DNA of 61,800 nucleotides, filler included, from Chthonomonadaceae bacterium (GTDB lineage Bacteria; Armatimonadota; Chthonomonadetes; Chthonomonadales; Chthonomonadaceae), in assembly GCA_035650735.1 (NCBI GenBank). It is 3 parts of 3 records of this genome, joined end to end, with 100 filler letters (N's around TTAATTAATTAA, not from the genome) between each part and the next. Parts side by side here need not be neighbours in the genome. Positions count along the whole stretch, not along the records: positions 1 to 24,915 come from DASRGZ010000069.1; 2 more parts are not named here. One strand, 5' to 3'. The translations under genes were made by a program, and so were the position numbers. Each line of letters starts with the position of its first letter. The stretch's first letter is position 1. Positions 1-61,800 of this stretch are shown piece after piece. The notes below the pieces were generated by a model. That model did not search any database. It was not told the origin of the DNA and saw nothing but the letters and a program-made list of their open reading frames with translations.

Positions 1-1
1 T

Positions 2-142
2 CACGCGCCCAAGCACCAGCCACTTCCGGAGGCGGTGTGGATCAACCCGCCCGAAACCGGTCGGGCAGTGGCCGAACCAGGATCGGCTTTACTACAGTAA
101 AATCTTACGCTCGGCTGTCTCAAACTATTGACACGTTCCGCA
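2..142 (+). mobile_element. Right end of an IS3-family insertion sequence (transposase C-terminus 2..100 plus terminal inverted repeat ~116..142)
   Basis: Frame 2 reads HAPKHQPLPEAVWINPPETG...LLQ* (a P-x-L-P-x-x-V-W-I-N-P-P tail I associate with IS3-type transposases), followed by TGTCTCAAACTATTGACACGTTCCGCA ending in CA-3'. Confidence 0.7.
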
Positions 143-194
143 GTGGCTCCGGCAGTTGCCGAATTTTGGCGATGGTCGCCTCGTAGACGGTCAT
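143..194 (-). pseudogene. 5' fragment of a small DUF2281-like gene interrupted by the IS
   Basis: ATG at 194 with GGGAGGGA RBS upstream; MTVYEATIAKIRQLPEP runs straight into the IS end at 142. Confidence 0.45.
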
Positions 195-509
195 GGGTAA
201 TCCCTCCCAACGGTGCTGACGTATCTCCTCAGCAGCAGGCTGCGTGAGATTGATCCACACGGCTGGGAGTGTCTACCCGGTCATGGTTATCCTCCTGATA
301 AGCTCTGCGGAGTATAGAAACGCTTAAGACAGTATACGCTGAACCCATTCGTTGCGTCAATCCAATGCGACCACACCCGCAAAGAGATGAACACCAGGCG
401 TTCTTTTTACACTACCTTGAAACAAAACATCCCTACCCCTCGTGGCCTTACTCACAGACCACCAGAGGTAGGGATGGCTTCCTCCGCCGCCAACGCGGGA
501 ACGTCGCGG

Positions 510-1919
510 CTACCTTAGCTTGGCGTAGGCCATGTTGTTGGCAGTGTTGGGGAACCAGTAGGTGACTTCCGGCACGCCCAGCACCAGCTTGTCCACCAGC
601 TCCACGCCCTGCATCAGCGAGTGATCCTGGTTGCTGATCTCGTACTTCCAGCCGCCGAACCGGCCCCGCGAGTAGATGTTGTGCTTTGCCAGCTCGGGAT
701 GGATGGCGTTGAGCGCGTCGTCGCGGCCCAGCGCGGGCGTCGGATAGCCGTAGTGCGCCCGGTACGACCAGGTGGACAGCACATCATGGGTCTTGTTGAT
801 CAGCTTGGTGGCGAACATCCCCTCGATGGTATCCTCGATGACCCGCTCCGTCTCCACCGGCTTATGGTGCGATTCGGAAATCTCGGCCATTAGCGACCAC
901 TGCGTATTGATGTCCGGCACGTTGTTGGGCGAGTAGTTGCTGAAGACCGTCACGCGGTAGAACGGGCAGTTGCTCTCCGGGAAGTACATCCAGCACTTCT
1001 TCTTCAACGTCTCCGGCGGCTTGCCCGACAGCCCGACGCCGACGATATTGGTGGAGCTATAGCGCAGTCGGCTGGCCGGCTCTTTCAGGCTCTCAAACTC
1101 CGCCAGATGAACCAGGCGATCTATCGGCAGTGTCGAGATCAGCACGTCATACTCATCGTGCGTGCCATCCGTAAAATAGACCTTCCGGGCCGTCGGGTCT
1201 ATGCCCGCGACCTCCTTCTTCAGGGTGATCTTCTCGCGCCCGATGAGATTGGCGACGCTTTCCCAGACCGCGCCCGTGCCGCCGTAGAGCGGGAACCGGA
1301 ACGTGTTGTTCGGCCCCCAGGAGAGGTCATCTTTCCCATGGAACACGTTGTAGAGGACCTTCTCCAGGTCGGTCACCGCCACGCGCTCGCCGATCCAGTT
1401 GTAGTCCATCTCCTCGCCGGGGTAGGCCCAGACTTTGAAGTTGTACGGGACCATGAAGACCTCGGCCAGTCCCTCGCCAAACGTGGCGTCAATCCACTCG
1501 CGGAAGTTCTTCGGCTTGCCCTGGAACGGCTGCTTATAGAGCCGGATCAGCCCTTGCAGGCACTTCCACTGAGTCTCCGGGCGCAGATAGCGGATATTGT
1601 TCTGGAACGGATAGGGCACAAAGCGGCCCTCAATCCAGACCCAGGACTCGCGCTCGTGGTTGAGCCACTTATCGCCGAGGGCCTTATCCATCAGGTCGTC
1701 AAAATAGCGGTAATGCGAGAATTGAACGTGTCCGCCGACGTCCCAGGTAAAGCCCTGTTCATCTTTATGGGAGGTGGCGAGGCCGCCGACCTGCCCGGCG
1801 CGGTCATAGATATGGAAGTGGTCGTGCCCCAGTTCTTGCAAGCGGTAGGCGGCTCCCAACCCCGTCGGCCCCGCGCCCAGAATCACAACGCGCTGATCGG
1901 TGGTAAGGGTTCCTCGCAT
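510..1919 (-). CDS. FAD-dependent UDP-galactopyranose mutase, eukaryote-type (GLF/UGM-like)
   Basis: GAGPTGLG dinucleotide-binding motif; DVGGHVQFSHY, VPYPFQNNI, PYNFKVWA, WIGERVA, WGPNNTFRFP..GGTG and RGRFGGWKYEISNQDHS motifs resemble fungal/trypanosomatid UGM. Confidence 0.75.
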   Translation of the reverse strand: MRGTLTTDQRVVILGAGPTGLGAAYRLQELGHDHFHIYDRAGQVGGLATSHKDEQGFTWDVGGHVQFSHYRYFDDLMDKALGDKWLNHERESWVWIEGRFVPYPFQNNIRYLRPETQWKCLQGLIRLYKQPFQGKPKNFREWIDATFGEGLAEVFMVPYNFKVWAYPGEEMDYNWIGERVAVTDLEKVLYNVFHGKDDLSWGPNNTFRFPLYGGTGAVWESVANLIGREKITLKKEVAGIDPTARKVYFTDGTHDEYDVLISTLPIDRLVHLAEFESLKEPASRLRYSSTNIVGVGLSGKPPETLKKKCWMYFPESNCPFYRVTVFSNYSPNNVPDINTQWSLMAEISESHHKPVETERVIEDTIEGMFATKLINKTHDVLSTWSYRAHYGYPTPALGRDDALNAIHPELAKHNIYSRGRFGGWKYEISNQDHSLMQGVELVDKLVLGVPEVTYWFPNTANNMAYAKLR

Positions 1920-1922
1920 CGT

Positions 1923-3185
1923 CTATTCACCTCCTAATCCTGTAGTCGCACGCGCTCCGACACCCGCGCTCTGCCCGGTGGTCGGGGCCGAAGTAGCACT
2001 CGGCGTGGTCGGAACACGGTGGGCGGCGGCGCGCTGCGCCTTGCCGGTCGGCGTCTTGGCCCACTCCCTGTCCATGAGCGTCTTCATGTTCTCCGCGATG
2101 GCGTCCCAGGCTTGCTCGGCCAGAATCTTCTCTTCCCGCCGCCGCTTGCGCTCCCGCTCCTCCGCCGGTTCATTGAGGGCCGCGTCAATCTGGGCGATGA
2201 AGGCTTCTGGCGTGTCGGCAAGGAACACGATGTCGCTGTAGAACCGCTCTACGTCCTTGATCGGCGTCGAGACGATGGGCCGGTGGGTCGCCATGTACTC
2301 CAGCGTCTTGGTCGGGCTGATGAACCGGGTCGCCTCGTTCATCGCGAAGGGCATCAGGCAGACGTCGGTGCCCTTGAGGATGCGCGGCAGGTCGGCGTAC
2401 TGCTGCTGACCCGGATAGTGCAGGTTCGGGGCTTTGGGCAGGTCCGCCGGGTCCACTTTGACGATTGGGCCGCACATCAAAAACTGCATGTCGGGCCGCG
2501 CCTGCGCCATTGCGCCGATGATGTCGTAGTCCAGCCGCTCGTCAATGACGCCGATGTAGGTGGCGCGCGGCGTCGGAATAGCCTGCATCCAGTCGGGCAC
2601 GGTAGTGCCCGGGTGGCACGCCAGGGAATAGTGCTTGGCATCCACGCCGCTGGCGAACAGGTGCGTGTTCGGGTTCATGTGCTTCTTAGCATCATACAGG
2701 CTGGCCCCGCCCGTAAATACGACCGCCGCCTTGCCTAGCAGACGCCGCTCCTGATCTCGAAGCTGGGGAGGCGCGAATTTGAAATTGGCTAGCTCGTCCA
2801 TGACATCGTAGACGATCATCTCCGGCTGGACGACCTCGACCATAAACTCCGGCGTGGGGGTGTAGAACCAGAGGGCGCGGTGGCGGAAATCGAGGGCGCG
2901 CAGCGCCTCGCGCACCTGCTGTCGGATGCGCTCCTGGCACGGCCACAGCCAGAGCGGGGTATCGCCGCACTCGCTTGCGCGCACCTGCGGCGTCAGCGTC
3001 ACCACGTTGGGCATCACCTCTTGCAGCACGGCGGGCGGCGAGGCGGCATCTTCCGGCGCATGGATGGGTTCTTCGACAAACAGAACGCGATGGTGGCGGG
3101 CCAACCGGGACAGAAGCTGCTGCGGGCGCTGCCAGACAAAGCTCCAGCGCAGGTGCGAGGCGACGATCAGATCAAAAGTGTCCAT
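1923..3185 (-). CDS. GT-B glycosyltransferase (SHLRW..VWQRPQ family, usually found next to UGM genes)
   Basis: SHLRWSFVWQRPQQLLSR, YDVMDELANF, FISPTKTLEYMA motifs; ATG 3185 with GGAAGGAG RBS; 3 nt upstream of the UGM start. Confidence 0.85.
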   Translation of the reverse strand: MDTFDLIVASHLRWSFVWQRPQQLLSRLARHHRVLFVEEPIHAPEDAASPPAVLQEVMPNVVTLTPQVRASECGDTPLWLWPCQERIRQQVREALRALDFRHRALWFYTPTPEFMVEVVQPEMIVYDVMDELANFKFAPPQLRDQERRLLGKAAVVFTGGASLYDAKKHMNPNTHLFASGVDAKHYSLACHPGTTVPDWMQAIPTPRATYIGVIDERLDYDIIGAMAQARPDMQFLMCGPIVKVDPADLPKAPNLHYPGQQQYADLPRILKGTDVCLMPFAMNEATRFISPTKTLEYMATHRPIVSTPIKDVERFYSDIVFLADTPEAFIAQIDAALNEPAEERERKRRREEKILAEQAWDAIAENMKTLMDREWAKTPTGKAQRAAAHRVPTTPSATSAPTTGQSAGVGARATTGLGGE

Positions 3186-3237
3186 AACTTCACTATCTCC
3201 TTCCAATAAGCGTGCATTTCCCTAGAACCGCGCCATC

Positions 3238-3270
3238 CTGCGGCGGGATGGCGACGCCATCCCGCCGCAG
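3238..3270. repeat. Perfect 15-bp inverted repeat
   Basis: CTGCGGCGGGATGGC-GAC-GCCATCCCGCCGCAG. Confidence 0.8.
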
Positions 3271-3802
3271 CGCAGCGGGGTAAAGCCGTCGTGAGCTTTG
3301 CCCAATCGCCCCGAGGGAAACGCCTTCGCGATCCTGTGCGGTTTCCGGCAGGCAGGCGCGCAGCCTGCGCCGTCTCCCGGTCGGCAGGGGCACAACGGGC
3401 CCTGTGGCGCGCGGTTGGCCCTGCCGCACAGGAACGGTATCCTCAAGGAAAAAGAGAACGTCGCCGGGGCGCTGACCTTCTCTCTACGCGGACTGTAGAC
3501 AGGCCGCACCTACCGATGCCTGCTGCGTATCGGGAGCGGCCTTATCCAGCCCCGCATGGGTATTCACTTGTCCCAGACAATCACGAGACGAGGCCGTAAG
3601 CGGTTACCAGCTACCAACGTGGAACGCCTGAGGGAGGCGAGTGGTAGACCTATCAACGTAGCAGAGCCGCCTGGGAGCAGGCAATTGAGGTTTTACTTGT
3701 TTGGCCGTTGGACGGGGACACGCCCGGTAAGGTTCCCGAAATTTCGGCCTTTCTTACGGATTTTCGGCGCCCTTTTCAGGCCGTTCGCCCGCCCAGATCG
3801 GC

Positions 3803-3831
3803 TTGACAACCCTCCTGGGGGGCAGTATACT
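3803..3831 (+). promoter_or_regulatory. Sigma70 promoter upstream of the mini-array/prfB
   Basis: TTGACA(3803-3808)-17 nt-TATACT(3826-3831). Confidence 0.8.
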
Positions 3832-3854
3832 GATTGTAGAAAACGTAAGAAGGA

Positions 3855-3931
3855 CTATTCCCCGCACACGCTGGGGTGAACTGGAGTAACCTGCCGAGCG
3901 GGTTATTCCCTGCACGCGCGGGGGTGAACCG
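3855..3931 (+). CRISPR. Type I-E-like CRISPR mini-array (2 degenerate 29-nt repeats, one 19-nt spacer), no cas genes nearby
   Basis: R1 3855-3883 CTATTCCCCGCACACGCTGGGGTGAACTG; spacer 3884-3902 GAGTAACCTGCCGAGCGGG; R2 3903-3931 TTATTCCCTGCACGCGCGGGGGTGAACCG; both fit the I-E pattern TTCCCCGC-N4-GCGGGG + 8-nt handle ending AACCG. Confidence 0.75.
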
Positions 3932-4011
3932 GAGAACGGCGGGAGCGCCGCGTAGTAAGGCGTTGTTAAGCCTGCTCGGCAGGTTACTCCGGTTATGGAG
4001 GGAGAATTCAC

Positions 4012-5158
4012 TTGCTCGAAAATATTCGCCGTGAAGCGCGCGACCTGCGCGCCCGGCTGGTCGAGCTGGGAGGTCATCTTTGACGCTGCCAGCCGCGAAT
4101 CGGAAATAGCCGACCTGGAGCGCCGCGCCGCTCGTCCCGACCTCTGGGACGACCCGACCACCGCGCAGGAGTTGCTGCAGCGGCTCAGCCAGGCCAGAGA
4201 AGCCCTCGTGCCCTATAAAGCGCTGGAGGCGCGGCTGGACGATCTGGAAGTGATGGGCGATCTGCTGGCCGAAGCAGCCGCCCCGGAGGAGGACCATGCC
4301 GCCGAGCTGCGCGAGCTAGAAAAGGAAGCGCGCAGCATCGCCGAAGCCCTGGATCAGCTAGAACTGGAGACCCTGCTTTCCGGAGAGAACGACGCCGCCG
4401 ATGCCATCGTCGAGATCAAGGCGGGCGCAGGCGGCACGGACGCCTGCGATTGGGTGACGATGCTCCAGCGGATGTATCTGCGCTGGGCGGAGACGCACGG
4501 TTATCGCTGCGATATTCTGGAGGAGAGCGAGGCGGAAGTGGCGGGCCTGAAAAGCACGACCTTCATCGTGCGCGGCAAAAACGCCTATGGTTATCTCTCC
4601 GCCGAACGGGGCGTGCACCGCCTGGTGCGCATCTCGCCCTTTGACGCCAACAAGCGCCGACAGACCTCGTTCGCCTCGGTGGACGTGCTGCCGGATCTGG
4701 GCGAGGAGATCAAGGTAGACATCAATCCGGACGACCTGCGCATAGATGTCTATCGTGCCAGCAGCGCGGGCGGACAGCATGTCAACAAGACCGAATCGGC
4801 GGTGCGCATCACGCACCTGCCGACGGGCATTGTGGTGACCTGCCAGAACGAGCGCTCGCAGCACAAAAACAAAGCGATGGCCATGCAGGTGCTGCAAGCG
4901 CGCCTGCTGGAGCGCGAACGGCGCGAGAACGAGGAGAAGATGGCGGCCCTGCGCGGCGAAGTCAAAGCCAACGAGTGGGGCAACCAGGATCGCTCCTACG
5001 TTTTCCAGCCCTACACCCTGGTCAAAGATCACCGCACCGGCTATGAGACCGGTGATGTTATCGGCGTGATGAACGGCAACATTGACCCGTTCATTCAAGC
5101 CTATCTCCAGTGGAAACAGGGCAAAGCCAACCGGGAAGAGGTCGCCGGCAGGAAGTAA
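4012..5158 (+). CDS. prfB: Peptide chain release factor 2, programmed +1 frameshift at 4078-4084
   Basis: TTG start 4012 after [33 protein letters not shown] then CTT-TGA-C with internal SD GGAGG just upstream; downstream frame has SPF (RISPFD) and GGQ motifs. Confidence 0.97.
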
Positions 5159-5279
5159 CCTCGGCCTCTTCTTTAACCCCTGTTTTCTCACTTTTGCCTA
5201 ACCCCCGTCTCGCTCCCCAAAGCGGGCGGGGGCGGGAATCCTGGCCCTTCGGGGCAGAAAGTTTGCAAGAGGGAAACCT

Positions 5280-5951
5280 ATGAAATCCCTGGGACGGCGT
5301 GCGGTCGCTCTGCTTAGCCTGTTGGGCGCTATGGCGCCCTCGCTTTGCGCCCCCGCCGTTGGCAGCGCCCAGACCTACCGAACGGACGTTGAGTTGACGA
5401 CCAAAGAGGCGGGCAAGAAGGAAGTGACGCTGGGGAATCTGGTCGCGGATGCTATCCGCGCCGCCGCTAAAAGCGATGTTGCCATTATCGCCGCCTCCTC
5501 GTTTAACGAGACCACGCTCCCCAAAGGCAGCTTCACCGCTCAGGATGTCCTGCGGGCGGTGGACGGCAAGGACGATACCATCGTTCTGGTTAAGCTGACC
5601 GGCGATCAACTCCTGCGCGCGCTGGAACACGGCCTCTACGTCTATCCGATCTCTAACAGCGGCTTCCTGCAGTTCTCGGGCATGACGGTCACCTTTAATC
5701 CTAGCGCCGAGAAGGAGCGGCGTGTCGTCTCCGTCAAAATTGACGGGGAGCTGTTGCAGCCGGGCAAGACCTATAAGGTTGCCATGCCGGCCCCGCTCGC
5801 CAACGGCGCGCTCGCCTACTTTAAGATCTGGAAGAAAAGCGACATCGAGAAGGACACCGACAAGACCCTGGAATCGGCGATCATCGCCTATCTCAATGAG
5901 CATAAGACGATCACAAAGGCCGATGAGCGCCTTGTCGCCAGGGGCCGGTAA
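5280..5951 (+). CDS. Secreted 5'-nucleotidase C-terminal-domain protein
   Basis: Signal peptide; EVTLGNLVADAIR, LTGDQLLRALEHG, GFLQFSG, YKVA motifs; no metallophosphoesterase N-domain. Confidence 0.8.
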   Translation: MKSLGRRAVALLSLLGAMAPSLCAPAVGSAQTYRTDVELTTKEAGKKEVTLGNLVADAIRAAAKSDVAIIAASSFNETTLPKGSFTAQDVLRAVDGKDDTIVLVKLTGDQLLRALEHGLYVYPISNSGFLQFSGMTVTFNPSAEKERRVVSVKIDGELLQPGKTYKVAMPAPLANGALAYFKIWKKSDIEKDTDKTLESAIIAYLNEHKTITKADERLVARGR

Positions 5952-7092
5952 GCACCGGGCGCGGCGGCGCCCTTTCCTTTTTTCTGCGGGTCTCGGCGGC
6001 GCCCTGTGCGCCCTGGTATTGGCGGCGACCGGAATGCCTGGCTGCCAGAAACCGGACCGTACGCCCGTTACCACCGCCGTGACCTCGCCCGCAGGCGCCG
6101 TCCCCAACGCAGCGGGAACCTCCCCGGCACGCACAACGTCTGTCAAGCAGACGGTGCAACGCCCGACCTTTGATGGGGAGCGGGCTTTGGCGCAACTGAA
6201 GAAGCAGTGCGATTTTGGTCCCCGGCCTCTCGGCTCCGAGGCGCATGAGAAACTGCGTGCCTACCTCCTCGCTGAGATGAAGAAGTATGCCGATAAGACC
6301 CTCACGCAGGAGTTTACCTACCGGGATATGCCGGTGACCAACATCGTCGGCATCTTCTATCCTGAGGGCTCACAGCAGCCAGCAGCGCAGCCTGTCCTGC
6401 TGATGGCTCACTGGGATACACGCCCGATTGCCGATGGCCCGTACTCTTCGGAGGTTGGTAAGAACCCGCCGTTCCGCTACGGCCCGCACGGCTGGAACCG
6501 CACTGCACCCATTCTGGGCGCCGACGATGGCGCTTCCGGCGTGGCGGTGCTGCTGGAGCTGGCCCGCCTGTTCAAACAGAAGCGTTCCCCTGTGGGCGTG
6601 CTGCTGCTGCTTGACGACGGCGAGGACTACGGCGACTTCCGCGCCAATAACGGAGAGGGCGACGGCGTGATATTGGGAGCGCGGTACTTCGCCAAGCATT
6701 TTCAGGAGACGAAAGAGTTCGGGCGGCCCAACTACGGAATCCTTCTGGATATGGTCGGGGCGAAGGGGCTGATCCTGCCGCGTGAGGATTTTTCGCAGCA
6801 GTACGCGCCGGGCACCAACGACAAAGTTTTCGGCATGGCGCAGGCCTTAGGGTATGGCAATATCTTCCTTGCCAACGAAACGCAGTCCGTGGAAGATGAC
6901 CATATTCCTCTCAATCAGGCCGGCATTCCGACGATTGACCTGATCCATCCGTTACCCTTCGGCAACTATGAGACGACCGGATATCGGTTCTGGCATACGC
7001 TACAGGACACGCCGGATAAGTGCAGCGCGAAATCGCTCAAGGCGGTGGGGGAGACGGTCGCTGAGGTCCTCTACCGCGAGACGCCCGAATGA
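5923..7092 (+). CDS. M28 family peptidase / glutaminyl cyclase-like lipoprotein
   Basis: FGPR, MAHWDTRP, GADDGASG, DGED, LLDMVG, EDDH, WHT motifs; hydrophobic stretch ending in GC; ATG 5923 overlaps the upstream gene end. Confidence 0.85.
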   Translation: MSALSPGAGKHRARRRPFLFSAGLGGALCALVLAATGMPGCQKPDRTPVTTAVTSPAGAVPNAAGTSPARTTSVKQTVQRPTFDGERALAQLKKQCDFGPRPLGSEAHEKLRAYLLAEMKKYADKTLTQEFTYRDMPVTNIVGIFYPEGSQQPAAQPVLLMAHWDTRPIADGPYSSEVGKNPPFRYGPHGWNRTAPILGADDGASGVAVLLELARLFKQKRSPVGVLLLLDDGEDYGDFRANNGEGDGVILGARYFAKHFQETKEFGRPNYGILLDMVGAKGLILPREDFSQQYAPGTNDKVFGMAQALGYGNIFLANETQSVEDDHIPLNQAGIPTIDLIHPLPFGNYETTGYRFWHTLQDTPDKCSAKSLKAVGETVAEVLYRETPE

Positions 7093-7148
7093 GGTCAACC
7101 TTCGGGAAATCGACGCCTGTGCTCAAGAGGGTCTGAGAAAACCGTTCT

Positions 7149-7184
7149 CCCTCTCCCTGCAAGGGAGAGGGCCGGGGTGAGGGG
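7149..7184. repeat. REP-like palindrome (CCCTCACCCCGGCCCTCTCCC...GGGAGAGGG family)
   Basis: CCCTCTCCCTGCAAGGGAGAGGGCCGGGGTGAGGGG; related copies at ~9918-9955, ~11265-11450, ~29512-29549, ~31837-31872, ~36317-36570, all intergenic. Confidence 0.75.
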
Positions 7185-7369
7185 AGAGCATTATTCCCCG
7201 CCATGCTGTGTTCGAGGGTCTATTTCGCAGGGAGAACTCGCGTGTAATTTTTAGCAGCAAAGCAGCACAATCTGCCGGAGAGGCCAGCTTGCCCGGCGCG
7301 ACGATCCGCACGCAGAAGAGGCACGCCAGCAGGCCAGGAGACGGCGGTAGGATAAAGGGGGCGGCGGTC

Positions 7370-7687
7370 ATGGCATCCAGAGAAGCAGGCCAACCAGGAC
7401 AGGGGCACGCGCTACCGTTCCGCGAGACGGAACTCAAAATCTGTGACCTCTGCGGCTGGCTCAACCACGAGTCCAACAAGGAATGTTTTGTCTGCGGCTG
7501 GCACGGCCACTTTACGCGAGATGTGGGAATCATCCATGCAGCGGTTGAGCTCGCTGTACGCCGTTATGGCCGTCTGGAGTTGCAGCATTTCACCGATCCG
7601 CGCACCTACCGGCAGCCGGCGTCGCCCCCCTTACGCCAGCGCTTCCGCGAGTGGCTGCGGCGGATTGGCGCCTGGCTGCGCGGCTGA
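7370..7687 (+). CDS. Small zinc-ribbon protein
   Basis: CDLC-x10-CFVC motif; ATG 7370 after AGGGGG. Confidence 0.6.
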   Translation: MASREAGQPGQGHALPFRETELKICDLCGWLNHESNKECFVCGWHGHFTRDVGIIHAAVELAVRRYGRLELQHFTDPRTYRQPASPPLRQRFREWLRRIGAWLRG

Positions 7688-7854
7688 GCCGACCGCAGTT
7701 CTCTCCGCGCTGCCGCCGCGCTTCCCGTCCCTGGCCTTCGTGAAATAGCGCGCAAATCCCTGTCCATTCCCATCTGGCCCTTTCCCCGTTCTGCGTATCC
7801 TCATGGAGCCGACGGAGGGAGGGGCCTTTTCTCTGCCGGGCCGCAGGCGGCGCA

Positions 7855-7883
7855 TTGACAGGGCACGCCTCCGGCGGTACAAT
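7855..7883 (+). promoter_or_regulatory. Sigma70 promoter for the Uma2 gene
   Basis: TTGACA-17 nt-TACAAT. Confidence 0.65.
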
Positions 7884-7926
7884 ACGGCCAGGAATGCTAT
7901 ACTACCGCGCGAAAGGAAAGCGCAAA

Positions 7927-8580
7927 ATGTCTGCCACGATCCCCTTGAAACAAGTGAAGGAATGCTCGACCAAATGGGTTGGGCCGCGCCCCATCACGTT
8001 TGAGGAATTTCTTGACCTCTTTGGCCCGGTCTTCGACAAAGAGTACGACGTCGAACTGATAGATGGAACGGTGGTGGAGAGAATGTCGGCTCAACTTGAA
8101 CACGAGAAGCTTTTTAACTGGCTGTATCGGTTGATGGGCGATTATGTGGAGGAGCGCAACCTGGGAATAGTGCTCGGCTCCCGAACGCCAGTAAAGATCA
8201 ATGACTATCGCGGGCGGCTGCCGGATCTGCTCTTTGTGCGCCAGGAGCGCCTCGACATCGTTGAGCAGAGGGCGATCTACGGTGCGCCTGACCTGGCAGT
8301 TGAGATCGTCTCTCCCTCTGACCGGCCCTCCAATATCACTGCTCTTGAGACGGATTACCGCTCCCTGGGCGTTAGTGAGATCTGGCTGATAGACCTGCCC
8401 AGGCGGCGCGTGCGCGTCCTGCGCCGACGCGATGGCGATTACACGGAGGAGGAGCGGACTACCGGCCTGCTCTCCTCGGAGGCCATAGAAGGCTTTCGCC
8501 TGGAGATAGAGTGGCTCTGGACGGAGCCGCGCCCCGCCGTGCGCGCGACGTTGGCTCAGTTGCTGGAAGAGCCGCGCTAA
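7927..8580 (+). CDS. Uma2 family endonuclease
   Basis: ELIDG, PDLLFV, GAPDLAVEIVSPSD, Y..LGVSEIWLID motifs. Confidence 0.9.
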   Translation: MSATIPLKQVKECSTKWVGPRPITFEEFLDLFGPVFDKEYDVELIDGTVVERMSAQLEHEKLFNWLYRLMGDYVEERNLGIVLGSRTPVKINDYRGRLPDLLFVRQERLDIVEQRAIYGAPDLAVEIVSPSDRPSNITALETDYRSLGVSEIWLIDLPRRRVRVLRRRDGDYTEEERTTGLLSSEAIEGFRLEIEWLWTEPRPAVRATLAQLLEEPR

Positions 8581-8713
8581 CGCCCCACCCTGACTCCAGG
8601 GTCAGCGCATTTTCCTTGCCTTCCATTTATGCCCGGCAGTCGTGAGAAGTACAAAATGCGCTCGCTCTGGTCCCTGAATTTAAAACCAAGCTCCGGGAAA
8701 GGAACCGCAAACG

Positions 8714-9859
8714 ATGACACGCTCGCTTTGCAAGCCCTACTGGCTCGTACTCTTTGCGCTGCTCTTCCTGCGTACAACCGCGCTCACCGCGCCCGTAGAC
8801 GTGGCCCAGCATGGCCGTCGGATGACGCTCGGCTCCGGCGACAACGCGCTGACCGTCCTCTACCTGCGCGGCACGCCCTATGAAATGGGCTACGCGCACG
8901 GCAAGCTCTGTGCCAAAGAGGTTCGCTACCTAGCGACGATGGTGGCTCCGTTGATGCTGGCCGGGCTGCATTGCTCCCCGGAGAAGGCCGATGCCACCTG
9001 GGCGCTCTATGAGAAGCACCTGCGCCCCGAATACCTGGAAGAGTTGCGCGGGCTGGCGGACGGCTCCGGGGTTAGCCTGAAGGAGATCGAGCGACTGCAC
9101 GCCATTCCCGATATTTCCGAGTGGCACTGCTCGTTCTTTGCCGCCATCGGCAAGGCGACCGCCTCCGGCGCGCTGATCCAGATCCGCGCCCTGGACTACA
9201 CCACCATCGCCGGCATCCAGCGCTATCCCGCGCTTCTTGTCTACCAGCCTGTGACGGGCGTGCCCTTCGTCAACGTCGGCTGGCTGGGCCACTGCGGCAT
9301 GGTGACCGGCATGAACAGCGAGGGCATTGCTATGTCCGAGATCGGCGACGATTGGGATAAGGCCACGGATAGCTTTGATGGCCGTCCTCTCACCTATGTC
9401 ATGCGGGATTCAGTCCAGTTTGGCCGGAACCTCGAAGAGGCCCTCAACCTGGTTAAGAACGGGCCGCGCACGACCTCGCTACTCTACTGCCTCTCGTCCG
9501 CCCGCGAAGGCCAGGTACGCGCCTTGCAGACCAGCCATACCCAATGCCGCATCTACACGCCCGCCACCCTGCCTTTTGCCCGTATGCCCGGCCTGGTCTA
9601 TATGTCTATGGGCATGGATAGCGCCTGGAACGGCAAATTAGGCAACGCCCTGCAGCAGGATTACGGGCGGATTACTCCGGAAACCGCCCAGCAGATGATG
9701 AAACAGCTTGGCACGGGCAGCCTGCACGCGGTAGTGCTCCAGCCGGCGACAGGCGATCTCTGGGTCGCCAACGCCACCCTGACGGAGAAAGCCTATAACC
9801 AGCCCTACCACCACTTTAACTTAAAGCAGGCGCTTGCCGATCCGTTCTTCCGGCATTAG
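8714..9859 (+). CDS. C45-family (Ntn-hydrolase) secreted peptidase/acyltransferase
   Basis: Signal peptide; GTPYEMGYAHG, EELRGLADG, nucleophile CS (WHCSFFA), RALDY, TGMNSEG. Confidence 0.8.
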   Translation: MTRSLCKPYWLVLFALLFLRTTALTAPVDVAQHGRRMTLGSGDNALTVLYLRGTPYEMGYAHGKLCAKEVRYLATMVAPLMLAGLHCSPEKADATWALYEKHLRPEYLEELRGLADGSGVSLKEIERLHAIPDISEWHCSFFAAIGKATASGALIQIRALDYTTIAGIQRYPALLVYQPVTGVPFVNVGWLGHCGMVTGMNSEGIAMSEIGDDWDKATDSFDGRPLTYVMRDSVQFGRNLEEALNLVKNGPRTTSLLYCLSSAREGQVRALQTSHTQCRIYTPATLPFARMPGLVYMSMGMDSAWNGKLGNALQQDYGRITPETAQQMMKQLGTGSLHAVVLQPATGDLWVANATLTEKAYNQPYHHFNLKQALADPFFRH

Positions 9860-10116
9860 CCCTCCCTCTCGGCCCCTTGTGTAGGGGATAGGGGGTAGGG
9901 TGTAGGGTGTAGGGCCGCCCTCATCCCCGGCCCTTCTCCCTTGCAGGGAGAGGGGAGAGCAGAAGCCGGATCACTCCCTTCCCTGGGAGGGTCGCTAGGT
10001 GTCGCAAGGCGGAGGCAGGGGCCGTAACTCTGCCGACCCTGGCAGTCCATTGCAGGCCCAACCCTGGCAGTGACGCGAACCGTTGAGCGCCGACCCTGGC
10101 AGTGGGGGACGGGGGG

Positions 10117-11244
10117 TTAGGTGTAACCCATAAGCGGGGAGCCGGTATAGGCGCGGACGATACGCGCGACTTCTGGATCCCAATGACGGCGGCGCTGCGG
10201 GTCGTCCGCGTCCCAGGTCACCCAGGCTCCCGGCGCGGGCTTTCCCCAATCGAAATCACCCAGAGTCAGGATCGGCACCCAGGTCACAGCTTCTATTCTA
10301 GCTCCCTGGCTATTCGCCAACTCCACCTGCTCGTCTATCAGTTGCAGCCATCCGGCGACCGTATAGCAATCGGAAAAGTGGCAGTTGCCGGTCTCCCCCA
10401 TGACGATGCGCTTGTCCGGAAACTGGCGGCGCGCTTCCAGCAGCAGACGGGACAGCGGCCAGCTGTGCTCTACGCCCCAGTTGTTGTAGAAGTTTAGGCC
10501 GATAACCTGTAATAAAGAGTCCTCTCCGCCCCAATCCTCTATACCCGTTTCCTGTGCCGCCGTCGGGTCCGGGTGGCCCAGCAGCGTAAAGAAGGGACGC
10601 GCCTGATCCCTGAGACTGACGTGCGGATGCCAGGCCCAGGGTTCCGAGAGCGCAATCTGCGCGGCGGGATCGGCTTCCTTGACGGCGCGCGCCATCCCGA
10701 CCAGCATCCGCCCGACGACGGCGTACAGCTTCCACCAGCCCGCCCCGCCCTTCTCTCGCGTGGCCGGCCACCAGCGCCCCCAATCTGTCATCATCGCCGT
10801 CCAGTAACCGCTCTCAACCACCGGAATATAAGCCGCAAAACAGCCGCGATACCGCTCCGCCACGCGGTAGGCAAACGCGGTCATCAGGTCTATGACGCGC
10901 CCGTTCCAGAGGTCCGCCTCCGTGATCCAGGGCAGCCATTCATAGTGGCAGAGCGAGAGTGTCACCTGTCCCTGGCTCATATTCGCCAGACGATCCAGGT
11001 AGCTCCAATCGAACTGTTCCGGGGCAGGATAGGAACGTGAAAGCCAGGCCCCATCCCGGAACTGCGTCAGCCCGAACTCCTCACGGAACAGGCGATAGTC
11101 GGCTTCCAACTGTGCGGCATGTCCGGTCAACTCAAGCTGATGGAAGTCCAGTTCCTGCTCCCAGCCGGGCGTTCCGCCGCGAATGTGGCCGGCATCGAAA
11201 GCCCCGGCCAGCGTCCATGTTCGCATACGCATTCCTTTTCGCAT
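10117..11244 (-). CDS. GH1-like (beta-glucosidase-like) TIM-barrel protein
   Basis: FDWSYLD, LCHY, VIGLNFY, MGETG motifs; paralogous to 11491..12777; start may be 11232 or 11226. Confidence 0.65.
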   Translation of the reverse strand: MRKGMRMRTWTLAGAFDAGHIRGGTPGWEQELDFHQLELTGHAAQLEADYRLFREEFGLTQFRDGAWLSRSYPAPEQFDWSYLDRLANMSQGQVTLSLCHYEWLPWITEADLWNGRVIDLMTAFAYRVAERYRGCFAAYIPVVESGYWTAMMTDWGRWWPATREKGGAGWWKLYAVVGRMLVGMARAVKEADPAAQIALSEPWAWHPHVSLRDQARPFFTLLGHPDPTAAQETGIEDWGGEDSLLQVIGLNFYNNWGVEHSWPLSRLLLEARRQFPDKRIVMGETGNCHFSDCYTVAGWLQLIDEQVELANSQGARIEAVTWVPILTLGDFDWGKPAPGAWVTWDADDPQRRRHWDPEVARIVRAYTGSPLMGYT

Positions 11245-11490
11245 TTTCTTTTCGGGCGGCTCAAGCCCTCACCCCCTTCCCCTCTTCCGGCGCTGCGGGA
11301 GCGGGGAGACCTCACTTTCAGGTGCTTCGGTTCTCTCTTATCTCCCCTCCTCCCCGGCCCTTCTCCCTGCCAGGGAGAAGGGAGAAGAGAAGCCGGGCCC
11401 CCCCTTCCCTAGCGAGGAACGAGCGGCCAGGGAAGGGGGCCGGGGGGTTAGGTAAAGAATTCATTCGCCCACAACTGGTACCGACGCCGC

Positions 11491-12777
11491 CTAAGTATCC
11501 GGGATTTTGCGCTTGCCGCCGCCGGATTGGCGCTCCCACTCCTGAGCCAGCCTGCGTACCTCGGAGAGCTGCACGCGCCCTGCTCCGCCATGCAGATCGT
11601 CTGGCTCTATGTTATGAGGCCGGTCGAGTATCTCTTGCCAGCGCCGTAATTCGTCAATATAGGGCTGGCACGGCGCACGATGGCATGCTTCTGTATCCTG
11701 AACTTCAAATAGCCCGATCCTGGCCCATTTTCCAGACTGCCAGTCCGGCATATCCACACAGGGATAGAGACAGATGCCCTGAAGGTCTATGCCGTCGTTG
11801 AGGGCGATCAGGGATTCCTGCATCACCATATCCAGCCATTCGGCGCGTTTGTCCTGAGCGCCGCTGGTTTCACCAATGATAATGGGCCGATGGTAGCGGT
11901 CCCAGGCATATTTCAGCATCTCGCTCAGCGGCTTACGACGCGGATCGCGCGGCCCCAGCACCGTCCGGCTGCCGTCCGCGTTGATCTGGGCCTGGCAATA
12001 GCTATAGACATTCACGCCAACGATGTCCAGGATTTCCGGCGCGCCGCCCAATTCGGGATGTAGTTTTCCAAAGAGCATATCCCAGGCTTCATAGGCCTTC
12101 TCATAGGTATCTTCCCAGGCCTCCTCAGAAAGATCGGGATGGTCCGGCGGAGGAACCTCATAGATGATAGGATCTACATGGACCATGCGCGCTTCTGGAT
12201 CTACCTCGCGGATCGCCTTGACGCCCTCAATCGCCAGGCGGCACAGGGCAAGCTTGAATTCCGCATAGCGGCCCTTCGCAAACGGATACATCCAGCCCAT
12301 ATCCGTTCCCGCGCCCGAAAAGAAGGTGATCTCGTTGACGGGTGTAAAGAAGCGCGTCTTGTGGCGCTGGCGGACAATGAGTTCGGCGGCGGCGCGGCAG
12401 TAATCCGTGAAGCGGCGCAGGCAGGTGTCGGAGAACGGATCGCAGCCATCCGGAAAGCCGTAGTGGCATAGATCCCAGATGACCGTAATGTGGCAGGCGT
12501 TGGCGGCATCTATTACCGGCTGCACGGTGCTCCAATCGTATTTGCCATGGCCCCTATCCACCAGCGGCCAGCGAACGCCCTCCCGCACAACGCCGATGCC
12601 CAGATCCATTACCTGTTCGTAGTCATTTCGTAGGTGGCGGTCATGCCCGGTGAGCGCGACGTAATCCTTGCGCTCGCCATCCTTCCAGAGGAAGGTGGAG
12701 CACTCGAACCCCGCCATAAAGAAGGTTGGGAAGATGCCTTCCTCCGGGCGCACATCTTGCGGTTGATTGCCCGACAT
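11491..12777 (-). CDS. GH1-like beta-glucosidase
   Basis: FMAGFECST, REGVRWP, WDLCHYG, TPVNEI, DIVGVNVY, IIGETS, GICLYP. Confidence 0.8.
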   Translation of the reverse strand: MSGNQPQDVRPEEGIFPTFFMAGFECSTFLWKDGERKDYVALTGHDRHLRNDYEQVMDLGIGVVREGVRWPLVDRGHGKYDWSTVQPVIDAANACHITVIWDLCHYGFPDGCDPFSDTCLRRFTDYCRAAAELIVRQRHKTRFFTPVNEITFFSGAGTDMGWMYPFAKGRYAEFKLALCRLAIEGVKAIREVDPEARMVHVDPIIYEVPPPDHPDLSEEAWEDTYEKAYEAWDMLFGKLHPELGGAPEILDIVGVNVYSYCQAQINADGSRTVLGPRDPRRKPLSEMLKYAWDRYHRPIIIGETSGAQDKRAEWLDMVMQESLIALNDGIDLQGICLYPCVDMPDWQSGKWARIGLFEVQDTEACHRAPCQPYIDELRRWQEILDRPHNIEPDDLHGGAGRVQLSEVRRLAQEWERQSGGGKRKIPDT

Positions 12778-13199
12778 TGTTTCATCCTTTCCGTGTAGGC
12801 GCCTCCTGGCTTTCCAGGCAGATCAGAAAGGATGCGATACCGTTGGCGAATTCAGAACCGGCTAGAATTGGACCTGACGCTTCCCCTCGGATCGAACAGC
12901 CGAATCTCACGTTGAGACGGCAATTACGAATTCGCCAACGGTATCGGATGCTATCCTGTCCGCCTGATTGGCTTCCAGGAGTAGATGCCTATCCTACTAA
13001 AGTTGCTTGCCATCCTGGTCATCGCGTGCGACGTCAGAGGGAGCTTACAGGTTCCGCGTTTTGCCTTCCGAGCCAGGAGCTAGAAGTCTGCGCTGTCCAT
13101 GCTTGCCGATGGAGATAAAGGCGTGCGCCGGAGGAAGTTTCTCACCTATCGCGTGCCTGCCCACGAAGAGCAACGTTATATGCTGACTCGCTTTGTTGG

Positions 13200-13228
13200 T
13201 TGACGAAACACCTGCGATATGTCATAAT
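13200..13228 (+). promoter_or_regulatory. Probable sigma70 promoter for the radical SAM gene
   Basis: TTGACG-17 nt-CATAAT. Confidence 0.5.
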
Positions 13229-13395
13229 GTCTCACTTTGGAATCCGCGCTCTACAAGGGAATAGCATGTTGATGTGCGATGTCCTGCCGGGCTTCTCCCT
13301 GCCGATCCGTTCGCTATTCCAGGAGTAGTTTGATAACAACCGTTGGCGATATTCTTGACGCCACTCCGTAAGCACTAGAGGAGGTTGGCAGAGCG

Positions 13396-15393
<1,998 letters not shown>

Positions 15394-15563
15394 CCCACCC
15401 AGGCCAGAAAAACCGGGAACCAAAATTGCCATTGTTTCGTTTCTCTCCTGGACTTGAGGACAGAGGTAACATCAAACTGTGGTTTGAGAGTGAGCCTTCC
15501 AGAGAATCACCGTTTCGGGTGCTACCGAGGACACAAGCCTTTCGGTCCATAAGGAGAAGAGCC

Positions 15564-15911
15564 ATGTTCCGAGGTGTCTATACCGCACCGCCAACCGAGA
15601 AAGAGGGCATCCAGATGATCTATATGCCCGATAGGCAGCTCATCCGTATGGATGGCTGGTACAACGGGCGTCAGGGCACACTCCAGCCTATTGAGCTTCC
15701 CCTGGGCGACTTGCTGCGCGGATTGGGCATTACCCTGGAGGACTGCCGCCAGGCCTTGGCGAGCACGCAGTCCGCAACAGCGCAAACCGCCACAGAAAAT
15801 CTCCCTCAGCCATCTGTTATGGCGACGCCCGCTGCTAGCCCACAGCCCGTAGTGACTGCGGCGCCTGCTGCCAGTCCACAGCCGCCAGTGACGGCAGCCA
15901 CTCAAAAGTAA
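15564..15911 (+). CDS. Hypothetical protein with PAASPQP repeat tail
   Basis: AAGGAG RBS, ATG 15564; tandem TPAASPQP/APAASPQP at the C-terminus. Confidence 0.6.
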   Translation: MFRGVYTAPPTEKEGIQMIYMPDRQLIRMDGWYNGRQGTLQPIELPLGDLLRGLGITLEDCRQALASTQSATAQTATENLPQPSVMATPAASPQPVVTAAPAASPQPPVTAATQK

Positions 15912-16074
15912 GCCTTTTGAGCCAGCACGGTATAGCGACTTTCGGAGGGAAGGCAAAGGAACGCACCTGACCTTCCCTCCAGGCCTTCCCTCAGTTCGTG
16001 TTCATGGGTGCGTTGCAGACACATTCCGGTAGGGTACGGACCGGGGTTGTTACGTCTTCCCAGGAGAAAAACGA

Positions 16075-16818
16075 ATGGCACAAACACTCTATGCATCCTT
16101 TGCAGATGCTTCGCTAGCGGAGAAAGCCGCAGGCGCTCTTCTGGACTATGGAGTCCGGGCAGAAGATCTGAGCCTAGTCACCAGAGGTACCACAACCGAC
16201 GCCGGAGACCGCGTTGTAGAAGGTACGGCTGCCGCCGGAAACCGGGTTGCCGAGGCCGCAGATCGCACCGCTGCCGGGGTTGCCGGCGCTGTCGGCGCCC
16301 AGGGCGCTGCCGCTAACTATCAGGCGGCGGCGGATCAGCGCGCGGCGACGGCCACCAGCGAAGCCGCTGCCAGCACCACCACAGGGCATACACGGGGCAC
16401 GGATGACAGTACGGAGTTGGCCGCCAAGAGCGGCTTGAGCACCACGACCCCCGCCGATGCCGGGGCTGGGGCCGCCAAAGGCGCTGGAATCGGTCTGGTA
16501 GTCGGGGCGCTAGGGGCGCTGGCCTCGATGTTCATTCCGGGCATAGGCCTTGTTGTTGGCGGCGGAGCCCTGGCGACGGCGATTGGAGCCGCCGCAGGGG
16601 CAACCGCTGCCGGCGCGGTAGCCGGTGGGGCCTATGGTTACCTGAAAGACCAGGGAATGCCGGAGGCCGCGGCGAGAAGTTACTCCCAAAACCTGGAGCA
16701 GGGAGGCGCGATCATAGCCGTGCAGGTACCTTCCGGCAACGTTGACCAAGCGACCATTGAGAGCGTCCTGTCCAAGTATGGGGCAACGAATATCAACACG
16801 TATGCGGCGGCAGCCTAA
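16075..16818 (+). CDS. Ala/Gly-rich general-stress-protein-like membrane protein
   Basis: AGGAG RBS; GAAKGAGIG...IPGIGLVVGGGALA glycine zipper; Y...LEQGG.IIAV tail. Confidence 0.7.
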   Translation: MAQTLYASFADASLAEKAAGALLDYGVRAEDLSLVTRGTTTDAGDRVVEGTAAAGNRVAEAADRTAAGVAGAVGAQGAAANYQAAADQRAATATSEAAASTTTGHTRGTDDSTELAAKSGLSTTTPADAGAGAAKGAGIGLVVGALGALASMFIPGIGLVVGGGALATAIGAAAGATAAGAVAGGAYGYLKDQGMPEAAARSYSQNLEQGGAIIAVQVPSGNVDQATIESVLSKYGATNINTYAAAA

Positions 16819-16895
16819 GTGGATGGCTACCGCCTGTAGTCGAGGAGCATAAAAGCCCCAGATCCTCTGTTGGGCTTTGTTCCTCTGTTCTTACC

Positions 16896-16937
16896 GGGTA
16901 CAGGGCACAGGTTCTCTTGGCCCTGTACCCTCTTTTT
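16896..16937 (+). terminator. Probable rho-independent terminator
   Basis: GGGTACAGGGC...GCCCTGTACCC followed by TCTTTTT. Confidence 0.55.
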
Positions 16938-17114
16938 GTGTGGCCGCTCTCGTGGCCACAGGCGCGGTTCTCGCACTGCCGAGCCCGGCATAACCCCTGC
17001 TTATCCCTCCTCTTCTCTCGCGCTCGAAAAAGGGAGGATTTAGCCTGCACTATCCCGAATTTCCTTGCAGGAAGGCTCTGGCCCCCTCATGCCACGATCA
17101 GGGTCCTTCCGTTT

Positions 17115-17680
17115 CCCGGCACTCGACGCCGGGCATGGAAAATACCCGGCTCTGGGGCCTGCGGCCAAGCGACTGCAAGGGACGCCGCTCAACGGTTCGC
17201 GGCTCGGCCTTGCGACTGGCGGACGCCCTGCCAAGCCAGGTGTTCCGTCCGAAGGACGGTCGGCGGCGCAGCCGCCCTCTAGACGGGGGTTTTCAACCCC
17301 CGGCTCCAGGGCCTACGGCCAAGCGACTGCAAGGGACGCCGCTCAACGGTTCGCGGCTCGGCCTTGCGACTGGCGGACGCCTCCGTAGCGGCAGGTTCTT
17401 CCCGTTCTACGCAGGCAGAAACCTGCCAGTAGGCCCGTTTTCCGTCCGGGAGGACGGTCGGCGGCGTAGCCGCCCCGGCACGCCGGGGGTTGAAAACCCC
17501 CGTCTGGGGGGCCTTCGGCCAAGCGTCCTGGCGGACGCCCAGCAAAGCCAGGTGTTCCGTCCGAAGGACGGTCGGCGGCGCAGCCGCCCTCTAGACGGGT
17601 ATTTTCAATGCCCGGCACGGATCGGGATTTTCAACCCCCGTCTGGGGGGCCTACGGCCAAGCGTCCTGGCGGACGCCAAA
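17115..17680. repeat. BIME-like cluster of alternating REP units
   Basis: GGGGTTGAAAACCCC/GGGGTTTTCAACCCC cores; ~70-nt duplication 17155-17227/17309-17381; ~55-nt duplication 17233-17287/17545-17599; duplication 17502-17539/17640-17677. Confidence 0.85.
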
Positions 17681-17954
17681 AACGCAAAAGCACCGAGAAT
17701 GGAAGGACCCTGATGCCACGATATTGTTGGCAGGGATTCCCGACCCCCTAGCAAAATTAGAGCCACACCCCCCCACAGTACTATCCAGAAAGGAGGAAAA
17801 GCCCTATAGCGCTTGTTCCATTCCATGGCTTGCCAGTCTTTACGCTGGGCCTCCGGCAAGGAAGAATGCACTAGGCCGGCAGCGTCCTCGGTTCGCACTT
17901 TGCTCTTGATTGTACGTTTCCGCCCTTTGGGGCGGATCAGGGAGGGTATATCTC

Positions 17955-19046
17955 ATGCGAACGTCTACCGGTCGGGCAGGCGCCCGTCCTCACGCCTTTA
18001 CGCTGGTGGAGCTCCTTATTATCCTGACGGTTCTGACCATCCTGGCTTCCCTTCTCTTTCCCGTCTTTGCTGAGGCCCGCCAGGAGCGCCGTGCCTCCTG
18101 CCTCTCCAACCGCCAGCAGTTCGCCCGCGCCTTCGACCTCTACGCCCAGGACTACGACCAGACCAGCGTCCCGTTTGCCTGGCAGCAGGGCCACTGGCCG
18201 TATCTTCCAGCCAGTGGCCCCGCCACCTGCCCCAACCTGGTCATGGCCGGCCCGCCCAGCTTCATTCATATCCGGGGCTATGCCCACGGAGGCCAAGCGC
18301 GCCCGAAGAACTCGCCCGATATGACCTGGCATGGTGGGCAGATTATGGTGTCGGCGACCACGGAAGCCATCTACTGGGGAACGAGCTGGGGCAACACCAG
18401 TTTTGTGGGCGATAAGATCAGCGGGCTCAAAGCGTGGTACATGGGCTTTGGCGGTAGCAATTACGCTAAGACCTCTACCGAGTACACCGGCACGAACGGC
18501 CAGGTAACGGGCAACACCACTTTTTCCGGCGACGTAATTGATACCTCACCTGCTCCCAGCAACGCTCCTTCCACCTCCACCATCCTCTCCGAGGTCTGTA
18601 AGGTCATCACGAACCCTGTTTCCAACGGCTACTACGCCGTCTATGTTGATACCCGCCGGGGCGGAGCCAACTACTGCGCCTGGCATAGCTACGGCTCTTG
18701 CAACGGTGTCCCGGTGCAGATTGCCTTCTTCTTTAATCTGGACGGCGATCCGGGCTGTGACCCTCAGGATACGCAGACCGGGCATTCGCAGGGGTTGGCG
18801 GCGCTGGCCAACGTGAGCGGCCACGAGCTCTCGGAGGCGCTCACCGACCCACGCGATGGCGGCTGGTATGATAGACAGGGCGCAGAGAACGGCGACAAAT
18901 GCGCCTGGACGTTCAACGTGCCCTATGTGACGTTCACGAACGGCACAAAGTGGAAGATCCAGGGCGAGTGGTCCAACCATGCCTACGACACCGGCACCGG
19001 CTATCCTAATCTCAATGGCCAGAAAGGCTGCCTGGACGGCCACTAA
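17955..19046 (+). CDS. Prepilin-type N-terminal (DUF1559-like) protein fused to a Phi-1/EXORDIUM-like domain
   Basis: GGAGG RBS; HAFTLVELLIIL...LFPVFAEAR..R.SCLSN..Q...YAQDYD, then MTWHGG, YCAWHS, GHELSEALTDP, GWYD..G.ENGDKCAW. Confidence 0.7.
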   Translation: MRTSTGRAGARPHAFTLVELLIILTVLTILASLLFPVFAEARQERRASCLSNRQQFARAFDLYAQDYDQTSVPFAWQQGHWPYLPASGPATCPNLVMAGPPSFIHIRGYAHGGQARPKNSPDMTWHGGQIMVSATTEAIYWGTSWGNTSFVGDKISGLKAWYMGFGGSNYAKTSTEYTGTNGQVTGNTTFSGDVIDTSPAPSNAPSTSTILSEVCKVITNPVSNGYYAVYVDTRRGGANYCAWHSYGSCNGVPVQIAFFFNLDGDPGCDPQDTQTGHSQGLAALANVSGHELSEALTDPRDGGWYDRQGAENGDKCAWTFNVPYVTFTNGTKWKIQGEWSNHAYDTGTGYPNLNGQKGCLDGH

Positions 19047-19286
19047 AGTTCGAGAAGTAGACTTGCCGTTTCGCCCTCAAATGCGGTAAAATACAGGCGG
19101 ATAGAATGGCAGGGGCTCGCAAGCCAGGACTCTTCCCGGCGGCGCAAGCCTTCCTGCGGACGCTTTTCTCACCGGGAGCGCGGTTTATACCGCCTGTTCA
19201 CATCACCGTGCGCCTCAGCGCAGGCCGGAGGGCCTGCGTCAGGCGCTCGTAGACCTCAATCTGAGGTAAGGAGACTTCCAAATCTT

Positions 19287-19613
19287 ATGAAGAAGCTGAT
19301 TGCACTCTTCGCTGCCGTTTCCATCCTCGGCAGCGCCGCGGCGCTGGCGGCGCCACCGGCCAAGGGCAAGAAGCCCGCCAAGCCTGCCAAGAAGATCACC
19401 AAGACCGCCAAGATCACCGACGTCTGGGTCTGCCCGATGACCGGCGAGGCGGTCACGGATCACTCCGGCAAGGGCGTCCTCGTGGGCGACAAGCGCGTTC
19501 ATTTCTGCTGCCCGAGCTGCGAGCCGAGCTTTAACAAGCTCACCGCGAAAGAGAAGAAGGCAAAGGTGGCCGAGGCGGCTAAGAAAGAGGCCGCTATGAA
19601 GAAAAAGGGCTAA
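19287..19613 (+). CDS. Secreted YHS/TRASH-like metal-binding protein
   Basis: AAGGAG RBS; signal peptide; CPMTGE...HFCCPSC. Confidence 0.7.
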   Translation: MKKLIALFAAVSILGSAAALAAPPAKGKKPAKPAKKITKTAKITDVWVCPMTGEAVTDHSGKGVLVGDKRVHFCCPSCEPSFNKLTAKEKKAKVAEAAKKEAAMKKKG

Positions 19614-19708
19614 TTACGGCCCGGGATAGAAGGAGGCTTGCGCAGCCGGAGAGGCAAGATGGTCCCGGCTGCGCCGCCCGCTGCTGCTTTAAGTTTTTGC
19701 GCCTCTCC

Positions 19709-20428
19709 ATGCCGAAATACCTCTTGACGTTCGAAAAGGGCGAGTCGGTGCGTTGGCTCGGCCATCTCGATATACTCCGCACGTTTGAGCGCGCCATTCG
19801 CCGCGCAGGACTGCCCATCGCCTTCTCTGCCGGCTTCAACCCACGCGAGCGGCTTGCCTTCGCTTCCGCCCTCAGCGTCGGGATTACTGGCGGGGCCGAG
19901 CGCGCTACCCTGGAACTGGCCGCTCCCCTGCCGCCCGCCGAGGTCATCGCGCAATTGAACGAGGCCCTGCCCCCCGGGATCCGTCTCACAGACTGCCAGG
20001 AGATCGCTGACGCCGGCTCGCGCGGCCTGTTGAACGCTCTGGATCGCGCGGAGTACACGGTGGTTTGCGCCTGCCCGCCCGGCACGCGCTATGAGGCGGC
20101 AGAGGAGGCCGTCCAGGCCCTGTCGGCGCAGCCGCAGATTATTATCCAGCGGGAGCGGGAAGGGCGCACCAGACCGGTGGATATCCGACCGCTGCTCTAT
20201 CACCTGGCGCTGCGCCCGGAGAGCCGGGAGACGCTGGCCCATGATCGCTTGACGGTCGAGATGATTTTGGCGTTAGGCGAGGGCGGCACCGCCCGGCCTT
20301 CCGAGGTCATCACCGCCCTGGCCGAGCAGTTGCCGGGCTTGACCCTGCGGCGCGCGCACCGTGTCCGCCTGCTCACGGCGCAGGAGTTGGCGGCCCAAAG
20401 TGGATCTATAGATAGTGTAAGCCCCTGA
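19709..20428 (+). CDS. TIGR03936-family radical SAM-linked protein (DUF2344)
   Basis: GHLDILRTFERAIRRAGLPIAFSAGFNPR, LNEALPPGI, DIRP. Confidence 0.9.
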   Translation: MPKYLLTFEKGESVRWLGHLDILRTFERAIRRAGLPIAFSAGFNPRERLAFASALSVGITGGAERATLELAAPLPPAEVIAQLNEALPPGIRLTDCQEIADAGSRGLLNALDRAEYTVVCACPPGTRYEAAEEAVQALSAQPQIIIQREREGRTRPVDIRPLLYHLALRPESRETLAHDRLTVEMILALGEGGTARPSEVITALAEQLPGLTLRRAHRVRLLTAQELAAQSGSIDSVSP

Positions 20429-20533
20429 CAAAACCCGTATAGTCCTTTCTTTTGCGAGGAATAAGGAAGGTTGTGCCAGGAGTTCTCATAAAGCCGCCCG
20501 TTAAACGTGGAATAAATGCGAGGTAGGCATGTA

Positions 20534-20656
20534 GTATAAATTAACTCAAGTTGCTACCTTGCCTCTTCGAGAAGGCAAACGGTGATGCAAAAGCCGGTTT
20601 CCAGAGCGATTCTCTCTCAAACGTGTTCCTAGGTAGCAACTTGGGTTAAATTATAC
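20534..20656. mobile_element. 123-bp MITE-like element with 26-bp terminal inverted repeats
   Basis: GTATAAATTAACTCAAGTTGCTACCT (20534-20559) vs reverse complement of 20631-20656, 24/26 identical. Confidence 0.6.
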
Positions 20657-20737
20657 GGCTTTTAACCGATTTGTCTATAAGGATGTCCGCGCAGAGCGGC
20701 ATCCCTACCTTGACAATTGAAGAAAGGAGGTGAGTTG

Positions 20738-22810
20738 ATGGCCAAAGAGATCGTGGTCAATGTTGGCGAGCGCGAAACCCGCATCGCCGTGCTCGAAGAG
20801 GGCAAGCTGGTGGAACTCCACATCGAGCGGGCCGAACGCGTAGTCGGCAGCATCTATAAGTGCCGCGTCGCCAACGTCTTGCCCGGCATGGACGCTGCCT
20901 TCGTGGATATCGGCCTGGAGCGCAACGCCTTCCTCTATGTCGGCGACGTGCTGCCTACCGCCGACGAGGCCAACGCCACAGAGACCGGCAACGGCGCCGA
21001 GCGCCCGACCCGCTTTACGCGCGGGCGCAAGCGCGGCCAGGAACTGGCCCTGCCATCCCGCGTTCCCGCAGAGAGCGCCGAGGCTCCCATAGAAGAGGCC
21101 GACTTAATCAGCGCTGCCGAGGAGCCGGATACGCCCCGGAGCGCGGAGACCGAGTCGGATGTGGAGCAGGCCATCGAGGAAGCGGCGGCGCTGGAAGCCA
21201 TCGCGGAAACCGGCGCATTGGGACTGGCCATCTCCGAGGAGGAAGAGGAGCTCGACGAAGACGAAGAGGTTCCCTCTGAGGCGAGCGCCGGCGAGACAGA
21301 GGCCGGCAAGGCCACCCCGCGCCCACGCCGAAACTTACGCCGCTCGGTGTTGCGGCAGCAGCGCATCAAAGATGTCCTGCACGTCGGGCAGGAGCTGCTG
21401 GTACAGGTCATCAAAGGGCCGCGCAGCACCAAAGGCGCGCGTGTCTCGACCCGCATTTCGCTGCCGGGGCGCTATCTGGTGCTGATGCCCGAATCGGACA
21501 ACCTGGGCGTCTCCCGCAAAATCGAAGACCAGAAAGAGCGCGACCGCCTCAAAAAGATCGGCGAGAAGCTGCGCGAGCCAGGCTTTGGCCTGATTATCCG
21601 CACCGAAGCGGAAGAGAAGACGGAACAGGAGCTGCGCCAGGATAGGGATTTCCTGATTCAGACTTGGCGGCAGATCCAGGAGTCGGCCCGCAAGATGCGC
21701 GCCCCGGCCCTGGTGCAGCAGGACCTGACCTTGCTCTTCAAAACCATCCGGGACGTGTTCGGCTCCGACGTCAGCAAGCTGGTCATAGACGATCCGGCGG
21801 AGTACGAGAAGGCCAACGAACTGCTGGAGCGGATCTCGCCCCGGCTCAAAGGCCGTGTCCATCTCTATGACGGCGCGCAGCCTATCTTTGACCATTACGG
21901 GCTGGAAACCGAGATCGAGCGTCTGCTTAAGCGCAAGGTCTATCTCAAATCCGGCGGCTCCCTGGTCATTGATGAGACCGAGGCGCTGACCGTCATTGAC
22001 GTCAACACCAGCAAGTTTGTCGGCAGCAGCAGCCTGGCGGAAACCATCATCAAGACCAATCTGGATGCGGCTAACGAGATCGCCCGGCAATTGCGCCTGC
22101 GCGACATCGGCGGGATTATCGTCATTGACTTCATTGATATGAGCAATCCGCGCGACAAGCAGGCGGTGCTCAAGGCGCTAGAGACGGCTCTGAAAAAGGA
22201 TCGCTCACGCACCAAAATCTCCAATATCAGCCCGCTTGGGCTGGTCGAGATGACGCGCAAGCGCACTGGCGAGACCCTGACCGGCTTCCTGACCGACGAG
22301 TGTCCCTATTGCAAGGGACGCGGCTATCTACCCTCGGCGGAGAGCGTCAGCCTACTGGTGGAGCGCGACCTGCGCCGCCAGGTTAACAGCCCACAGAACG
22401 CCAAAAAGGAGGCGTTCCTGGTCACCTGCCACCCGGAGGTCGCCGAGCTTCTCATCGGCCCGGATGGCGCTACCATCGAAGCTGTTGAGCGGCAGTTGCA
22501 GCGGGCTATCTATATTCGCTGCGATGAGGACGCGCACATCGAAAAGTACGCGATTGAGCCGGGCGACATGGCCGAGTTCGAGAAGAACCGCCTCAATTAC
22601 CGGCGTGCGCAGGTCGTAGAGTGCCGCATCACCCGCTCCCTGCTCAAAGAGCCGAATAAATGCATCGGCTGGGCGGATGGGTATATGCTCGACCTGGACG
22701 ACGGCCACCGGTTCATCGGCCAGAAAGCCAAAGCGCGCATTCTGGACGTGCACCGCTCCTATGCCGTCGGGCAGATCGTGCCCGGCACGAACCGTCCGCT
22801 GGAGTCCTGA
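20738..22810 (+). CDS. rng: Ribonuclease E/G (Rne/Rng family) with C-terminal TRAM-like domain
   Basis: AGGAGG RBS; NVLPGMDAAFVDIG, QVIKGPRSTKGAR, IDVNT, RQLRLRDIGGIIVIDFIDM, CPYC.GRG. Confidence 0.92.
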   Translation: MAKEIVVNVGERETRIAVLEEGKLVELHIERAERVVGSIYKCRVANVLPGMDAAFVDIGLERNAFLYVGDVLPTADEANATETGNGAERPTRFTRGRKRGQELALPSRVPAESAEAPIEEADLISAAEEPDTPRSAETESDVEQAIEEAAALEAIAETGALGLAISEEEEELDEDEEVPSEASAGETEAGKATPRPRRNLRRSVLRQQRIKDVLHVGQELLVQVIKGPRSTKGARVSTRISLPGRYLVLMPESDNLGVSRKIEDQKERDRLKKIGEKLREPGFGLIIRTEAEEKTEQELRQDRDFLIQTWRQIQESARKMRAPALVQQDLTLLFKTIRDVFGSDVSKLVIDDPAEYEKANELLERISPRLKGRVHLYDGAQPIFDHYGLETEIERLLKRKVYLKSGGSLVIDETEALTVIDVNTSKFVGSSSLAETIIKTNLDAANEIARQLRLRDIGGIIVIDFIDMSNPRDKQAVLKALETALKKDRSRTKISNISPLGLVEMTRKRTGETLTGFLTDECPYCKGRGYLPSAESVSLLVERDLRRQVNSPQNAKKEAFLVTCHPEVAELLIGPDGATIEAVERQLQRAIYIRCDEDAHIEKYAIEPGDMAEFEKNRLNYRRAQVVECRITRSLLKEPNKCIGWADGYMLDLDDGHRFIGQKAKARILDVHRSYAVGQIVPGTNRPLES

Positions 22811-22980
22811 TGCCGCTGTCGCTCTGAGGGCGCGCTCTCGCCCACAACACAAACGCATCGCCTGGAGAATTCCCCCGTGGTTCTCCAGGCGATTGGCTTT
22901 GACTGCTTGGGAGTCTCTCCCCTCAGGCGCTTTGCCGAGAGGGGAGAACCGCCCTGGCAGAACAGGCTCCACAGGCCCGC

Positions 22981-24180
22981 TCAGGAATGGGAAGCCGACA
23001 CGGGCGCTTGCGGCGTGGCCGCGCGGCTATCTACCACCGCATCCTGGGTCCGGGGATGCCAGCTCACTTGCCAGCCCAGCTTCTGCGCCACCTTCCCCAA
23101 CGGAACCCACCAGCCGTAGTCCTGCCACCGCGCCCCGACCTCCTTGCCTGCAAGCCTTCGGTTTCCAACCTGGATCACTACGCTTTTGGGGTCTGCCTCC
23201 ACTCTGGCTCCCAGCCCTCGCAGCAGTTCGGCCCGTATCCAGAGCCTGCCCGCCTTGAGGACCGGAGCCGCGTAGGAGTGGAGGAGCTTGCCCTCTCTGG
23301 AGCGCAGGCTAATCTGCTTCTTCTGGGGTAGCGGCGGCAGGGTGCGCCGTCTGGCCCCCGGAGCGCCGCCCAAAAAGCCTCCCGGTAAGCCGGTGACCTC
23401 CCCGGTAAGGGCATCTACCCACACATCGTAATGCAATTCGGGGTCGGTAACCGGCCTTGGTTGTTGGCTGATGTGCCATTCCAATCGTTGAACTCCAAAG
23501 GAGTCCTGACTGATTTGTAGATAAGCTAAATTGAAGGGAACCTGGGCTAGATCCAAAGCGGCAAACGGAGCCGCTATCTGCTTGGCTTGTTCTAGAGGAA
23601 TGCGCGGCACCAGGGGCGCCATAATTGGTATATCCATGGGCGCAAGATAGGAAAAAACCTGGCCTGTGATGCCATCTACCCTCACTTCGAGATCTGTACC
23701 CATCGGCGCAAGAACTCCATAGGCGTTGAGCACGCGATACCAGATGAAGATATACGTGCCCTGGTTGCCGTTGCTAAATGCGGGCGCTGGCACCCATTGG
23801 AACTGAGCAAACGGAGGATAGTGCCGTCGCGCGAAATCTTCGGCAATGGCCCGTGCCTCTTGCAAGCTTAATTTCGGTATGGTAGCGCCATCAGGAAAGC
23901 GTAATTGCATAGAAAGAACCTTCCCATCCGTAGCGCGTACAGCAAATGCTCCGCCAGTTGCCGGGTATTCCGGCGTTACAACAGTGTAGTGGAGGCCCAG
24001 CCGGCTTGTCAGCGGATCGTCAGCATAGGGGCCGCTCGCAACTAAATCGGCAGTGGGATTGCCAATAAATTGGCGCACGGACTGAATGGCCTGATCGGGC
24101 GTAATCACATTCCGGGCTTGCGTGCTGCCCTTCAAAAGCAGGATGCCTATCAATATCCATATGAGCAAAGAGGTTCGCAT
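22981..24180 (-). CDS. Secreted PepSY/YcdB-like repeat protein with C-terminal stalk (copper amine oxidase N-like) domain
   Basis: Signal peptide from ATG 24180; repeated I/L-S/T-x-E/D-x-A-x-x-I-A ... VDGITGQV / VDALTGEV units; WVPL..VAQ.LGWQVSW. Confidence 0.6.
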   Translation of the reverse strand: MRTSLLIWILIGILLLKGSTQARNVITPDQAIQSVRQFIGNPTADLVASGPYADDPLTSRLGLHYTVVTPEYPATGGAFAVRATDGKVLSMQLRFPDGATIPKLSLQEARAIAEDFARRHYPPFAQFQWVPAPAFSNGNQGTYIFIWYRVLNAYGVLAPMGTDLEVRVDGITGQVFSYLAPMDIPIMAPLVPRIPLEQAKQIAAPFAALDLAQVPFNLAYLQISQDSFGVQRLEWHISQQPRPVTDPELHYDVWVDALTGEVTGLPGGFLGGAPGARRRTLPPLPQKKQISLRSREGKLLHSYAAPVLKAGRLWIRAELLRGLGARVEADPKSVVIQVGNRRLAGKEVGARWQDYGWWVPLGKVAQKLGWQVSWHPRTQDAVVDSRAATPQAPVSASHS

Positions 24181-24320
24181 GGCCGCTACTCCTAGCTTAT
24201 TGGTTAAATCGCGCCGGGAAGATTTTAATTGTTCCATCGCCTTCTGTTTGGAAGTTTCGAAGGGATAGATCCATGTTGGGAATCCTCGCCGCCCAATAAG
24301 CAGCATCATTAACGGTTTGC

Positions 24321-24812
24321 TTAAGTGGGTCTGAGCCCTGAAGGTTTTTTCCAGAATTCATCGGCCCACTCCTCGGCCCCAGCCGTCTTGAGGCTACCAT
24401 CAGGGTTGAACTGGTGGGTAGCGATAGTGACAGTAAAACCTAAGGCGCACTTGGCTCCCTTGGCTACGACTCCTTTGGGGAGAGAACCCCAATCCGGGTT
24501 CCAATAGGCTGTGTTACAGCCCTCAAACACGGCCAACAGCACCTTGCTCAACGCTCCAGCCGCCAGATCATCGAGCACCTGGATATCCGGCACATAGGTC
24601 CAATGGTAGGCTTGGACATCGCTGAGGAGCTTATTCCTGGCGGTGGCGGTCTGCACCATAAAGCTCCAATGCCCGTTAGCCCCGCCCCCATCCCAGAAGG
24701 TCTGGTAGGTCTTCATACTCCCATCTATCAGCCCGCCGCCATGCCCGAAGACAAAGAAGACCGCGCAGCCCTGGAGTGAATAACGACAAATAGATTTCCG
24801 CCCAAACGACAA
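24321..24812 (-). pseudogene. C-terminal fragment of a caspase-hemoglobinase-fold (DUF6345-like) protein
   Basis: VFFVFGHGG and AVFEGCNT putative His/Cys dyad; GAKCALGF; no convincing start, next to a contig gap. Confidence 0.4.
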
Positions 24813-24915
24813 TTAGAACTCCCGCTGGCTTGCAGCGAATAGACTTGTTCCAGTCCATCGCAAGGAGACTGGAATGGTCACAGATCAGCAAGTGAGGAGG
24901 CTTCTGTCGTTGAGC

Positions 24916-25015
24916 NNNNNNNNNNNNNNNNNNNNNNNNNNNNNNNNNNNNNNNNNNNNTTAATTAATTAANNNNNNNNNNNNNNNNNNNNNNNNNNNNN
25001 NNNNNNNNNNNNNNN
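24916..25015. other. Artificial contig linker (N-run with TTAATTAATTAA)
   Basis: 100-nt N block with central six-frame stop linker. Confidence 0.97.
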
Positions 25016-25585
25016 GCGGGTGCTGTCCCAGTTGTAGGTGTAGGGCGGGAAGTTGATGAGCGCGAGGAAGTCGTTGTCCACGAAAAACATCACGTAGGGC
25101 TTGTTGAGGTTTTCGTCGAGCTTGACTTCGATGGGGACGACCCCCTGAACCATCTCGCGGCTCCTGGGGTAGACAAAGCGCAGCGGGCCGCTCTGAGGGG
25201 TGAGACTCAGGCTGACCCGCGAGGTCGCCGTGGCCGTATTGCCGTCCAGGTCTGTGGCAATTACTTTGACCTCGTGCGTGCCGTTGGAGAGCAGGGCGCT
25301 ATCGATCACAAAACGGAGCGTACCGTGTCCGGCCCGCGTTCGGATGGACTGCTCTTTGATGAGCGTTCCGTCCACATAGAGCTCGATAGAGCGCAACAGG
25401 CCGCTGTCGTACTTTACATCCAGGTTGACCGTGCCATCGTTGGAGATCGCGCCGAGCGCGCCGATTTCGACCTGCAAGCCACTCGCAGCGGCCGGGGCGG
25501 GATGGGCCAGCGCTGCCTGCGGCGCAGCGCCGAATGCCACCCCCGTCCCGGCGGCCAGCGCGAGTACGCAAGCCATCCTTTTCAT
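25016..25585 (-). CDS. Secreted Ig-like (Big) domain protein, truncated by the gap
   Basis: GGAGG RBS; signal peptide; ELYVDG, LSNGTHEVKVIATD, PPYTYNWDST. Confidence 0.65.
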
Positions 25586-25959
25586 GAATCCGCCTCCCTT
25601 GTGTTGTTGGATGTCCAGGGAACTTCCCAGGTCATGGTGCCAATGGATGATAGAGAGATCATTGCCAATTGCGCAACAGACGCCGATCTGTGGCCGCGCG
25701 CAGGCGCGCGGAAGGGTCGGAACGAGTTACGAAAGATGCTGATAAGTGCGATGCGGATATGGGTGGACATCTGCGCGCGGCCGCATGTGTAAGGGGGTTC
25801 GTCGCGGATAGCCCCTGTCAAGCCAGATGTGCTAATAGCGTGCGCACTCTAACATATTTGTGATCGTTTGTCAAGATGCCGGGCGAAAAAATCCGGGGGG
25901 ATTACGGGACGCGGCGGCAGGATCTCTCCTGCCGCCGGCAAACGTGGAGGAAGCGCCGC

Positions 25960-26451
25960 TTATTTTGCGGGCGCAGCCGGGGAGGAAGAAGAGGCTGCGG
26001 GCGCGTTGGGATTGATTGCCGAGGAGGAAGCCTTCTCCCCCTCTATCTTCTTCTTTGCGTTCTCATAGGCTGCCTTGGCCGCATCCGCCTCCTTGAAGGC
26101 CTCGGGCCCCATATGGTGCTGCGAGAAGAAATCCGAGCTGATGTCCATCTGGTTGGGATCTTTGGCCAGCCGCATACGGGTCTGGTTGGCTAGCTCCTTC
26201 TGTGCCGCCTCCATGATCTTGCGCTGCTTAGCCCGATCCGCCATCATCCTTTCGCGCACGCCCTTCATCATCTTCATGCGCTCTTTCATTTCATTCTGCA
26301 TGGCGGCTTTTACAGGCTGTTGCGGCTTGGGCTGCTCCTCCTGCGGCGGGCCGGGCGGGGGCGGCGTGACGAGCTTGCCGATGCCGACGAGCGCTCCCAG
26401 CAAGACCACGACCAACAGCAGGCGAGTGCTGCTGAATCCTCTACGTTCCAT
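25960..26451 (-). CDS. Hypothetical membrane-anchored protein
   Basis: AGGAGG RBS, ATG 26451, N-terminal TM helix, Pro-rich linker. Confidence 0.6.
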   Translation of the reverse strand: MERRGFSSTRLLLVVVLLGALVGIGKLVTPPPPGPPQEEQPKPQQPVKAAMQNEMKERMKMMKGVRERMMADRAKQRKIMEAAQKELANQTRMRLAKDPNQMDISSDFFSQHHMGPEAFKEADAAKAAYENAKKKIEGEKASSSAINPNAPAASSSSPAAPAK

Positions 26452-26538
26452 AGATAAAGACCTCCTGAACCGTTCCAAAAGTGCGCTGCCAAAAAATAGA
26501 TTGGCTTCTGGCATTATAGGGCCAGTTTGGGCGCCGTG

Positions 26539-29286
26539 TCAAGGGCGGCGCCCATCCCCCGCCGCCTCCGTCTGCGGCAGAATCTGTGCCAGCGCCTGCT
26601 GCGCCTCCGTCTCGGAGAGGTGGCGCGCTCCCGCGACGTAGAAGCTGGAGCGCGCCTCGCCCTGCCAGGTGGAGGCGCGGGCGCTGCGAATGTCCCAACC
26701 GAGATGCGAGAGCGCGTCGCAAACCCGATAGAAGGTGCCGGGCTCGTCCGGCCCGCTGGTCTCAATATAGGTCAGCGTGTCGGAGAGATCGTTGCGGACG
26801 GAGCGCACGAGGATGGAGGGCGAGCGGACCGCTGCCGCGCGGCCCCTGGCGCCCGTTGCGCTGCCGCGCGCCTTTTGCAGTATCGCTCCCACGCTCTGCG
26901 CCCCCGTCAGCACCGCCGTCAGGTTCGCGGCCACCTCGCGCCGCTTGCCCGGACTAAGCTGTCGGCCCCGGAAATCCACCCAGAGAGTGTCCAGCGCGAT
27001 CCGGTCGGCGGACGTCACCCGCGTCATGACCTGAGCGCTGTGCGTGTTGAGGCCGGCGGCGTAGAAGACGCCCGCGATCTTGGCGAGCAGGCCCGGCTGC
27101 GGGTCGTCATAGGCGCAGATGGTCACCTCTGTATAGGTGGCATCCCGCTCATCATGGAAATCTATGACCGGCTGGCCGGCCCGCACCTTGCGGATAAAGC
27201 CGATATGCAGCGCCATATTGCTTAAACTTTGATTTAATAGGTACTCCGGCGGCATCGCCTGCACATGCTCGGCGACCTCCTCCTCCGGTAGATTCTCCGG
27301 CGAGAGGTCTTTTAAGAGGCGGCGGCGGGCGCGCGCGATGGCCGCGTCGTCGTAGCCGACCGGCTCCTCGTCGGAGAGCACGGCGGCAGCGCGCCGCCAC
27401 AGGTCGCGCAGGAAGCGGCCTTTCACCTGCGTCCAGACCCCGGCCCCCACGGCGCGCGTGTCGGCATAGGTCAGCAGGTAGAGCATGTTCAGGCGGTCCA
27501 GGTCGTTGACCTGGCGGGTGAACTCGCGGATAGTTTCGTCCTGATGCAGGTCGCGCAGGCGCGAGGTCTCCGCCATGAGCAGGTGGTAGCGCACGAGGAA
27601 GCGCACGTTGGCTGCCGCCTCTTCCGGCCAGCCGAGCCGTCGGCAGACGGCCTCGGCCACCTCCTCGCTCACCTCCGCATGCGGTTTGCCGGGCGTGGCT
27701 TTGCCGCTATCGTGGAGCAGGATGGCTAGGATGAGCTGCTCCGGGTGCGGCAGCTCCTCCAGCAGCCGGCGCATCTCCATCAGGTCTTCGCTGCCCTCCG
27801 CCGTCAGCAACTCCTCCAGGTGCTGCACGGCCAGCAGAGAGTGCTGCCCGACCGTATAGTCGTGGGAGGGATCGTAGGGGATCAGATCCATCAGATCGCC
27901 GAACTCCGGCAGAAACCAGCCAAGCACACCGAGGTCGGCCATGCGCTGCAGGATGGGGTAGACCTTGCCGGTTTTGGATAGGATTCGCGTGAAAACTTGC
28001 GCTGCTGCCAGCGGGTCGGCCAGGGCCGGGCGTGTCTGCGCCAGCGTGACGATGGCCCGCTCTAGCCGCTCGCCAAACGTCAGGTCGTACTTTTGCGCCA
28101 GTTCGCAGGCCCAGAGCATCCAGGCCGGGTCGTCGGTTTCCAGGGCCTCGTTGGCGGGGACGATCTGGCGCCGACGGCAGTCGAGCCCGATCCCCAGCAG
28201 CAGGCGGCTGTTGCCGACGTGGCGCATGATCTGGTCGGAGACGCGGCGCACCAGGGCCAGCCGGGGATAGAGATCGGCCATGAACCGCTCTACGGGCAGC
28301 GTCGCCGTTTCCTCCGATTCCAGGGCGGGGCCGGCCTCGTAGCCGAGGCTTGCCGCAACATCCTCCTGGCGCGTGATCACCAGCGTATCGCGCTCGGCCC
28401 CGGCCAGTGCGTGCAGCGCGTTGCGCACGCGGAAGAGGAACTCTTTTGCCTCCGCCAAGCGCGCCGCGTCGGCGGGCGAGACATCGGCTTCCCGGATCAG
28501 CGCCTCGAAGGCGCGCTCTCCCCGCACGCGCGCCGCCGCCAGGTTCGCCCGCGCCTGCACCAGCCATACCGCCGTTTGCAGGTCGCGCAGGCCGCCCGGC
28601 CCCTCCTTTAATTGCGGCTCGACCACGCGCGGCGTCTGGCCCCATTTGGTTAGCGCGCGCCGCCGCTCCTCCAGCTTGGTAAAAATGAAGTCGGTCGGGT
28701 TGAAGCCCATCCAGAAGGCGTCTTCCAGCTGGATAAACAGGCGGTTGCTGCCGATAATACGGCGGGCGTCGAGCAGTCCGCAGGCCGTCTGATGGTCGAG
28801 TGCCGAGCAATCCTCCAGCAGTCGGTAGGCGTAACCGACCTCAAGCCCACAGCGGGCGATGCAGACATCCATGACCTGCGTGAACATGTCCCGGATCACC
28901 CGATCCACCTGTGGATCGCCGTCTCGATAGGGAATGAAGGTGATGTCAATATCGGAAAAGGGGGAAAGCTCGCGCCGGCCATAGCCGCCAGTAGCGACGA
29001 TGACGATGGGTAGGATTTCCGGATTGGCCCCGACGCGGGCGCAGGCCAGCGCAAACATCCGGGAGATGACGGCATCCATGAGATCGCTGAACGCGCGCGC
29101 CATCGCCAGCCCACCGACCGCAGCGTCCTGGCGGATGCGCTCCATCAGGGCTTCACGCTCAGCGCGCAGATAGGCGGCGAGCTCAACCGAATCGCGGAGT
29201 GTGTTGAGATGGTCGGTACGCTGGCTGCGTTGCGGCTCTACGGCAACGCCCGGCAGCGCTATTTCCGGGGCAGTAGCATCACGCAT
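26539..29286 (-). CDS. glnD: [Protein-PII] uridylyltransferase
   Basis: ATGGYGRRELSPFSDIDI, LKEGPGGLRDL, H.YTVGQHS, LLHD.GK, TYAD, two ACT domains. Confidence 0.95.
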   Translation of the reverse strand: MRDATAPEIALPGVAVEPQRSQRTDHLNTLRDSVELAAYLRAEREALMERIRQDAAVGGLAMARAFSDLMDAVISRMFALACARVGANPEILPIVIVATGGYGRRELSPFSDIDITFIPYRDGDPQVDRVIRDMFTQVMDVCIARCGLEVGYAYRLLEDCSALDHQTACGLLDARRIIGSNRLFIQLEDAFWMGFNPTDFIFTKLEERRRALTKWGQTPRVVEPQLKEGPGGLRDLQTAVWLVQARANLAAARVRGERAFEALIREADVSPADAARLAEAKEFLFRVRNALHALAGAERDTLVITRQEDVAASLGYEAGPALESEETATLPVERFMADLYPRLALVRRVSDQIMRHVGNSRLLLGIGLDCRRRQIVPANEALETDDPAWMLWACELAQKYDLTFGERLERAIVTLAQTRPALADPLAAAQVFTRILSKTGKVYPILQRMADLGVLGWFLPEFGDLMDLIPYDPSHDYTVGQHSLLAVQHLEELLTAEGSEDLMEMRRLLEELPHPEQLILAILLHDSGKATPGKPHAEVSEEVAEAVCRRLGWPEEAAANVRFLVRYHLLMAETSRLRDLHQDETIREFTRQVNDLDRLNMLYLLTYADTRAVGAGVWTQVKGRFLRDLWRRAAAVLSDEEPVGYDDAAIARARRRLLKDLSPENLPEEEVAEHVQAMPPEYLLNQSLSNMALHIGFIRKVRAGQPVIDFHDERDATYTEVTICAYDDPQPGLLAKIAGVFYAAGLNTHSAQVMTRVTSADRIALDTLWVDFRGRQLSPGKRREVAANLTAVLTGAQSVGAILQKARGSATGARGRAAAVRSPSILVRSVRNDLSDTLTYIETSGPDEPGTFYRVCDALSHLGWDIRSARASTWQGEARSSFYVAGARHLSETEAQQALAQILPQTEAAGDGRRP

Positions 29287-29605
29287 AGTAATCCATTGTA
29301 CCTAATCCTACCCGCAGAAGCAAGGGCGGGGTTCGCATCTAGCCTACAACTTTACCCTGGTTGAGTGCCTGCCCGCATTAAGTCAGGCGCTCCCGAAGCA
29401 AGGGCGGGTTAGATTGGAAGTGAGAAAGGAAACCCGGCTATCCACACCTAATAAAGTGGGGAAGCTTGCGGCAGGTTATGAGTTCCTAACACAACGTGGC
29501 TGTGAGGCTCTCCCCTCACCCCGGCCCTCTCCCTGCAAGGCAGAGGGAGAACGGGTTTTGTTAGGCGCTCTAAGCTCTGTCAGCAAGCGCACGACGATAG
29601 GACGT

Positions 29606-30973
29606 ATGGAAAGGGACGATAACATTTCACCGATGCCTGCCGCTTCTTCCCCTGGCAATGCCAAAGTTTGGGCCTACTGGCAGCAGACGATACAGAACCG
29701 CATCCTGCTGGTGGTGCTGTGCATGGTGCTGCTGGTTCCCTCGCTGGCCTCGCCCTCCAATGAGGCCCTGCAAGGGGCGGCCAACAAAGCCTTGCAGGTC
29801 ATGGCCGCGCTGCTGGCGGGCATTTTGGTCCTGCGCGCGCGGTTTCCTATCAAGCGCGCCGACATCCTGGCCTTTCTGGGCACCGGCCCCAACCTGTATC
29901 TCCTGCTGTATCTGGCCGCCTCGGTGATCTCTCTGCTGCTAGGCCCTGCGGCGCCATCGCTGCGCCGCTTCGGCCTGGCGGAGCTCCAGCGAATCGTCGT
30001 TAGCGCGCTGCTCTATTTTGCCCTGGCCTACCACGTCCGCCGCTCGGAGCATCTAGTCAAAATTCAGGGCGCCCTGACGCTGGTCGTCACCTTATTGGCC
30101 GGCGTCGGCCTGCTGGCGCTGGCGCTGACCGGCGCGCACCGCTACGCCTTTCTTTTTGGCGACCACCAGCTCTTCGGCGCCTTTCTGATGATTCTGCTGC
30201 CCGTGCCCCTGGTCCGCGCCCTGACCGAGCGCGATCCGAAACGGCAGCAGATGGCGCTGGCGGCAGCGGCCCTCGTCGGCGTCTGTCTGCTGATGACCGG
30301 GACGCGCAGCGCCTGGCTGGGGGCGCTCGCCTCCGTGATCGCGCTGATGCTCTTCAGTCGGATCGGCGCTCCGGAGAGGCGCCCGGCGCCGGGCGCGGCA
30401 CGGAAGTATCTCGTTCCGCTGCTGGTCCTCCTGGTCGGCAGTGGGCTGTTTGCGGCGCTGGGGGGCGCCAACTCTCTATTTGGCACGCCGTTGGGGGCCA
30501 ATAGACGCGAGGAGAGCCTGGCCTATCGGGAGACGAAGTGGCGTGCCGCCGAGAAGCTGTTCCTCCGCCGGCCCCTGTTCGGCAACGGCCTGGGAACGTT
30601 CCCCTTCCTGCAGGAGCCTTACAGCCAGAGCGGGCGTCCGCCGGAGTTCGTGGTGCAGAACCGGCCGACCCTGGCGGAGATGGCGCATAACTTCTGGCTG
30701 CAGATGGCGGCAGAGCAGGGGCTGATCGGAGTGGGCCTGTTTGCCGGGATCGTGGTGGCGTTTCTGCGGGCGGGCATTCGGCGACTGCGCTTTATGGAAG
30801 GCGGCATTCGGCGCTCTCTGCTGCTGGCGTGCCTGTGCGGCGTGGTGGGCTTTACGGTGGATGCCCTCGGGAACCCGGCCTGGCAGTTCGCGCAGGTCTC
30901 GCTCTTCTTCTGGCTGCTGCTGGGGCTGGGCGTGGCCTGCCTGCGTCCCCGCACCCCACGCGCCGAGAACTGA
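29606..30973 (+). CDS. O-antigen ligase (Wzy_C) family membrane protein
   Basis: Multiple TM helices; TGTRSAWLG, PLFGNGLGTF, AHNFWLQMAAEQGLIG; start uncertain. Confidence 0.85.
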   Translation: MERDDNISPMPAASSPGNAKVWAYWQQTIQNRILLVVLCMVLLVPSLASPSNEALQGAANKALQVMAALLAGILVLRARFPIKRADILAFLGTGPNLYLLLYLAASVISLLLGPAAPSLRRFGLAELQRIVVSALLYFALAYHVRRSEHLVKIQGALTLVVTLLAGVGLLALALTGAHRYAFLFGDHQLFGAFLMILLPVPLVRALTERDPKRQQMALAAAALVGVCLLMTGTRSAWLGALASVIALMLFSRIGAPERRPAPGAARKYLVPLLVLLVGSGLFAALGGANSLFGTPLGANRREESLAYRETKWRAAEKLFLRRPLFGNGLGTFPFLQEPYSQSGRPPEFVVQNRPTLAEMAHNFWLQMAAEQGLIGVGLFAGIVVAFLRAGIRRLRFMEGGIRRSLLLACLCGVVGFTVDALGNPAWQFAQVSLFFWLLLGLGVACLRPRTPRAEN

Positions 30974-31246
30974 CATGCTCATCGCCCCCGCCGACAGAGC
31001 GTCTTCTCCTCAGTCTCTCCAACTATAATGCCAGGAGATCATGTGTAATCTCCGGCCTCTACATTTTCAAGAGACAACTCCTCTACCCGGATTTTCACTT
31101 TGGACGCTTCCCATTGCTTCTCTAGCAGGAGATCACTAGACCGATAGCAAAAGAGACCAATGTTGCCTTATCTCTATCCTGCAAGGCCGGCAACATGCCA
31201 TTGGCTGGAGGCGAGCTTCTCCAGCAGACACCGGGTACGAAGGCGA

Positions 31247-31822
31247 ATGGTGATGAAGACACTGGACGCGACGGTAAAGACGTTTTTCCTGTCGGTGGCG
31301 GCGGCATCGCTGTTGCTCTGTAGCGGAGGGGTACGTGCGGAGACGAAAGTAACCGTTGGAGTCGGCCACATGTGCTGCGCCGGCTGCCAGGCAGCAGCGA
31401 AAACGGCGCTGGCAGAGGTAGCCAGCGATGTCGCGATTGACGGTACGAATGTGACCGTTACGCTCAAGGACAATGCAACCGATATCGTTCCGGTTCTGGA
31501 CGCGCTACGCAAGGGCGGCTTCCCAGCGACCAAGATCGAGGCGGGCAGCGGTCCGGTGACTATCGGAGTCGCCCATCTCTGCTGCGGCGGCTGCAGCGCC
31601 GCCCTGGATAAGGCGCTGAGGTCTTCCAAAATCGAGGCGCTAAACCTGGACTCCATTAAGGTCGCAGACGGTGCGCTGACGCTGAAAGCAAAGGAAGGCC
31701 AATCGCTGGACCTGGTTCCGGTGCTGGCCTCTATGGAAAAGGCCGGCTTCTCGCCGAAAAGCATTACGATGGGAGCCGCCACCGCCGCTCTCCGACCCAA
31801 AGCCAAGCTTGCCGCGCATTGA
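31247..31822 (+). CDS. Secreted tandem heavy-metal-associated (HMA-like) domain protein
   Basis: Signal peptide; HMCCAGC and HLCCGGC, each unit ending L/M-xK-xGF. Confidence 0.7.
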   Translation: MVMKTLDATVKTFFLSVAAASLLLCSGGVRAETKVTVGVGHMCCAGCQAAAKTALAEVASDVAIDGTNVTVTLKDNATDIVPVLDALRKGGFPATKIEAGSGPVTIGVAHLCCGGCSAALDKALRSSKIEALNLDSIKVADGALTLKAKEGQSLDLVPVLASMEKAGFSPKSITMGAATAALRPKAKLAAH

Positions 31823-31884
31823 TGCGGTTTTTTAGTCCTTAACCCCCGGCCCTCCTTGACCGGGGGTAAGGGCCTTTTGCTCAC

Positions 31885-32874
31885 TCAGGATCTGCTCTTT
31901 TTGGAAGCTTGCTCCATCAATTGCAGGAACTGATCCCCGTCGGCATAGCCGATATTCTGAAGCAGCACCTTTCCGCTGGCGTTCAGGAAGAGAACCGTAG
32001 GAATCGCCTCGATGTTGTATTTCCGGGCGACTTCGGGCTGCTTGTCAATATTGATGAGTACCGGGACGAATCGCGCAGAATGCTGCACAACGCGCTTATC
32101 CTGGTAGGTCGTCTTGATCATCTCCTGGCAGGGGCCGCACCAATCGGCATAGAAGTCCACGAGGAGCACTTTCCCGTCCCTGGCGGCTATTTTCCGGGCG
32201 CTGTCCAGCGAGTCGTTCCAGGCGATAGGGCCGTGCCCCGTGACGGAGGAGGGACTATCGGCGGTCTGCGCATCCGGAATGTTGAGGTTCAGCGCGGTAT
32301 GCAGGGAGTTGTTAAGCGCCGCCAATCCCCGCTTGTCCGCCATAAGGTTGATGAACTTGGCCTCTACTTTGCGGGCCTTGTACACAAAGACCGTGTTCTT
32401 GATCCTGGGGTCAGTGTTGATCTGATACTCGGCGACCGCTTCATGCCGGGAATTGGGAAGATAGGTCAGAGCGACTTGCTCGATCTTCCTGTCCGCTGCC
32501 AACTTCCTCAGCCGATCTGCCAGGGCCTGGGTCGACTCCCCTTTCGCGTTCATAAAGATGATGAAAGCCTTCATCTTTTGGCCGGTATTGGCTTTGACGG
32601 CGCGCTCCAACGTCTCCGCAATGGCAGCGACGTTCTGCATCGTGTCGGTATTGACCCAGACCTGCACGGCAGGATTGAAAGGATAGTTGCATACCGGGCA
32701 GGTATCCGTATCTTTGTCGGCGCCGGACACATGCGTCGGATGGAAGGCAGGCAACAGACCTCCCTTCTTAATGCCGGATACCAGTTCTTTGTTTGCGGCC
32801 CACCCAAAGGTAACGCTCGCCATAGCCAGCACACTTAACAGTGAGCCAAGCACAATCATGTGCATCTTACGCAT
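31885..32874 (-). CDS. Secreted two-domain thioredoxin-family protein
   Basis: AAGGAG RBS; N-domain TCPVC; C-domain VDFYADWCGPC and IPT cis-Pro motif. Confidence 0.8.
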   Translation of the reverse strand: MRKMHMIVLGSLLSVLAMASVTFGWAANKELVSGIKKGGLLPAFHPTHVSGADKDTDTCPVCNYPFNPAVQVWVNTDTMQNVAAIAETLERAVKANTGQKMKAFIIFMNAKGESTQALADRLRKLAADRKIEQVALTYLPNSRHEAVAEYQINTDPRIKNTVFVYKARKVEAKFINLMADKRGLAALNNSLHTALNLNIPDAQTADSPSSVTGHGPIAWNDSLDSARKIAARDGKVLLVDFYADWCGPCQEMIKTTYQDKRVVQHSARFVPVLINIDKQPEVARKYNIEAIPTVLFLNASGKVLLQNIGYADGDQFLQLMEQASKKSRS

Positions 32875-33024
32875 TACTCTTCTCCTTACTGTTTGCCAAC
32901 GGCAGAGACCGGCTCTGCCTCTCAGCGGCCTCAGGCTCAAAGCGCATAAAGATTGCTGCTCTTGACCAGTACGCAGAGGGAGCGCGGGAAATTTTGCGCG
33001 CCCTAATTTAATGCGATAGAGCGT

Positions 33025-33627
33025 TCAGAGACGCTTGCTGTAGCGCTGCTGAAGCATGGCCCGCACCGACCGTTCCCGGCCATCGGCCTGACCCTGGGGG
33101 TGCGGGCCCAGATAGACGACATAGACGACCTGCTCCTGCCTATCTACGCAGTAACGGAGCCGATAGTCGTCGGGCAGATCAATTTGATACAGACTGCGAT
33201 CCGGCAGCTTCTTGATCTTGTAGGTTCCCAGACGCGCCGGGTCGTGTGGAGTCATCGCCAGAAACCCGGTGAGGAGTTCCTGAACGGCCTTCTGGACGCC
33301 TTGCGCCGCGCGCCGTACTGTCCGGAGGTCCTGCGGGCGCACTTCCACCCGAAAGGCTGCCGCTTCGGTCGGCAGGGCGGCGTCTAGCAGCGGCCCCGGC
33401 CATCCGGCGCGCTCCGCGTATTCCGTCAGAACCTCCTCAAGCTCCCGCACATCCAGCGGTTCGCCCGTCTCCTCCGGTTCGGCAAGAAGCTGTGCGAGGT
33501 CAGAGCAGAGCCAGTTATGTTCCTCCGGCGACAACTGCCTGGCCCAGGGAAACAGGTCAGGCTCCATGTCACTCTCCAGGAGGAAGCCGTTAAGCCAGTT
33601 ACGAAACGCGACCGTGTCCAGTGCCAT
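33025..33627 (-). CDS. Hypothetical protein with C-terminal RelE/ParE-like domain
   Basis: C-half IKKL...YQIDLPDDYRLRYCVD..EQVVYVVYLGPHP; acidic helical N-half. Confidence 0.6.
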   Translation of the reverse strand: MALDTVAFRNWLNGFLLESDMEPDLFPWARQLSPEEHNWLCSDLAQLLAEPEETGEPLDVRELEEVLTEYAERAGWPGPLLDAALPTEAAAFRVEVRPQDLRTVRRAAQGVQKAVQELLTGFLAMTPHDPARLGTYKIKKLPDRSLYQIDLPDDYRLRYCVDRQEQVVYVVYLGPHPQGQADGRERSVRAMLQQRYSKRL

Positions 33628-33657
33628 CGTCCGCTCCCTGAGTTTCCAGAACCAGCC

Positions 33658-36043
33658 TCAGAAGTCGTGCTGCACGAAGGCATCCAGGCGATGGTCCGTG
33701 CCGGTCGCCAACCCCTTGTACTGGGTTGTCCAGAACAGATAGTTCAGGCCGACGCTGGTGTTGCCTCCAATCCGCCAGCGGTTGGCAAGATAGATGGCAT
33801 CATTCCGGGTGCGCCCACCCGCCGGTATATCTCGGACATTGGGGCTATCCAGGGTGTAGCCCAGCGCGATCCGGTAGAGCCGCGTCGGCTGAAAGCCGGC
33901 CTCCACCCACCCACCGGAGGAGCGGATCGGCAGCCCGGTGGTGGGATTGACGCCCTGGCCGATGCCGCCCCGGAAGTCGCTCAGGTTCTGCCCGGTCCAG
34001 AGTTCGCCGCGCAGGTCCCAGCGGGCGGTGGGCTGCCACAGCAAGTCCAGGCCGATGCTATAACCGGGAAAACTCCCCTGCCCGGCTACCATTTTGGTAG
34101 CCGTCTCCCAGGCATAATGTCCCCACACGCCGGCGCTGGCTGTTCTGCTCTTCCAGCCCAGGCGCATCTGGACGTTGGGCAGACCGCTATCCTCGCCGTC
34201 CCGGATGCCGTTAGTATCTAAATCCTGGTTATCTACCGCGCTCGCCAGTCCGACGCCGAAAGCCAGGTTGAAGGGGCTGGTGGTCGGATCATAGGCGTAG
34301 CGAATCTGCGGACGGCGGTCGCCGAGGTTGCCCGCGTTCCACATGAGCGTATCGTCGTTCGGGGAGGGGTAGAGGGGCGAGATGATGTCCCAGGTCTGCC
34401 CCAACAGCAGACTGCTCGCCCCGCGCTGCAACTGCAAGTAGGCGTGGCGGATACGCAGCAGCGGGCGCGACTCGGGGGTCAGGCCGCTGCCGTTCTGCCA
34501 GTCCATCTCAAACTTGCCGGTTATGTTGTAGCCCTTGAGCGTATCCGGGGGAGCGGCAAAGTTGAGGCCTAAGCGGGTCAGGCGAGGATGAAGGGTCAGA
34601 ACGCTGTTGCCTGCCCGGGTGACGTTGGGGCTGCTGGGCGACTGGACAAAGAAGGGGGTCTGGCTATTATTGGTGGCCCCGCTGTCCCAGATGGTATCCA
34701 GGCGCAGGAACCCGTAGACGCTGACGCGCTCCCGGCTGGCGACCGTCGGTATGGTGGGCGGCTTGGCCGGCGGAGCGGGGAGCGGGCCAACCTGCTGCCG
34801 CAGTTGGGCAATCTCCTGGCGCTGCTCCTCCACCAGACGCCGGAGCTCGTCTATCTGCTGCTGCAAGTCCTGCCGGGCCGGATCTGCAAGGGCAGCGGCA
34901 GCACCGGCTGAGGAGGAAACCGGAGAAGAGGACGTAGCCTGCGCCTGCGGGGCCGGGCTTGCAGCGGCAGCGGAGGCCGCTTCCTTACGGCGGAAACTGA
35001 GCTCCCACTTGGCCTCCACCGGCTTGCCGTCGGCCTCGGCATAGGGATAGATGAAGTAGTTGAGCGGGCCGGCCTTCTGCGGCGGATCGAGCGTAATGTC
35101 CCGCCCGCACGACATCACGACGGCGGAGCGCGCCAGCACCAGGTTGCCGAACAGGTAGTCTCTTACCTCCGGCTTGCCGGAATCCAGCCAGCGGCGGGCG
35201 TCGGAAGCGTCGAGGGGAACCCAGCCCTGCGTGGGGTCGCGGAACCAGGTCCAGCAGTGATAGCCGCCGATCGTGCCCTCTTTGGGCAGGGGATCGGGAA
35301 CGGGAATGCCGGTGAGGGGGAAACCGAACTCCAGCACGGCGGGAATGTGCAGGCTGCGTGCCAGGGAGATGATGTAGCTATGCAGGTCGGAGCAGTTGCC
35401 CTTCTTGTAATCGCACACAAAGGCGACATCGCCCTGGGCATATTTGGGCGATTCCTTTTTGTAGTCATACTGCATGGTCGCCACGACATGATCGAAGATG
35501 GCATGCACCTGATCGAGCGACGTGGTCTTCCCGGCAGTCACTTCATGCGCGATCTGGCCGTAACGTCCGCCAATCGGAACCTTCTTGTCCGGCTCCAGCA
35601 GGCGGCGTACCTCTTCTGATTCTAAAGCGTCTTTTGGCACCGGGTTTTCGGCGGTAATGCCGGGCTTGCCCAGTACTTCTACCGCCTTGCGCGTTACCGT
35701 AAAGCGGACGTTGACCGTCAACGGCGCTTGCGGCTTCTCGACATGGAGGTAGACCATGCGGTTGCCGAACTTCGGCTCCCGGGCCTCCCGATACGGAACG
35801 GGACTGCTTACTTCCAGTGTCACGAACGGCCTGCCATTGGCTGTCGGAGGGTATGGGCAGCCAGATATCTAGCGCCTTCGCGTTTTCCGGCACAGCAGGA
35901 ACGCTAGCTTTGTAGGTAAACTCCGTGGTGAGGACGTTGGGGGCAGGCGGGGGCGTCTGTGGGTTTGCCGTGACGCGACACGCCGATGCCACCAGTGCCA
36001 GCGCGCTCAGGGCGCGCAGCCATTGCGGCTTCATTGGGATCAT
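33658..36043 (-). CDS. Transglutaminase-like domain fused to coiled-coil + DcaP-like outer-membrane porin; one frameshift near 35820
   Basis: AAGGAGG RBS, signal peptide and IWLPIP in ORF 35543..36043; removing 1 nt joins it to GNCSDLHS/YHCW/WVPLDASD, then [27 protein letters not shown] and terminal F. Confidence 0.7.
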
Positions 36044-36101
36044 AGCCTCCTTTATCCAGGTTTTTTGAGGCCGCTGCCAGCGGCCAGATCTGCGCTCAGT
36101 G

Positions 36102-36212
36102 TCAGATCGCAGGCATAACCTCAGGCAACCAGGACGGCATCCAGGTCAAAGCCGTCTCGAAGGCGCCATCCAGCCGCAATCGGACTGTGTTCGGCGTGTC
36201 GTTACCAGCCAT
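36102..36212 (-). CDS. 36-aa peptide ORF upstream of the transglutaminase-porin gene (not in ORF track)
   Basis: AAGGAGGTGA RBS; MAGNDTPNTVRLRLDGAFETALTWMPSWLPEVMPAI*. Confidence 0.5.
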   Translation of the reverse strand: MAGNDTPNTVRLRLDGAFETALTWMPSWLPEVMPAI

Positions 36213-36330
36213 ATTTCTCACCTCCTTTCCTTCTGGACTGGGATATAACCTATTACTAAATTCCAGGCAAAGAATCCTCTTATGCTCTTATGCTTTTTTA
36301 TGCGGCCTTCAACAGACCTCACCCCCAGCC

Positions 36331-36444
36331 CCTCGTTAGGGTGTAGGGGATAGGGTGTGGGGAGTAGGGTTGCATCTTCCGCCGCCTATACAGAAGTCTG
36401 GTATGCCTCGTTAGGGTGTAGGGGATAGGGTGTGGGGAGTAGGG
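36331..36444. repeat. Two identical 39-nt TAGGG-rich direct repeats
   Basis: CCTCGTTAGGGTGTAGGGGATAGGGTGTGGGGAGTAGGG at 36331-36369 and 36406-36444. Confidence 0.85.
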
Positions 36445-36583
36445 GCGCCCTCCCCCCTATCCCCACTGCAAAGGTCGGGGCTACAATGATTCGCCCCTCC
36501 GCCTTGCGACCCCCGGCGCTGGGGGAGAGGGGGAACCGAGAAGCCGGGTTCCCATTCTCAAGGAGAGGGGAACGGTGGTGGCG

Positions 36584-39385
36584 TCAGCCTGTATTTCTGA
36601 GACCTGCCGCGATGCCGTTGATAGTGGCGGCCAGGGCGTAGTTAAGCTCCTCGCTCTCCTCTCCGGCCCGCTTGCGGCGCAGCAGGTCCACCTGAATCAG
36701 GCTCATGGGGTCCACGTAGGGATTGCGCAGACGGATGGAGCGGGCCAGCACCGGATTGGTTTCCAACAGGCAGGATTGCTTGGTAATACGCAGCACCACA
36801 CGCAGCGTCCGCTGAAACTCCTCGGTGATCAAGGCGAAGACGCGCTCGCGCAGAGCGGCGTCCGCGACCAGATCGGCGTAGCGGCGCGCGATGCTCAGAT
36901 CGGCCTTTGCTATCCCAAGCTCGACGTTGCGGATCATATCTTCAAAGAGTGGGAACTGCCGCATCATGGTTTGCAGCAGCGCCTCGCGCCGGGGATCGGC
37001 CTGAAGGAACCGCTCCAGCGCATAGCCCACGCCGAACCAGCCGGGCAGGACGTGGCGGCTCTGCATCCAGCCGAAGACCCAGGGAATGGCGCGCAGGTCT
37101 TCCAGGCCGCGCCGCTGGCTGCGGCGGACGGGCCGTGAGCCGATGCGGGCGTGTTCTAGCTCCCGCACTGGCGTCGCCTCCTCAAAGTAGGGCAGGATAT
37201 CCGGGTTCTGGGCGATCTGAGCGCGGTAATAGGCGAACGCCTCTGCAGAGAGGGCCTCCATCGCCGCCTCCCACTCCGGCTCGATCCGAGCGCCCCACCC
37301 TTCGGAGCGGGTCAACGCCTCCAGCGAGGCCGCCACCATCAGTTCCAGGTTCCGCTCGGCGACCACGGCGTCGGCGTACTTCCAGTTAAGCACCTCGCCC
37401 TGCTCGGTGATCTTGACCTGGCCCAGGAACGCGCCGGGAGGCTGCGCGGTGAGGGCGCGATGGGTCGGCCCGCCGCCGCGTCCCACCGTCCCGCCGCGCC
37501 CGTGAAACAGCCGCAGCTTGACGCCGCACTCTTCGGCGACCCGGTGCAGCGCGCGGTGCGCCTTGAAGATCTCCCAGGTGCTGGTGAGCATGCCGCCGTC
37601 CTTATTGGAGTCGGAGTAGCCCAGCATCACCTCCTGCCAGCGCCCCCAGGCATCGAGCAGCGGCGCGTAGTCTGGAGAGGTCCACAGCGCGCGGCAGATG
37701 TCCGGGCAGTGGCGCAGGTCCTCGATGGACTCAAAGAGCGGCACGGGCATCAGCCCCGGATCGGGGCTGGCTTCCGGCGCTACGCCCACGCCGTTGATCT
37801 GGGCCAGCCAGACCGCCGCGAGGATGTCCTCCACGCAGCGCGCCCCGCTGATGACGTAGCTGCGGAGGGACTGCGGCGGGTAGATGCGTTTCAACTGCGC
37901 CACCGTCCGCAGCGCTTCCATCAGATCGGCGGTCTCGGGCGAGGGCGGCGCGGGCAGCGCCGTCGCGCCTTCCCTCTCCAGGCTCGCTCCTGCCGATAGT
38001 TCCGCTACGGCTCTGGCATGCACTTTCGCGTGCTGGCGGATATCGAGCGTGTGCAGGTGAAAGCCGAAGGTATCTATCTGGCGCAGCAGCGGGTCGAGCA
38101 GCACGCGCGCCATGCGCTCTCCACAATGGGCGCGCAGGCTCTCGCGCATGAGGGCGACATCGGCCTGGAAGGCGGCGGCGTCCGGATAGGCATCCGCACG
38201 GCGGGGAAGCTTACGCGCGGCGGACAGGCGGTGCAGCACGTAGACCAGGAAGCGGCGATAGATCTCATCCTCGTTGCGCGCCCGAATCTCCGCCTCCGTC
38301 AGTCGGATGGAGGCAGCGTAGCGCTCCAGGGCTTCCCTCAGCTCCGGACTGACGCCGGCCTGCTGCACGGAAGGGCTGAGCAGCTCGATTAGATGCTCCA
38401 CCGCGCCGATGTAGTGGGTCAAAATCGTCTGGCGGGCCAGTTCCAGGGCCTGCTCGGTGCTTTCCGGGGTCACGAAGGGATTGCCGTCCCGGTCGCCGCC
38501 GATCCAGGAGCCGAAGCGCACGACGGTCGGCAGTTCGCCCGGCGCAAGGTCCACGTCATAGACGCGGCGGAAGGCGTCGGCGATCTCCTCGTAGAGCCAG
38601 GGCAGCGTCTCGATCAGGCCGCTGGAGAAGTAATCCAGCCCCATGCGGATCTCGTCCCGCACGGTGGGACGGCGGCGGCGCACCTCGTCGGTCTGCCAGA
38701 GCGCGGCGATGTCGGCGGCGATGGCCGCCTGGCGCTCTGCCGCCTCCCAGTCGGTCAGGGGCAGCCAATCGATCTGCTCCAGCTGCCGGGCGATGCGCCG
38801 CCGCTTGAAGAGCACCGTACGCCGCGCCGCCTCCGTTGGGTGCGCGGTGAAGACGGGGATCACCTCGATGCGCCGCAGCCATTCCAGCGCCGCCTCCGGC
38901 CCGATTCCGGCGCGCTGCATCCGCTGCAAGGTGCCGCGAAAAGACCCGGCGGGCGGCGGCTTCTCCAGAGAGACGCGGGCGGCGCGCAGGCGGCGCTTGC
39001 GATGATTGTTCTCGGCCAGATTGGTCAACTCGAAATAGATGGCGAAGGCTTTGGTCACGCGATATGCCTGCGCGAGCGTAAGCCCGCGAATGATGGTTTC
39101 AAAGCTTGCCATGAGCTCGCCGTCGCCCGACGGTGAGGCCGCTCCGGGCGCCTCACACGGCACCTCTGGCGCTTCCCGGTGCCGGATCGCCAACTGCCGC
39201 AATTGCTCGACCACATCAAACAGGCCGCGCCCACCCTGCTCGGCCAGGATCTCGCCCAGCAGCCGCCCCAGCGAGCGTACATCCCGGCGCAGAGGCACTT
39301 CCTTTAATTCCGGGTCGTCGGTAAGCAGTTCCGCCAGCCGCTCCTGCTGATCGGTTACGCCCCACAAAGGTTTCTCGACCGCCAT
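36584..39385 (-). CDS. ppc: Phosphoenolpyruvate carboxylase
   Basis: VFTAHPTE, GSWIGGDRDGNPFVT, QEVMLGYSDSNKDGG, FHGRGGTVGRGGGP, LRAIPWVF, GLRNTG terminus. Confidence 0.97.
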   Translation of the reverse strand: MAVEKPLWGVTDQQERLAELLTDDPELKEVPLRRDVRSLGRLLGEILAEQGGRGLFDVVEQLRQLAIRHREAPEVPCEAPGAASPSGDGELMASFETIIRGLTLAQAYRVTKAFAIYFELTNLAENNHRKRRLRAARVSLEKPPPAGSFRGTLQRMQRAGIGPEAALEWLRRIEVIPVFTAHPTEAARRTVLFKRRRIARQLEQIDWLPLTDWEAAERQAAIAADIAALWQTDEVRRRRPTVRDEIRMGLDYFSSGLIETLPWLYEEIADAFRRVYDVDLAPGELPTVVRFGSWIGGDRDGNPFVTPESTEQALELARQTILTHYIGAVEHLIELLSPSVQQAGVSPELREALERYAASIRLTEAEIRARNEDEIYRRFLVYVLHRLSAARKLPRRADAYPDAAAFQADVALMRESLRAHCGERMARVLLDPLLRQIDTFGFHLHTLDIRQHAKVHARAVAELSAGASLEREGATALPAPPSPETADLMEALRTVAQLKRIYPPQSLRSYVISGARCVEDILAAVWLAQINGVGVAPEASPDPGLMPVPLFESIEDLRHCPDICRALWTSPDYAPLLDAWGRWQEVMLGYSDSNKDGGMLTSTWEIFKAHRALHRVAEECGVKLRLFHGRGGTVGRGGGPTHRALTAQPPGAFLGQVKITEQGEVLNWKYADAVVAERNLELMVAASLEALTRSEGWGARIEPEWEAAMEALSAEAFAYYRAQIAQNPDILPYFEEATPVRELEHARIGSRPVRRSQRRGLEDLRAIPWVFGWMQSRHVLPGWFGVGYALERFLQADPRREALLQTMMRQFPLFEDMIRNVELGIAKADLSIARRYADLVADAALRERVFALITEEFQRTLRVVLRITKQSCLLETNPVLARSIRLRNPYVDPMSLIQVDLLRRKRAGEESEELNYALAATINGIAAGLRNTG

Positions 39386-39628
39386 ACGCCAATCACCCCT
39401 TTTCGCTGTCACTGTCTACTATGATACCTTCGCTGCTAAATCTTCCGTACCACGCGGCAAAATAGGATGCTCCCGCTACCGGAAAATGCCAGCAGAAGCT
39501 ATCCCGTACTCCCTATAGACGCCAGAACAAACGAAAAGGAACTCCCTTCTATTTCGCCGAAGTGGGCGACGTGATTATCTCCTGTTGGGCGGCGGGGACA
39601 AAAGCACCCAAGGAAAGGTAATAAGGCC

Positions 39629-40558
39629 ATGCGGCATCGCATAGAAACCACTGTCTCCAACTTGCAGGGCTGCTTCAGCCGAGATCGCGCTCCTATCCTG
39701 ACGGTGGAATCCGGGGATACAATTATCTGCCGCACGCTGGACGCAGGCTGGGGTTTGGATCCGTTCGCTGAGGATGCAGGAGCCAAGCGCATTCCTCTTG
39801 AGAGCCGTAAGGACCCGGTCCATGATAGGGGGCACTGTCTGGTCGGTCCCATCGCCGTGCGTGGAGCGCAACCCGGTCAGACACTCGAAGTGCAGCTTCA
39901 GGAGATCGTCCCGGAGGCCGTCGGCATGACCTGGGTAGGCGAGGTGAAAGAGTTCCTGCCTCGCCTGGGCGTCGAAGAGTTCTATGGGATCGGCTGGCGC
40001 ATAGATTGGGAGGGCCGAACGGCGCGCAGCGCCTCCGGCCATAGCGTGGCGGTTGCGCCCTTCTTAGGCGTCATGGGAGTAGCGCCCGCAGCGCCGGGCG
40101 TTCATCCGACGCGCCCTCCGCGTCGCGTTGGCGGCAACATGGATTGCAAAGAACTCACAGCCGGAAGTGCGCTATATCTGCCCATCGAGGTTCCCAGCGC
40201 GCTGTTCTCGTTTGGAGATGGACATGCCGCCCAGGGGGACGGCGAGGTGGGGGGAACGGCCATTGAATGCGGGATGCAGCGCATCGAGTTAAGCCTGACG
40301 GTCCGGGATACGCCTTCTATTGACTGGCCGCAAGCCGATACCCCGGCTGGCTGGCTTACGTTCGGCTTTGATGAGAACCTGGAAAGCGCGACGGTCATTG
40401 CCCTTAACGCCATGTTGGACCTGCTGGTGCAACGTCTGACCATTTCCCGCCCCGAAGCCCTGGCTCTGGCAAGTGTGGCCGTAGACTTGCGCGTGACGCA
40501 AATAGCAAATGGAACGCTCGGCGTTCATGCACGACTGCCCCACAATGCCATCACATAA
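39629..40558 (+). CDS. Acetamidase/formamidase family protein
   Basis: GHCLVGPIAV.GA.PG, PFLGVMGVAP, GGNMDCKEL, GDGHAAQGDGEVGGTAIEC. Confidence 0.92.
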   Translation: MRHRIETTVSNLQGCFSRDRAPILTVESGDTIICRTLDAGWGLDPFAEDAGAKRIPLESRKDPVHDRGHCLVGPIAVRGAQPGQTLEVQLQEIVPEAVGMTWVGEVKEFLPRLGVEEFYGIGWRIDWEGRTARSASGHSVAVAPFLGVMGVAPAAPGVHPTRPPRRVGGNMDCKELTAGSALYLPIEVPSALFSFGDGHAAQGDGEVGGTAIECGMQRIELSLTVRDTPSIDWPQADTPAGWLTFGFDENLESATVIALNAMLDLLVQRLTISRPEALALASVAVDLRVTQIANGTLGVHARLPHNAIT

Positions 40559-40740
40559 GGCATGATCTCTTCTGTTTCCTAAGCTTATCCCTGGTACGGT
40601 GTGTGGTTCATCCGCCCTTTGCCATGCGGACGTGAATGCCAGCCGACGTAGTATTTTAGCGGCGCAGCCATGTCGGAACGTATCCAGAGGACGCCGCGTA
40701 AAAGCAGGAAGAACGGGCACGCTCAGGAAAGGATACGACC

Positions 40741-42822
40741 ATGACCGCGCCAAAGCATACCAACCGGCTGGCGCAAGAGACCAGCCCCTATCTGTTGCAG
40801 CACGCCCATAATCCCGTGGACTGGTATCCCTGGGGCGAGGAGGCGTTCGCGCGGGCGCGCGCCGAAAACAAGCCCATCCTGCTCTCAGTGGGGTATTCGG
40901 CCTGCCACTGGTGCCACGTCATGGAGCGCGAAAGCTTTGAGGACGAGACCATCGCCGCGCAGATGAACCGGGACTTCATCAATATCAAGGTGGACCGCGA
41001 GGAGCGCCCGGATGTAGATGCCATCTATATGAACGCCGTTCAGTTGCTGACCCAACATGGCGGCTGGCCCATGACGGTCTTCCTCACGCCGGAGGGCAAG
41101 CCGTTCTACGGCGGCACCTACTACCCGCCCGAAGACCGCTACGGGGTTCCCGGCTTTCCGCGCGTGCTGGAGGCCGTCGCTACCGCCTGGAAGACGCAGC
41201 GCGCCCAGGTCGAGCAGCAGAGCGATGCCATTACCCGCCATCTGGAGGAGAGCACCGATCTGGCGCAAGGGCAGCCGGAGATGATCCTGACGCCCACCCT
41301 GCTGGAGCGCGCCTTTAATGCCTTTTCCCAACATTTCGACGCGCGCAACGGCGGCTTTGGGCACGCGCCCAAGTTCCCCCAGCCTTCCAATCTGGATTTT
41401 CTGCTGCGCTCCCACGCCCGCAGCCAGCGCCAGGAGCCGCTGGCGATGGTGGAAAAGACGCTACAGCGCATGGCGCTGGGTGGCATCTACGACCAGTTAG
41501 GCGGCGGCTTCCATCGTTATAGCACGGATGCCGTTTGGCTGGTGCCCCACTTCGAGAAGATGCTCTACGACAACGCGCAGTTGGCCCAGGTCTACGCCCG
41601 CTGCTACCAGGCTACCGGCAGGCCGTTCTATCGCGGCGTGGCCGAGGAGATCCTGGAATATGTCCTGCGCGAAATGACCGGCCCGGAGGGCGGCTTCTAC
41701 TCCGCCCAGGACGCCGACAGCGAGGGCGTGGAGGGCAAGTTCTTCGTCTGGACGCCGGAGGAGATCAAGGCGGCGCTGGGGGAGCGCGATGGGGAGGTCT
41801 TCTGCGCCTTCTACGACGTGACGCCGCACGGCAACTGGGAGGAGGGCAGGAGCATCCTGCACGTCGCCCGGGATGTCCCGGAGGTGGCGCGGCAGTTCCA
41901 CTTGAGTGAGGAGGAGGCGGCAGCCATCCTGGATAGGGGCCGGGAAACGCTCTTTGCCGTCCGGGCAAAGCGCGTGCCGCCCGGCCTGGACGATAAAGTG
42001 CTCACCTCCTGGAACGGCCTGATGCTGGCCGCGTTTGCCGAATGCGCCGCCGTCTTCGACCGCGACGACTTCGCCGAGGCCGCCGTGCGCAACGCCGAGT
42101 TCGTACAGCAATATTTGACGACGACCGACGCCGCAGGCCGCACCCGCCTGCTCCACACCTACCGCAACGGGGAAGCCAAGCTCAACGGCTATCTGGAAGA
42201 CTACGCTTTCTATGCTGATGGGCTGCTGTGGCTCTACGAGGCGACGTTCGATGTCCGGTGGCTGGATTGGGCCCGCGCGCTCGTGGAGACCATACTGGCC
42301 TACTTCTGGGATGAAGAGAGCGCCGGCTTCTTCACGACCAGCACCGACCATGAGGCCCTGCTCCAGCGCCTCAAAGATTGGGATGACAGCGCCGTCCCCA
42401 GCGGCAACTCGGTCGCCGTAGGTGTCCTGCTGCGGCTGGCCGCGCTGATGGGCGACGACGCGCTGCGGCAGCGTGCGGCCCGCGTACTTCGCGCGATTGG
42501 CCCGGCGATGGAAAAGATCCCGACGGCCTTTGCCCGGATGCTCGGCGCGCTGGACTTCTACCTCGCCACGCCCAAAGAGATCGCTCTTATCGGCAGCCCC
42601 TCCGACCCGGCAACTCAGAGCCTGCTCCAGACACTCTACGCGCGCTACCTGCCCAACAAGGTCGTGGCCCTTGCCGCCAGCCCGGACTCCGTGCCGTCTA
42701 TCCCGCTCCTGGCCGACCGGCCCCTGCGCGACGGCAAGCCTACCGCCTACATCTGCGAGCACTTCGCCTGCAAGGAGCCCGTCACCGACCCACAGGCCCT
42801 CGCCCATCAACTCGCTGCCTAA
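40741..42822 (+). CDS. Thioredoxin-domain protein YyaL/DUF255 (SSP411 family)
   Basis: [62 protein letters not shown]. Confidence 0.95.
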
Positions 42823-42839
42823 AAGCAGAAAAACCCTTT

Positions 42840-42991
42840 CAACAGGATTAACAGGATAATTCAGGATTAAACAGGATTTCTAAATCCTATCCAACCAACT
42901 GAGTGCCTCTTCCTTTGGACTTAGTTGACTGGAAGGCTTTTCTCTCTGGCCTTAATCCTGTAAATCCTGAGAAATCCTGTTAATCCTGTTG
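42840..42991. repeat. Inverted array of CAGGAT units between convergent genes
   Basis: 4x CAGGAT at 42841-42878 and 4x ATCCTG at 42954-42990; related unit at ~45453-45470. Confidence 0.75.
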
Positions 42992-43570
42992 AGATTTTGG
43001 CTTTTCTAGCCTGGCGAGCAGGGCAGCGCGGCGGCGCGCGAACTCGGCGTCGGGGATGGCGGGAACCGCGCCCTGCGTAGAGAGCGGGCGCTCCAGCGTG
43101 ATCCAGGACTTACAGCCGACGTATTCCGGGCGCATCGGCAGCGTGACCGGTTCCGGCAGGCGATAGACGCGCAGGAGGATCAGGTAGAGCGGGTCGTAGG
43201 GGTTGAAATCAAAGCGCTGTTTAACGTAGGTTGGGTTCCAGATGTGCTCACCGGCCAGCGCGTTGACCTGTTCTTCGTCCCGGGCGACCGTAATGGTATC
43301 CACGACGGCATAGACAGCGAGAGTGACCGTGTCGGGGTCGTGCGGCGCGGATTGGATGGCTTCCAGGCGCGATACGAATTCGGGCTGAAGCAGACTGGCA
43401 TTCTGATGCTCATAGGTGGGCAGGAGGAAGAATTCCGGGTCGTTGACGGTAAAGACGCCGCCTTCCTCGCGGATGCCGCCCTTGCGAATGAGCAGCGTCT
43501 GCCGCCCCTCGCCCATCGCCTTGCACGCCACCGCCCATTCCTTGAACGCGCGGTTGTGTTCCATCTTCAT
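42980..43570 (-). CDS. DUF1802 family protein
   Basis: AFKEWAVAC..M.EGRQTLLIRKGGIRE, PTYEHQ, YVGCKSW. Confidence 0.88.
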   Translation of the reverse strand: MKMEHNRAFKEWAVACKAMGEGRQTLLIRKGGIREEGGVFTVNDPEFFLLPTYEHQNASLLQPEFVSRLEAIQSAPHDPDTVTLAVYAVVDTITVARDEEQVNALAGEHIWNPTYVKQRFDFNPYDPLYLILLRVYRLPEPVTLPMRPEYVGCKSWITLERPLSTQGAVPAIPDAEFARRRAALLARLEKPKSQQD

Positions 43571-43750
43571 TCTCTTGCACCTCTCGGATGAACCGCTTTG
43601 CAGATACGGATCTGCGCGCCGCTCTGTTCCTCGGCTCGTCTGCGGCAAGGTTCCCACTTCAATTCTCCGAAACGAACCCCAATGCCTGCGCGTATGGAAG
43701 GTGGAAACACGCTTTGGGGGTGAAGGTATCCTCTCGAAGGGAGTTGGAGA

Positions 43751-45403
43751 ATGATACGCCTGCGAACCGTCGCGCTGATGATAGCCTTTCTGCTCTGGCT
43801 GATGCCTGCCGGGGCGCAGTTGCGCAGCCCGTTTGCCACTGACGACCCGCTGGCCCGAGAGATGGAGCGGAGCGATGTCTTTGTGGGCCGGACGCTGCGG
43901 GGCCAGATAGATGAGTCCGCACTACAGGCGTTAGCGCGCAGCGCGCCCGCCGATATGCCGGTCAAGATCGCGATCCTCTCTGCTTTGCCGGAAAGCGGCA
44001 GGCAGTACGGCAACGGCGCCAACTATACCCGCGCCCTGCATCACTATCTCGGCCTGGGTCGCGGCATCCTCCTGATCGCCACGCGCCGGGGCGTCTGGGC
44101 GGCGACCGACGCCCTTTCCGGCCAGCAGATCACGCCCATTCTACAGGCCAATGCGCCCTCCATCCAGCATGACCCAGTAGACGGGATACGCCGCACGGTA
44201 GACGCCCTGGAAGCGGCGGCGCAGGGCGGCGCGGCAGGCAGCGCCGCCGAAACGCCTTCCGGTCCGGTCAGAGAGCCGCAGCCGCGCCCGAGCGGCGGAG
44301 CCTGGATCTTCTGGGTGCTGGTGATCGGCGGCGGGATCATCGTCATTGTGCTGATCGCGCGGTCGGTAGCGGCAAAGCAGCGCGCCCTCCAGGAAGCCCG
44401 CGCGCCCGCGCAGCGGCTGCATGCGGAGATCGTCGAGGGCCTCTCCTATGCGGATAACTATCTCGACCTGCTGCCTCCCTCCGCCGAGGCGACGGCGGCG
44501 CGGCAGGCACGCCAGGAGGCGGCACAGCTATTGGATCAGGCCACCGCGCAGATACATCAAGCCAGCAACCCGGAAGACTACGGACGCGCCCAGGCGCTCT
44601 TAGAGCAGGCGCGCGATGCCGTCAACCGCTGCCGCCAGGCCATTGACCGGGCGACGGGCGGGACGGGAGTGGCGGTCGCCGTCGAGGGCACCGACTACAA
44701 GGCGACGCCCGCCACGAACACCGGCCAGCCCCGTTATGAGGCAGCGCCCATCGTGCCCGGCGTGCGCCCAGAGGACATCCCCGAGAACGAGCGCGCCGCC
44801 TGCTTCTTCTGCTCCCGCCCGATGCACCTCTCCGACCTGACGCCGGTGGACATCGTCATTAATGGGCAGCGGCGCAAGGTGCTGGCCTGCCCGGAAGATG
44901 TCGAGATTGTCAAGCATGGCGGAGCGCCTGCCGTGCGCACCGTCGAGGAGGACGGCCAGCGCGTTCCCTGGTACAGTTCCCGCCGCTACGATCCGTACCG
45001 CGACTATGAGCGGACGGGGCCGATCTTTGCCCCTGGCTACGGCGGTTACGACGGCTTCATGACGGGCCTGCTGCTCGGCTCGCTCCTCTCGCCGCCCGTT
45101 CCCGCGCCCTACCCGGTCTTTGTCGGGCCGTCCGGCGCAGCGACGAACGCGCCCGTCGAGGCTCCGGTCTTGACTCAGCCCGGCGATGTTGGCGATCAGA
45201 CCGGCGTGGGCTTTGGCGGCTTCTTCGGCCCGGACACTGCCCCCTCCGGCGGCAGCGACTTCGGGGATACCAGCGCCGACTTTGGAAACGCGGACTTTGG
45301 CGGCGGTGACAATGTCGGCGGCGTGGATTTCGGCGGGGGCGATAGCGATTTTGGTGGCGGCAGCGATTTCGGAGGCGGGGATTCCGGCAGCGACTTCAGT
45401 TAA
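43751..45403 (+). CDS. Secreted/membrane protein with TPM-like N-domain, TM helix, Cys motif and Gly/Asp-rich tail
   Basis: Signal peptide; TM WIFWVLVIGGGIIVIVLIA; CFFC...LAC; repeated GGSDFGG C-terminus. Confidence 0.7.
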   Translation: MIRLRTVALMIAFLLWLMPAGAQLRSPFATDDPLAREMERSDVFVGRTLRGQIDESALQALARSAPADMPVKIAILSALPESGRQYGNGANYTRALHHYLGLGRGILLIATRRGVWAATDALSGQQITPILQANAPSIQHDPVDGIRRTVDALEAAAQGGAAGSAAETPSGPVREPQPRPSGGAWIFWVLVIGGGIIVIVLIARSVAAKQRALQEARAPAQRLHAEIVEGLSYADNYLDLLPPSAEATAARQARQEAAQLLDQATAQIHQASNPEDYGRAQALLEQARDAVNRCRQAIDRATGGTGVAVAVEGTDYKATPATNTGQPRYEAAPIVPGVRPEDIPENERAACFFCSRPMHLSDLTPVDIVINGQRRKVLACPEDVEIVKHGGAPAVRTVEEDGQRVPWYSSRRYDPYRDYERTGPIFAPGYGGYDGFMTGLLLGSLLSPPVPAPYPVFVGPSGAATNAPVEAPVLTQPGDVGDQTGVGFGGFFGPDTAPSGGSDFGDTSADFGNADFGGGDNVGGVDFGGGDSDFGGGSDFGGGDSGSDFS

Positions 45404-45473
45404 AAATCCACAAAAGACACTGATTAAAGGCCAAAACAAAAACCTTAATTTAGACAGGATTAACGGGATTATT

Positions 45474-45596
45474 CACTACCGTACACTTTTTCTGTCGGGG
45501 CAAAGTCTCCGTATGCTCAACAGAACTGGAATAGGTAATCCTTCGTTGAGGCAATGCTCAATCCAGAGCAGCCCGATCTGAAAGAGGCTCAAATCG
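45474..45596 (-). mobile_element. Probable IS4-family element end at the contig edge
   Basis: Minus strand reads DLSLFQIGLLWIEHCLNEG (IS4-type transposase tail) followed by AAAAAGTGTACGGTAGTG; lies at a contig break. Confidence 0.45.
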
Positions 45597-45696
45597 NNNN
45601 NNNNNNNNNNNNNNNNNNNNNNNNNNNNNNNNNNNNNNNNTTAATTAATTAANNNNNNNNNNNNNNNNNNNNNNNNNNNNNNNNNNNNNNNNNNNN
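45597..45696. other. Artificial contig linker
   Basis: 100-nt N block with TTAATTAATTAA. Confidence 0.97.
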
Positions 45697-45994
45697 TGTC
45701 GGCGGGCAAGACATTGGCGGAGCCGTGGAACTGCGTCGCATGTACGTCCGACAGGATTTTCGGCGGCGTGGAATAGGCAGGGATCTTGTCAAGGCGCTCG
45801 TGGCGCATTGCGGGGCGCAGGGTGTCCCGGTTATCGAGTTGTGGACGGCGCGAGAGGGAGCAGGCCGCAAACTGTATGAGTCAATCGGTTTCCAGATGGT
45901 CGCAAACCCGGGAGAAGCGTTTGCCAACGTGGAAGCCGTCACCGGATATACGCCCGGCGAAGATGAGATTCGGATGCGCTTACAACTAGACTGA
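45697..45994 (+). CDS. GNAT acetyltransferase, 5' truncated by the gap
   Basis: ELRRMYV..DFRRRGIG, LYESIGF. Confidence 0.8.
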
Positions 45995-46093
45995 TTACCA
46001 GTCAGAGGTCGGTGTAGAGCAAAGCAAGTTTATTCTCCTGAGAAACAGGCCTTTTCAGGCCAGTCCTAACAGTGCTGAGATGGAGGAGAAGCC

Positions 46094-46819
46094 ATGTCCC
46101 CTAAATCCCTCTTCATTTGCGCCGCCCTGTTGGCCGTCACAGCCTCAGCGCAGGCGCAGGTTCATTTCCGTAATTTCCGCAATACGACCGGCTTGAACCT
46201 GATTGGCGGCACGACCGTAGTCGCTAACAAAATCCGCCTCGTCCCTGCCCGACGCGATAGCCGGGGAAACCTCTGGACGCAAAGGGCCTTCCCGGTGACA
46301 GGCGGCTTCCGCGTCTCCTTTGCGTTTCAGTATACGCATCAGGGCGGCAGCACGGACGGCAACGGCAATCCCGCAAACGACGGTCTGCTCTTCTACATCC
46401 AACCTGTCAGCAACGCCTTGCAGCAGGATATGGACGTCCCTTCCAAAAGCCTGCTCCTCTTCTTTGACGGCTACAAGAACTACGATACCGATGATGTCAG
46501 CAGCAGCCGTGTGGAAGTGCGGCTGAACACGAAACGCCTGGGCCAGACGGATGTGGAGCCGCTGGGCATTCGCTACCGGGAAGGCAAAGTCGTCCATGTC
46601 CGCCTGGAGTATGACGGCTGCCGCCTTGCCCTCTTTCTCGACAATAAGCCTGTCGTTACCTACTCCAACGTAGACCTGAGTGCTATCAGCCCGGGCTATG
46701 TCGGGTTTCACGGGATGGGCGGGGATGCCTACGCGGATGTGGATATACTCAACTTCCACTTCGAGTCATTACCCTCCCGATCCATCCTTCCGTCCGCCGT
46801 TGACGCTCGAAACCAGTGA
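46094..46819 (+). CDS. Secreted L-type (legume) lectin-domain protein
   Basis: GGAGGAG RBS; signal peptide; IRLVP...GNLW, FRVSFAFQ, DGLLFYIQ, GYVGF.G..G, DILNFHF. Confidence 0.7.
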   Translation: MSPKSLFICAALLAVTASAQAQVHFRNFRNTTGLNLIGGTTVVANKIRLVPARRDSRGNLWTQRAFPVTGGFRVSFAFQYTHQGGSTDGNGNPANDGLLFYIQPVSNALQQDMDVPSKSLLLFFDGYKNYDTDDVSSSRVEVRLNTKRLGQTDVEPLGIRYREGKVVHVRLEYDGCRLALFLDNKPVVTYSNVDLSAISPGYVGFHGMGGDAYADVDILNFHFESLPSRSILPSAVDARNQ

Positions 46820-47331
46820 GGAGGTAACGTTAATTCTGGCGTCGCGTCTTGGCTCTGTCGTCGGGTCGCATCAGGAGCTTGCCCATGTCGGAAGAGAATC
46901 ATTTGAGAGGGAATAATCAGCCCCCTACCATCCAATCGGTAGCGGCGAGCCTGACGGAGAAGGCTGCCAGCGATTTGATTGCTGTCGCGCAAGCCACGCC
47001 AGAGGACAAAGCAACGTGGCAACCCTTTGCCGATGTGCGCCCCATGCTGGAACAACTCGTCGAGTGCTGTCTGGCAAACAGGATGTGGACCAACATTCTG
47101 CAAACGCACGTTCACGCAGTCCTGCCGGAAGGGGTAGCAGCCCAGGCGTACAAAGAACTCGATACTATCGCCAAAGCCACAGCACACTTACAGGAAACCA
47201 GCCACCGACTTGCCGAAGTCATCCGAAATATACCGGATGCCGACTTGCCTGTTATCGTTCCCTTCCCCTGGAAACTAGAAGCCGGCAAGCCGCTTGCCGA
47301 GTGCTGTCTGCACCCCTACTGGAACATGAGC

Positions 47332-48728
47332 GTGCGCCGCGCTAGTTGACAGGGTATCGCTGCCAGAGGCAGCAGGAACTCGGAAGGACGTTCTTGGGTC
47401 AACCCGATAACCTGGCGTCGAAAGACAAAGGGGACAACAGCCTTCCGGTAAAGCGGGGAACGGAGAGAAGATGCTGAAACCGTGGCTCCGCAAGACCGGC
47501 GTGATAGGGCAAAGGCTGGATTGCTTGCAGTCCACTCTCCGGGGGGTTATGTCCAAACCCGTCGGCAGAGCATCTGAGGACGACGACACGCGTGCGGTGG
47601 CCCCAGGTTGATGGGCCGCACAATCGGTCATTGTATCCCCAACTTCGGCGAGTGTACCACCGAACAATGAGTTCGGGCAAGAGCGGCGTGGACTGCCTAA
47701 GTCAGGCTACACGCATCCTATCCACAAAACCCGGGCGCGCCTACGGGTCACGAGACCGAAACGGGTAAGGACGCCCAGACACGGGCCTCCCCAACCGGGT
47801 TCCCCAAAAGGAACCGGCGACAGAGTTCCCATAGTAGTCCGAGGGCGGGAAAGCCGTCTACAAGGCGAAGGGGAACAGGTAACTGCGCCCTCAAGATTGG
47901 GAGGCAGGCGAGATGCGAGACGCCGAAAACAGTTTGGGAGGTCCTCGGAGCTAGAGGCAAGCGAGGACTGCCACGGGAAGACCTTTACCGCCAACGGTTC
48001 ACCCCAACGTTGTACCTGCGGGCCTACGGTCGCATCTACTTCCTACAAACCAGGCGACCCGCGCGCAGATTGAGATGCAAACGTCGCATCTACTTCCTAC
48101 GGTCGCATCTACCCAAACGAGGGGGCCATGCCCCAAGGCACAACCGAGGAGACCGTGGATGGAATGTCCCTGGCGGCAGGAGTAATCCAGGTCTCGCGCC
48201 CCCTCGGACGGAACTGGGAAAACGGCTCCTTGCCGAGGAATGCGAAATCTGGGCGTCAACGGAACGGGTGGCAGTTCACCCTATCCGAAAACTGGCAGAT
48301 GGGAGGCGCAAGAATGGAAAGAACGTCCGATGTGGATGCAGAGTATGGCTGCACGGCGTCGGAAAACTCTGGTCTTAGGTCGAACCTGCCATGAGGACAT
48401 CCCCAGGGTAGGCCGATACGAAGGCGGAAACCGGAAGGAAGTTGCTGGAGAGCCGGGATGCCTAAGAGGTCGTCGCGGCGACGAAAGACGCGGGTGGTTT
48501 GCCTGGGCTGTCACCATCAAATCCAATCCGGGCGCTACGATGGACAGTCTTGACCCACGACTACTGGAGAGCCTCGTGACAAGGAAACTGTCAAGCGGGG
48601 TTGGGAGGGGGACGATTGGAAAAGTGCCGAAAGGTAACTCGCTGGTCGTCTACCCTACGTCAAGCACGGTTCGGAGGGGGCCGATGGAAAAGGAGCGGCA
48701 ATGCCACCTCGCCAGCGGCCTACCCAAT
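47332..48728 (+). mobile_element. Degenerate group II intron (IIA/ML-like) with internally deleted intron-encoded protein
   Basis: 5' GTGCG at 47332; 3' CTACCCAAT at 48728; frameshifted IEP relic from ATG 47913 (LYLRAYGRIY, ETVDGMSL) jumps to the HNH tail (IRKLAD, MAARRRKTLV...CHEDI); no RT core. Confidence 0.88.
48469..48658 (+). mobile_element. 5'-truncated second group II intron nested in domain V of the first
   Basis: Encodes SRRRKTRVVCLGCHHQIQSGRYDG*; own DV (GAGAGCCTCGTGAC..GAAA..GTCAAGCGGGGTT) and DVI ending CTACCCTAC; flanks rejoin as GAGAGCCGGGATGCCTAAGAG|GTCAAGCACGGTTCGGAGGGG. Confidence 0.75.
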
Positions 48729-48903
48729 TACCATTTGGGACAGATCAGTTATATTCAGACGTGTACGGCGATTGGGAAGAGCACTGCGATGCCGGGCCGT
48801 TCGGCGAGGCGCTAGGGAGTTCATAGCAACCGAAGTTATTTATCTCGATTAGGGCTTGACTAGCCGAATTTCGATGGGAGAAAGGGAAGGAGAGGAGGAA
48901 GCA

Positions 48904-49119
48904 ATGCAATTTACCGCTGTGTATATGGAAGTGCCAGAAGGATACATTGCGTTCGTAGAAGAGCTCCCCGGAGCGAACACGCAGGGCAGAACACTGGAAG
49001 AGGCCCGCGAAAACCTGAAGGAAGCCGTGCAACTGGTTCTTGAGGCCAATCGGGAGCTTGCGGAGAAGTCTATTCAGGGACAGAAGGTGACCAGAGAACC
49101 GTTCGAGCCAGCAGCATGA
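48904..49119 (+). CDS. hicB: HicB-family antitoxin
   Basis: GYIAFVEELPGANTQGRTLEEARENLKEA. Confidence 0.92.
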   Translation: MQFTAVYMEVPEGYIAFVEELPGANTQGRTLEEARENLKEAVQLVLEANRELAEKSIQGQKVTREPFEPAA

Positions 49120-49301
49120 AGCGTCGCGACCTCATTCGCCACCTGGAATCACACAACTGTTACCTGCTCCGTGAGGGAGGCAAACACAGCCTCTACGTCA
49201 ACCCCAGGGATAATACAACATCGACAGTGCCCCGGCACAATGAGATCAATGATTTCCTTGCCCGGAAGATTTGTCGGGACTTACATATCCCAGAGCCATA
49301 A
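49116..49301 (+). CDS. hicA: HicA-family toxin
   Basis: MKRRDLIRHL...REGGKHS...VPRHNEI; ATGA overlap with hicB. Confidence 0.92.
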   Translation: MKRRDLIRHLESHNCYLLREGGKHSLYVNPRDNTTSTVPRHNEINDFLARKICRDLHIPEP

Positions 49302-49373
49302 GGCTAAACGTGGCTGTACCCGACCATATCCCCCGCTGTGTTCTGCGTAAGCGTAATTTGGATTAAGCCGCGC

Positions 49374-50108
49374 CTACGGCTTAACCAGTTGCCGCCCGGT
49401 GCGGTCTAGGTAGTGCAGGCGCTCGCCCGGGCAGCGCGCCGCCAGGAACTCGTCTACCGCCTTCTTCGCTCCCGCCCAATCCCCGTAATCATCCAATTGA
49501 ATGATGCCTCCGGGACTGACCCGGTCGTAGAGAGTCTCCAGGCAGACCTTGACGCTCTCATACCAGTCGCCGTCAATATGGAGCACGGCAATGCGCTCGA
49601 TGGGCGTGACCGGCAGCGTCTCCTGAAACAGCCCCTTCACGAAGACCGTCTGCTCCAGCAGGCCGCAGGCGTCGAAGAGGCTCTGCACCTCCTCTAGCCC
49701 TGCCCGAAGCTGTCCGGTGAACTGGCTGGCGAACTCATAGTCCGGATCGTCCTGGGTGGGAGGGGGCAGCCCCTCGAAGGTGTCAAAGACCCAGAGCTTG
49801 CGGTGGCTGCCCCGCGCCTGGAGCGTCAGGCCCATCAGGGCCGCGCTGCCGCCCCGCGCCGTCCCGCACTCCACAATATCGCCGGGAATGTCGTGGGCGA
49901 GGACGTGATTGACCGCGCCATAGAGTCCCCGTAACCGCCGTTTGTTGCTCATTGTATAGGGCGCGACACGGCGATAGAACCGGGCAAACTCGCCCGGCAA
50001 GAGCGCGTCCTGCGCATCGGCCAGTCGTCCCGGAATGTCGAGCAGACGCCGGCGTATCCTGCTGCCCAGCGTGGGATAGGCGGTAAATTCGTGAACGCGG
50101 TTACTCAT
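49374..50108 (-). CDS. TylF/MycF/NovP-family O-methyltransferase
   Basis: GDIVECG..RGGS, FDTFEGLP, KGLFQETLP, LHIDGDWYES, DDYGDW.G.KKAVDEF. Confidence 0.9.
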   Translation of the reverse strand: MSNRVHEFTAYPTLGSRIRRRLLDIPGRLADAQDALLPGEFARFYRRVAPYTMSNKRRLRGLYGAVNHVLAHDIPGDIVECGTARGGSAALMGLTLQARGSHRKLWVFDTFEGLPPPTQDDPDYEFASQFTGQLRAGLEEVQSLFDACGLLEQTVFVKGLFQETLPVTPIERIAVLHIDGDWYESVKVCLETLYDRVSPGGIIQLDDYGDWAGAKKAVDEFLAARCPGERLHYLDRTGRQLVKP

Positions 50109-51192
50109 TCGTTCCTCCGGCGAGCAGCCGGCAGTAGACCTGCTCCGTGCCGCGCGCCATAGCCTGTAGACTGAATCTTTCCTGCTGCCGTTGGCGTCCC
50201 GCCGCGCCCATGCGCGCGCGCAAATCCGGATCGCGAACCAGCACATTCAAGGCTGCCGCCAGCACCGCCGCGTCCCGCTTCGGAACCACCAGGCCGCTCT
50301 CGCCATGCGCGACCAATTCCGCGTTGCCGCCGCTCTCGGTCACGACCATCGGCCTGCCCAGCGCCATCCCCTCCAGGATCGCCTGGCTGCACGCCTCCTC
50401 CCAGAGCGAGGGCTGCACCACCACGTCCAGCGCCGCCATCACTGCCTCGCTATCCCCCCGCCACCCCAGGAAACGGACGCGCTCCTGCAAGCCATTCTCG
50501 CGCACGGCCGCCTCCACCGCTGCCCTGTCCGGCCCTTCGCCGACCACCAGGCAGACGGCGCGCGGGTCCACCGCGCGCATCGCCTGAAGCAGATAGCGAT
50601 GGCCTTTCTCCGGTGCAATCCGCGATACAATGCCGATGAGCGCTGTCTCTGCCGGCAGATTCAGTTCTTCCCGCAGGCGAGCTGGCGCGATTTCGCGATC
50701 AGGAATGGGGACGGCGCCATGCACCCGCGTCACGCGCGCAGGCGCAATGCCGCCGGCAAGCAGCGCGTTGCGCACGGCATCCGAGACGGCCAGAATGTGG
50801 TCATAGAGGGCCGCGCCGTAGAGATAGCGCTTTAGCCCGCGCCAGGGCCGGACGACATGGCGCGTCAGCACGACGTTGCGCTGGCCGACGCGCCGCGCTG
50901 CCAGCGCCGGGATCAGATAGTCCACCGAGTAGTGCGTGTTGATGAGGTCGTACTGTCCCCGACGCAGCGCCCGCACGTAGGGGCTGAGCGCGCGTAAGTC
51001 ATGCTGACTCCGCACCCTGAGCGGTACCACGACAAAGCCGCGCTCCTGCGCCCGCTGCCAGACCCAGCTATCGGGCACGGCGGCGATCTCGACGCAATGC
51101 CCCCGCTCCCGCAGCCCGACCGCCAGATGGAGGATGAATTTTTCAATGCCGCCGCTGTCGTTTAAGGCGCTGGCAATCTGCAATATCTTCAT
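50101..51192 (-). CDS. Glycosyltransferase family 4
   Basis: GGIEK, RIAPEKG, PSLWEEAC..AILEGMALG.P. Confidence 0.9.
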   Translation of the reverse strand: MKILQIASALNDSGGIEKFILHLAVGLRERGHCVEIAAVPDSWVWQRAQERGFVVVPLRVRSQHDLRALSPYVRALRRGQYDLINTHYSVDYLIPALAARRVGQRNVVLTRHVVRPWRGLKRYLYGAALYDHILAVSDAVRNALLAGGIAPARVTRVHGAVPIPDREIAPARLREELNLPAETALIGIVSRIAPEKGHRYLLQAMRAVDPRAVCLVVGEGPDRAAVEAAVRENGLQERVRFLGWRGDSEAVMAALDVVVQPSLWEEACSQAILEGMALGRPMVVTESGGNAELVAHGESGLVVPKRDAAVLAAALNVLVRDPDLRARMGAAGRQRQQERFSLQAMARGTEQVYCRLLAGGTNE

Positions 51193-51354
51193 GGCTTGCT
51201 CCGGCTCTGGGCGTAGTTATATCCAATCCGGTGAATTTCTTCCCATATGCGCTGCACCTTGAGGTAGCCATACGATAAGTATTCCCTCGGACTTGATATT
51301 AGAACCCATCCCAAAGCGGCAACGCAGTGCAAAGACGGCCAGGGACGTTTGCTT

Positions 51355-52443
51355 TTATGCGGCGTCCACGCCGATTACCTCGGAGATATGGCCGACGCCA
51401 TCCCGCTCCATCAGGCGCAGCAGGCCCTGGTTAATGCGGCGGGGAAGGTAGGGGCCTTCGTAGATCAGGCCCGTATAGAGCTGGACGAGGGAGGCGCCTG
51501 CCCGAAGGCGCGCATAGGCGTCCTCGGCGGTGAAGATGCCTCCCACGCCGATGAGCGGCAGGCGGCCCTCCGTGCGCCGGTAGAGATAGCTGATGACCTC
51601 GGTGGCGCGCTCCCGCAGGGGCTTGCCGCTCAATCCCCCCGCCTGCTCCATGCCGGCAAACGCGCCCTCGCGGGCGATGGTGGTATTCGTGGCGATGATG
51701 CCCGCCAGTCCAAGCTCCAGCGCCACCTCCGCCACGTCGTCCATGTCGGCGTCGGCCATGTCGGGCGAAATCTTAACAAAAAGGGGCACGGGCCGCGTGC
51801 CGCGCTTGGTCGCCAGCCCCTGCGCCTCCGCCATCAGCGTGCCCAGCAGCGCCGTCAGCTTGCCGCGCTCCTGCCACTGGCGCAGCCCCGGCGTGTTGGG
51901 GGAGGAGACGTTGACGACGATGAAATCGGCCAGGCGCGACAGGCGGCGGAAACTGGTGCGGTAATCCTCTAGAACGGCCTCCTCGCCGCTGACGAGCTTG
52001 GTCTTGCCGATATTGATGCCTAGCGGCACCGGCAGTGGGCGCGACCGCCGCCGCATCTGGGCGATACGCTTTGCCACGACCTCCGAGCCCTCGCTGTTAA
52101 AGCCCAGGCGATTGATCAGCGCCCCCTGTTCCGGCACGCGAAACAGGCGCGGCTTGGGGTTGCCCGGCTGCGGCTGTGCCGTGACCGTCCCGACCTCCAC
52201 AAACCCAAACCCGAAGTGCGGCCAGATGGCGACCGCCCTGGCGTTCTTGTCACAGCCTGCCGCCAGGCCGACCGGATTGGGGAAACGGATGCCGGCCACC
52301 TCCGTCTGCAATTTAGCGTGCGTAAACACCCGGCGCACGGCGGGCAGGCGCGCGGCGGTGGCGAGCAACTCGATGGTGCGCTCATGGGCGGCTTCCGGAT
52401 CCTGAGCAAACAACAGGGGCCGCAGGGCACGGCGGTAGATCAT
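51355..52443 (-). CDS. pyrD: Quinone-dependent dihydroorotate dehydrogenase
   Basis: NPVGLAAG.DKN, QPGNPKPRLFR, INRLGFN, VNVSSPNTPGLR, GGLSG.PL. Confidence 0.95.
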   Translation of the reverse strand: MIYRRALRPLLFAQDPEAAHERTIELLATAARLPAVRRVFTHAKLQTEVAGIRFPNPVGLAAGCDKNARAVAIWPHFGFGFVEVGTVTAQPQPGNPKPRLFRVPEQGALINRLGFNSEGSEVVAKRIAQMRRRSRPLPVPLGINIGKTKLVSGEEAVLEDYRTSFRRLSRLADFIVVNVSSPNTPGLRQWQERGKLTALLGTLMAEAQGLATKRGTRPVPLFVKISPDMADADMDDVAEVALELGLAGIIATNTTIAREGAFAGMEQAGGLSGKPLRERATEVISYLYRRTEGRLPLIGVGGIFTAEDAYARLRAGASLVQLYTGLIYEGPYLPRRINQGLLRLMERDGVGHISEVIGVDAA

Positions 52444-52590
52444 GGTACCTCTCAGAATGGCTGGAACAGCCTTACAAACGGGAACAGTCTCACAAACCGG
52501 AAGGGACTTCCCTTTTTAGCAGGTGGATTCCTCCTGAGCGGACCTATTCCCCTTTGTTGCCAAAAAACGAGGAAAAACACGCGAAACGAC

Positions 52591-52622
52591 TTGACAATAA
52601 GGCACTAAAGTGGTATTATAAT
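52591..52622 (+). promoter_or_regulatory. Sigma70 promoter for clpB
   Basis: TTGACA-17 nt-TATTAT with TG extension; overlapping TATAAT at 52617. Confidence 0.6.
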
Positions 52623-52745
52623 GGCACACATATAAGGATAGACGTTCCCGCCGGCGCGGCAGCCGCAGCCAGTGCAATATTACCCTTCAAACATTGGAAC
52701 CGTAGCGCAGATGGGAACGACGTATACGCAGTGAGGTGAGTGATC

Positions 52746-55364
<2,619 letters not shown>

Positions 55365-55388
55365 CGCCAAATACGCCCAGTACAATGA

Positions 55389-55423
55389 GGGGACAGGAGT
55401 GCATTACTCCTGTCCCCTACTTT
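55389..55423 (+). terminator. clpB terminator
   Basis: GGGGACAGGAGT-GCATT-ACTCCTGTCCCC-TACTTT. Confidence 0.75.
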
Positions 55424-55506
55424 CCTTATGCCCGCTTTTTACCCGCTTGGCGTCGTAGAGCCGTCCTCACCTTGTCCCCTTCCTGCCCTTCTGATATAAT
55501 GCCCCT

Positions 55507-56093
55507 ATGGACAGCCTCCAGGCGCAGTTACAGACTGAGGTCGCGCAAATCCTTGCCCTCCTTACCGAGCTTACCGGACTGCCCTCACGTTGGAGTGGCA
55601 AAGTACCACTCGTAGTACAGGCTGATTTCAAGGGGCGCAAGCCTTTCTCTTGTGATATTCTGCTCGATGCCGAGCTTTGCCAATCTGACCTGCGCTGGCC
55701 CACTATCATCCATGAGGCGTTTCATGCCATTTCTGCAGGTTACCATCCGACCGACTACCGTGCATTTCGGGGTGGGAGGAGGGAGTAGTCGAGCAATTAC
55801 AACACCTGTTTCGTAGCGACATCCTTGCCCGCCTTCAAATCGCTTTTGATGCTCAGGAATTTAGCGAAAATGACGAACGACATAAGTATAATGACTACAT
55901 TCTCGCCCTGGAGCGACTGCGTAACATCCTTTCCCTGGTACCAGAGGCGTTTTATCTTGAACTGCTCAAAACGCCCATCAAAGACCGCCCTGCCTTCGTC
56001 TTAGGGCGCGGCTACCAACTGGACGAGCAGCCGTTAGTCGAATTTGTCCGAGTTTTTTCTGCCTGTAATGCTACGCTCAAAGGCTTTATCTGA
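55507..56093 (+). pseudogene. Frameshifted HExxH (gluzincin-like) metallopeptidase, ~195 aa if repaired
   Basis: IIHEAFH in 55507..55788; adding 1 G at ~55771 continues GWEEGVVEQL...KGFI* to 56093; promoter TTGTCC-17-TATAAT ends 6 nt before the ATG. Confidence 0.6.
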
Positions 56094-56107
56094 GGGAGTT
56101 ACCGACG

Positions 56108-56335
56108 ATGTAAATTGATCGAGAGGAAGCGCGCCGCTGTTTGACCCGGCAAGTTCTCAGCGCCAAAACGCTTCCTGAAATCGAAGCGGCCAAACAAGCC
56201 CTGCGCAATTGGATCACAACCTACCCAGAAGAAAGGGAATGGATGCGCGACGGCTTCGCGCAGCTTGCGCAGATGCAAGAGATTGCTGAAATTGAGGAGG
56301 CAGAACCTACCAGTCCAACTGAGTGCGTCCTCTAG
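56108..56335 (+). pseudogene. Small helical protein, copy 1 (ATG immediately followed by TAA)
   Basis: GAGGGAG RBS; M*IDREEARRCLTRQVLSAKTLPEIEAAKQALRNWI..YPEE.EW. Confidence 0.5.
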
Positions 56336-56421
56336 AAGTGTTCGCTGGCGCAGCGGAGGATCTCTATGGACTAAGTGGCCGCATTTTCGCGTGCCAGCGT
56401 TATCTTGTGGAGGAGACTCCT

Positions 56422-56691
56422 ATGACCACCCAACTCTATGAAGCGCGCGAACGCCTGCATAACCAGGTACTCGATGCGACGACCCTGCCCGAAATCGTGG
56501 CCGCCAGACAAGCTCTGCGCGACTGGATTCGAGCGCACCCGGAAGATGAGTGGCTGCTTGTCCCCTTCCTGCTTTCTCCACTTGTGAAGATCGCTGGAAC
56601 ACTCTGTGCTGAGACCCCCGTTATTTATTGTGGGGTTGTGTGCAGCGGCAGTACAGCGGGCGTCCTGACTGGACATCCCCATCCGCTCTGA
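56422..56691 (+). CDS. Small helical protein, copy 2 (paralog, C-terminus diverged)
   Basis: GGAGGAG RBS; EARERLHNQVLDATTLPEIVAARQALRDWIRAHPEDEW. Confidence 0.5.
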   Translation: MTTQLYEARERLHNQVLDATTLPEIVAARQALRDWIRAHPEDEWLLVPFLLSPLVKIAGTLCAETPVIYCGVVCSGSTAGVLTGHPHPL

Positions 56692-56751
56692 ATCTATCGG
56701 CGCGCCCTCTGGGGCCGCAGGCAAGCGTGGAACCGAACAGGAGAACGGAAA

Positions 56752-56961
56752 ATGGCTGTCACGAGCTACGAAAAGCGCGTCCTCTGCGATAACTGCGGCC
56801 GCTGGGTCAGCCGCACGCGGGTGGATGCCGCGACCTTTGAGCGCCTTGTCCGGCAACAGGACCCTGATGAGGAGGATCTCTTCGAGGAGGAGTACGAACA
56901 TCCGGTGGCGGTAGTGGTGACGCACGTTCCCGTCTGCGGACACTGCCAGGAAGCAACCTGA
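56752..56961 (+). CDS. Small zinc-ribbon protein
   Basis: AGGAG RBS; CDNC...CGHC with acidic linker. Confidence 0.6.
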   Translation: MAVTSYEKRVLCDNCGRWVSRTRVDAATFERLVRQQDPDEEDLFEEEYEHPVAVVVTHVPVCGHCQEAT

Positions 56962-57042
56962 GTCCCTGCCCTCACCGAGAAAGGGGCCGCAGCCCCTGCC
57001 CTGCAAAGAAGGGAATTCTGGTAGTCAAAGGAGGGAGCCACG

Positions 57043-57297
57043 ATGCGCCTGACCTATTCTGAATACCTCCAGTTTTGCAAGCGCTATTACTGCACGTTCT
57101 GGCCGGACGAAGAGTTCCGCGTGCCGGTCGAGGTGGAAGCTCCGGATGGTTCGGGCATCTGGACGGCCTATATCTCCGGCAAGCGGTTTCACGAGGCCCT
57201 AAACTGGATCGCGCAGCAGCGCCGCCAGCCCACGACGACGCCAGCCGTTCCGACGCCGGCGCCAGCCCCGGTCGTCATCACACAAAAGGCAGCTTAA
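57043..57297 (+). CDS. Hypothetical protein
   Basis: AAGGAGG RBS; typical codon usage; Pro/Thr tail. Confidence 0.65.
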   Translation: MRLTYSEYLQFCKRYYCTFWPDEEFRVPVEVEAPDGSGIWTAYISGKRFHEALNWIAQQRRQPTTTPAVPTPAPAPVVITQKAA

Positions 57298-57323
57298 TAG
57301 CTGGGAGGTCTCGTGTTCCTGAT

Positions 57324-59732
57324 CTAAAGCAGGCGGTCGGGGGGCGTGAGGGCAGCTTCATCGGTACTGCGGAGGCGTTCGGCCAGGCGCGTGTAGCGGC
57401 GGGTCGTCTTGTCGTTCCTGACGGCCCGCCCGATGGCCCGCTTGTCCCCCACCAGCAGGCACAGGTTGCGCGCCCGCGTCAGGCCCGTATAGAGCAGGTT
57501 GCGCTGGAGCATCATATACTGGCTCGAATGCAGCACTAAAATGACAGCTTTGTACTCTGAGCCTTGACTTTTATGGATGGACAAAGCGTAGGCAAGTTGA
57601 AGCTCGTCGTAGTCGGCGAAGTCGTACTCGACGATGCCTTCCGGGAAGCGCACCGTCAGCAGTTGGTCTTCGGGCTTGATGTCGGCAATAACTCCCACGT
57701 CGCCGTTGTAAACGTTCTTGTCGTAGTTATTGACAAGCTGGATAACGCGGTCGCCAATGCGGAAGCGGCGGGAGCCGCGCACCAGCTCCGGGCGGCGTCC
57801 GGTGGGGTCGGCGGGATTGAGGGCATCCTGTAACCGCTCGTTGAGGTAGCCGACGCCGAGCGTGCCTTTGTGCATGGCTGAAAGTACCTGAATGTCGTCG
57901 CCCCGATATCCGAGCGCGGGCAGCGACCTGCGCACCAGCTTGACCACCTGCTCGGCCCCCACCTCAGCGCCGCTCTTGACCAGAATGCGCAGCGGGAACC
58001 CCTCCGGATCGGGCATCCCATCGGGATTTAGCTCTCCCTTTGTGCGCATCTCCTCCAACTCCTGAGGCGTTGGCTCGCGCGTGAGGTCTTCGACCTCGAC
58101 AAACAGGCAGTTATAGCTCCCTCGCTCTTTGGGCGGGACGAGCAGGGGAAACTCGCCCTTGCGAATGCGGTGCACGTTGGTGACGATCAGGCTCTCCTGC
58201 GCCTGCCGGAACACCTGCGTTAGCCGGATGGAGGGTACCACGCCGGAATCCAGCAGGTCGCCAAGCACGTTGCCTGCCCCGACCGACGGCAGTTGATCGC
58301 TGTCGCCGACGAAGACGATCTGCGCGCCTTCCGGCACGGCTTTGAGCAGGTTGTTGGCCAGCACCGCATCCAGCATAGAAACCTCGTCCACGATCAGCAC
58401 GTCGCAGGGCAGCGGGTTGGTCTCGTTGTACTGGAAGCTGTGGGTGGCCGGGTCGAATTTGAGCAGGCGGTGAATGGTCTGCGCGTCCCGCCCGGTCACC
58501 TCCGAGAGCCGCTTGGCGGCGCGTCCGGTCGGCGAGACCAGCAGCAGCCGCTTCTTCTGGGCCTCAAAGGCGCGGGCGATCAGGTTTGTGACCGTGGTTT
58601 TACCAGTCCCCGGGCCGCCGGTCAGGACGAGGATGCGGTTTTCCAGGGCCAGCGCGACCGCCTGCTTCTGCTCCTCCGAGAGCGCAATCCCCTGCGCCTG
58701 CTCCTGCTTTTCCAGCCAGGCCCGGATCTTCTCCTGCGAGAGCGGCTTGCCCGGCGGCGTGCTCAGGCGGCGGCGGATCTGTGCGGCCAGGCCGATCTCC
58801 GTATAGTAGAGCGCAGGATGGTAGAGGGCGCGCATGGGACGGCCCGCCATCTCCACCTCCGGCATGTCCTCGGCCAGCACCGCCTGCGATGCGACCATCG
58901 TCTCCAGCACGGGCACGAGCTTCTCCGGCTCCACGCCCAATATCTCCGCCGCCGATTGCAGCAGCTTCGGCTCCGGCAGGTAGAGATGGCCGAACTCGGT
59001 CGCCTCCGAGAGCGTGTAGAGCAGGCCCGCCTCCAGCCGCCGCTCGCTGTCGGGCGCAATGCCGAGTTGCTGGGCGATCTTGTCGGCGGTTTTGAAGCCG
59101 ATGCCCCAGATGTCCTGCGCCAGTCGGTAGGGATTTTCCGTGACGGTGGCGATGGCCTTGTCGCCGTAGGTCTTGTAGATTTTAACGGCGTAGGTCGCCG
59201 AGACGCCCTTCTCCTGGAGAAAGAGCATGACGTTGCGAATCTCGCGCTGCTCGTCCCACGCCTTTTGAATCATCTGAACGCGCTTCTCGCCAATGCCCTC
59301 CACGCGCAGCAGCTTGCGCGGCTCCTGCTCGATGATGTCGAGGGTATCCAGTCCGAATAGGTCCACCATGCGCTTCGCCATGACTGGCCCGATGCCCTTG
59401 ATCAGGCCGCTGCCCAGATATTTCTCAATGGCAAAGGCGGTGGCGGGTTTCGAGGTGCTGTGGCGCTCGACGGCAAACTGTCGCCCGAACGCCCGGTGCG
59501 TCACCCAGCGCCCCTCGCAGAACAGGCACTCGCCGACGATGGGGTTGGAGAAGTTGCCGATGATGGTAACGAGGTCGCGCGCGCCTTCCACGGCGAGGCG
59601 GGCGACGGTGTAGCCGTTCTCTTCGTTGTGGAAGGTGATGCGCTCCAGGATGCCCGTCAGTGACTCTAACGGATACGGGCGCGGGGCCTCCGCAGCGGGC
59701 ACAGATTGGGGTGAGCGAGCAGTCTCCGGCAT
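57324..59732 (-). CDS. recD2: ATP-dependent RecD-like DNA helicase RecD2
   Basis: GIGP..A HhH, NPYRL, GIGFKTAD, TGGPGTGKT, PTGRAAKR, DEVSM, GD.DQLPSVG, HKSQGSE, YTGLTRA. Confidence 0.95.
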   Translation of the reverse strand: MPETARSPQSVPAAEAPRPYPLESLTGILERITFHNEENGYTVARLAVEGARDLVTIIGNFSNPIVGECLFCEGRWVTHRAFGRQFAVERHSTSKPATAFAIEKYLGSGLIKGIGPVMAKRMVDLFGLDTLDIIEQEPRKLLRVEGIGEKRVQMIQKAWDEQREIRNVMLFLQEKGVSATYAVKIYKTYGDKAIATVTENPYRLAQDIWGIGFKTADKIAQQLGIAPDSERRLEAGLLYTLSEATEFGHLYLPEPKLLQSAAEILGVEPEKLVPVLETMVASQAVLAEDMPEVEMAGRPMRALYHPALYYTEIGLAAQIRRRLSTPPGKPLSQEKIRAWLEKQEQAQGIALSEEQKQAVALALENRILVLTGGPGTGKTTVTNLIARAFEAQKKRLLLVSPTGRAAKRLSEVTGRDAQTIHRLLKFDPATHSFQYNETNPLPCDVLIVDEVSMLDAVLANNLLKAVPEGAQIVFVGDSDQLPSVGAGNVLGDLLDSGVVPSIRLTQVFRQAQESLIVTNVHRIRKGEFPLLVPPKERGSYNCLFVEVEDLTREPTPQELEEMRTKGELNPDGMPDPEGFPLRILVKSGAEVGAEQVVKLVRRSLPALGYRGDDIQVLSAMHKGTLGVGYLNERLQDALNPADPTGRRPELVRGSRRFRIGDRVIQLVNNYDKNVYNGDVGVIADIKPEDQLLTVRFPEGIVEYDFADYDELQLAYALSIHKSQGSEYKAVILVLHSSQYMMLQRNLLYTGLTRARNLCLLVGDKRAIGRAVRNDKTTRRYTRLAERLRSTDEAALTPPDRLL

Positions 59733-59890
59733 GGTTCTTCTCAGCGCATGGATGTCTCCTTTAGTATACTACATGCGCGCCGGCCCTGCCGGAACCGCCG
59801 TGACCGTTCGCTCTCCCCAGAAGCCAAGGATGCCTGAAATGCCCCGGCTGGGTCAGGAATCTACCCGACCGGGGCGTTTCGCGCCTAGAC

Positions 59891-60976
59891 TTAAAACTGC
59901 GTGTGCGATTGCAGCCAGAACACGTTGCGTCCGTTGGCCCGCGCGTAGCCGGTCTCCAGCCCCAGTTGGGGCGTCAGGCGGTATCCCAGGCCCACCAGCG
60001 CGCTGCTGCTGTGGCCCAACTCCCCCGTGGAATCGTGCCAGTAGTAGGCTCCCACGAACGGCTGCCAGTTGCCCAGCTTGGTCAGGGCCAGCTTCCCATA
60101 AACAAACTGGAACGGCTGGGAAGAGCCTGCGACAAAGTCATACTCGGCGCTGAGCTGTAGGCCGCTCCACTCCTGGCTGAAATCCAGGCCGTACGCCATC
60201 GTGTGCGACGTGGAGTACGTCAGGCCACGGCCCAATCCGACGGAGACCCCCAGCGTGGATTGCGGGCCTACCCTGCGCCCGACGCGCAGATAGGCGTTGG
60301 GCGTGCGCCGGCCCTGATCGTACTGGAGCGAGGTCGTATAGTCCATGCGCCCATGCGCCTGTCGGTACATGAGGCCGTACTTAGGCTCATATTCCCACTC
60401 CTGGGAGGCAAAGGGCACATAGAATTTGCCGGCAGTGAACTCACCTCCCGCCCCGTGAAAGCTGTAGTACGCCTCGACCGGCTCATGCAGTGGCGTGCCG
60501 CGTCCCGTATAGAGGTCGCCGATGCCCACGGCCACATGAACGGCCTGGTCCTCCCGATGGCTCCAATCCAGCGAGAGCGTGGAAGGCAACGCGAAGCCAG
60601 CCCCGGCCCAGGCGCCATCGGTGTTGCGCGCGGTCGGCCCGTTGATATTGGTCAGGCCGAAATACAGGTTCGCATGGAACTGAAGCGCTGTGGCCGCTCG
60701 CCGGGGCGCCGGCGCTGTCGCCTCCGTGGTTGCGCCTGGAGCGCCCGCAGCCGCCGGTTTTGCCGGGACCGTCTCCGCCGCGCCGGGCACGCTGGCGCTT
60801 TCCGCAGCAGGCTTGCTCACCGCGGGCGCCGTGCCGGACGCCGAAGCCACCAGTGGCTTTTCTGCGGGCGCACCGGCTTCCGAATTATCGGCCCACGCCC
60901 AGATAGGAAGCAACAGGACGCCGCAGAGGCTGCCTATCATCACATACCTGAGTTTCTTGCTTATCCCTCTACTCAT
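59891..60976 (-). CDS. Putative outer-membrane beta-barrel protein
   Basis: Signal peptide, Ala/Pro linker, amphipathic beta strands, GKFYVPF, terminal F. Confidence 0.6.
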   Translation of the reverse strand: MSRGISKKLRYVMIGSLCGVLLLPIWAWADNSEAGAPAEKPLVASASGTAPAVSKPAAESASVPGAAETVPAKPAAAGAPGATTEATAPAPRRAATALQFHANLYFGLTNINGPTARNTDGAWAGAGFALPSTLSLDWSHREDQAVHVAVGIGDLYTGRGTPLHEPVEAYYSFHGAGGEFTAGKFYVPFASQEWEYEPKYGLMYRQAHGRMDYTTSLQYDQGRRTPNAYLRVGRRVGPQSTLGVSVGLGRGLTYSTSHTMAYGLDFSQEWSGLQLSAEYDFVAGSSQPFQFVYGKLALTKLGNWQPFVGAYYWHDSTGELGHSSSALVGLGYRLTPQLGLETGYARANGRNVFWLQSHTQF

Positions 60977-61266
60977 GCCTCAACTCCCTCGCCAATTCTC
61001 TCTTACTACAAAGCTCTCTTCCGGATTAAGCGCCTGAGCGTAGCCTTCCCTTTGCTCTTCCCAGGCGAGACCTCACAAATTTAATCCAGTGCGATTATCG
61101 CCATTTGCCCGTAAAATTTCAGATACCAGAGGCATAACGCCACGAAAAATAGGGGCAGGCGAGTACCATAAAGGAGGTATTGACGCGCTCTTTTCCGAAA
61201 TCCACCGCGAAATGGCGGCGATAAGGTTGCAGGTTGCCTGTATTGCAGCGTGAGGAGGAGACAGCG

Positions 61267-61800
61267 ATGGAATACCGGGCGTTAGGGCGTACAGGCGTTC
61301 AGGTCAGCGTGCTGTGCCTGGGATGCATGAACTGGGGGGATACCCAGAGCGGTACCAGCGAAGAGGACTCGATCCGTATCATGCACCGGGCGATGGAGGC
61401 GGGCATCAACTTCTTCGACACCGCCAACGTCTACAGCCGGGGCGTCAGCGAGGAGATCACCGGCAAGGCGCTGGCAATGGACGGGCGGCGCGACCGCGTG
61501 TTTGTGGCCACCAAATTTTACAATCGAATGAGCGATACCGACCCCAACGCCTGGGGAGGGCACCGCTTCCATATCCTCAAGGCGTGCGAGGACAGCCTGC
61601 GCCGCCTCCAGACCGACCACATTGACCTCTATCAGATGCACCGTCCCCACCCCTCCATCCCCATTGACGAGACCCTGCGCGCCCTGGACGACCTCATCCG
61701 GCAGGGCAAGGTGCGCTATATCGGCACCAGCACCTTCGCCGCCTGGCAGGTCGTCGAAAGCCTCTGGGCCTCTAAGGAATTGGGCCTGAACCGCTTTGTC
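61267..61800 (+). CDS. Aldo/keto reductase, runs off the window end
   Basis: GAGGAGG RBS; MEYRALGRTGVQVSVLCLG, GINFFDTANVY, ATK, SLRRLQTDHIDLYQMH, GKVRYIG. Confidence 0.92.
   Translation, partial: MEYRALGRTGVQVSVLCLGCMNWGDTQSGTSEEDSIRIMHRAMEAGINFFDTANVYSRGVSEEITGKALAMDGRRDRVFVATKFYNRMSDTDPNAWGGHRFHILKACEDSLRRLQTDHIDLYQMHRPHPSIPIDETLRALDDLIRQGKVRYIGTSTFAAWQVVESLWASKELGLNRFV

What the first reader, a model, noticed from the sequence alone, without database searches (positions are those of the whole stretch)
3803..4014. Cas-less type I-E CRISPR mini-array in the prfB leader whose short spacer is antisense to the sequence next to the prfB RBS
Seen: promoter TTGACA-17-TATACT, then two 29-nt I-E-like repeats around a 19-nt spacer. 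3879-3902 (end of R1 + spacer) is the reverse complement of 3971-3994 at 22/24 positions. Both mismatches (U3882-G3991, G3900-U3973) are G-U wobbles on the + transcript, giving a continuous ~24-26 bp helix that ends 2 nt before the prfB SD (3997). I see no terminator between the array and prfB and no cas gene in the window. Established: I-E spacers are ~32 nt, Cas6e cuts 3' of the repeat hairpin, CCG flanks mark self, and repeat-derived short guides can be regulatory (CreA/CreR, scaRNA). Inference: the DNA target has a CCG flank, so DNA interference is unlikely and RNA-level pairing is favoured. This may be a leader in which Cas6/Cascade processing controls translation of an essential release factor (CRISPR co-option or addiction), or a repeat-derived riboregulator.
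Basis: partly seen in the sequence, partly recalled or inferred. Interest (0 to 1): 0.9.

Follow-up and report, generated by a model that had tools for sequence, protein, structure and literature searches.

The report
Orphan CRISPR repeats in prfB leader
Two leftover CRISPR repeats and a very long hairpin sit in the untranslated leader of the release-factor-2 gene of a soil bacterium that has no matching Cas proteins, so this looks like recently inserted CRISPR debris rather than a CRISPR-controlled switch.

Summary
A strong promoter (3803-3831) is followed by two type I-E-like repeats (3855-3883, 3903-3931) around a 19-nt spacer. A 26-bp helix (3879-3904 with 3969-3994) ends 2 nt before the prfB Shine-Dalgarno sequence (fold z -6.5 to -7.9, 0 of 200 shuffles as stable).

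The Cas-dependent reading is not supported. The genome bin (97.6% complete) has no Cas6e, Cas7e, Cse1 or I-E Cas2. Another I-E array in it carries a perfect AAG-flanked spacer against its own chromosome, which active interference should not tolerate. None of 17 relatives' prfB loci has the repeats. The same-genus relative keeps the promoter but has a short, unstructured leader. The spacer target has a CCG (self) flank.

The element is one of about 18 dispersed loci of 1-4 I-E repeats in this genome. Three orthologous sites compared with the same-genus genome are all lineage-specific insertions. Thirteen of 17 loci lie just upstream of a co-oriented gene, and all 11 loci between tandem genes are in sense orientation.

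Best reading: an inserted fragment of an orphan I-E array, co-transcribed with prfB, acting at most as a Cas-independent RNA structure. The genome-wide sense-oriented scatter is the more interesting, unexplained part.

The parts
3803..3831 (+). sigma-70-type promoter: TTGACA (3803-3808), 17 nt, TATACT (3826-3831)
   Evidence: 11 of 12 matches and the only site in 3400-4200. The same promoter type stands upstream of prfB in the same-genus genome. By eye, it is also present in at least 8 of 17 relatives' prfB loci.
3855..3883 (+). R1, a degenerate I-E-type repeat. The stem has a C-U mismatch at pair 9-18, and the 3' end is AACTG instead of AACCG.
   Evidence: (nhmmer E 1.9e-5).
3884..3902 (+). 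19-nt spacer. Other arrays in this genome have spacers of 32-38 nt.
   Evidence: There is no other copy in the genome except its inverted partner.
3903..3931 (+). R2, an I-E-type repeat with a U-G wobble at stem pair 9-18.
   Evidence: (E 2.3e-6). It folds as a hairpin at the tip of the long helix.
3879..3904 (+). 5' arm of the 26-bp helix: the last 5 nt of R1, the spacer, and the first 2 nt of R2.
3969..3994 (+). 3' arm of the helix (anti-spacer). Its last 6 nt, CCGGTT, are also present in the repeat-free leader of the same-genus genome.
3997..4004 (+). prfB Shine-Dalgarno sequence GGAGGGAG, 2 nt after the helix.
   Evidence: Read. The homologous AGAAGGAG stands in the same-genus genome.
4012..5158 (+). 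prfB: TTG start 4012-4014; frame 0 runs to the in-frame TGA 4081-4083 inside the +1 frameshift site CTTTGAC (4078-4084); the +1 frame runs to the stop at 5158.
   Evidence: PCRF 4.3e-56, RF-1 1.5e-43. The frameshift site is conserved in 16 of 17 relatives' loci.

Best explanation
The element is a lineage-specific insertion of a rearranged fragment of an orphan type I-E CRISPR array into the 5' leader of prfB. The fragment consists of two decaying repeats, a truncated spacer and an inverted copy of that spacer.

It is co-transcribed with prfB from the conserved promoter. The RNA folds into a weak R1 hairpin plus a 26-bp helix capped by the R2 hairpin.

No cognate Cas6e or Cascade exists in this genome, so the element does not act as CRISPR. 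Any effect on RF2 expression would be Cas-independent and in cis. A long perfect duplex 2 nt from the SD would be a substrate for a double-strand RNase such as RNase III, or a 5' structure that changes mRNA stability or ribosome access.

Shown: the anatomy, the fold, the lack of I-E cas genes in the bin, the absence from relatives, and membership in a dispersed family. Inferred: co-transcription, the origin by inverted duplication with a microhomology junction at CCGGTT, and any RNA-level effect.
For: - Anatomy and fold.
- I-E repeat identity: the same core lies next to cas7e-cas5e-cas6e-cas1 in G034.
- No I-E cas genes in G000: five family searches gave 0 hits. tblastn with all ORFs of 100 aa or more from eight relatives' cas6e loci gave only a Cas1 cross-hit to the unrelated C93 locus plus translated-array artefacts. 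The only cas locus is I-B-like/type III, with a different repeat.
- Tolerated self-target: a spacer in the C109 array matches 32 of 32 nt with an AAG flank in a chromosomal ORF beside greA.
- Decay: R1 and R2 differ at 4 of 29 positions and both deviate in the stem.
- Insertion: the same-genus G001 keeps the promoter and SD region but has a leader about 85 nt shorter, without repeats, which is unstructured (z +0.98). 0 of 17 relatives' prfB loci have a repeat.
- Same behaviour at other loci: the two fpg-leader repeats and the yceD repeat are absent at the orthologous G001 sites. G001 has one repeat that G000 lacks.
- No internal promoter or terminator between the array and prfB.
Against: - The genome is a 224-contig metagenome bin, so an I-E cas operon on an unbinned contig cannot be excluded. 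The cas family searches rang in only 1 of 14 control genomes (Thermus), which limits their stated sensitivity, although they did find Cas6e in 8 of 41 relatives.
- The C109 array has three identical repeats and a perfect spacer match, so I-E adaptation was active recently.
- All three non-Watson-Crick pairs of the helix are G-U on the + transcript. The helix architecture (arm after the first repeat, anti-arm after the last) recurs at C109 and C127b. The repeats are sense-oriented at 11 of 11 loci between tandem genes. These points hint at selection on the RNA rather than neutrality.
- There are no RNA data, so the transcription start and any processing are untested.
Confidence: 0.6

Rival explanations
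1. Exapted cis-RNA module. In this lineage, I-E repeat hairpins (alone or inside longer foldbacks) have spread as sense-oriented modules into 5' leaders and intercistronic regions. They are kept because they change mRNA stability, processing or translation. The prfB leader would be one functional case, for example an RNase III-processed or 5'-protected leader.
For: - About 18 loci carry the repeat.
- 13 of 17 loci with full-length repeats have a Pfam- or GC3-supported co-oriented gene starting 0-154 nt downstream.
- 11 of 11 loci between tandem genes are in sense orientation (binomial 0.0005, my arithmetic).
- The hairpin is kept in 91% of cells, with pair 10-17 as G-C in 13 copies and A-U in 9.
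- At fpg the start codon is 3 nt after the repeat, and at C32 it follows directly, so the repeat's GGGGG sits where the SD should be.
- Long-range helices enclosing repeats occur at C69, C109 and C127b (z -6.1, -5.65, -3.7).
- Orphan I-E mini-arrays lie between a promoter and rpoB in G022, and upstream of folD in G018. Neither genome has Cas6e.
Against: - None of the three G000 insertion sites compared is conserved at the orthologous site in the same-genus genome, so there is no evidence of long-term retention.
- The G-C/A-U covariation may be inherited from different source arrays, since both variants exist in relatives' arrays.
- The orientation bias could come from an insertion mechanism tied to replication or transcription.
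- The genome is rich in other dispersed hairpin families, so a general propensity for hairpin spread could explain the pattern without function.
- There are no expression data.
Confidence: 0.25
2. A Cas6e or Cascade supplied in trans (from an unbinned island, plasmid or phage) cuts or binds the leader. This releases a ~48-nt cr-like RNA that pairs beside the SD, coupling RF2 synthesis to CRISPR-Cas presence.
For: - The repeats are of the type bound by Cas6e in relatives.
- Cas6e is present in 4 of 24 genomes of the same family.
- Adaptation was recently active in this lineage.
- Regulatory mini-arrays with two degenerate repeats are known (PMC10120712, passages read; PMC9458426 and 10.1101/2023.03.10.532045, abstracts only).
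Against: - No I-E cas gene is in the bin or in the same-genus genome.
- A tolerated perfect self-target with an AAG PAM exists.
- R1 has a stem mismatch.
- The target has a CCG flank and lies in the transcript leader, not at a promoter.
- The element is not in or beside a cas locus.
- It is absent from all 17 relatives' prfB loci, including Cas6e-positive genomes whose prfB locus was fetched, such as G002 and G011.
Confidence: 0.05
3. DNA-level element. The 116-bp foldback (3879-3994) is a mobile or recombinogenic DNA palindrome (MITE-like, or an invertible segment), and the RNA fold is irrelevant.
For: - The 26-bp inverted arms flank a 64-bp core.
- The segment is an insertion relative to G001.
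- The genome holds Y1 transposases and several dispersed hairpin families.
Against: - The arms occur nowhere else in the genome.
- Across two public collections, both arms together occur only in two metagenome contigs identical to the window.
- There is no target-site duplication at the junctions.
- The Y1 transposase is flanked by a different hairpin.
- No inverted or excised form appears in contigs of 4 DNA runs.
- A 64-bp core is very short for site-specific inversion (my own knowledge).
Confidence: 0.1

Closest known systems
Orphan or degenerate CRISPR arrays and solitary repeat units (review PMC8616872, passages read; Shmakov et al. 2020 'CRISPR arrays away from cas genes', recalled, not in the library)
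   Same: Type-specific repeats far from any cognate cas gene; mini-arrays of one spacer between two repeats, or a single repeat; signs of decay; a self-targeting spacer alongside missing cas genes.
   Different: Here there are about 18 separate loci of 1-4 repeats in one genome. They were inserted cleanly into syntenic intergenic sites rather than left behind by cas loss, mostly in leaders of housekeeping genes and in sense orientation. The described solitary repeat units and mini-arrays are mainly in viruses and proviruses.
Cas-dependent regulatory mini-arrays: CreA of CreTA (PMC9458426, abstract), CreR (10.1101/2023.03.10.532045, abstract), cr-like RNAs inside cas loci (PMC10120712, passages read), crlRNAs (10.1101/2024.12.27.630466, abstract)
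   Same: Two degenerate repeats flank a short or odd spacer that is complementary to a nearby sequence next to a gene start.
   Different: Those lie in or beside cas loci, need the cognate effector, and pair partially (seed) with a promoter target flanked by a valid PAM such as AAG for I-E. Here there is no cas locus and no effector. The full-length pairing extends into the repeats, the flank is CCG, and the target is in the same transcript.
REP/BIME-type intergenic palindromic repeats with RAYT transposases (recalled)
   Same: A short GC-rich hairpin unit dispersed in intergenic regions, singly or in small clusters, and transcribed as part of mRNAs.
   Different: The unit is a bona fide I-E CRISPR repeat. 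It has tens of copies rather than hundreds, and no association with the genome's Y1 transposase, which is flanked by another hairpin.
Structured 5' leaders processed by RNase III or acting as 5' stabilisers (for example rnc, pnp and ompA leaders, and the cryIIIA STAB-SD; recalled)
   Same: A long perfect duplex or 5' stem-loops between the transcription start and the SD of an mRNA.
   Different: No homology to any of these and no Rfam match. The function here is untested, and the structure is absent in close relatives.
RNA anti-CRISPRs (Racrs): solitary repeats on phages and plasmids (PMC10651486, abstract)
   Same: Solitary CRISPR repeats transcribed outside arrays.
   Different: Racrs are carried by mobile elements that attack Cas-positive hosts. 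These repeats are chromosomal, in housekeeping leaders of a host without the matching Cas proteins.

Membership tests
Type I-E CRISPR array | 29-nt repeat with the I-E stem-loop and a 3' handle like that of arrays next to I-E cas genes | tested here: met
   R1 and R2 match the genome-wide consensus CTATTCCCCGCACGCGCGGGGGTGAACCG. The core is as in arrays beside cas7e-cas5e-cas6e-cas1 of G034. The stem is paired in 91% of cells.
Type I-E CRISPR array | Regular spacing with spacers of about 32-33 nt and near-identical repeats | tested here: not met
   The spacer is 19 nt, and R1 and R2 are 25/29 identical. Other loci in the genome do have 61-nt periods (C126, C109, C114, C147).
Type I-E CRISPR array | Cognate I-E cas genes in the genome | tested here: not met
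   Searches gave 0 hits in a 97.6%-complete bin. Caveat: this is a metagenome bin, and the controls rang only in Thermus.
Cas-dependent regulatory mini-array (CreA/CreR/cr-like RNA) | Located within or next to a cas operon of the same type | tested here: not met
   The neighbours are a glycosyltransferase, prfB and a 5'-nucleotidase. The only cas locus, on contig C93, is of another type.
Cas-dependent regulatory mini-array (CreA/CreR/cr-like RNA) | Spacer pairs with a promoter-region target flanked by a valid PAM | tested here: not met
   The flank is CCG, identical to the repeat end. The target is 3971-3989 in the leader beside the SD, downstream of the promoter. A spacer in this genome's own C109 array has an AAG-flanked target, so AAG is the PAM used by this I-E repeat family's adaptation.
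Cas-dependent regulatory mini-array (CreA/CreR/cr-like RNA) | Two degenerate repeats flanking one short spacer | tested here: met
MITE | Multi-copy unit with terminal inverted repeats and target-site duplication | tested here: not met
   The arms and the whole 140-nt unit are single-copy. There is no duplication at the junctions relative to G001.
REP/BIME elements | Dispersed intergenic palindromic units associated with a RAYT (Y1) transposase flanked by the same units | tested here: inconclusive
   Dispersed intergenic hairpin units: yes. Y1 transposase flanked by them: no; it is flanked by a different hairpin.
Known cis-regulatory RNA families (Rfam 15) | Match to a curated covariance model | tested here: not met
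   0 matches at E up to 1 in 3000-5500, both strands.

The most novel reading that the evidence does not exclude
In a lineage that has lost (or never binned) its type I-E cas genes, the 29-nt I-E repeat has taken on a second life. It would be a proliferating, sense-oriented RNA hairpin module that inserts into leaders and intercistronic regions of core genes (prfB, fpg, tatA, yceD, pspA, pilT-like; rpoB and folD in sister genera). In places it supplies the ribosome-binding site, and it nucleates long foldbacks such as the 26-bp prfB helix. This would be a CRISPR repeat exapted as a REP-like or 5'-UTR regulatory element, independent of Cas proteins.
Probability: 0.25. Interest if true: 0.75.

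Novelty: new variant of a known kind. Interest (0 to 1): 0.45.

Why it matters
As a Cas-controlled switch on an essential release factor it would have been remarkable, but the evidence points away from that.

What remains is smaller but real. It is a clean natural example of CRISPR repeats inserted de novo into the leader of an essential gene, in a genome where such repeats are scattered at about 18 sites with a strong sense-strand bias and no cognate Cas proteins.

If the scatter reflects mobility or selection, it would show a route by which CRISPR repeats leave arrays and become ordinary RNA structural elements. It would also caution against reading every repeat-plus-complement near a gene as Cas-guided regulation.

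In addition, it gives a natural pair of prfB leaders, one structured and one unstructured, from the same genus, for testing what a 26-bp helix beside an SD does.

Tried and rejected
- RNA evidence: the look-up of sequencing runs listed 8 DNA holders in 5 studies and no RNA holder. Laying contigs of 4 runs showed no variant, indel or joint. Nothing can therefore be said on expression, transcript ends or population variation.
- Covariation of the helix: the only other copies are two metagenome contigs, 100% identical over 1308 nt, so no test was possible. The 17-mer scans otherwise gave single matches that I take to be chance: 12 genome contigs of unrelated phyla and 20 metagenome contigs.
- Rfam: no family matched.
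- Array-fission model (repeats as rearrangement breakpoints): rejected for prfB, fpg and yceD, because both flanks are syntenic with G001.
- RAYT/IS200-type mobilisation: the Y1 transposase on C166 is flanked by a different hairpin.
- Anti-cas orphan-array model: 12 spacers were BLASTed against the relatives' cas loci that I held, with no hits.
- G023's 41 pattern hits turned out to be a different hairpin element, not I-E repeats.
- tatA orthologous site: no match in G001, so not informative.
- Response-regulator locus: the G001 matches began inside or just before the coding region and were not followed up.
- Earlier findings of this scan: none for this genome.
- Literature: four searches found no description of Cas-less I-E repeats dispersed in housekeeping-gene leaders. 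Shmakov et al. 2020 is not in the library and could bear on this.
- Taxon: only a weak lead to Chloroflexota, from the protein atlas.
Full report
**What is there.** The window's first 24,915 bases are contig C69 of a 6.52-Mb, 224-contig genome bin, 97.6% complete with 3.4% contamination.

- A sigma-70-type promoter stands at 3803-3831 (TTGACA, 17 nt, TATACT). It matches 11 of 12 positions and is the only such site in 3400-4200. No terminator-like site follows it.
- Two 29-nt repeats follow at 3855-3883 and 3903-3931, around a 19-nt spacer.
- Positions 3879-3902 are complementary to 3971-3994 at 22 of 24 positions.
- As RNA, the helix runs for 26 bp (3879-3904 with 3969-3994), with three G-U pairs and no mismatch, and is capped by the R2 hairpin.
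- The leader 3839-4030 folds at -90.2 kcal/mol (z -6.46, 0 of 200 shuffles as stable). The foldback alone folds at -73.9 kcal/mol (z -7.9).
- The helix ends at 3994 and the SD GGAGGGAG starts at 3997.
- prfB starts at TTG 4012. It has the usual CTT TGA C frameshift site at 4078-4084 and PCRF plus RF-1 domains.
- Rfam has no match.

**The repeats are type I-E repeats.** The same core (ATTCCCC-N-GGGGGTGAAC) forms long arrays in relatives. In G034 the array begins about 1.7 kb downstream of cas6e, in a cas7e-cas5e-cas6e-cas1 gene row confirmed by Pfam. Cas6e was found in 8 of 41 genomes searched (G000 included and negative), and in 4 of 24 genomes of the same family.

**No I-E Cas proteins in this genome.**

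- Searches of the whole bin gave no match for Cas6e (PF08798, TIGR01907), Cas7e (PF09344), Cse1 (PF09481) or the I-E Cas2 (PF09707).
- tblastn with every ORF of 100 aa or more from eight relatives' cas6e loci hit only the Cas1 of an unrelated locus, plus translated repeats.
- That locus, on C93, is I-B-like with type III parts. It has an 80-repeat array of a different repeat.
- The same-genus genome G001 (89% complete) also lacks Cas6e.

There are two caveats. This is a metagenome bin, so an unbinned cas island is possible. Also, these family searches rang in only one of 14 control genomes.

Independent support comes from the C109 array. One spacer matches 32 of 32 nt, with an AAG flank, inside a chromosomal ORF next to greA on contig C91. 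Active I-E interference should not tolerate such a target. The same finding also shows that adaptation worked recently in this lineage.

**Not conserved.**

- prfB loci were fetched from 17 relatives, after 23 of 41 genomes matched the query.
- The frameshift site was found in 16 of the 17.
- A repeat profile and a loose pattern found repeats in none of the 17, only in G000 itself.
- In G001 the promoter and the first ~25 nt of the leader align with the window up to AGAAGGA (window 3848-3854), and the sequence from CCGGTTA to the SD aligns again. In between, G001 has 49 unrelated nt where the window has 134 nt (3855-3988).
- The G001 leader has no unusual fold (z +0.98).

So the array plus anti-spacer is an insertion or replacement in the G000 lineage. 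The last six bases of the 3' arm (CCGGTT) are ancestral. I infer that a palindromic fragment of a rearranged array joined the leader there by microhomology with the repeat end AACCG(G). Inverted repeat copies do exist elsewhere in the genome, at C19.

**One of many.** A profile search found 39 hits at E up to 10. The convincing ones fall at 18 loci on 17 contigs, each with 1-4 repeats. A further degenerate copy upstream of fpg was seen only by eye.

- The spacer/anti-spacer unit of prfB is unique; only the repeat is shared.
- Of the 17 loci with full-length repeats (C55 dropped as a partial copy inside an ORF end), 13 have a co-oriented gene starting 0-154 nt downstream. Eleven are supported by Pfam: PilT-like ATPase, PspA, prfB, PP2C, YceD, TatA, Fpg, a PEP-CTERM protein (weak, E 8e-4), an epimerase, a response regulator and a glycosyltransferase. 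Two (C32, C115) are supported by third-position GC only.
- C114 and C127a have only unsupported short ORFs nearby. C42 and C219 have none.
- All 11 loci that lie between two same-strand genes carry the repeat in sense orientation. Three loci (C59, C69, C115) lie between divergent genes.
- At fpg the GTG start, fixed by the N-terminal PELPEVE, is 3 nt after the repeat. At C32 the ATG follows directly. In both, the repeat's GGGGG lies where the SD should be.
- The stem is paired in 91% of cells over 24 copies. Pair 10-17 is G-C in 13 copies and A-U in 9. Both variants also occur in relatives' arrays, so this may be inherited.

**Insertions, not relics in place.** The two fpg-leader repeats flank about 100 nt of leader that G001 also has, but G001 has neither repeat. 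The yceD intergenic region is 127 nt with the repeat in G000 and 37 nt without it in G001. G001 has one solitary repeat, just upstream of a leader sequence that G000 also has (possibly T-box-like, by eye only), and G000 lacks that repeat. In all three G000 cases both flanks are syntenic. This rejects the idea that the loci are fragments of arrays split by rearrangement. How a 29-nt unit, or a foldback holding it, gets inserted is unexplained.

**Recurring architecture.** At C109 and C127b, the sequence after the first repeat is complementary to the sequence after the last full repeat (GGGTTCTA-type and TAGAACCC-type arms). This gives long helices that enclose the inner repeats, as at prfB (z -5.65 and -3.7). 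Such arms also occur without repeats.

In sister genera without Cas6e, G022 (5 contigs) has two repeats plus a degenerate third between a promoter and rpoB. G018 has a four-repeat array upstream of folD.

**How it most likely works.**

- Shown: the promoter is conserved, there is no second promoter or terminator before prfB, and the RNA would fold very stably.
- Inferred: the array is transcribed as the prfB leader and has no CRISPR function. Its RNA either does nothing of consequence, or acts in cis as a double-strand RNase substrate or a 5' structure beside the SD.

I put 0.6 on 'inserted orphan-array fragment, Cas-independent, at most a modest cis effect'. The three G-U pairs all favour the + transcript, but with three events this is weak evidence.

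**Comparison with known systems.** The closest kinds are orphan arrays and solitary repeat units (PMC8616872, passages) and Cas-dependent regulatory mini-arrays (PMC10120712, passages; PMC9458426 and two preprints, abstracts).

Membership in the regulatory class fails on three tested features: no cas neighbourhood, no effector, and no PAM-flanked promoter target. It resembles REP elements in distribution, but not in its association with a Y1 transposase.

Four literature searches found no report of I-E repeats dispersed in housekeeping leaders of a genome without I-E cas genes.

**Verdict.** The striking interpretation is not supported. The element is a new variant of a known kind (orphan mini-array), and its interest lies mainly in the unexplained, sense-biased scatter of which it is part.

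Noticed in passing
G000 contigs C19, C32, C42, C55, C59, C94, C96, C98, C105, C109, C114, C115, C126, C127 (two loci), C147, C219 (loci L032-L048): About 18 loci carry 1-4 I-E-type repeats, scattered through a genome without I-E cas genes. 13 of 17 lie just upstream of a co-oriented gene, and 11 of 11 between tandem genes are in sense orientation.
   Followed up: partly
G000 C109:6237-6464 and C91:968-1378 (L041, L168): The C109 array has three identical variant repeats. One of its spacers matches 32/32 nt, with an AAG flank, in a chromosomal ORF next to greA. This is a tolerated self-target.
   Followed up: partly
L040 2501-2657 (G000 C105, minus strand) versus L141 1300-1500 (G001): Two repeats were inserted in the fpg leader around ~100 nt of ancestral leader. 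The fpg GTG start is 3 nt after the second repeat, so the repeat's GGGGG sits at SD distance. G001 has neither repeat.
   Followed up: partly
L065 (G022, minus strand, about 1437-1591 in that orientation) and L067 1501-1710 (G018): Orphan I-E mini-arrays lie between a promoter and rpoB (G022) and upstream of folD (G018), in genomes with no Cas6e detected.
   Followed up: partly
window 3995-5158: An ATG at 3995-3997, at the foot of the helix, opens the +1 frame that runs straight into the RF2 body. Starting there would bypass the autoregulatory frameshift. No SD precedes it, and G001 has no such ATG.
   Followed up: no
window 3737-3768: Two copies of a palindrome-like 12-mer (CGAAATTTCGGC and CGGATTTTCGGC), 20 nt apart, lie 35-65 nt upstream of the prfB promoter. 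They could be an operator-like site.
   Followed up: no
G000, 101 places (for example C1:22018, C98:6409, C105:22808); G023, 41 places: A second dispersed hairpin family, ...CCTAACCCCCCGGCCCCC-TTCCCTNNNAGGGAA-GGGGGTGACC..., is followed by further nested hairpins. In G023 it occurs as inverted pairs about 130 nt apart, which is MITE-like.
   Followed up: partly
G000 C59:69174, C96:86611, C115:71337, C159:1393, and beside repeats at C19, C109, C127: Foldbacks built from GGGTTCTA-type and TAGAACCC-type low-complexity arms. Three of them are combined with I-E repeats.
   Followed up: partly
G000 C166:79600-80950: A Y1 (RAYT-like) transposase is flanked on both sides by GGGTACTGAAAGTACCC-type hairpins. 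This looks like a separate REP-like system.
   Followed up: no
G000 C93:2501-20567 (L003): The genome's only cas locus. Reading along the minus strand: WYL regulator, Cas6, an unassigned large protein, Cas7 (DevR), Cas5, Cas3, Cas4, Cas10-like, RAMP, Csx1-like, Cas1. An ~80-repeat array with an unrelated repeat lies beside it.
   Followed up: partly
L083 about 1495-1527 (G001) versus G000 C98, reverse strand, about 34842-35183: G001 has a solitary I-E-like repeat just upstream of a conserved leader (GGGGAAGAGTA..CAGAGAGGGAGG) that looks T-box-like by eye only. The G000 ortholog lacks the repeat.
   Followed up: partly
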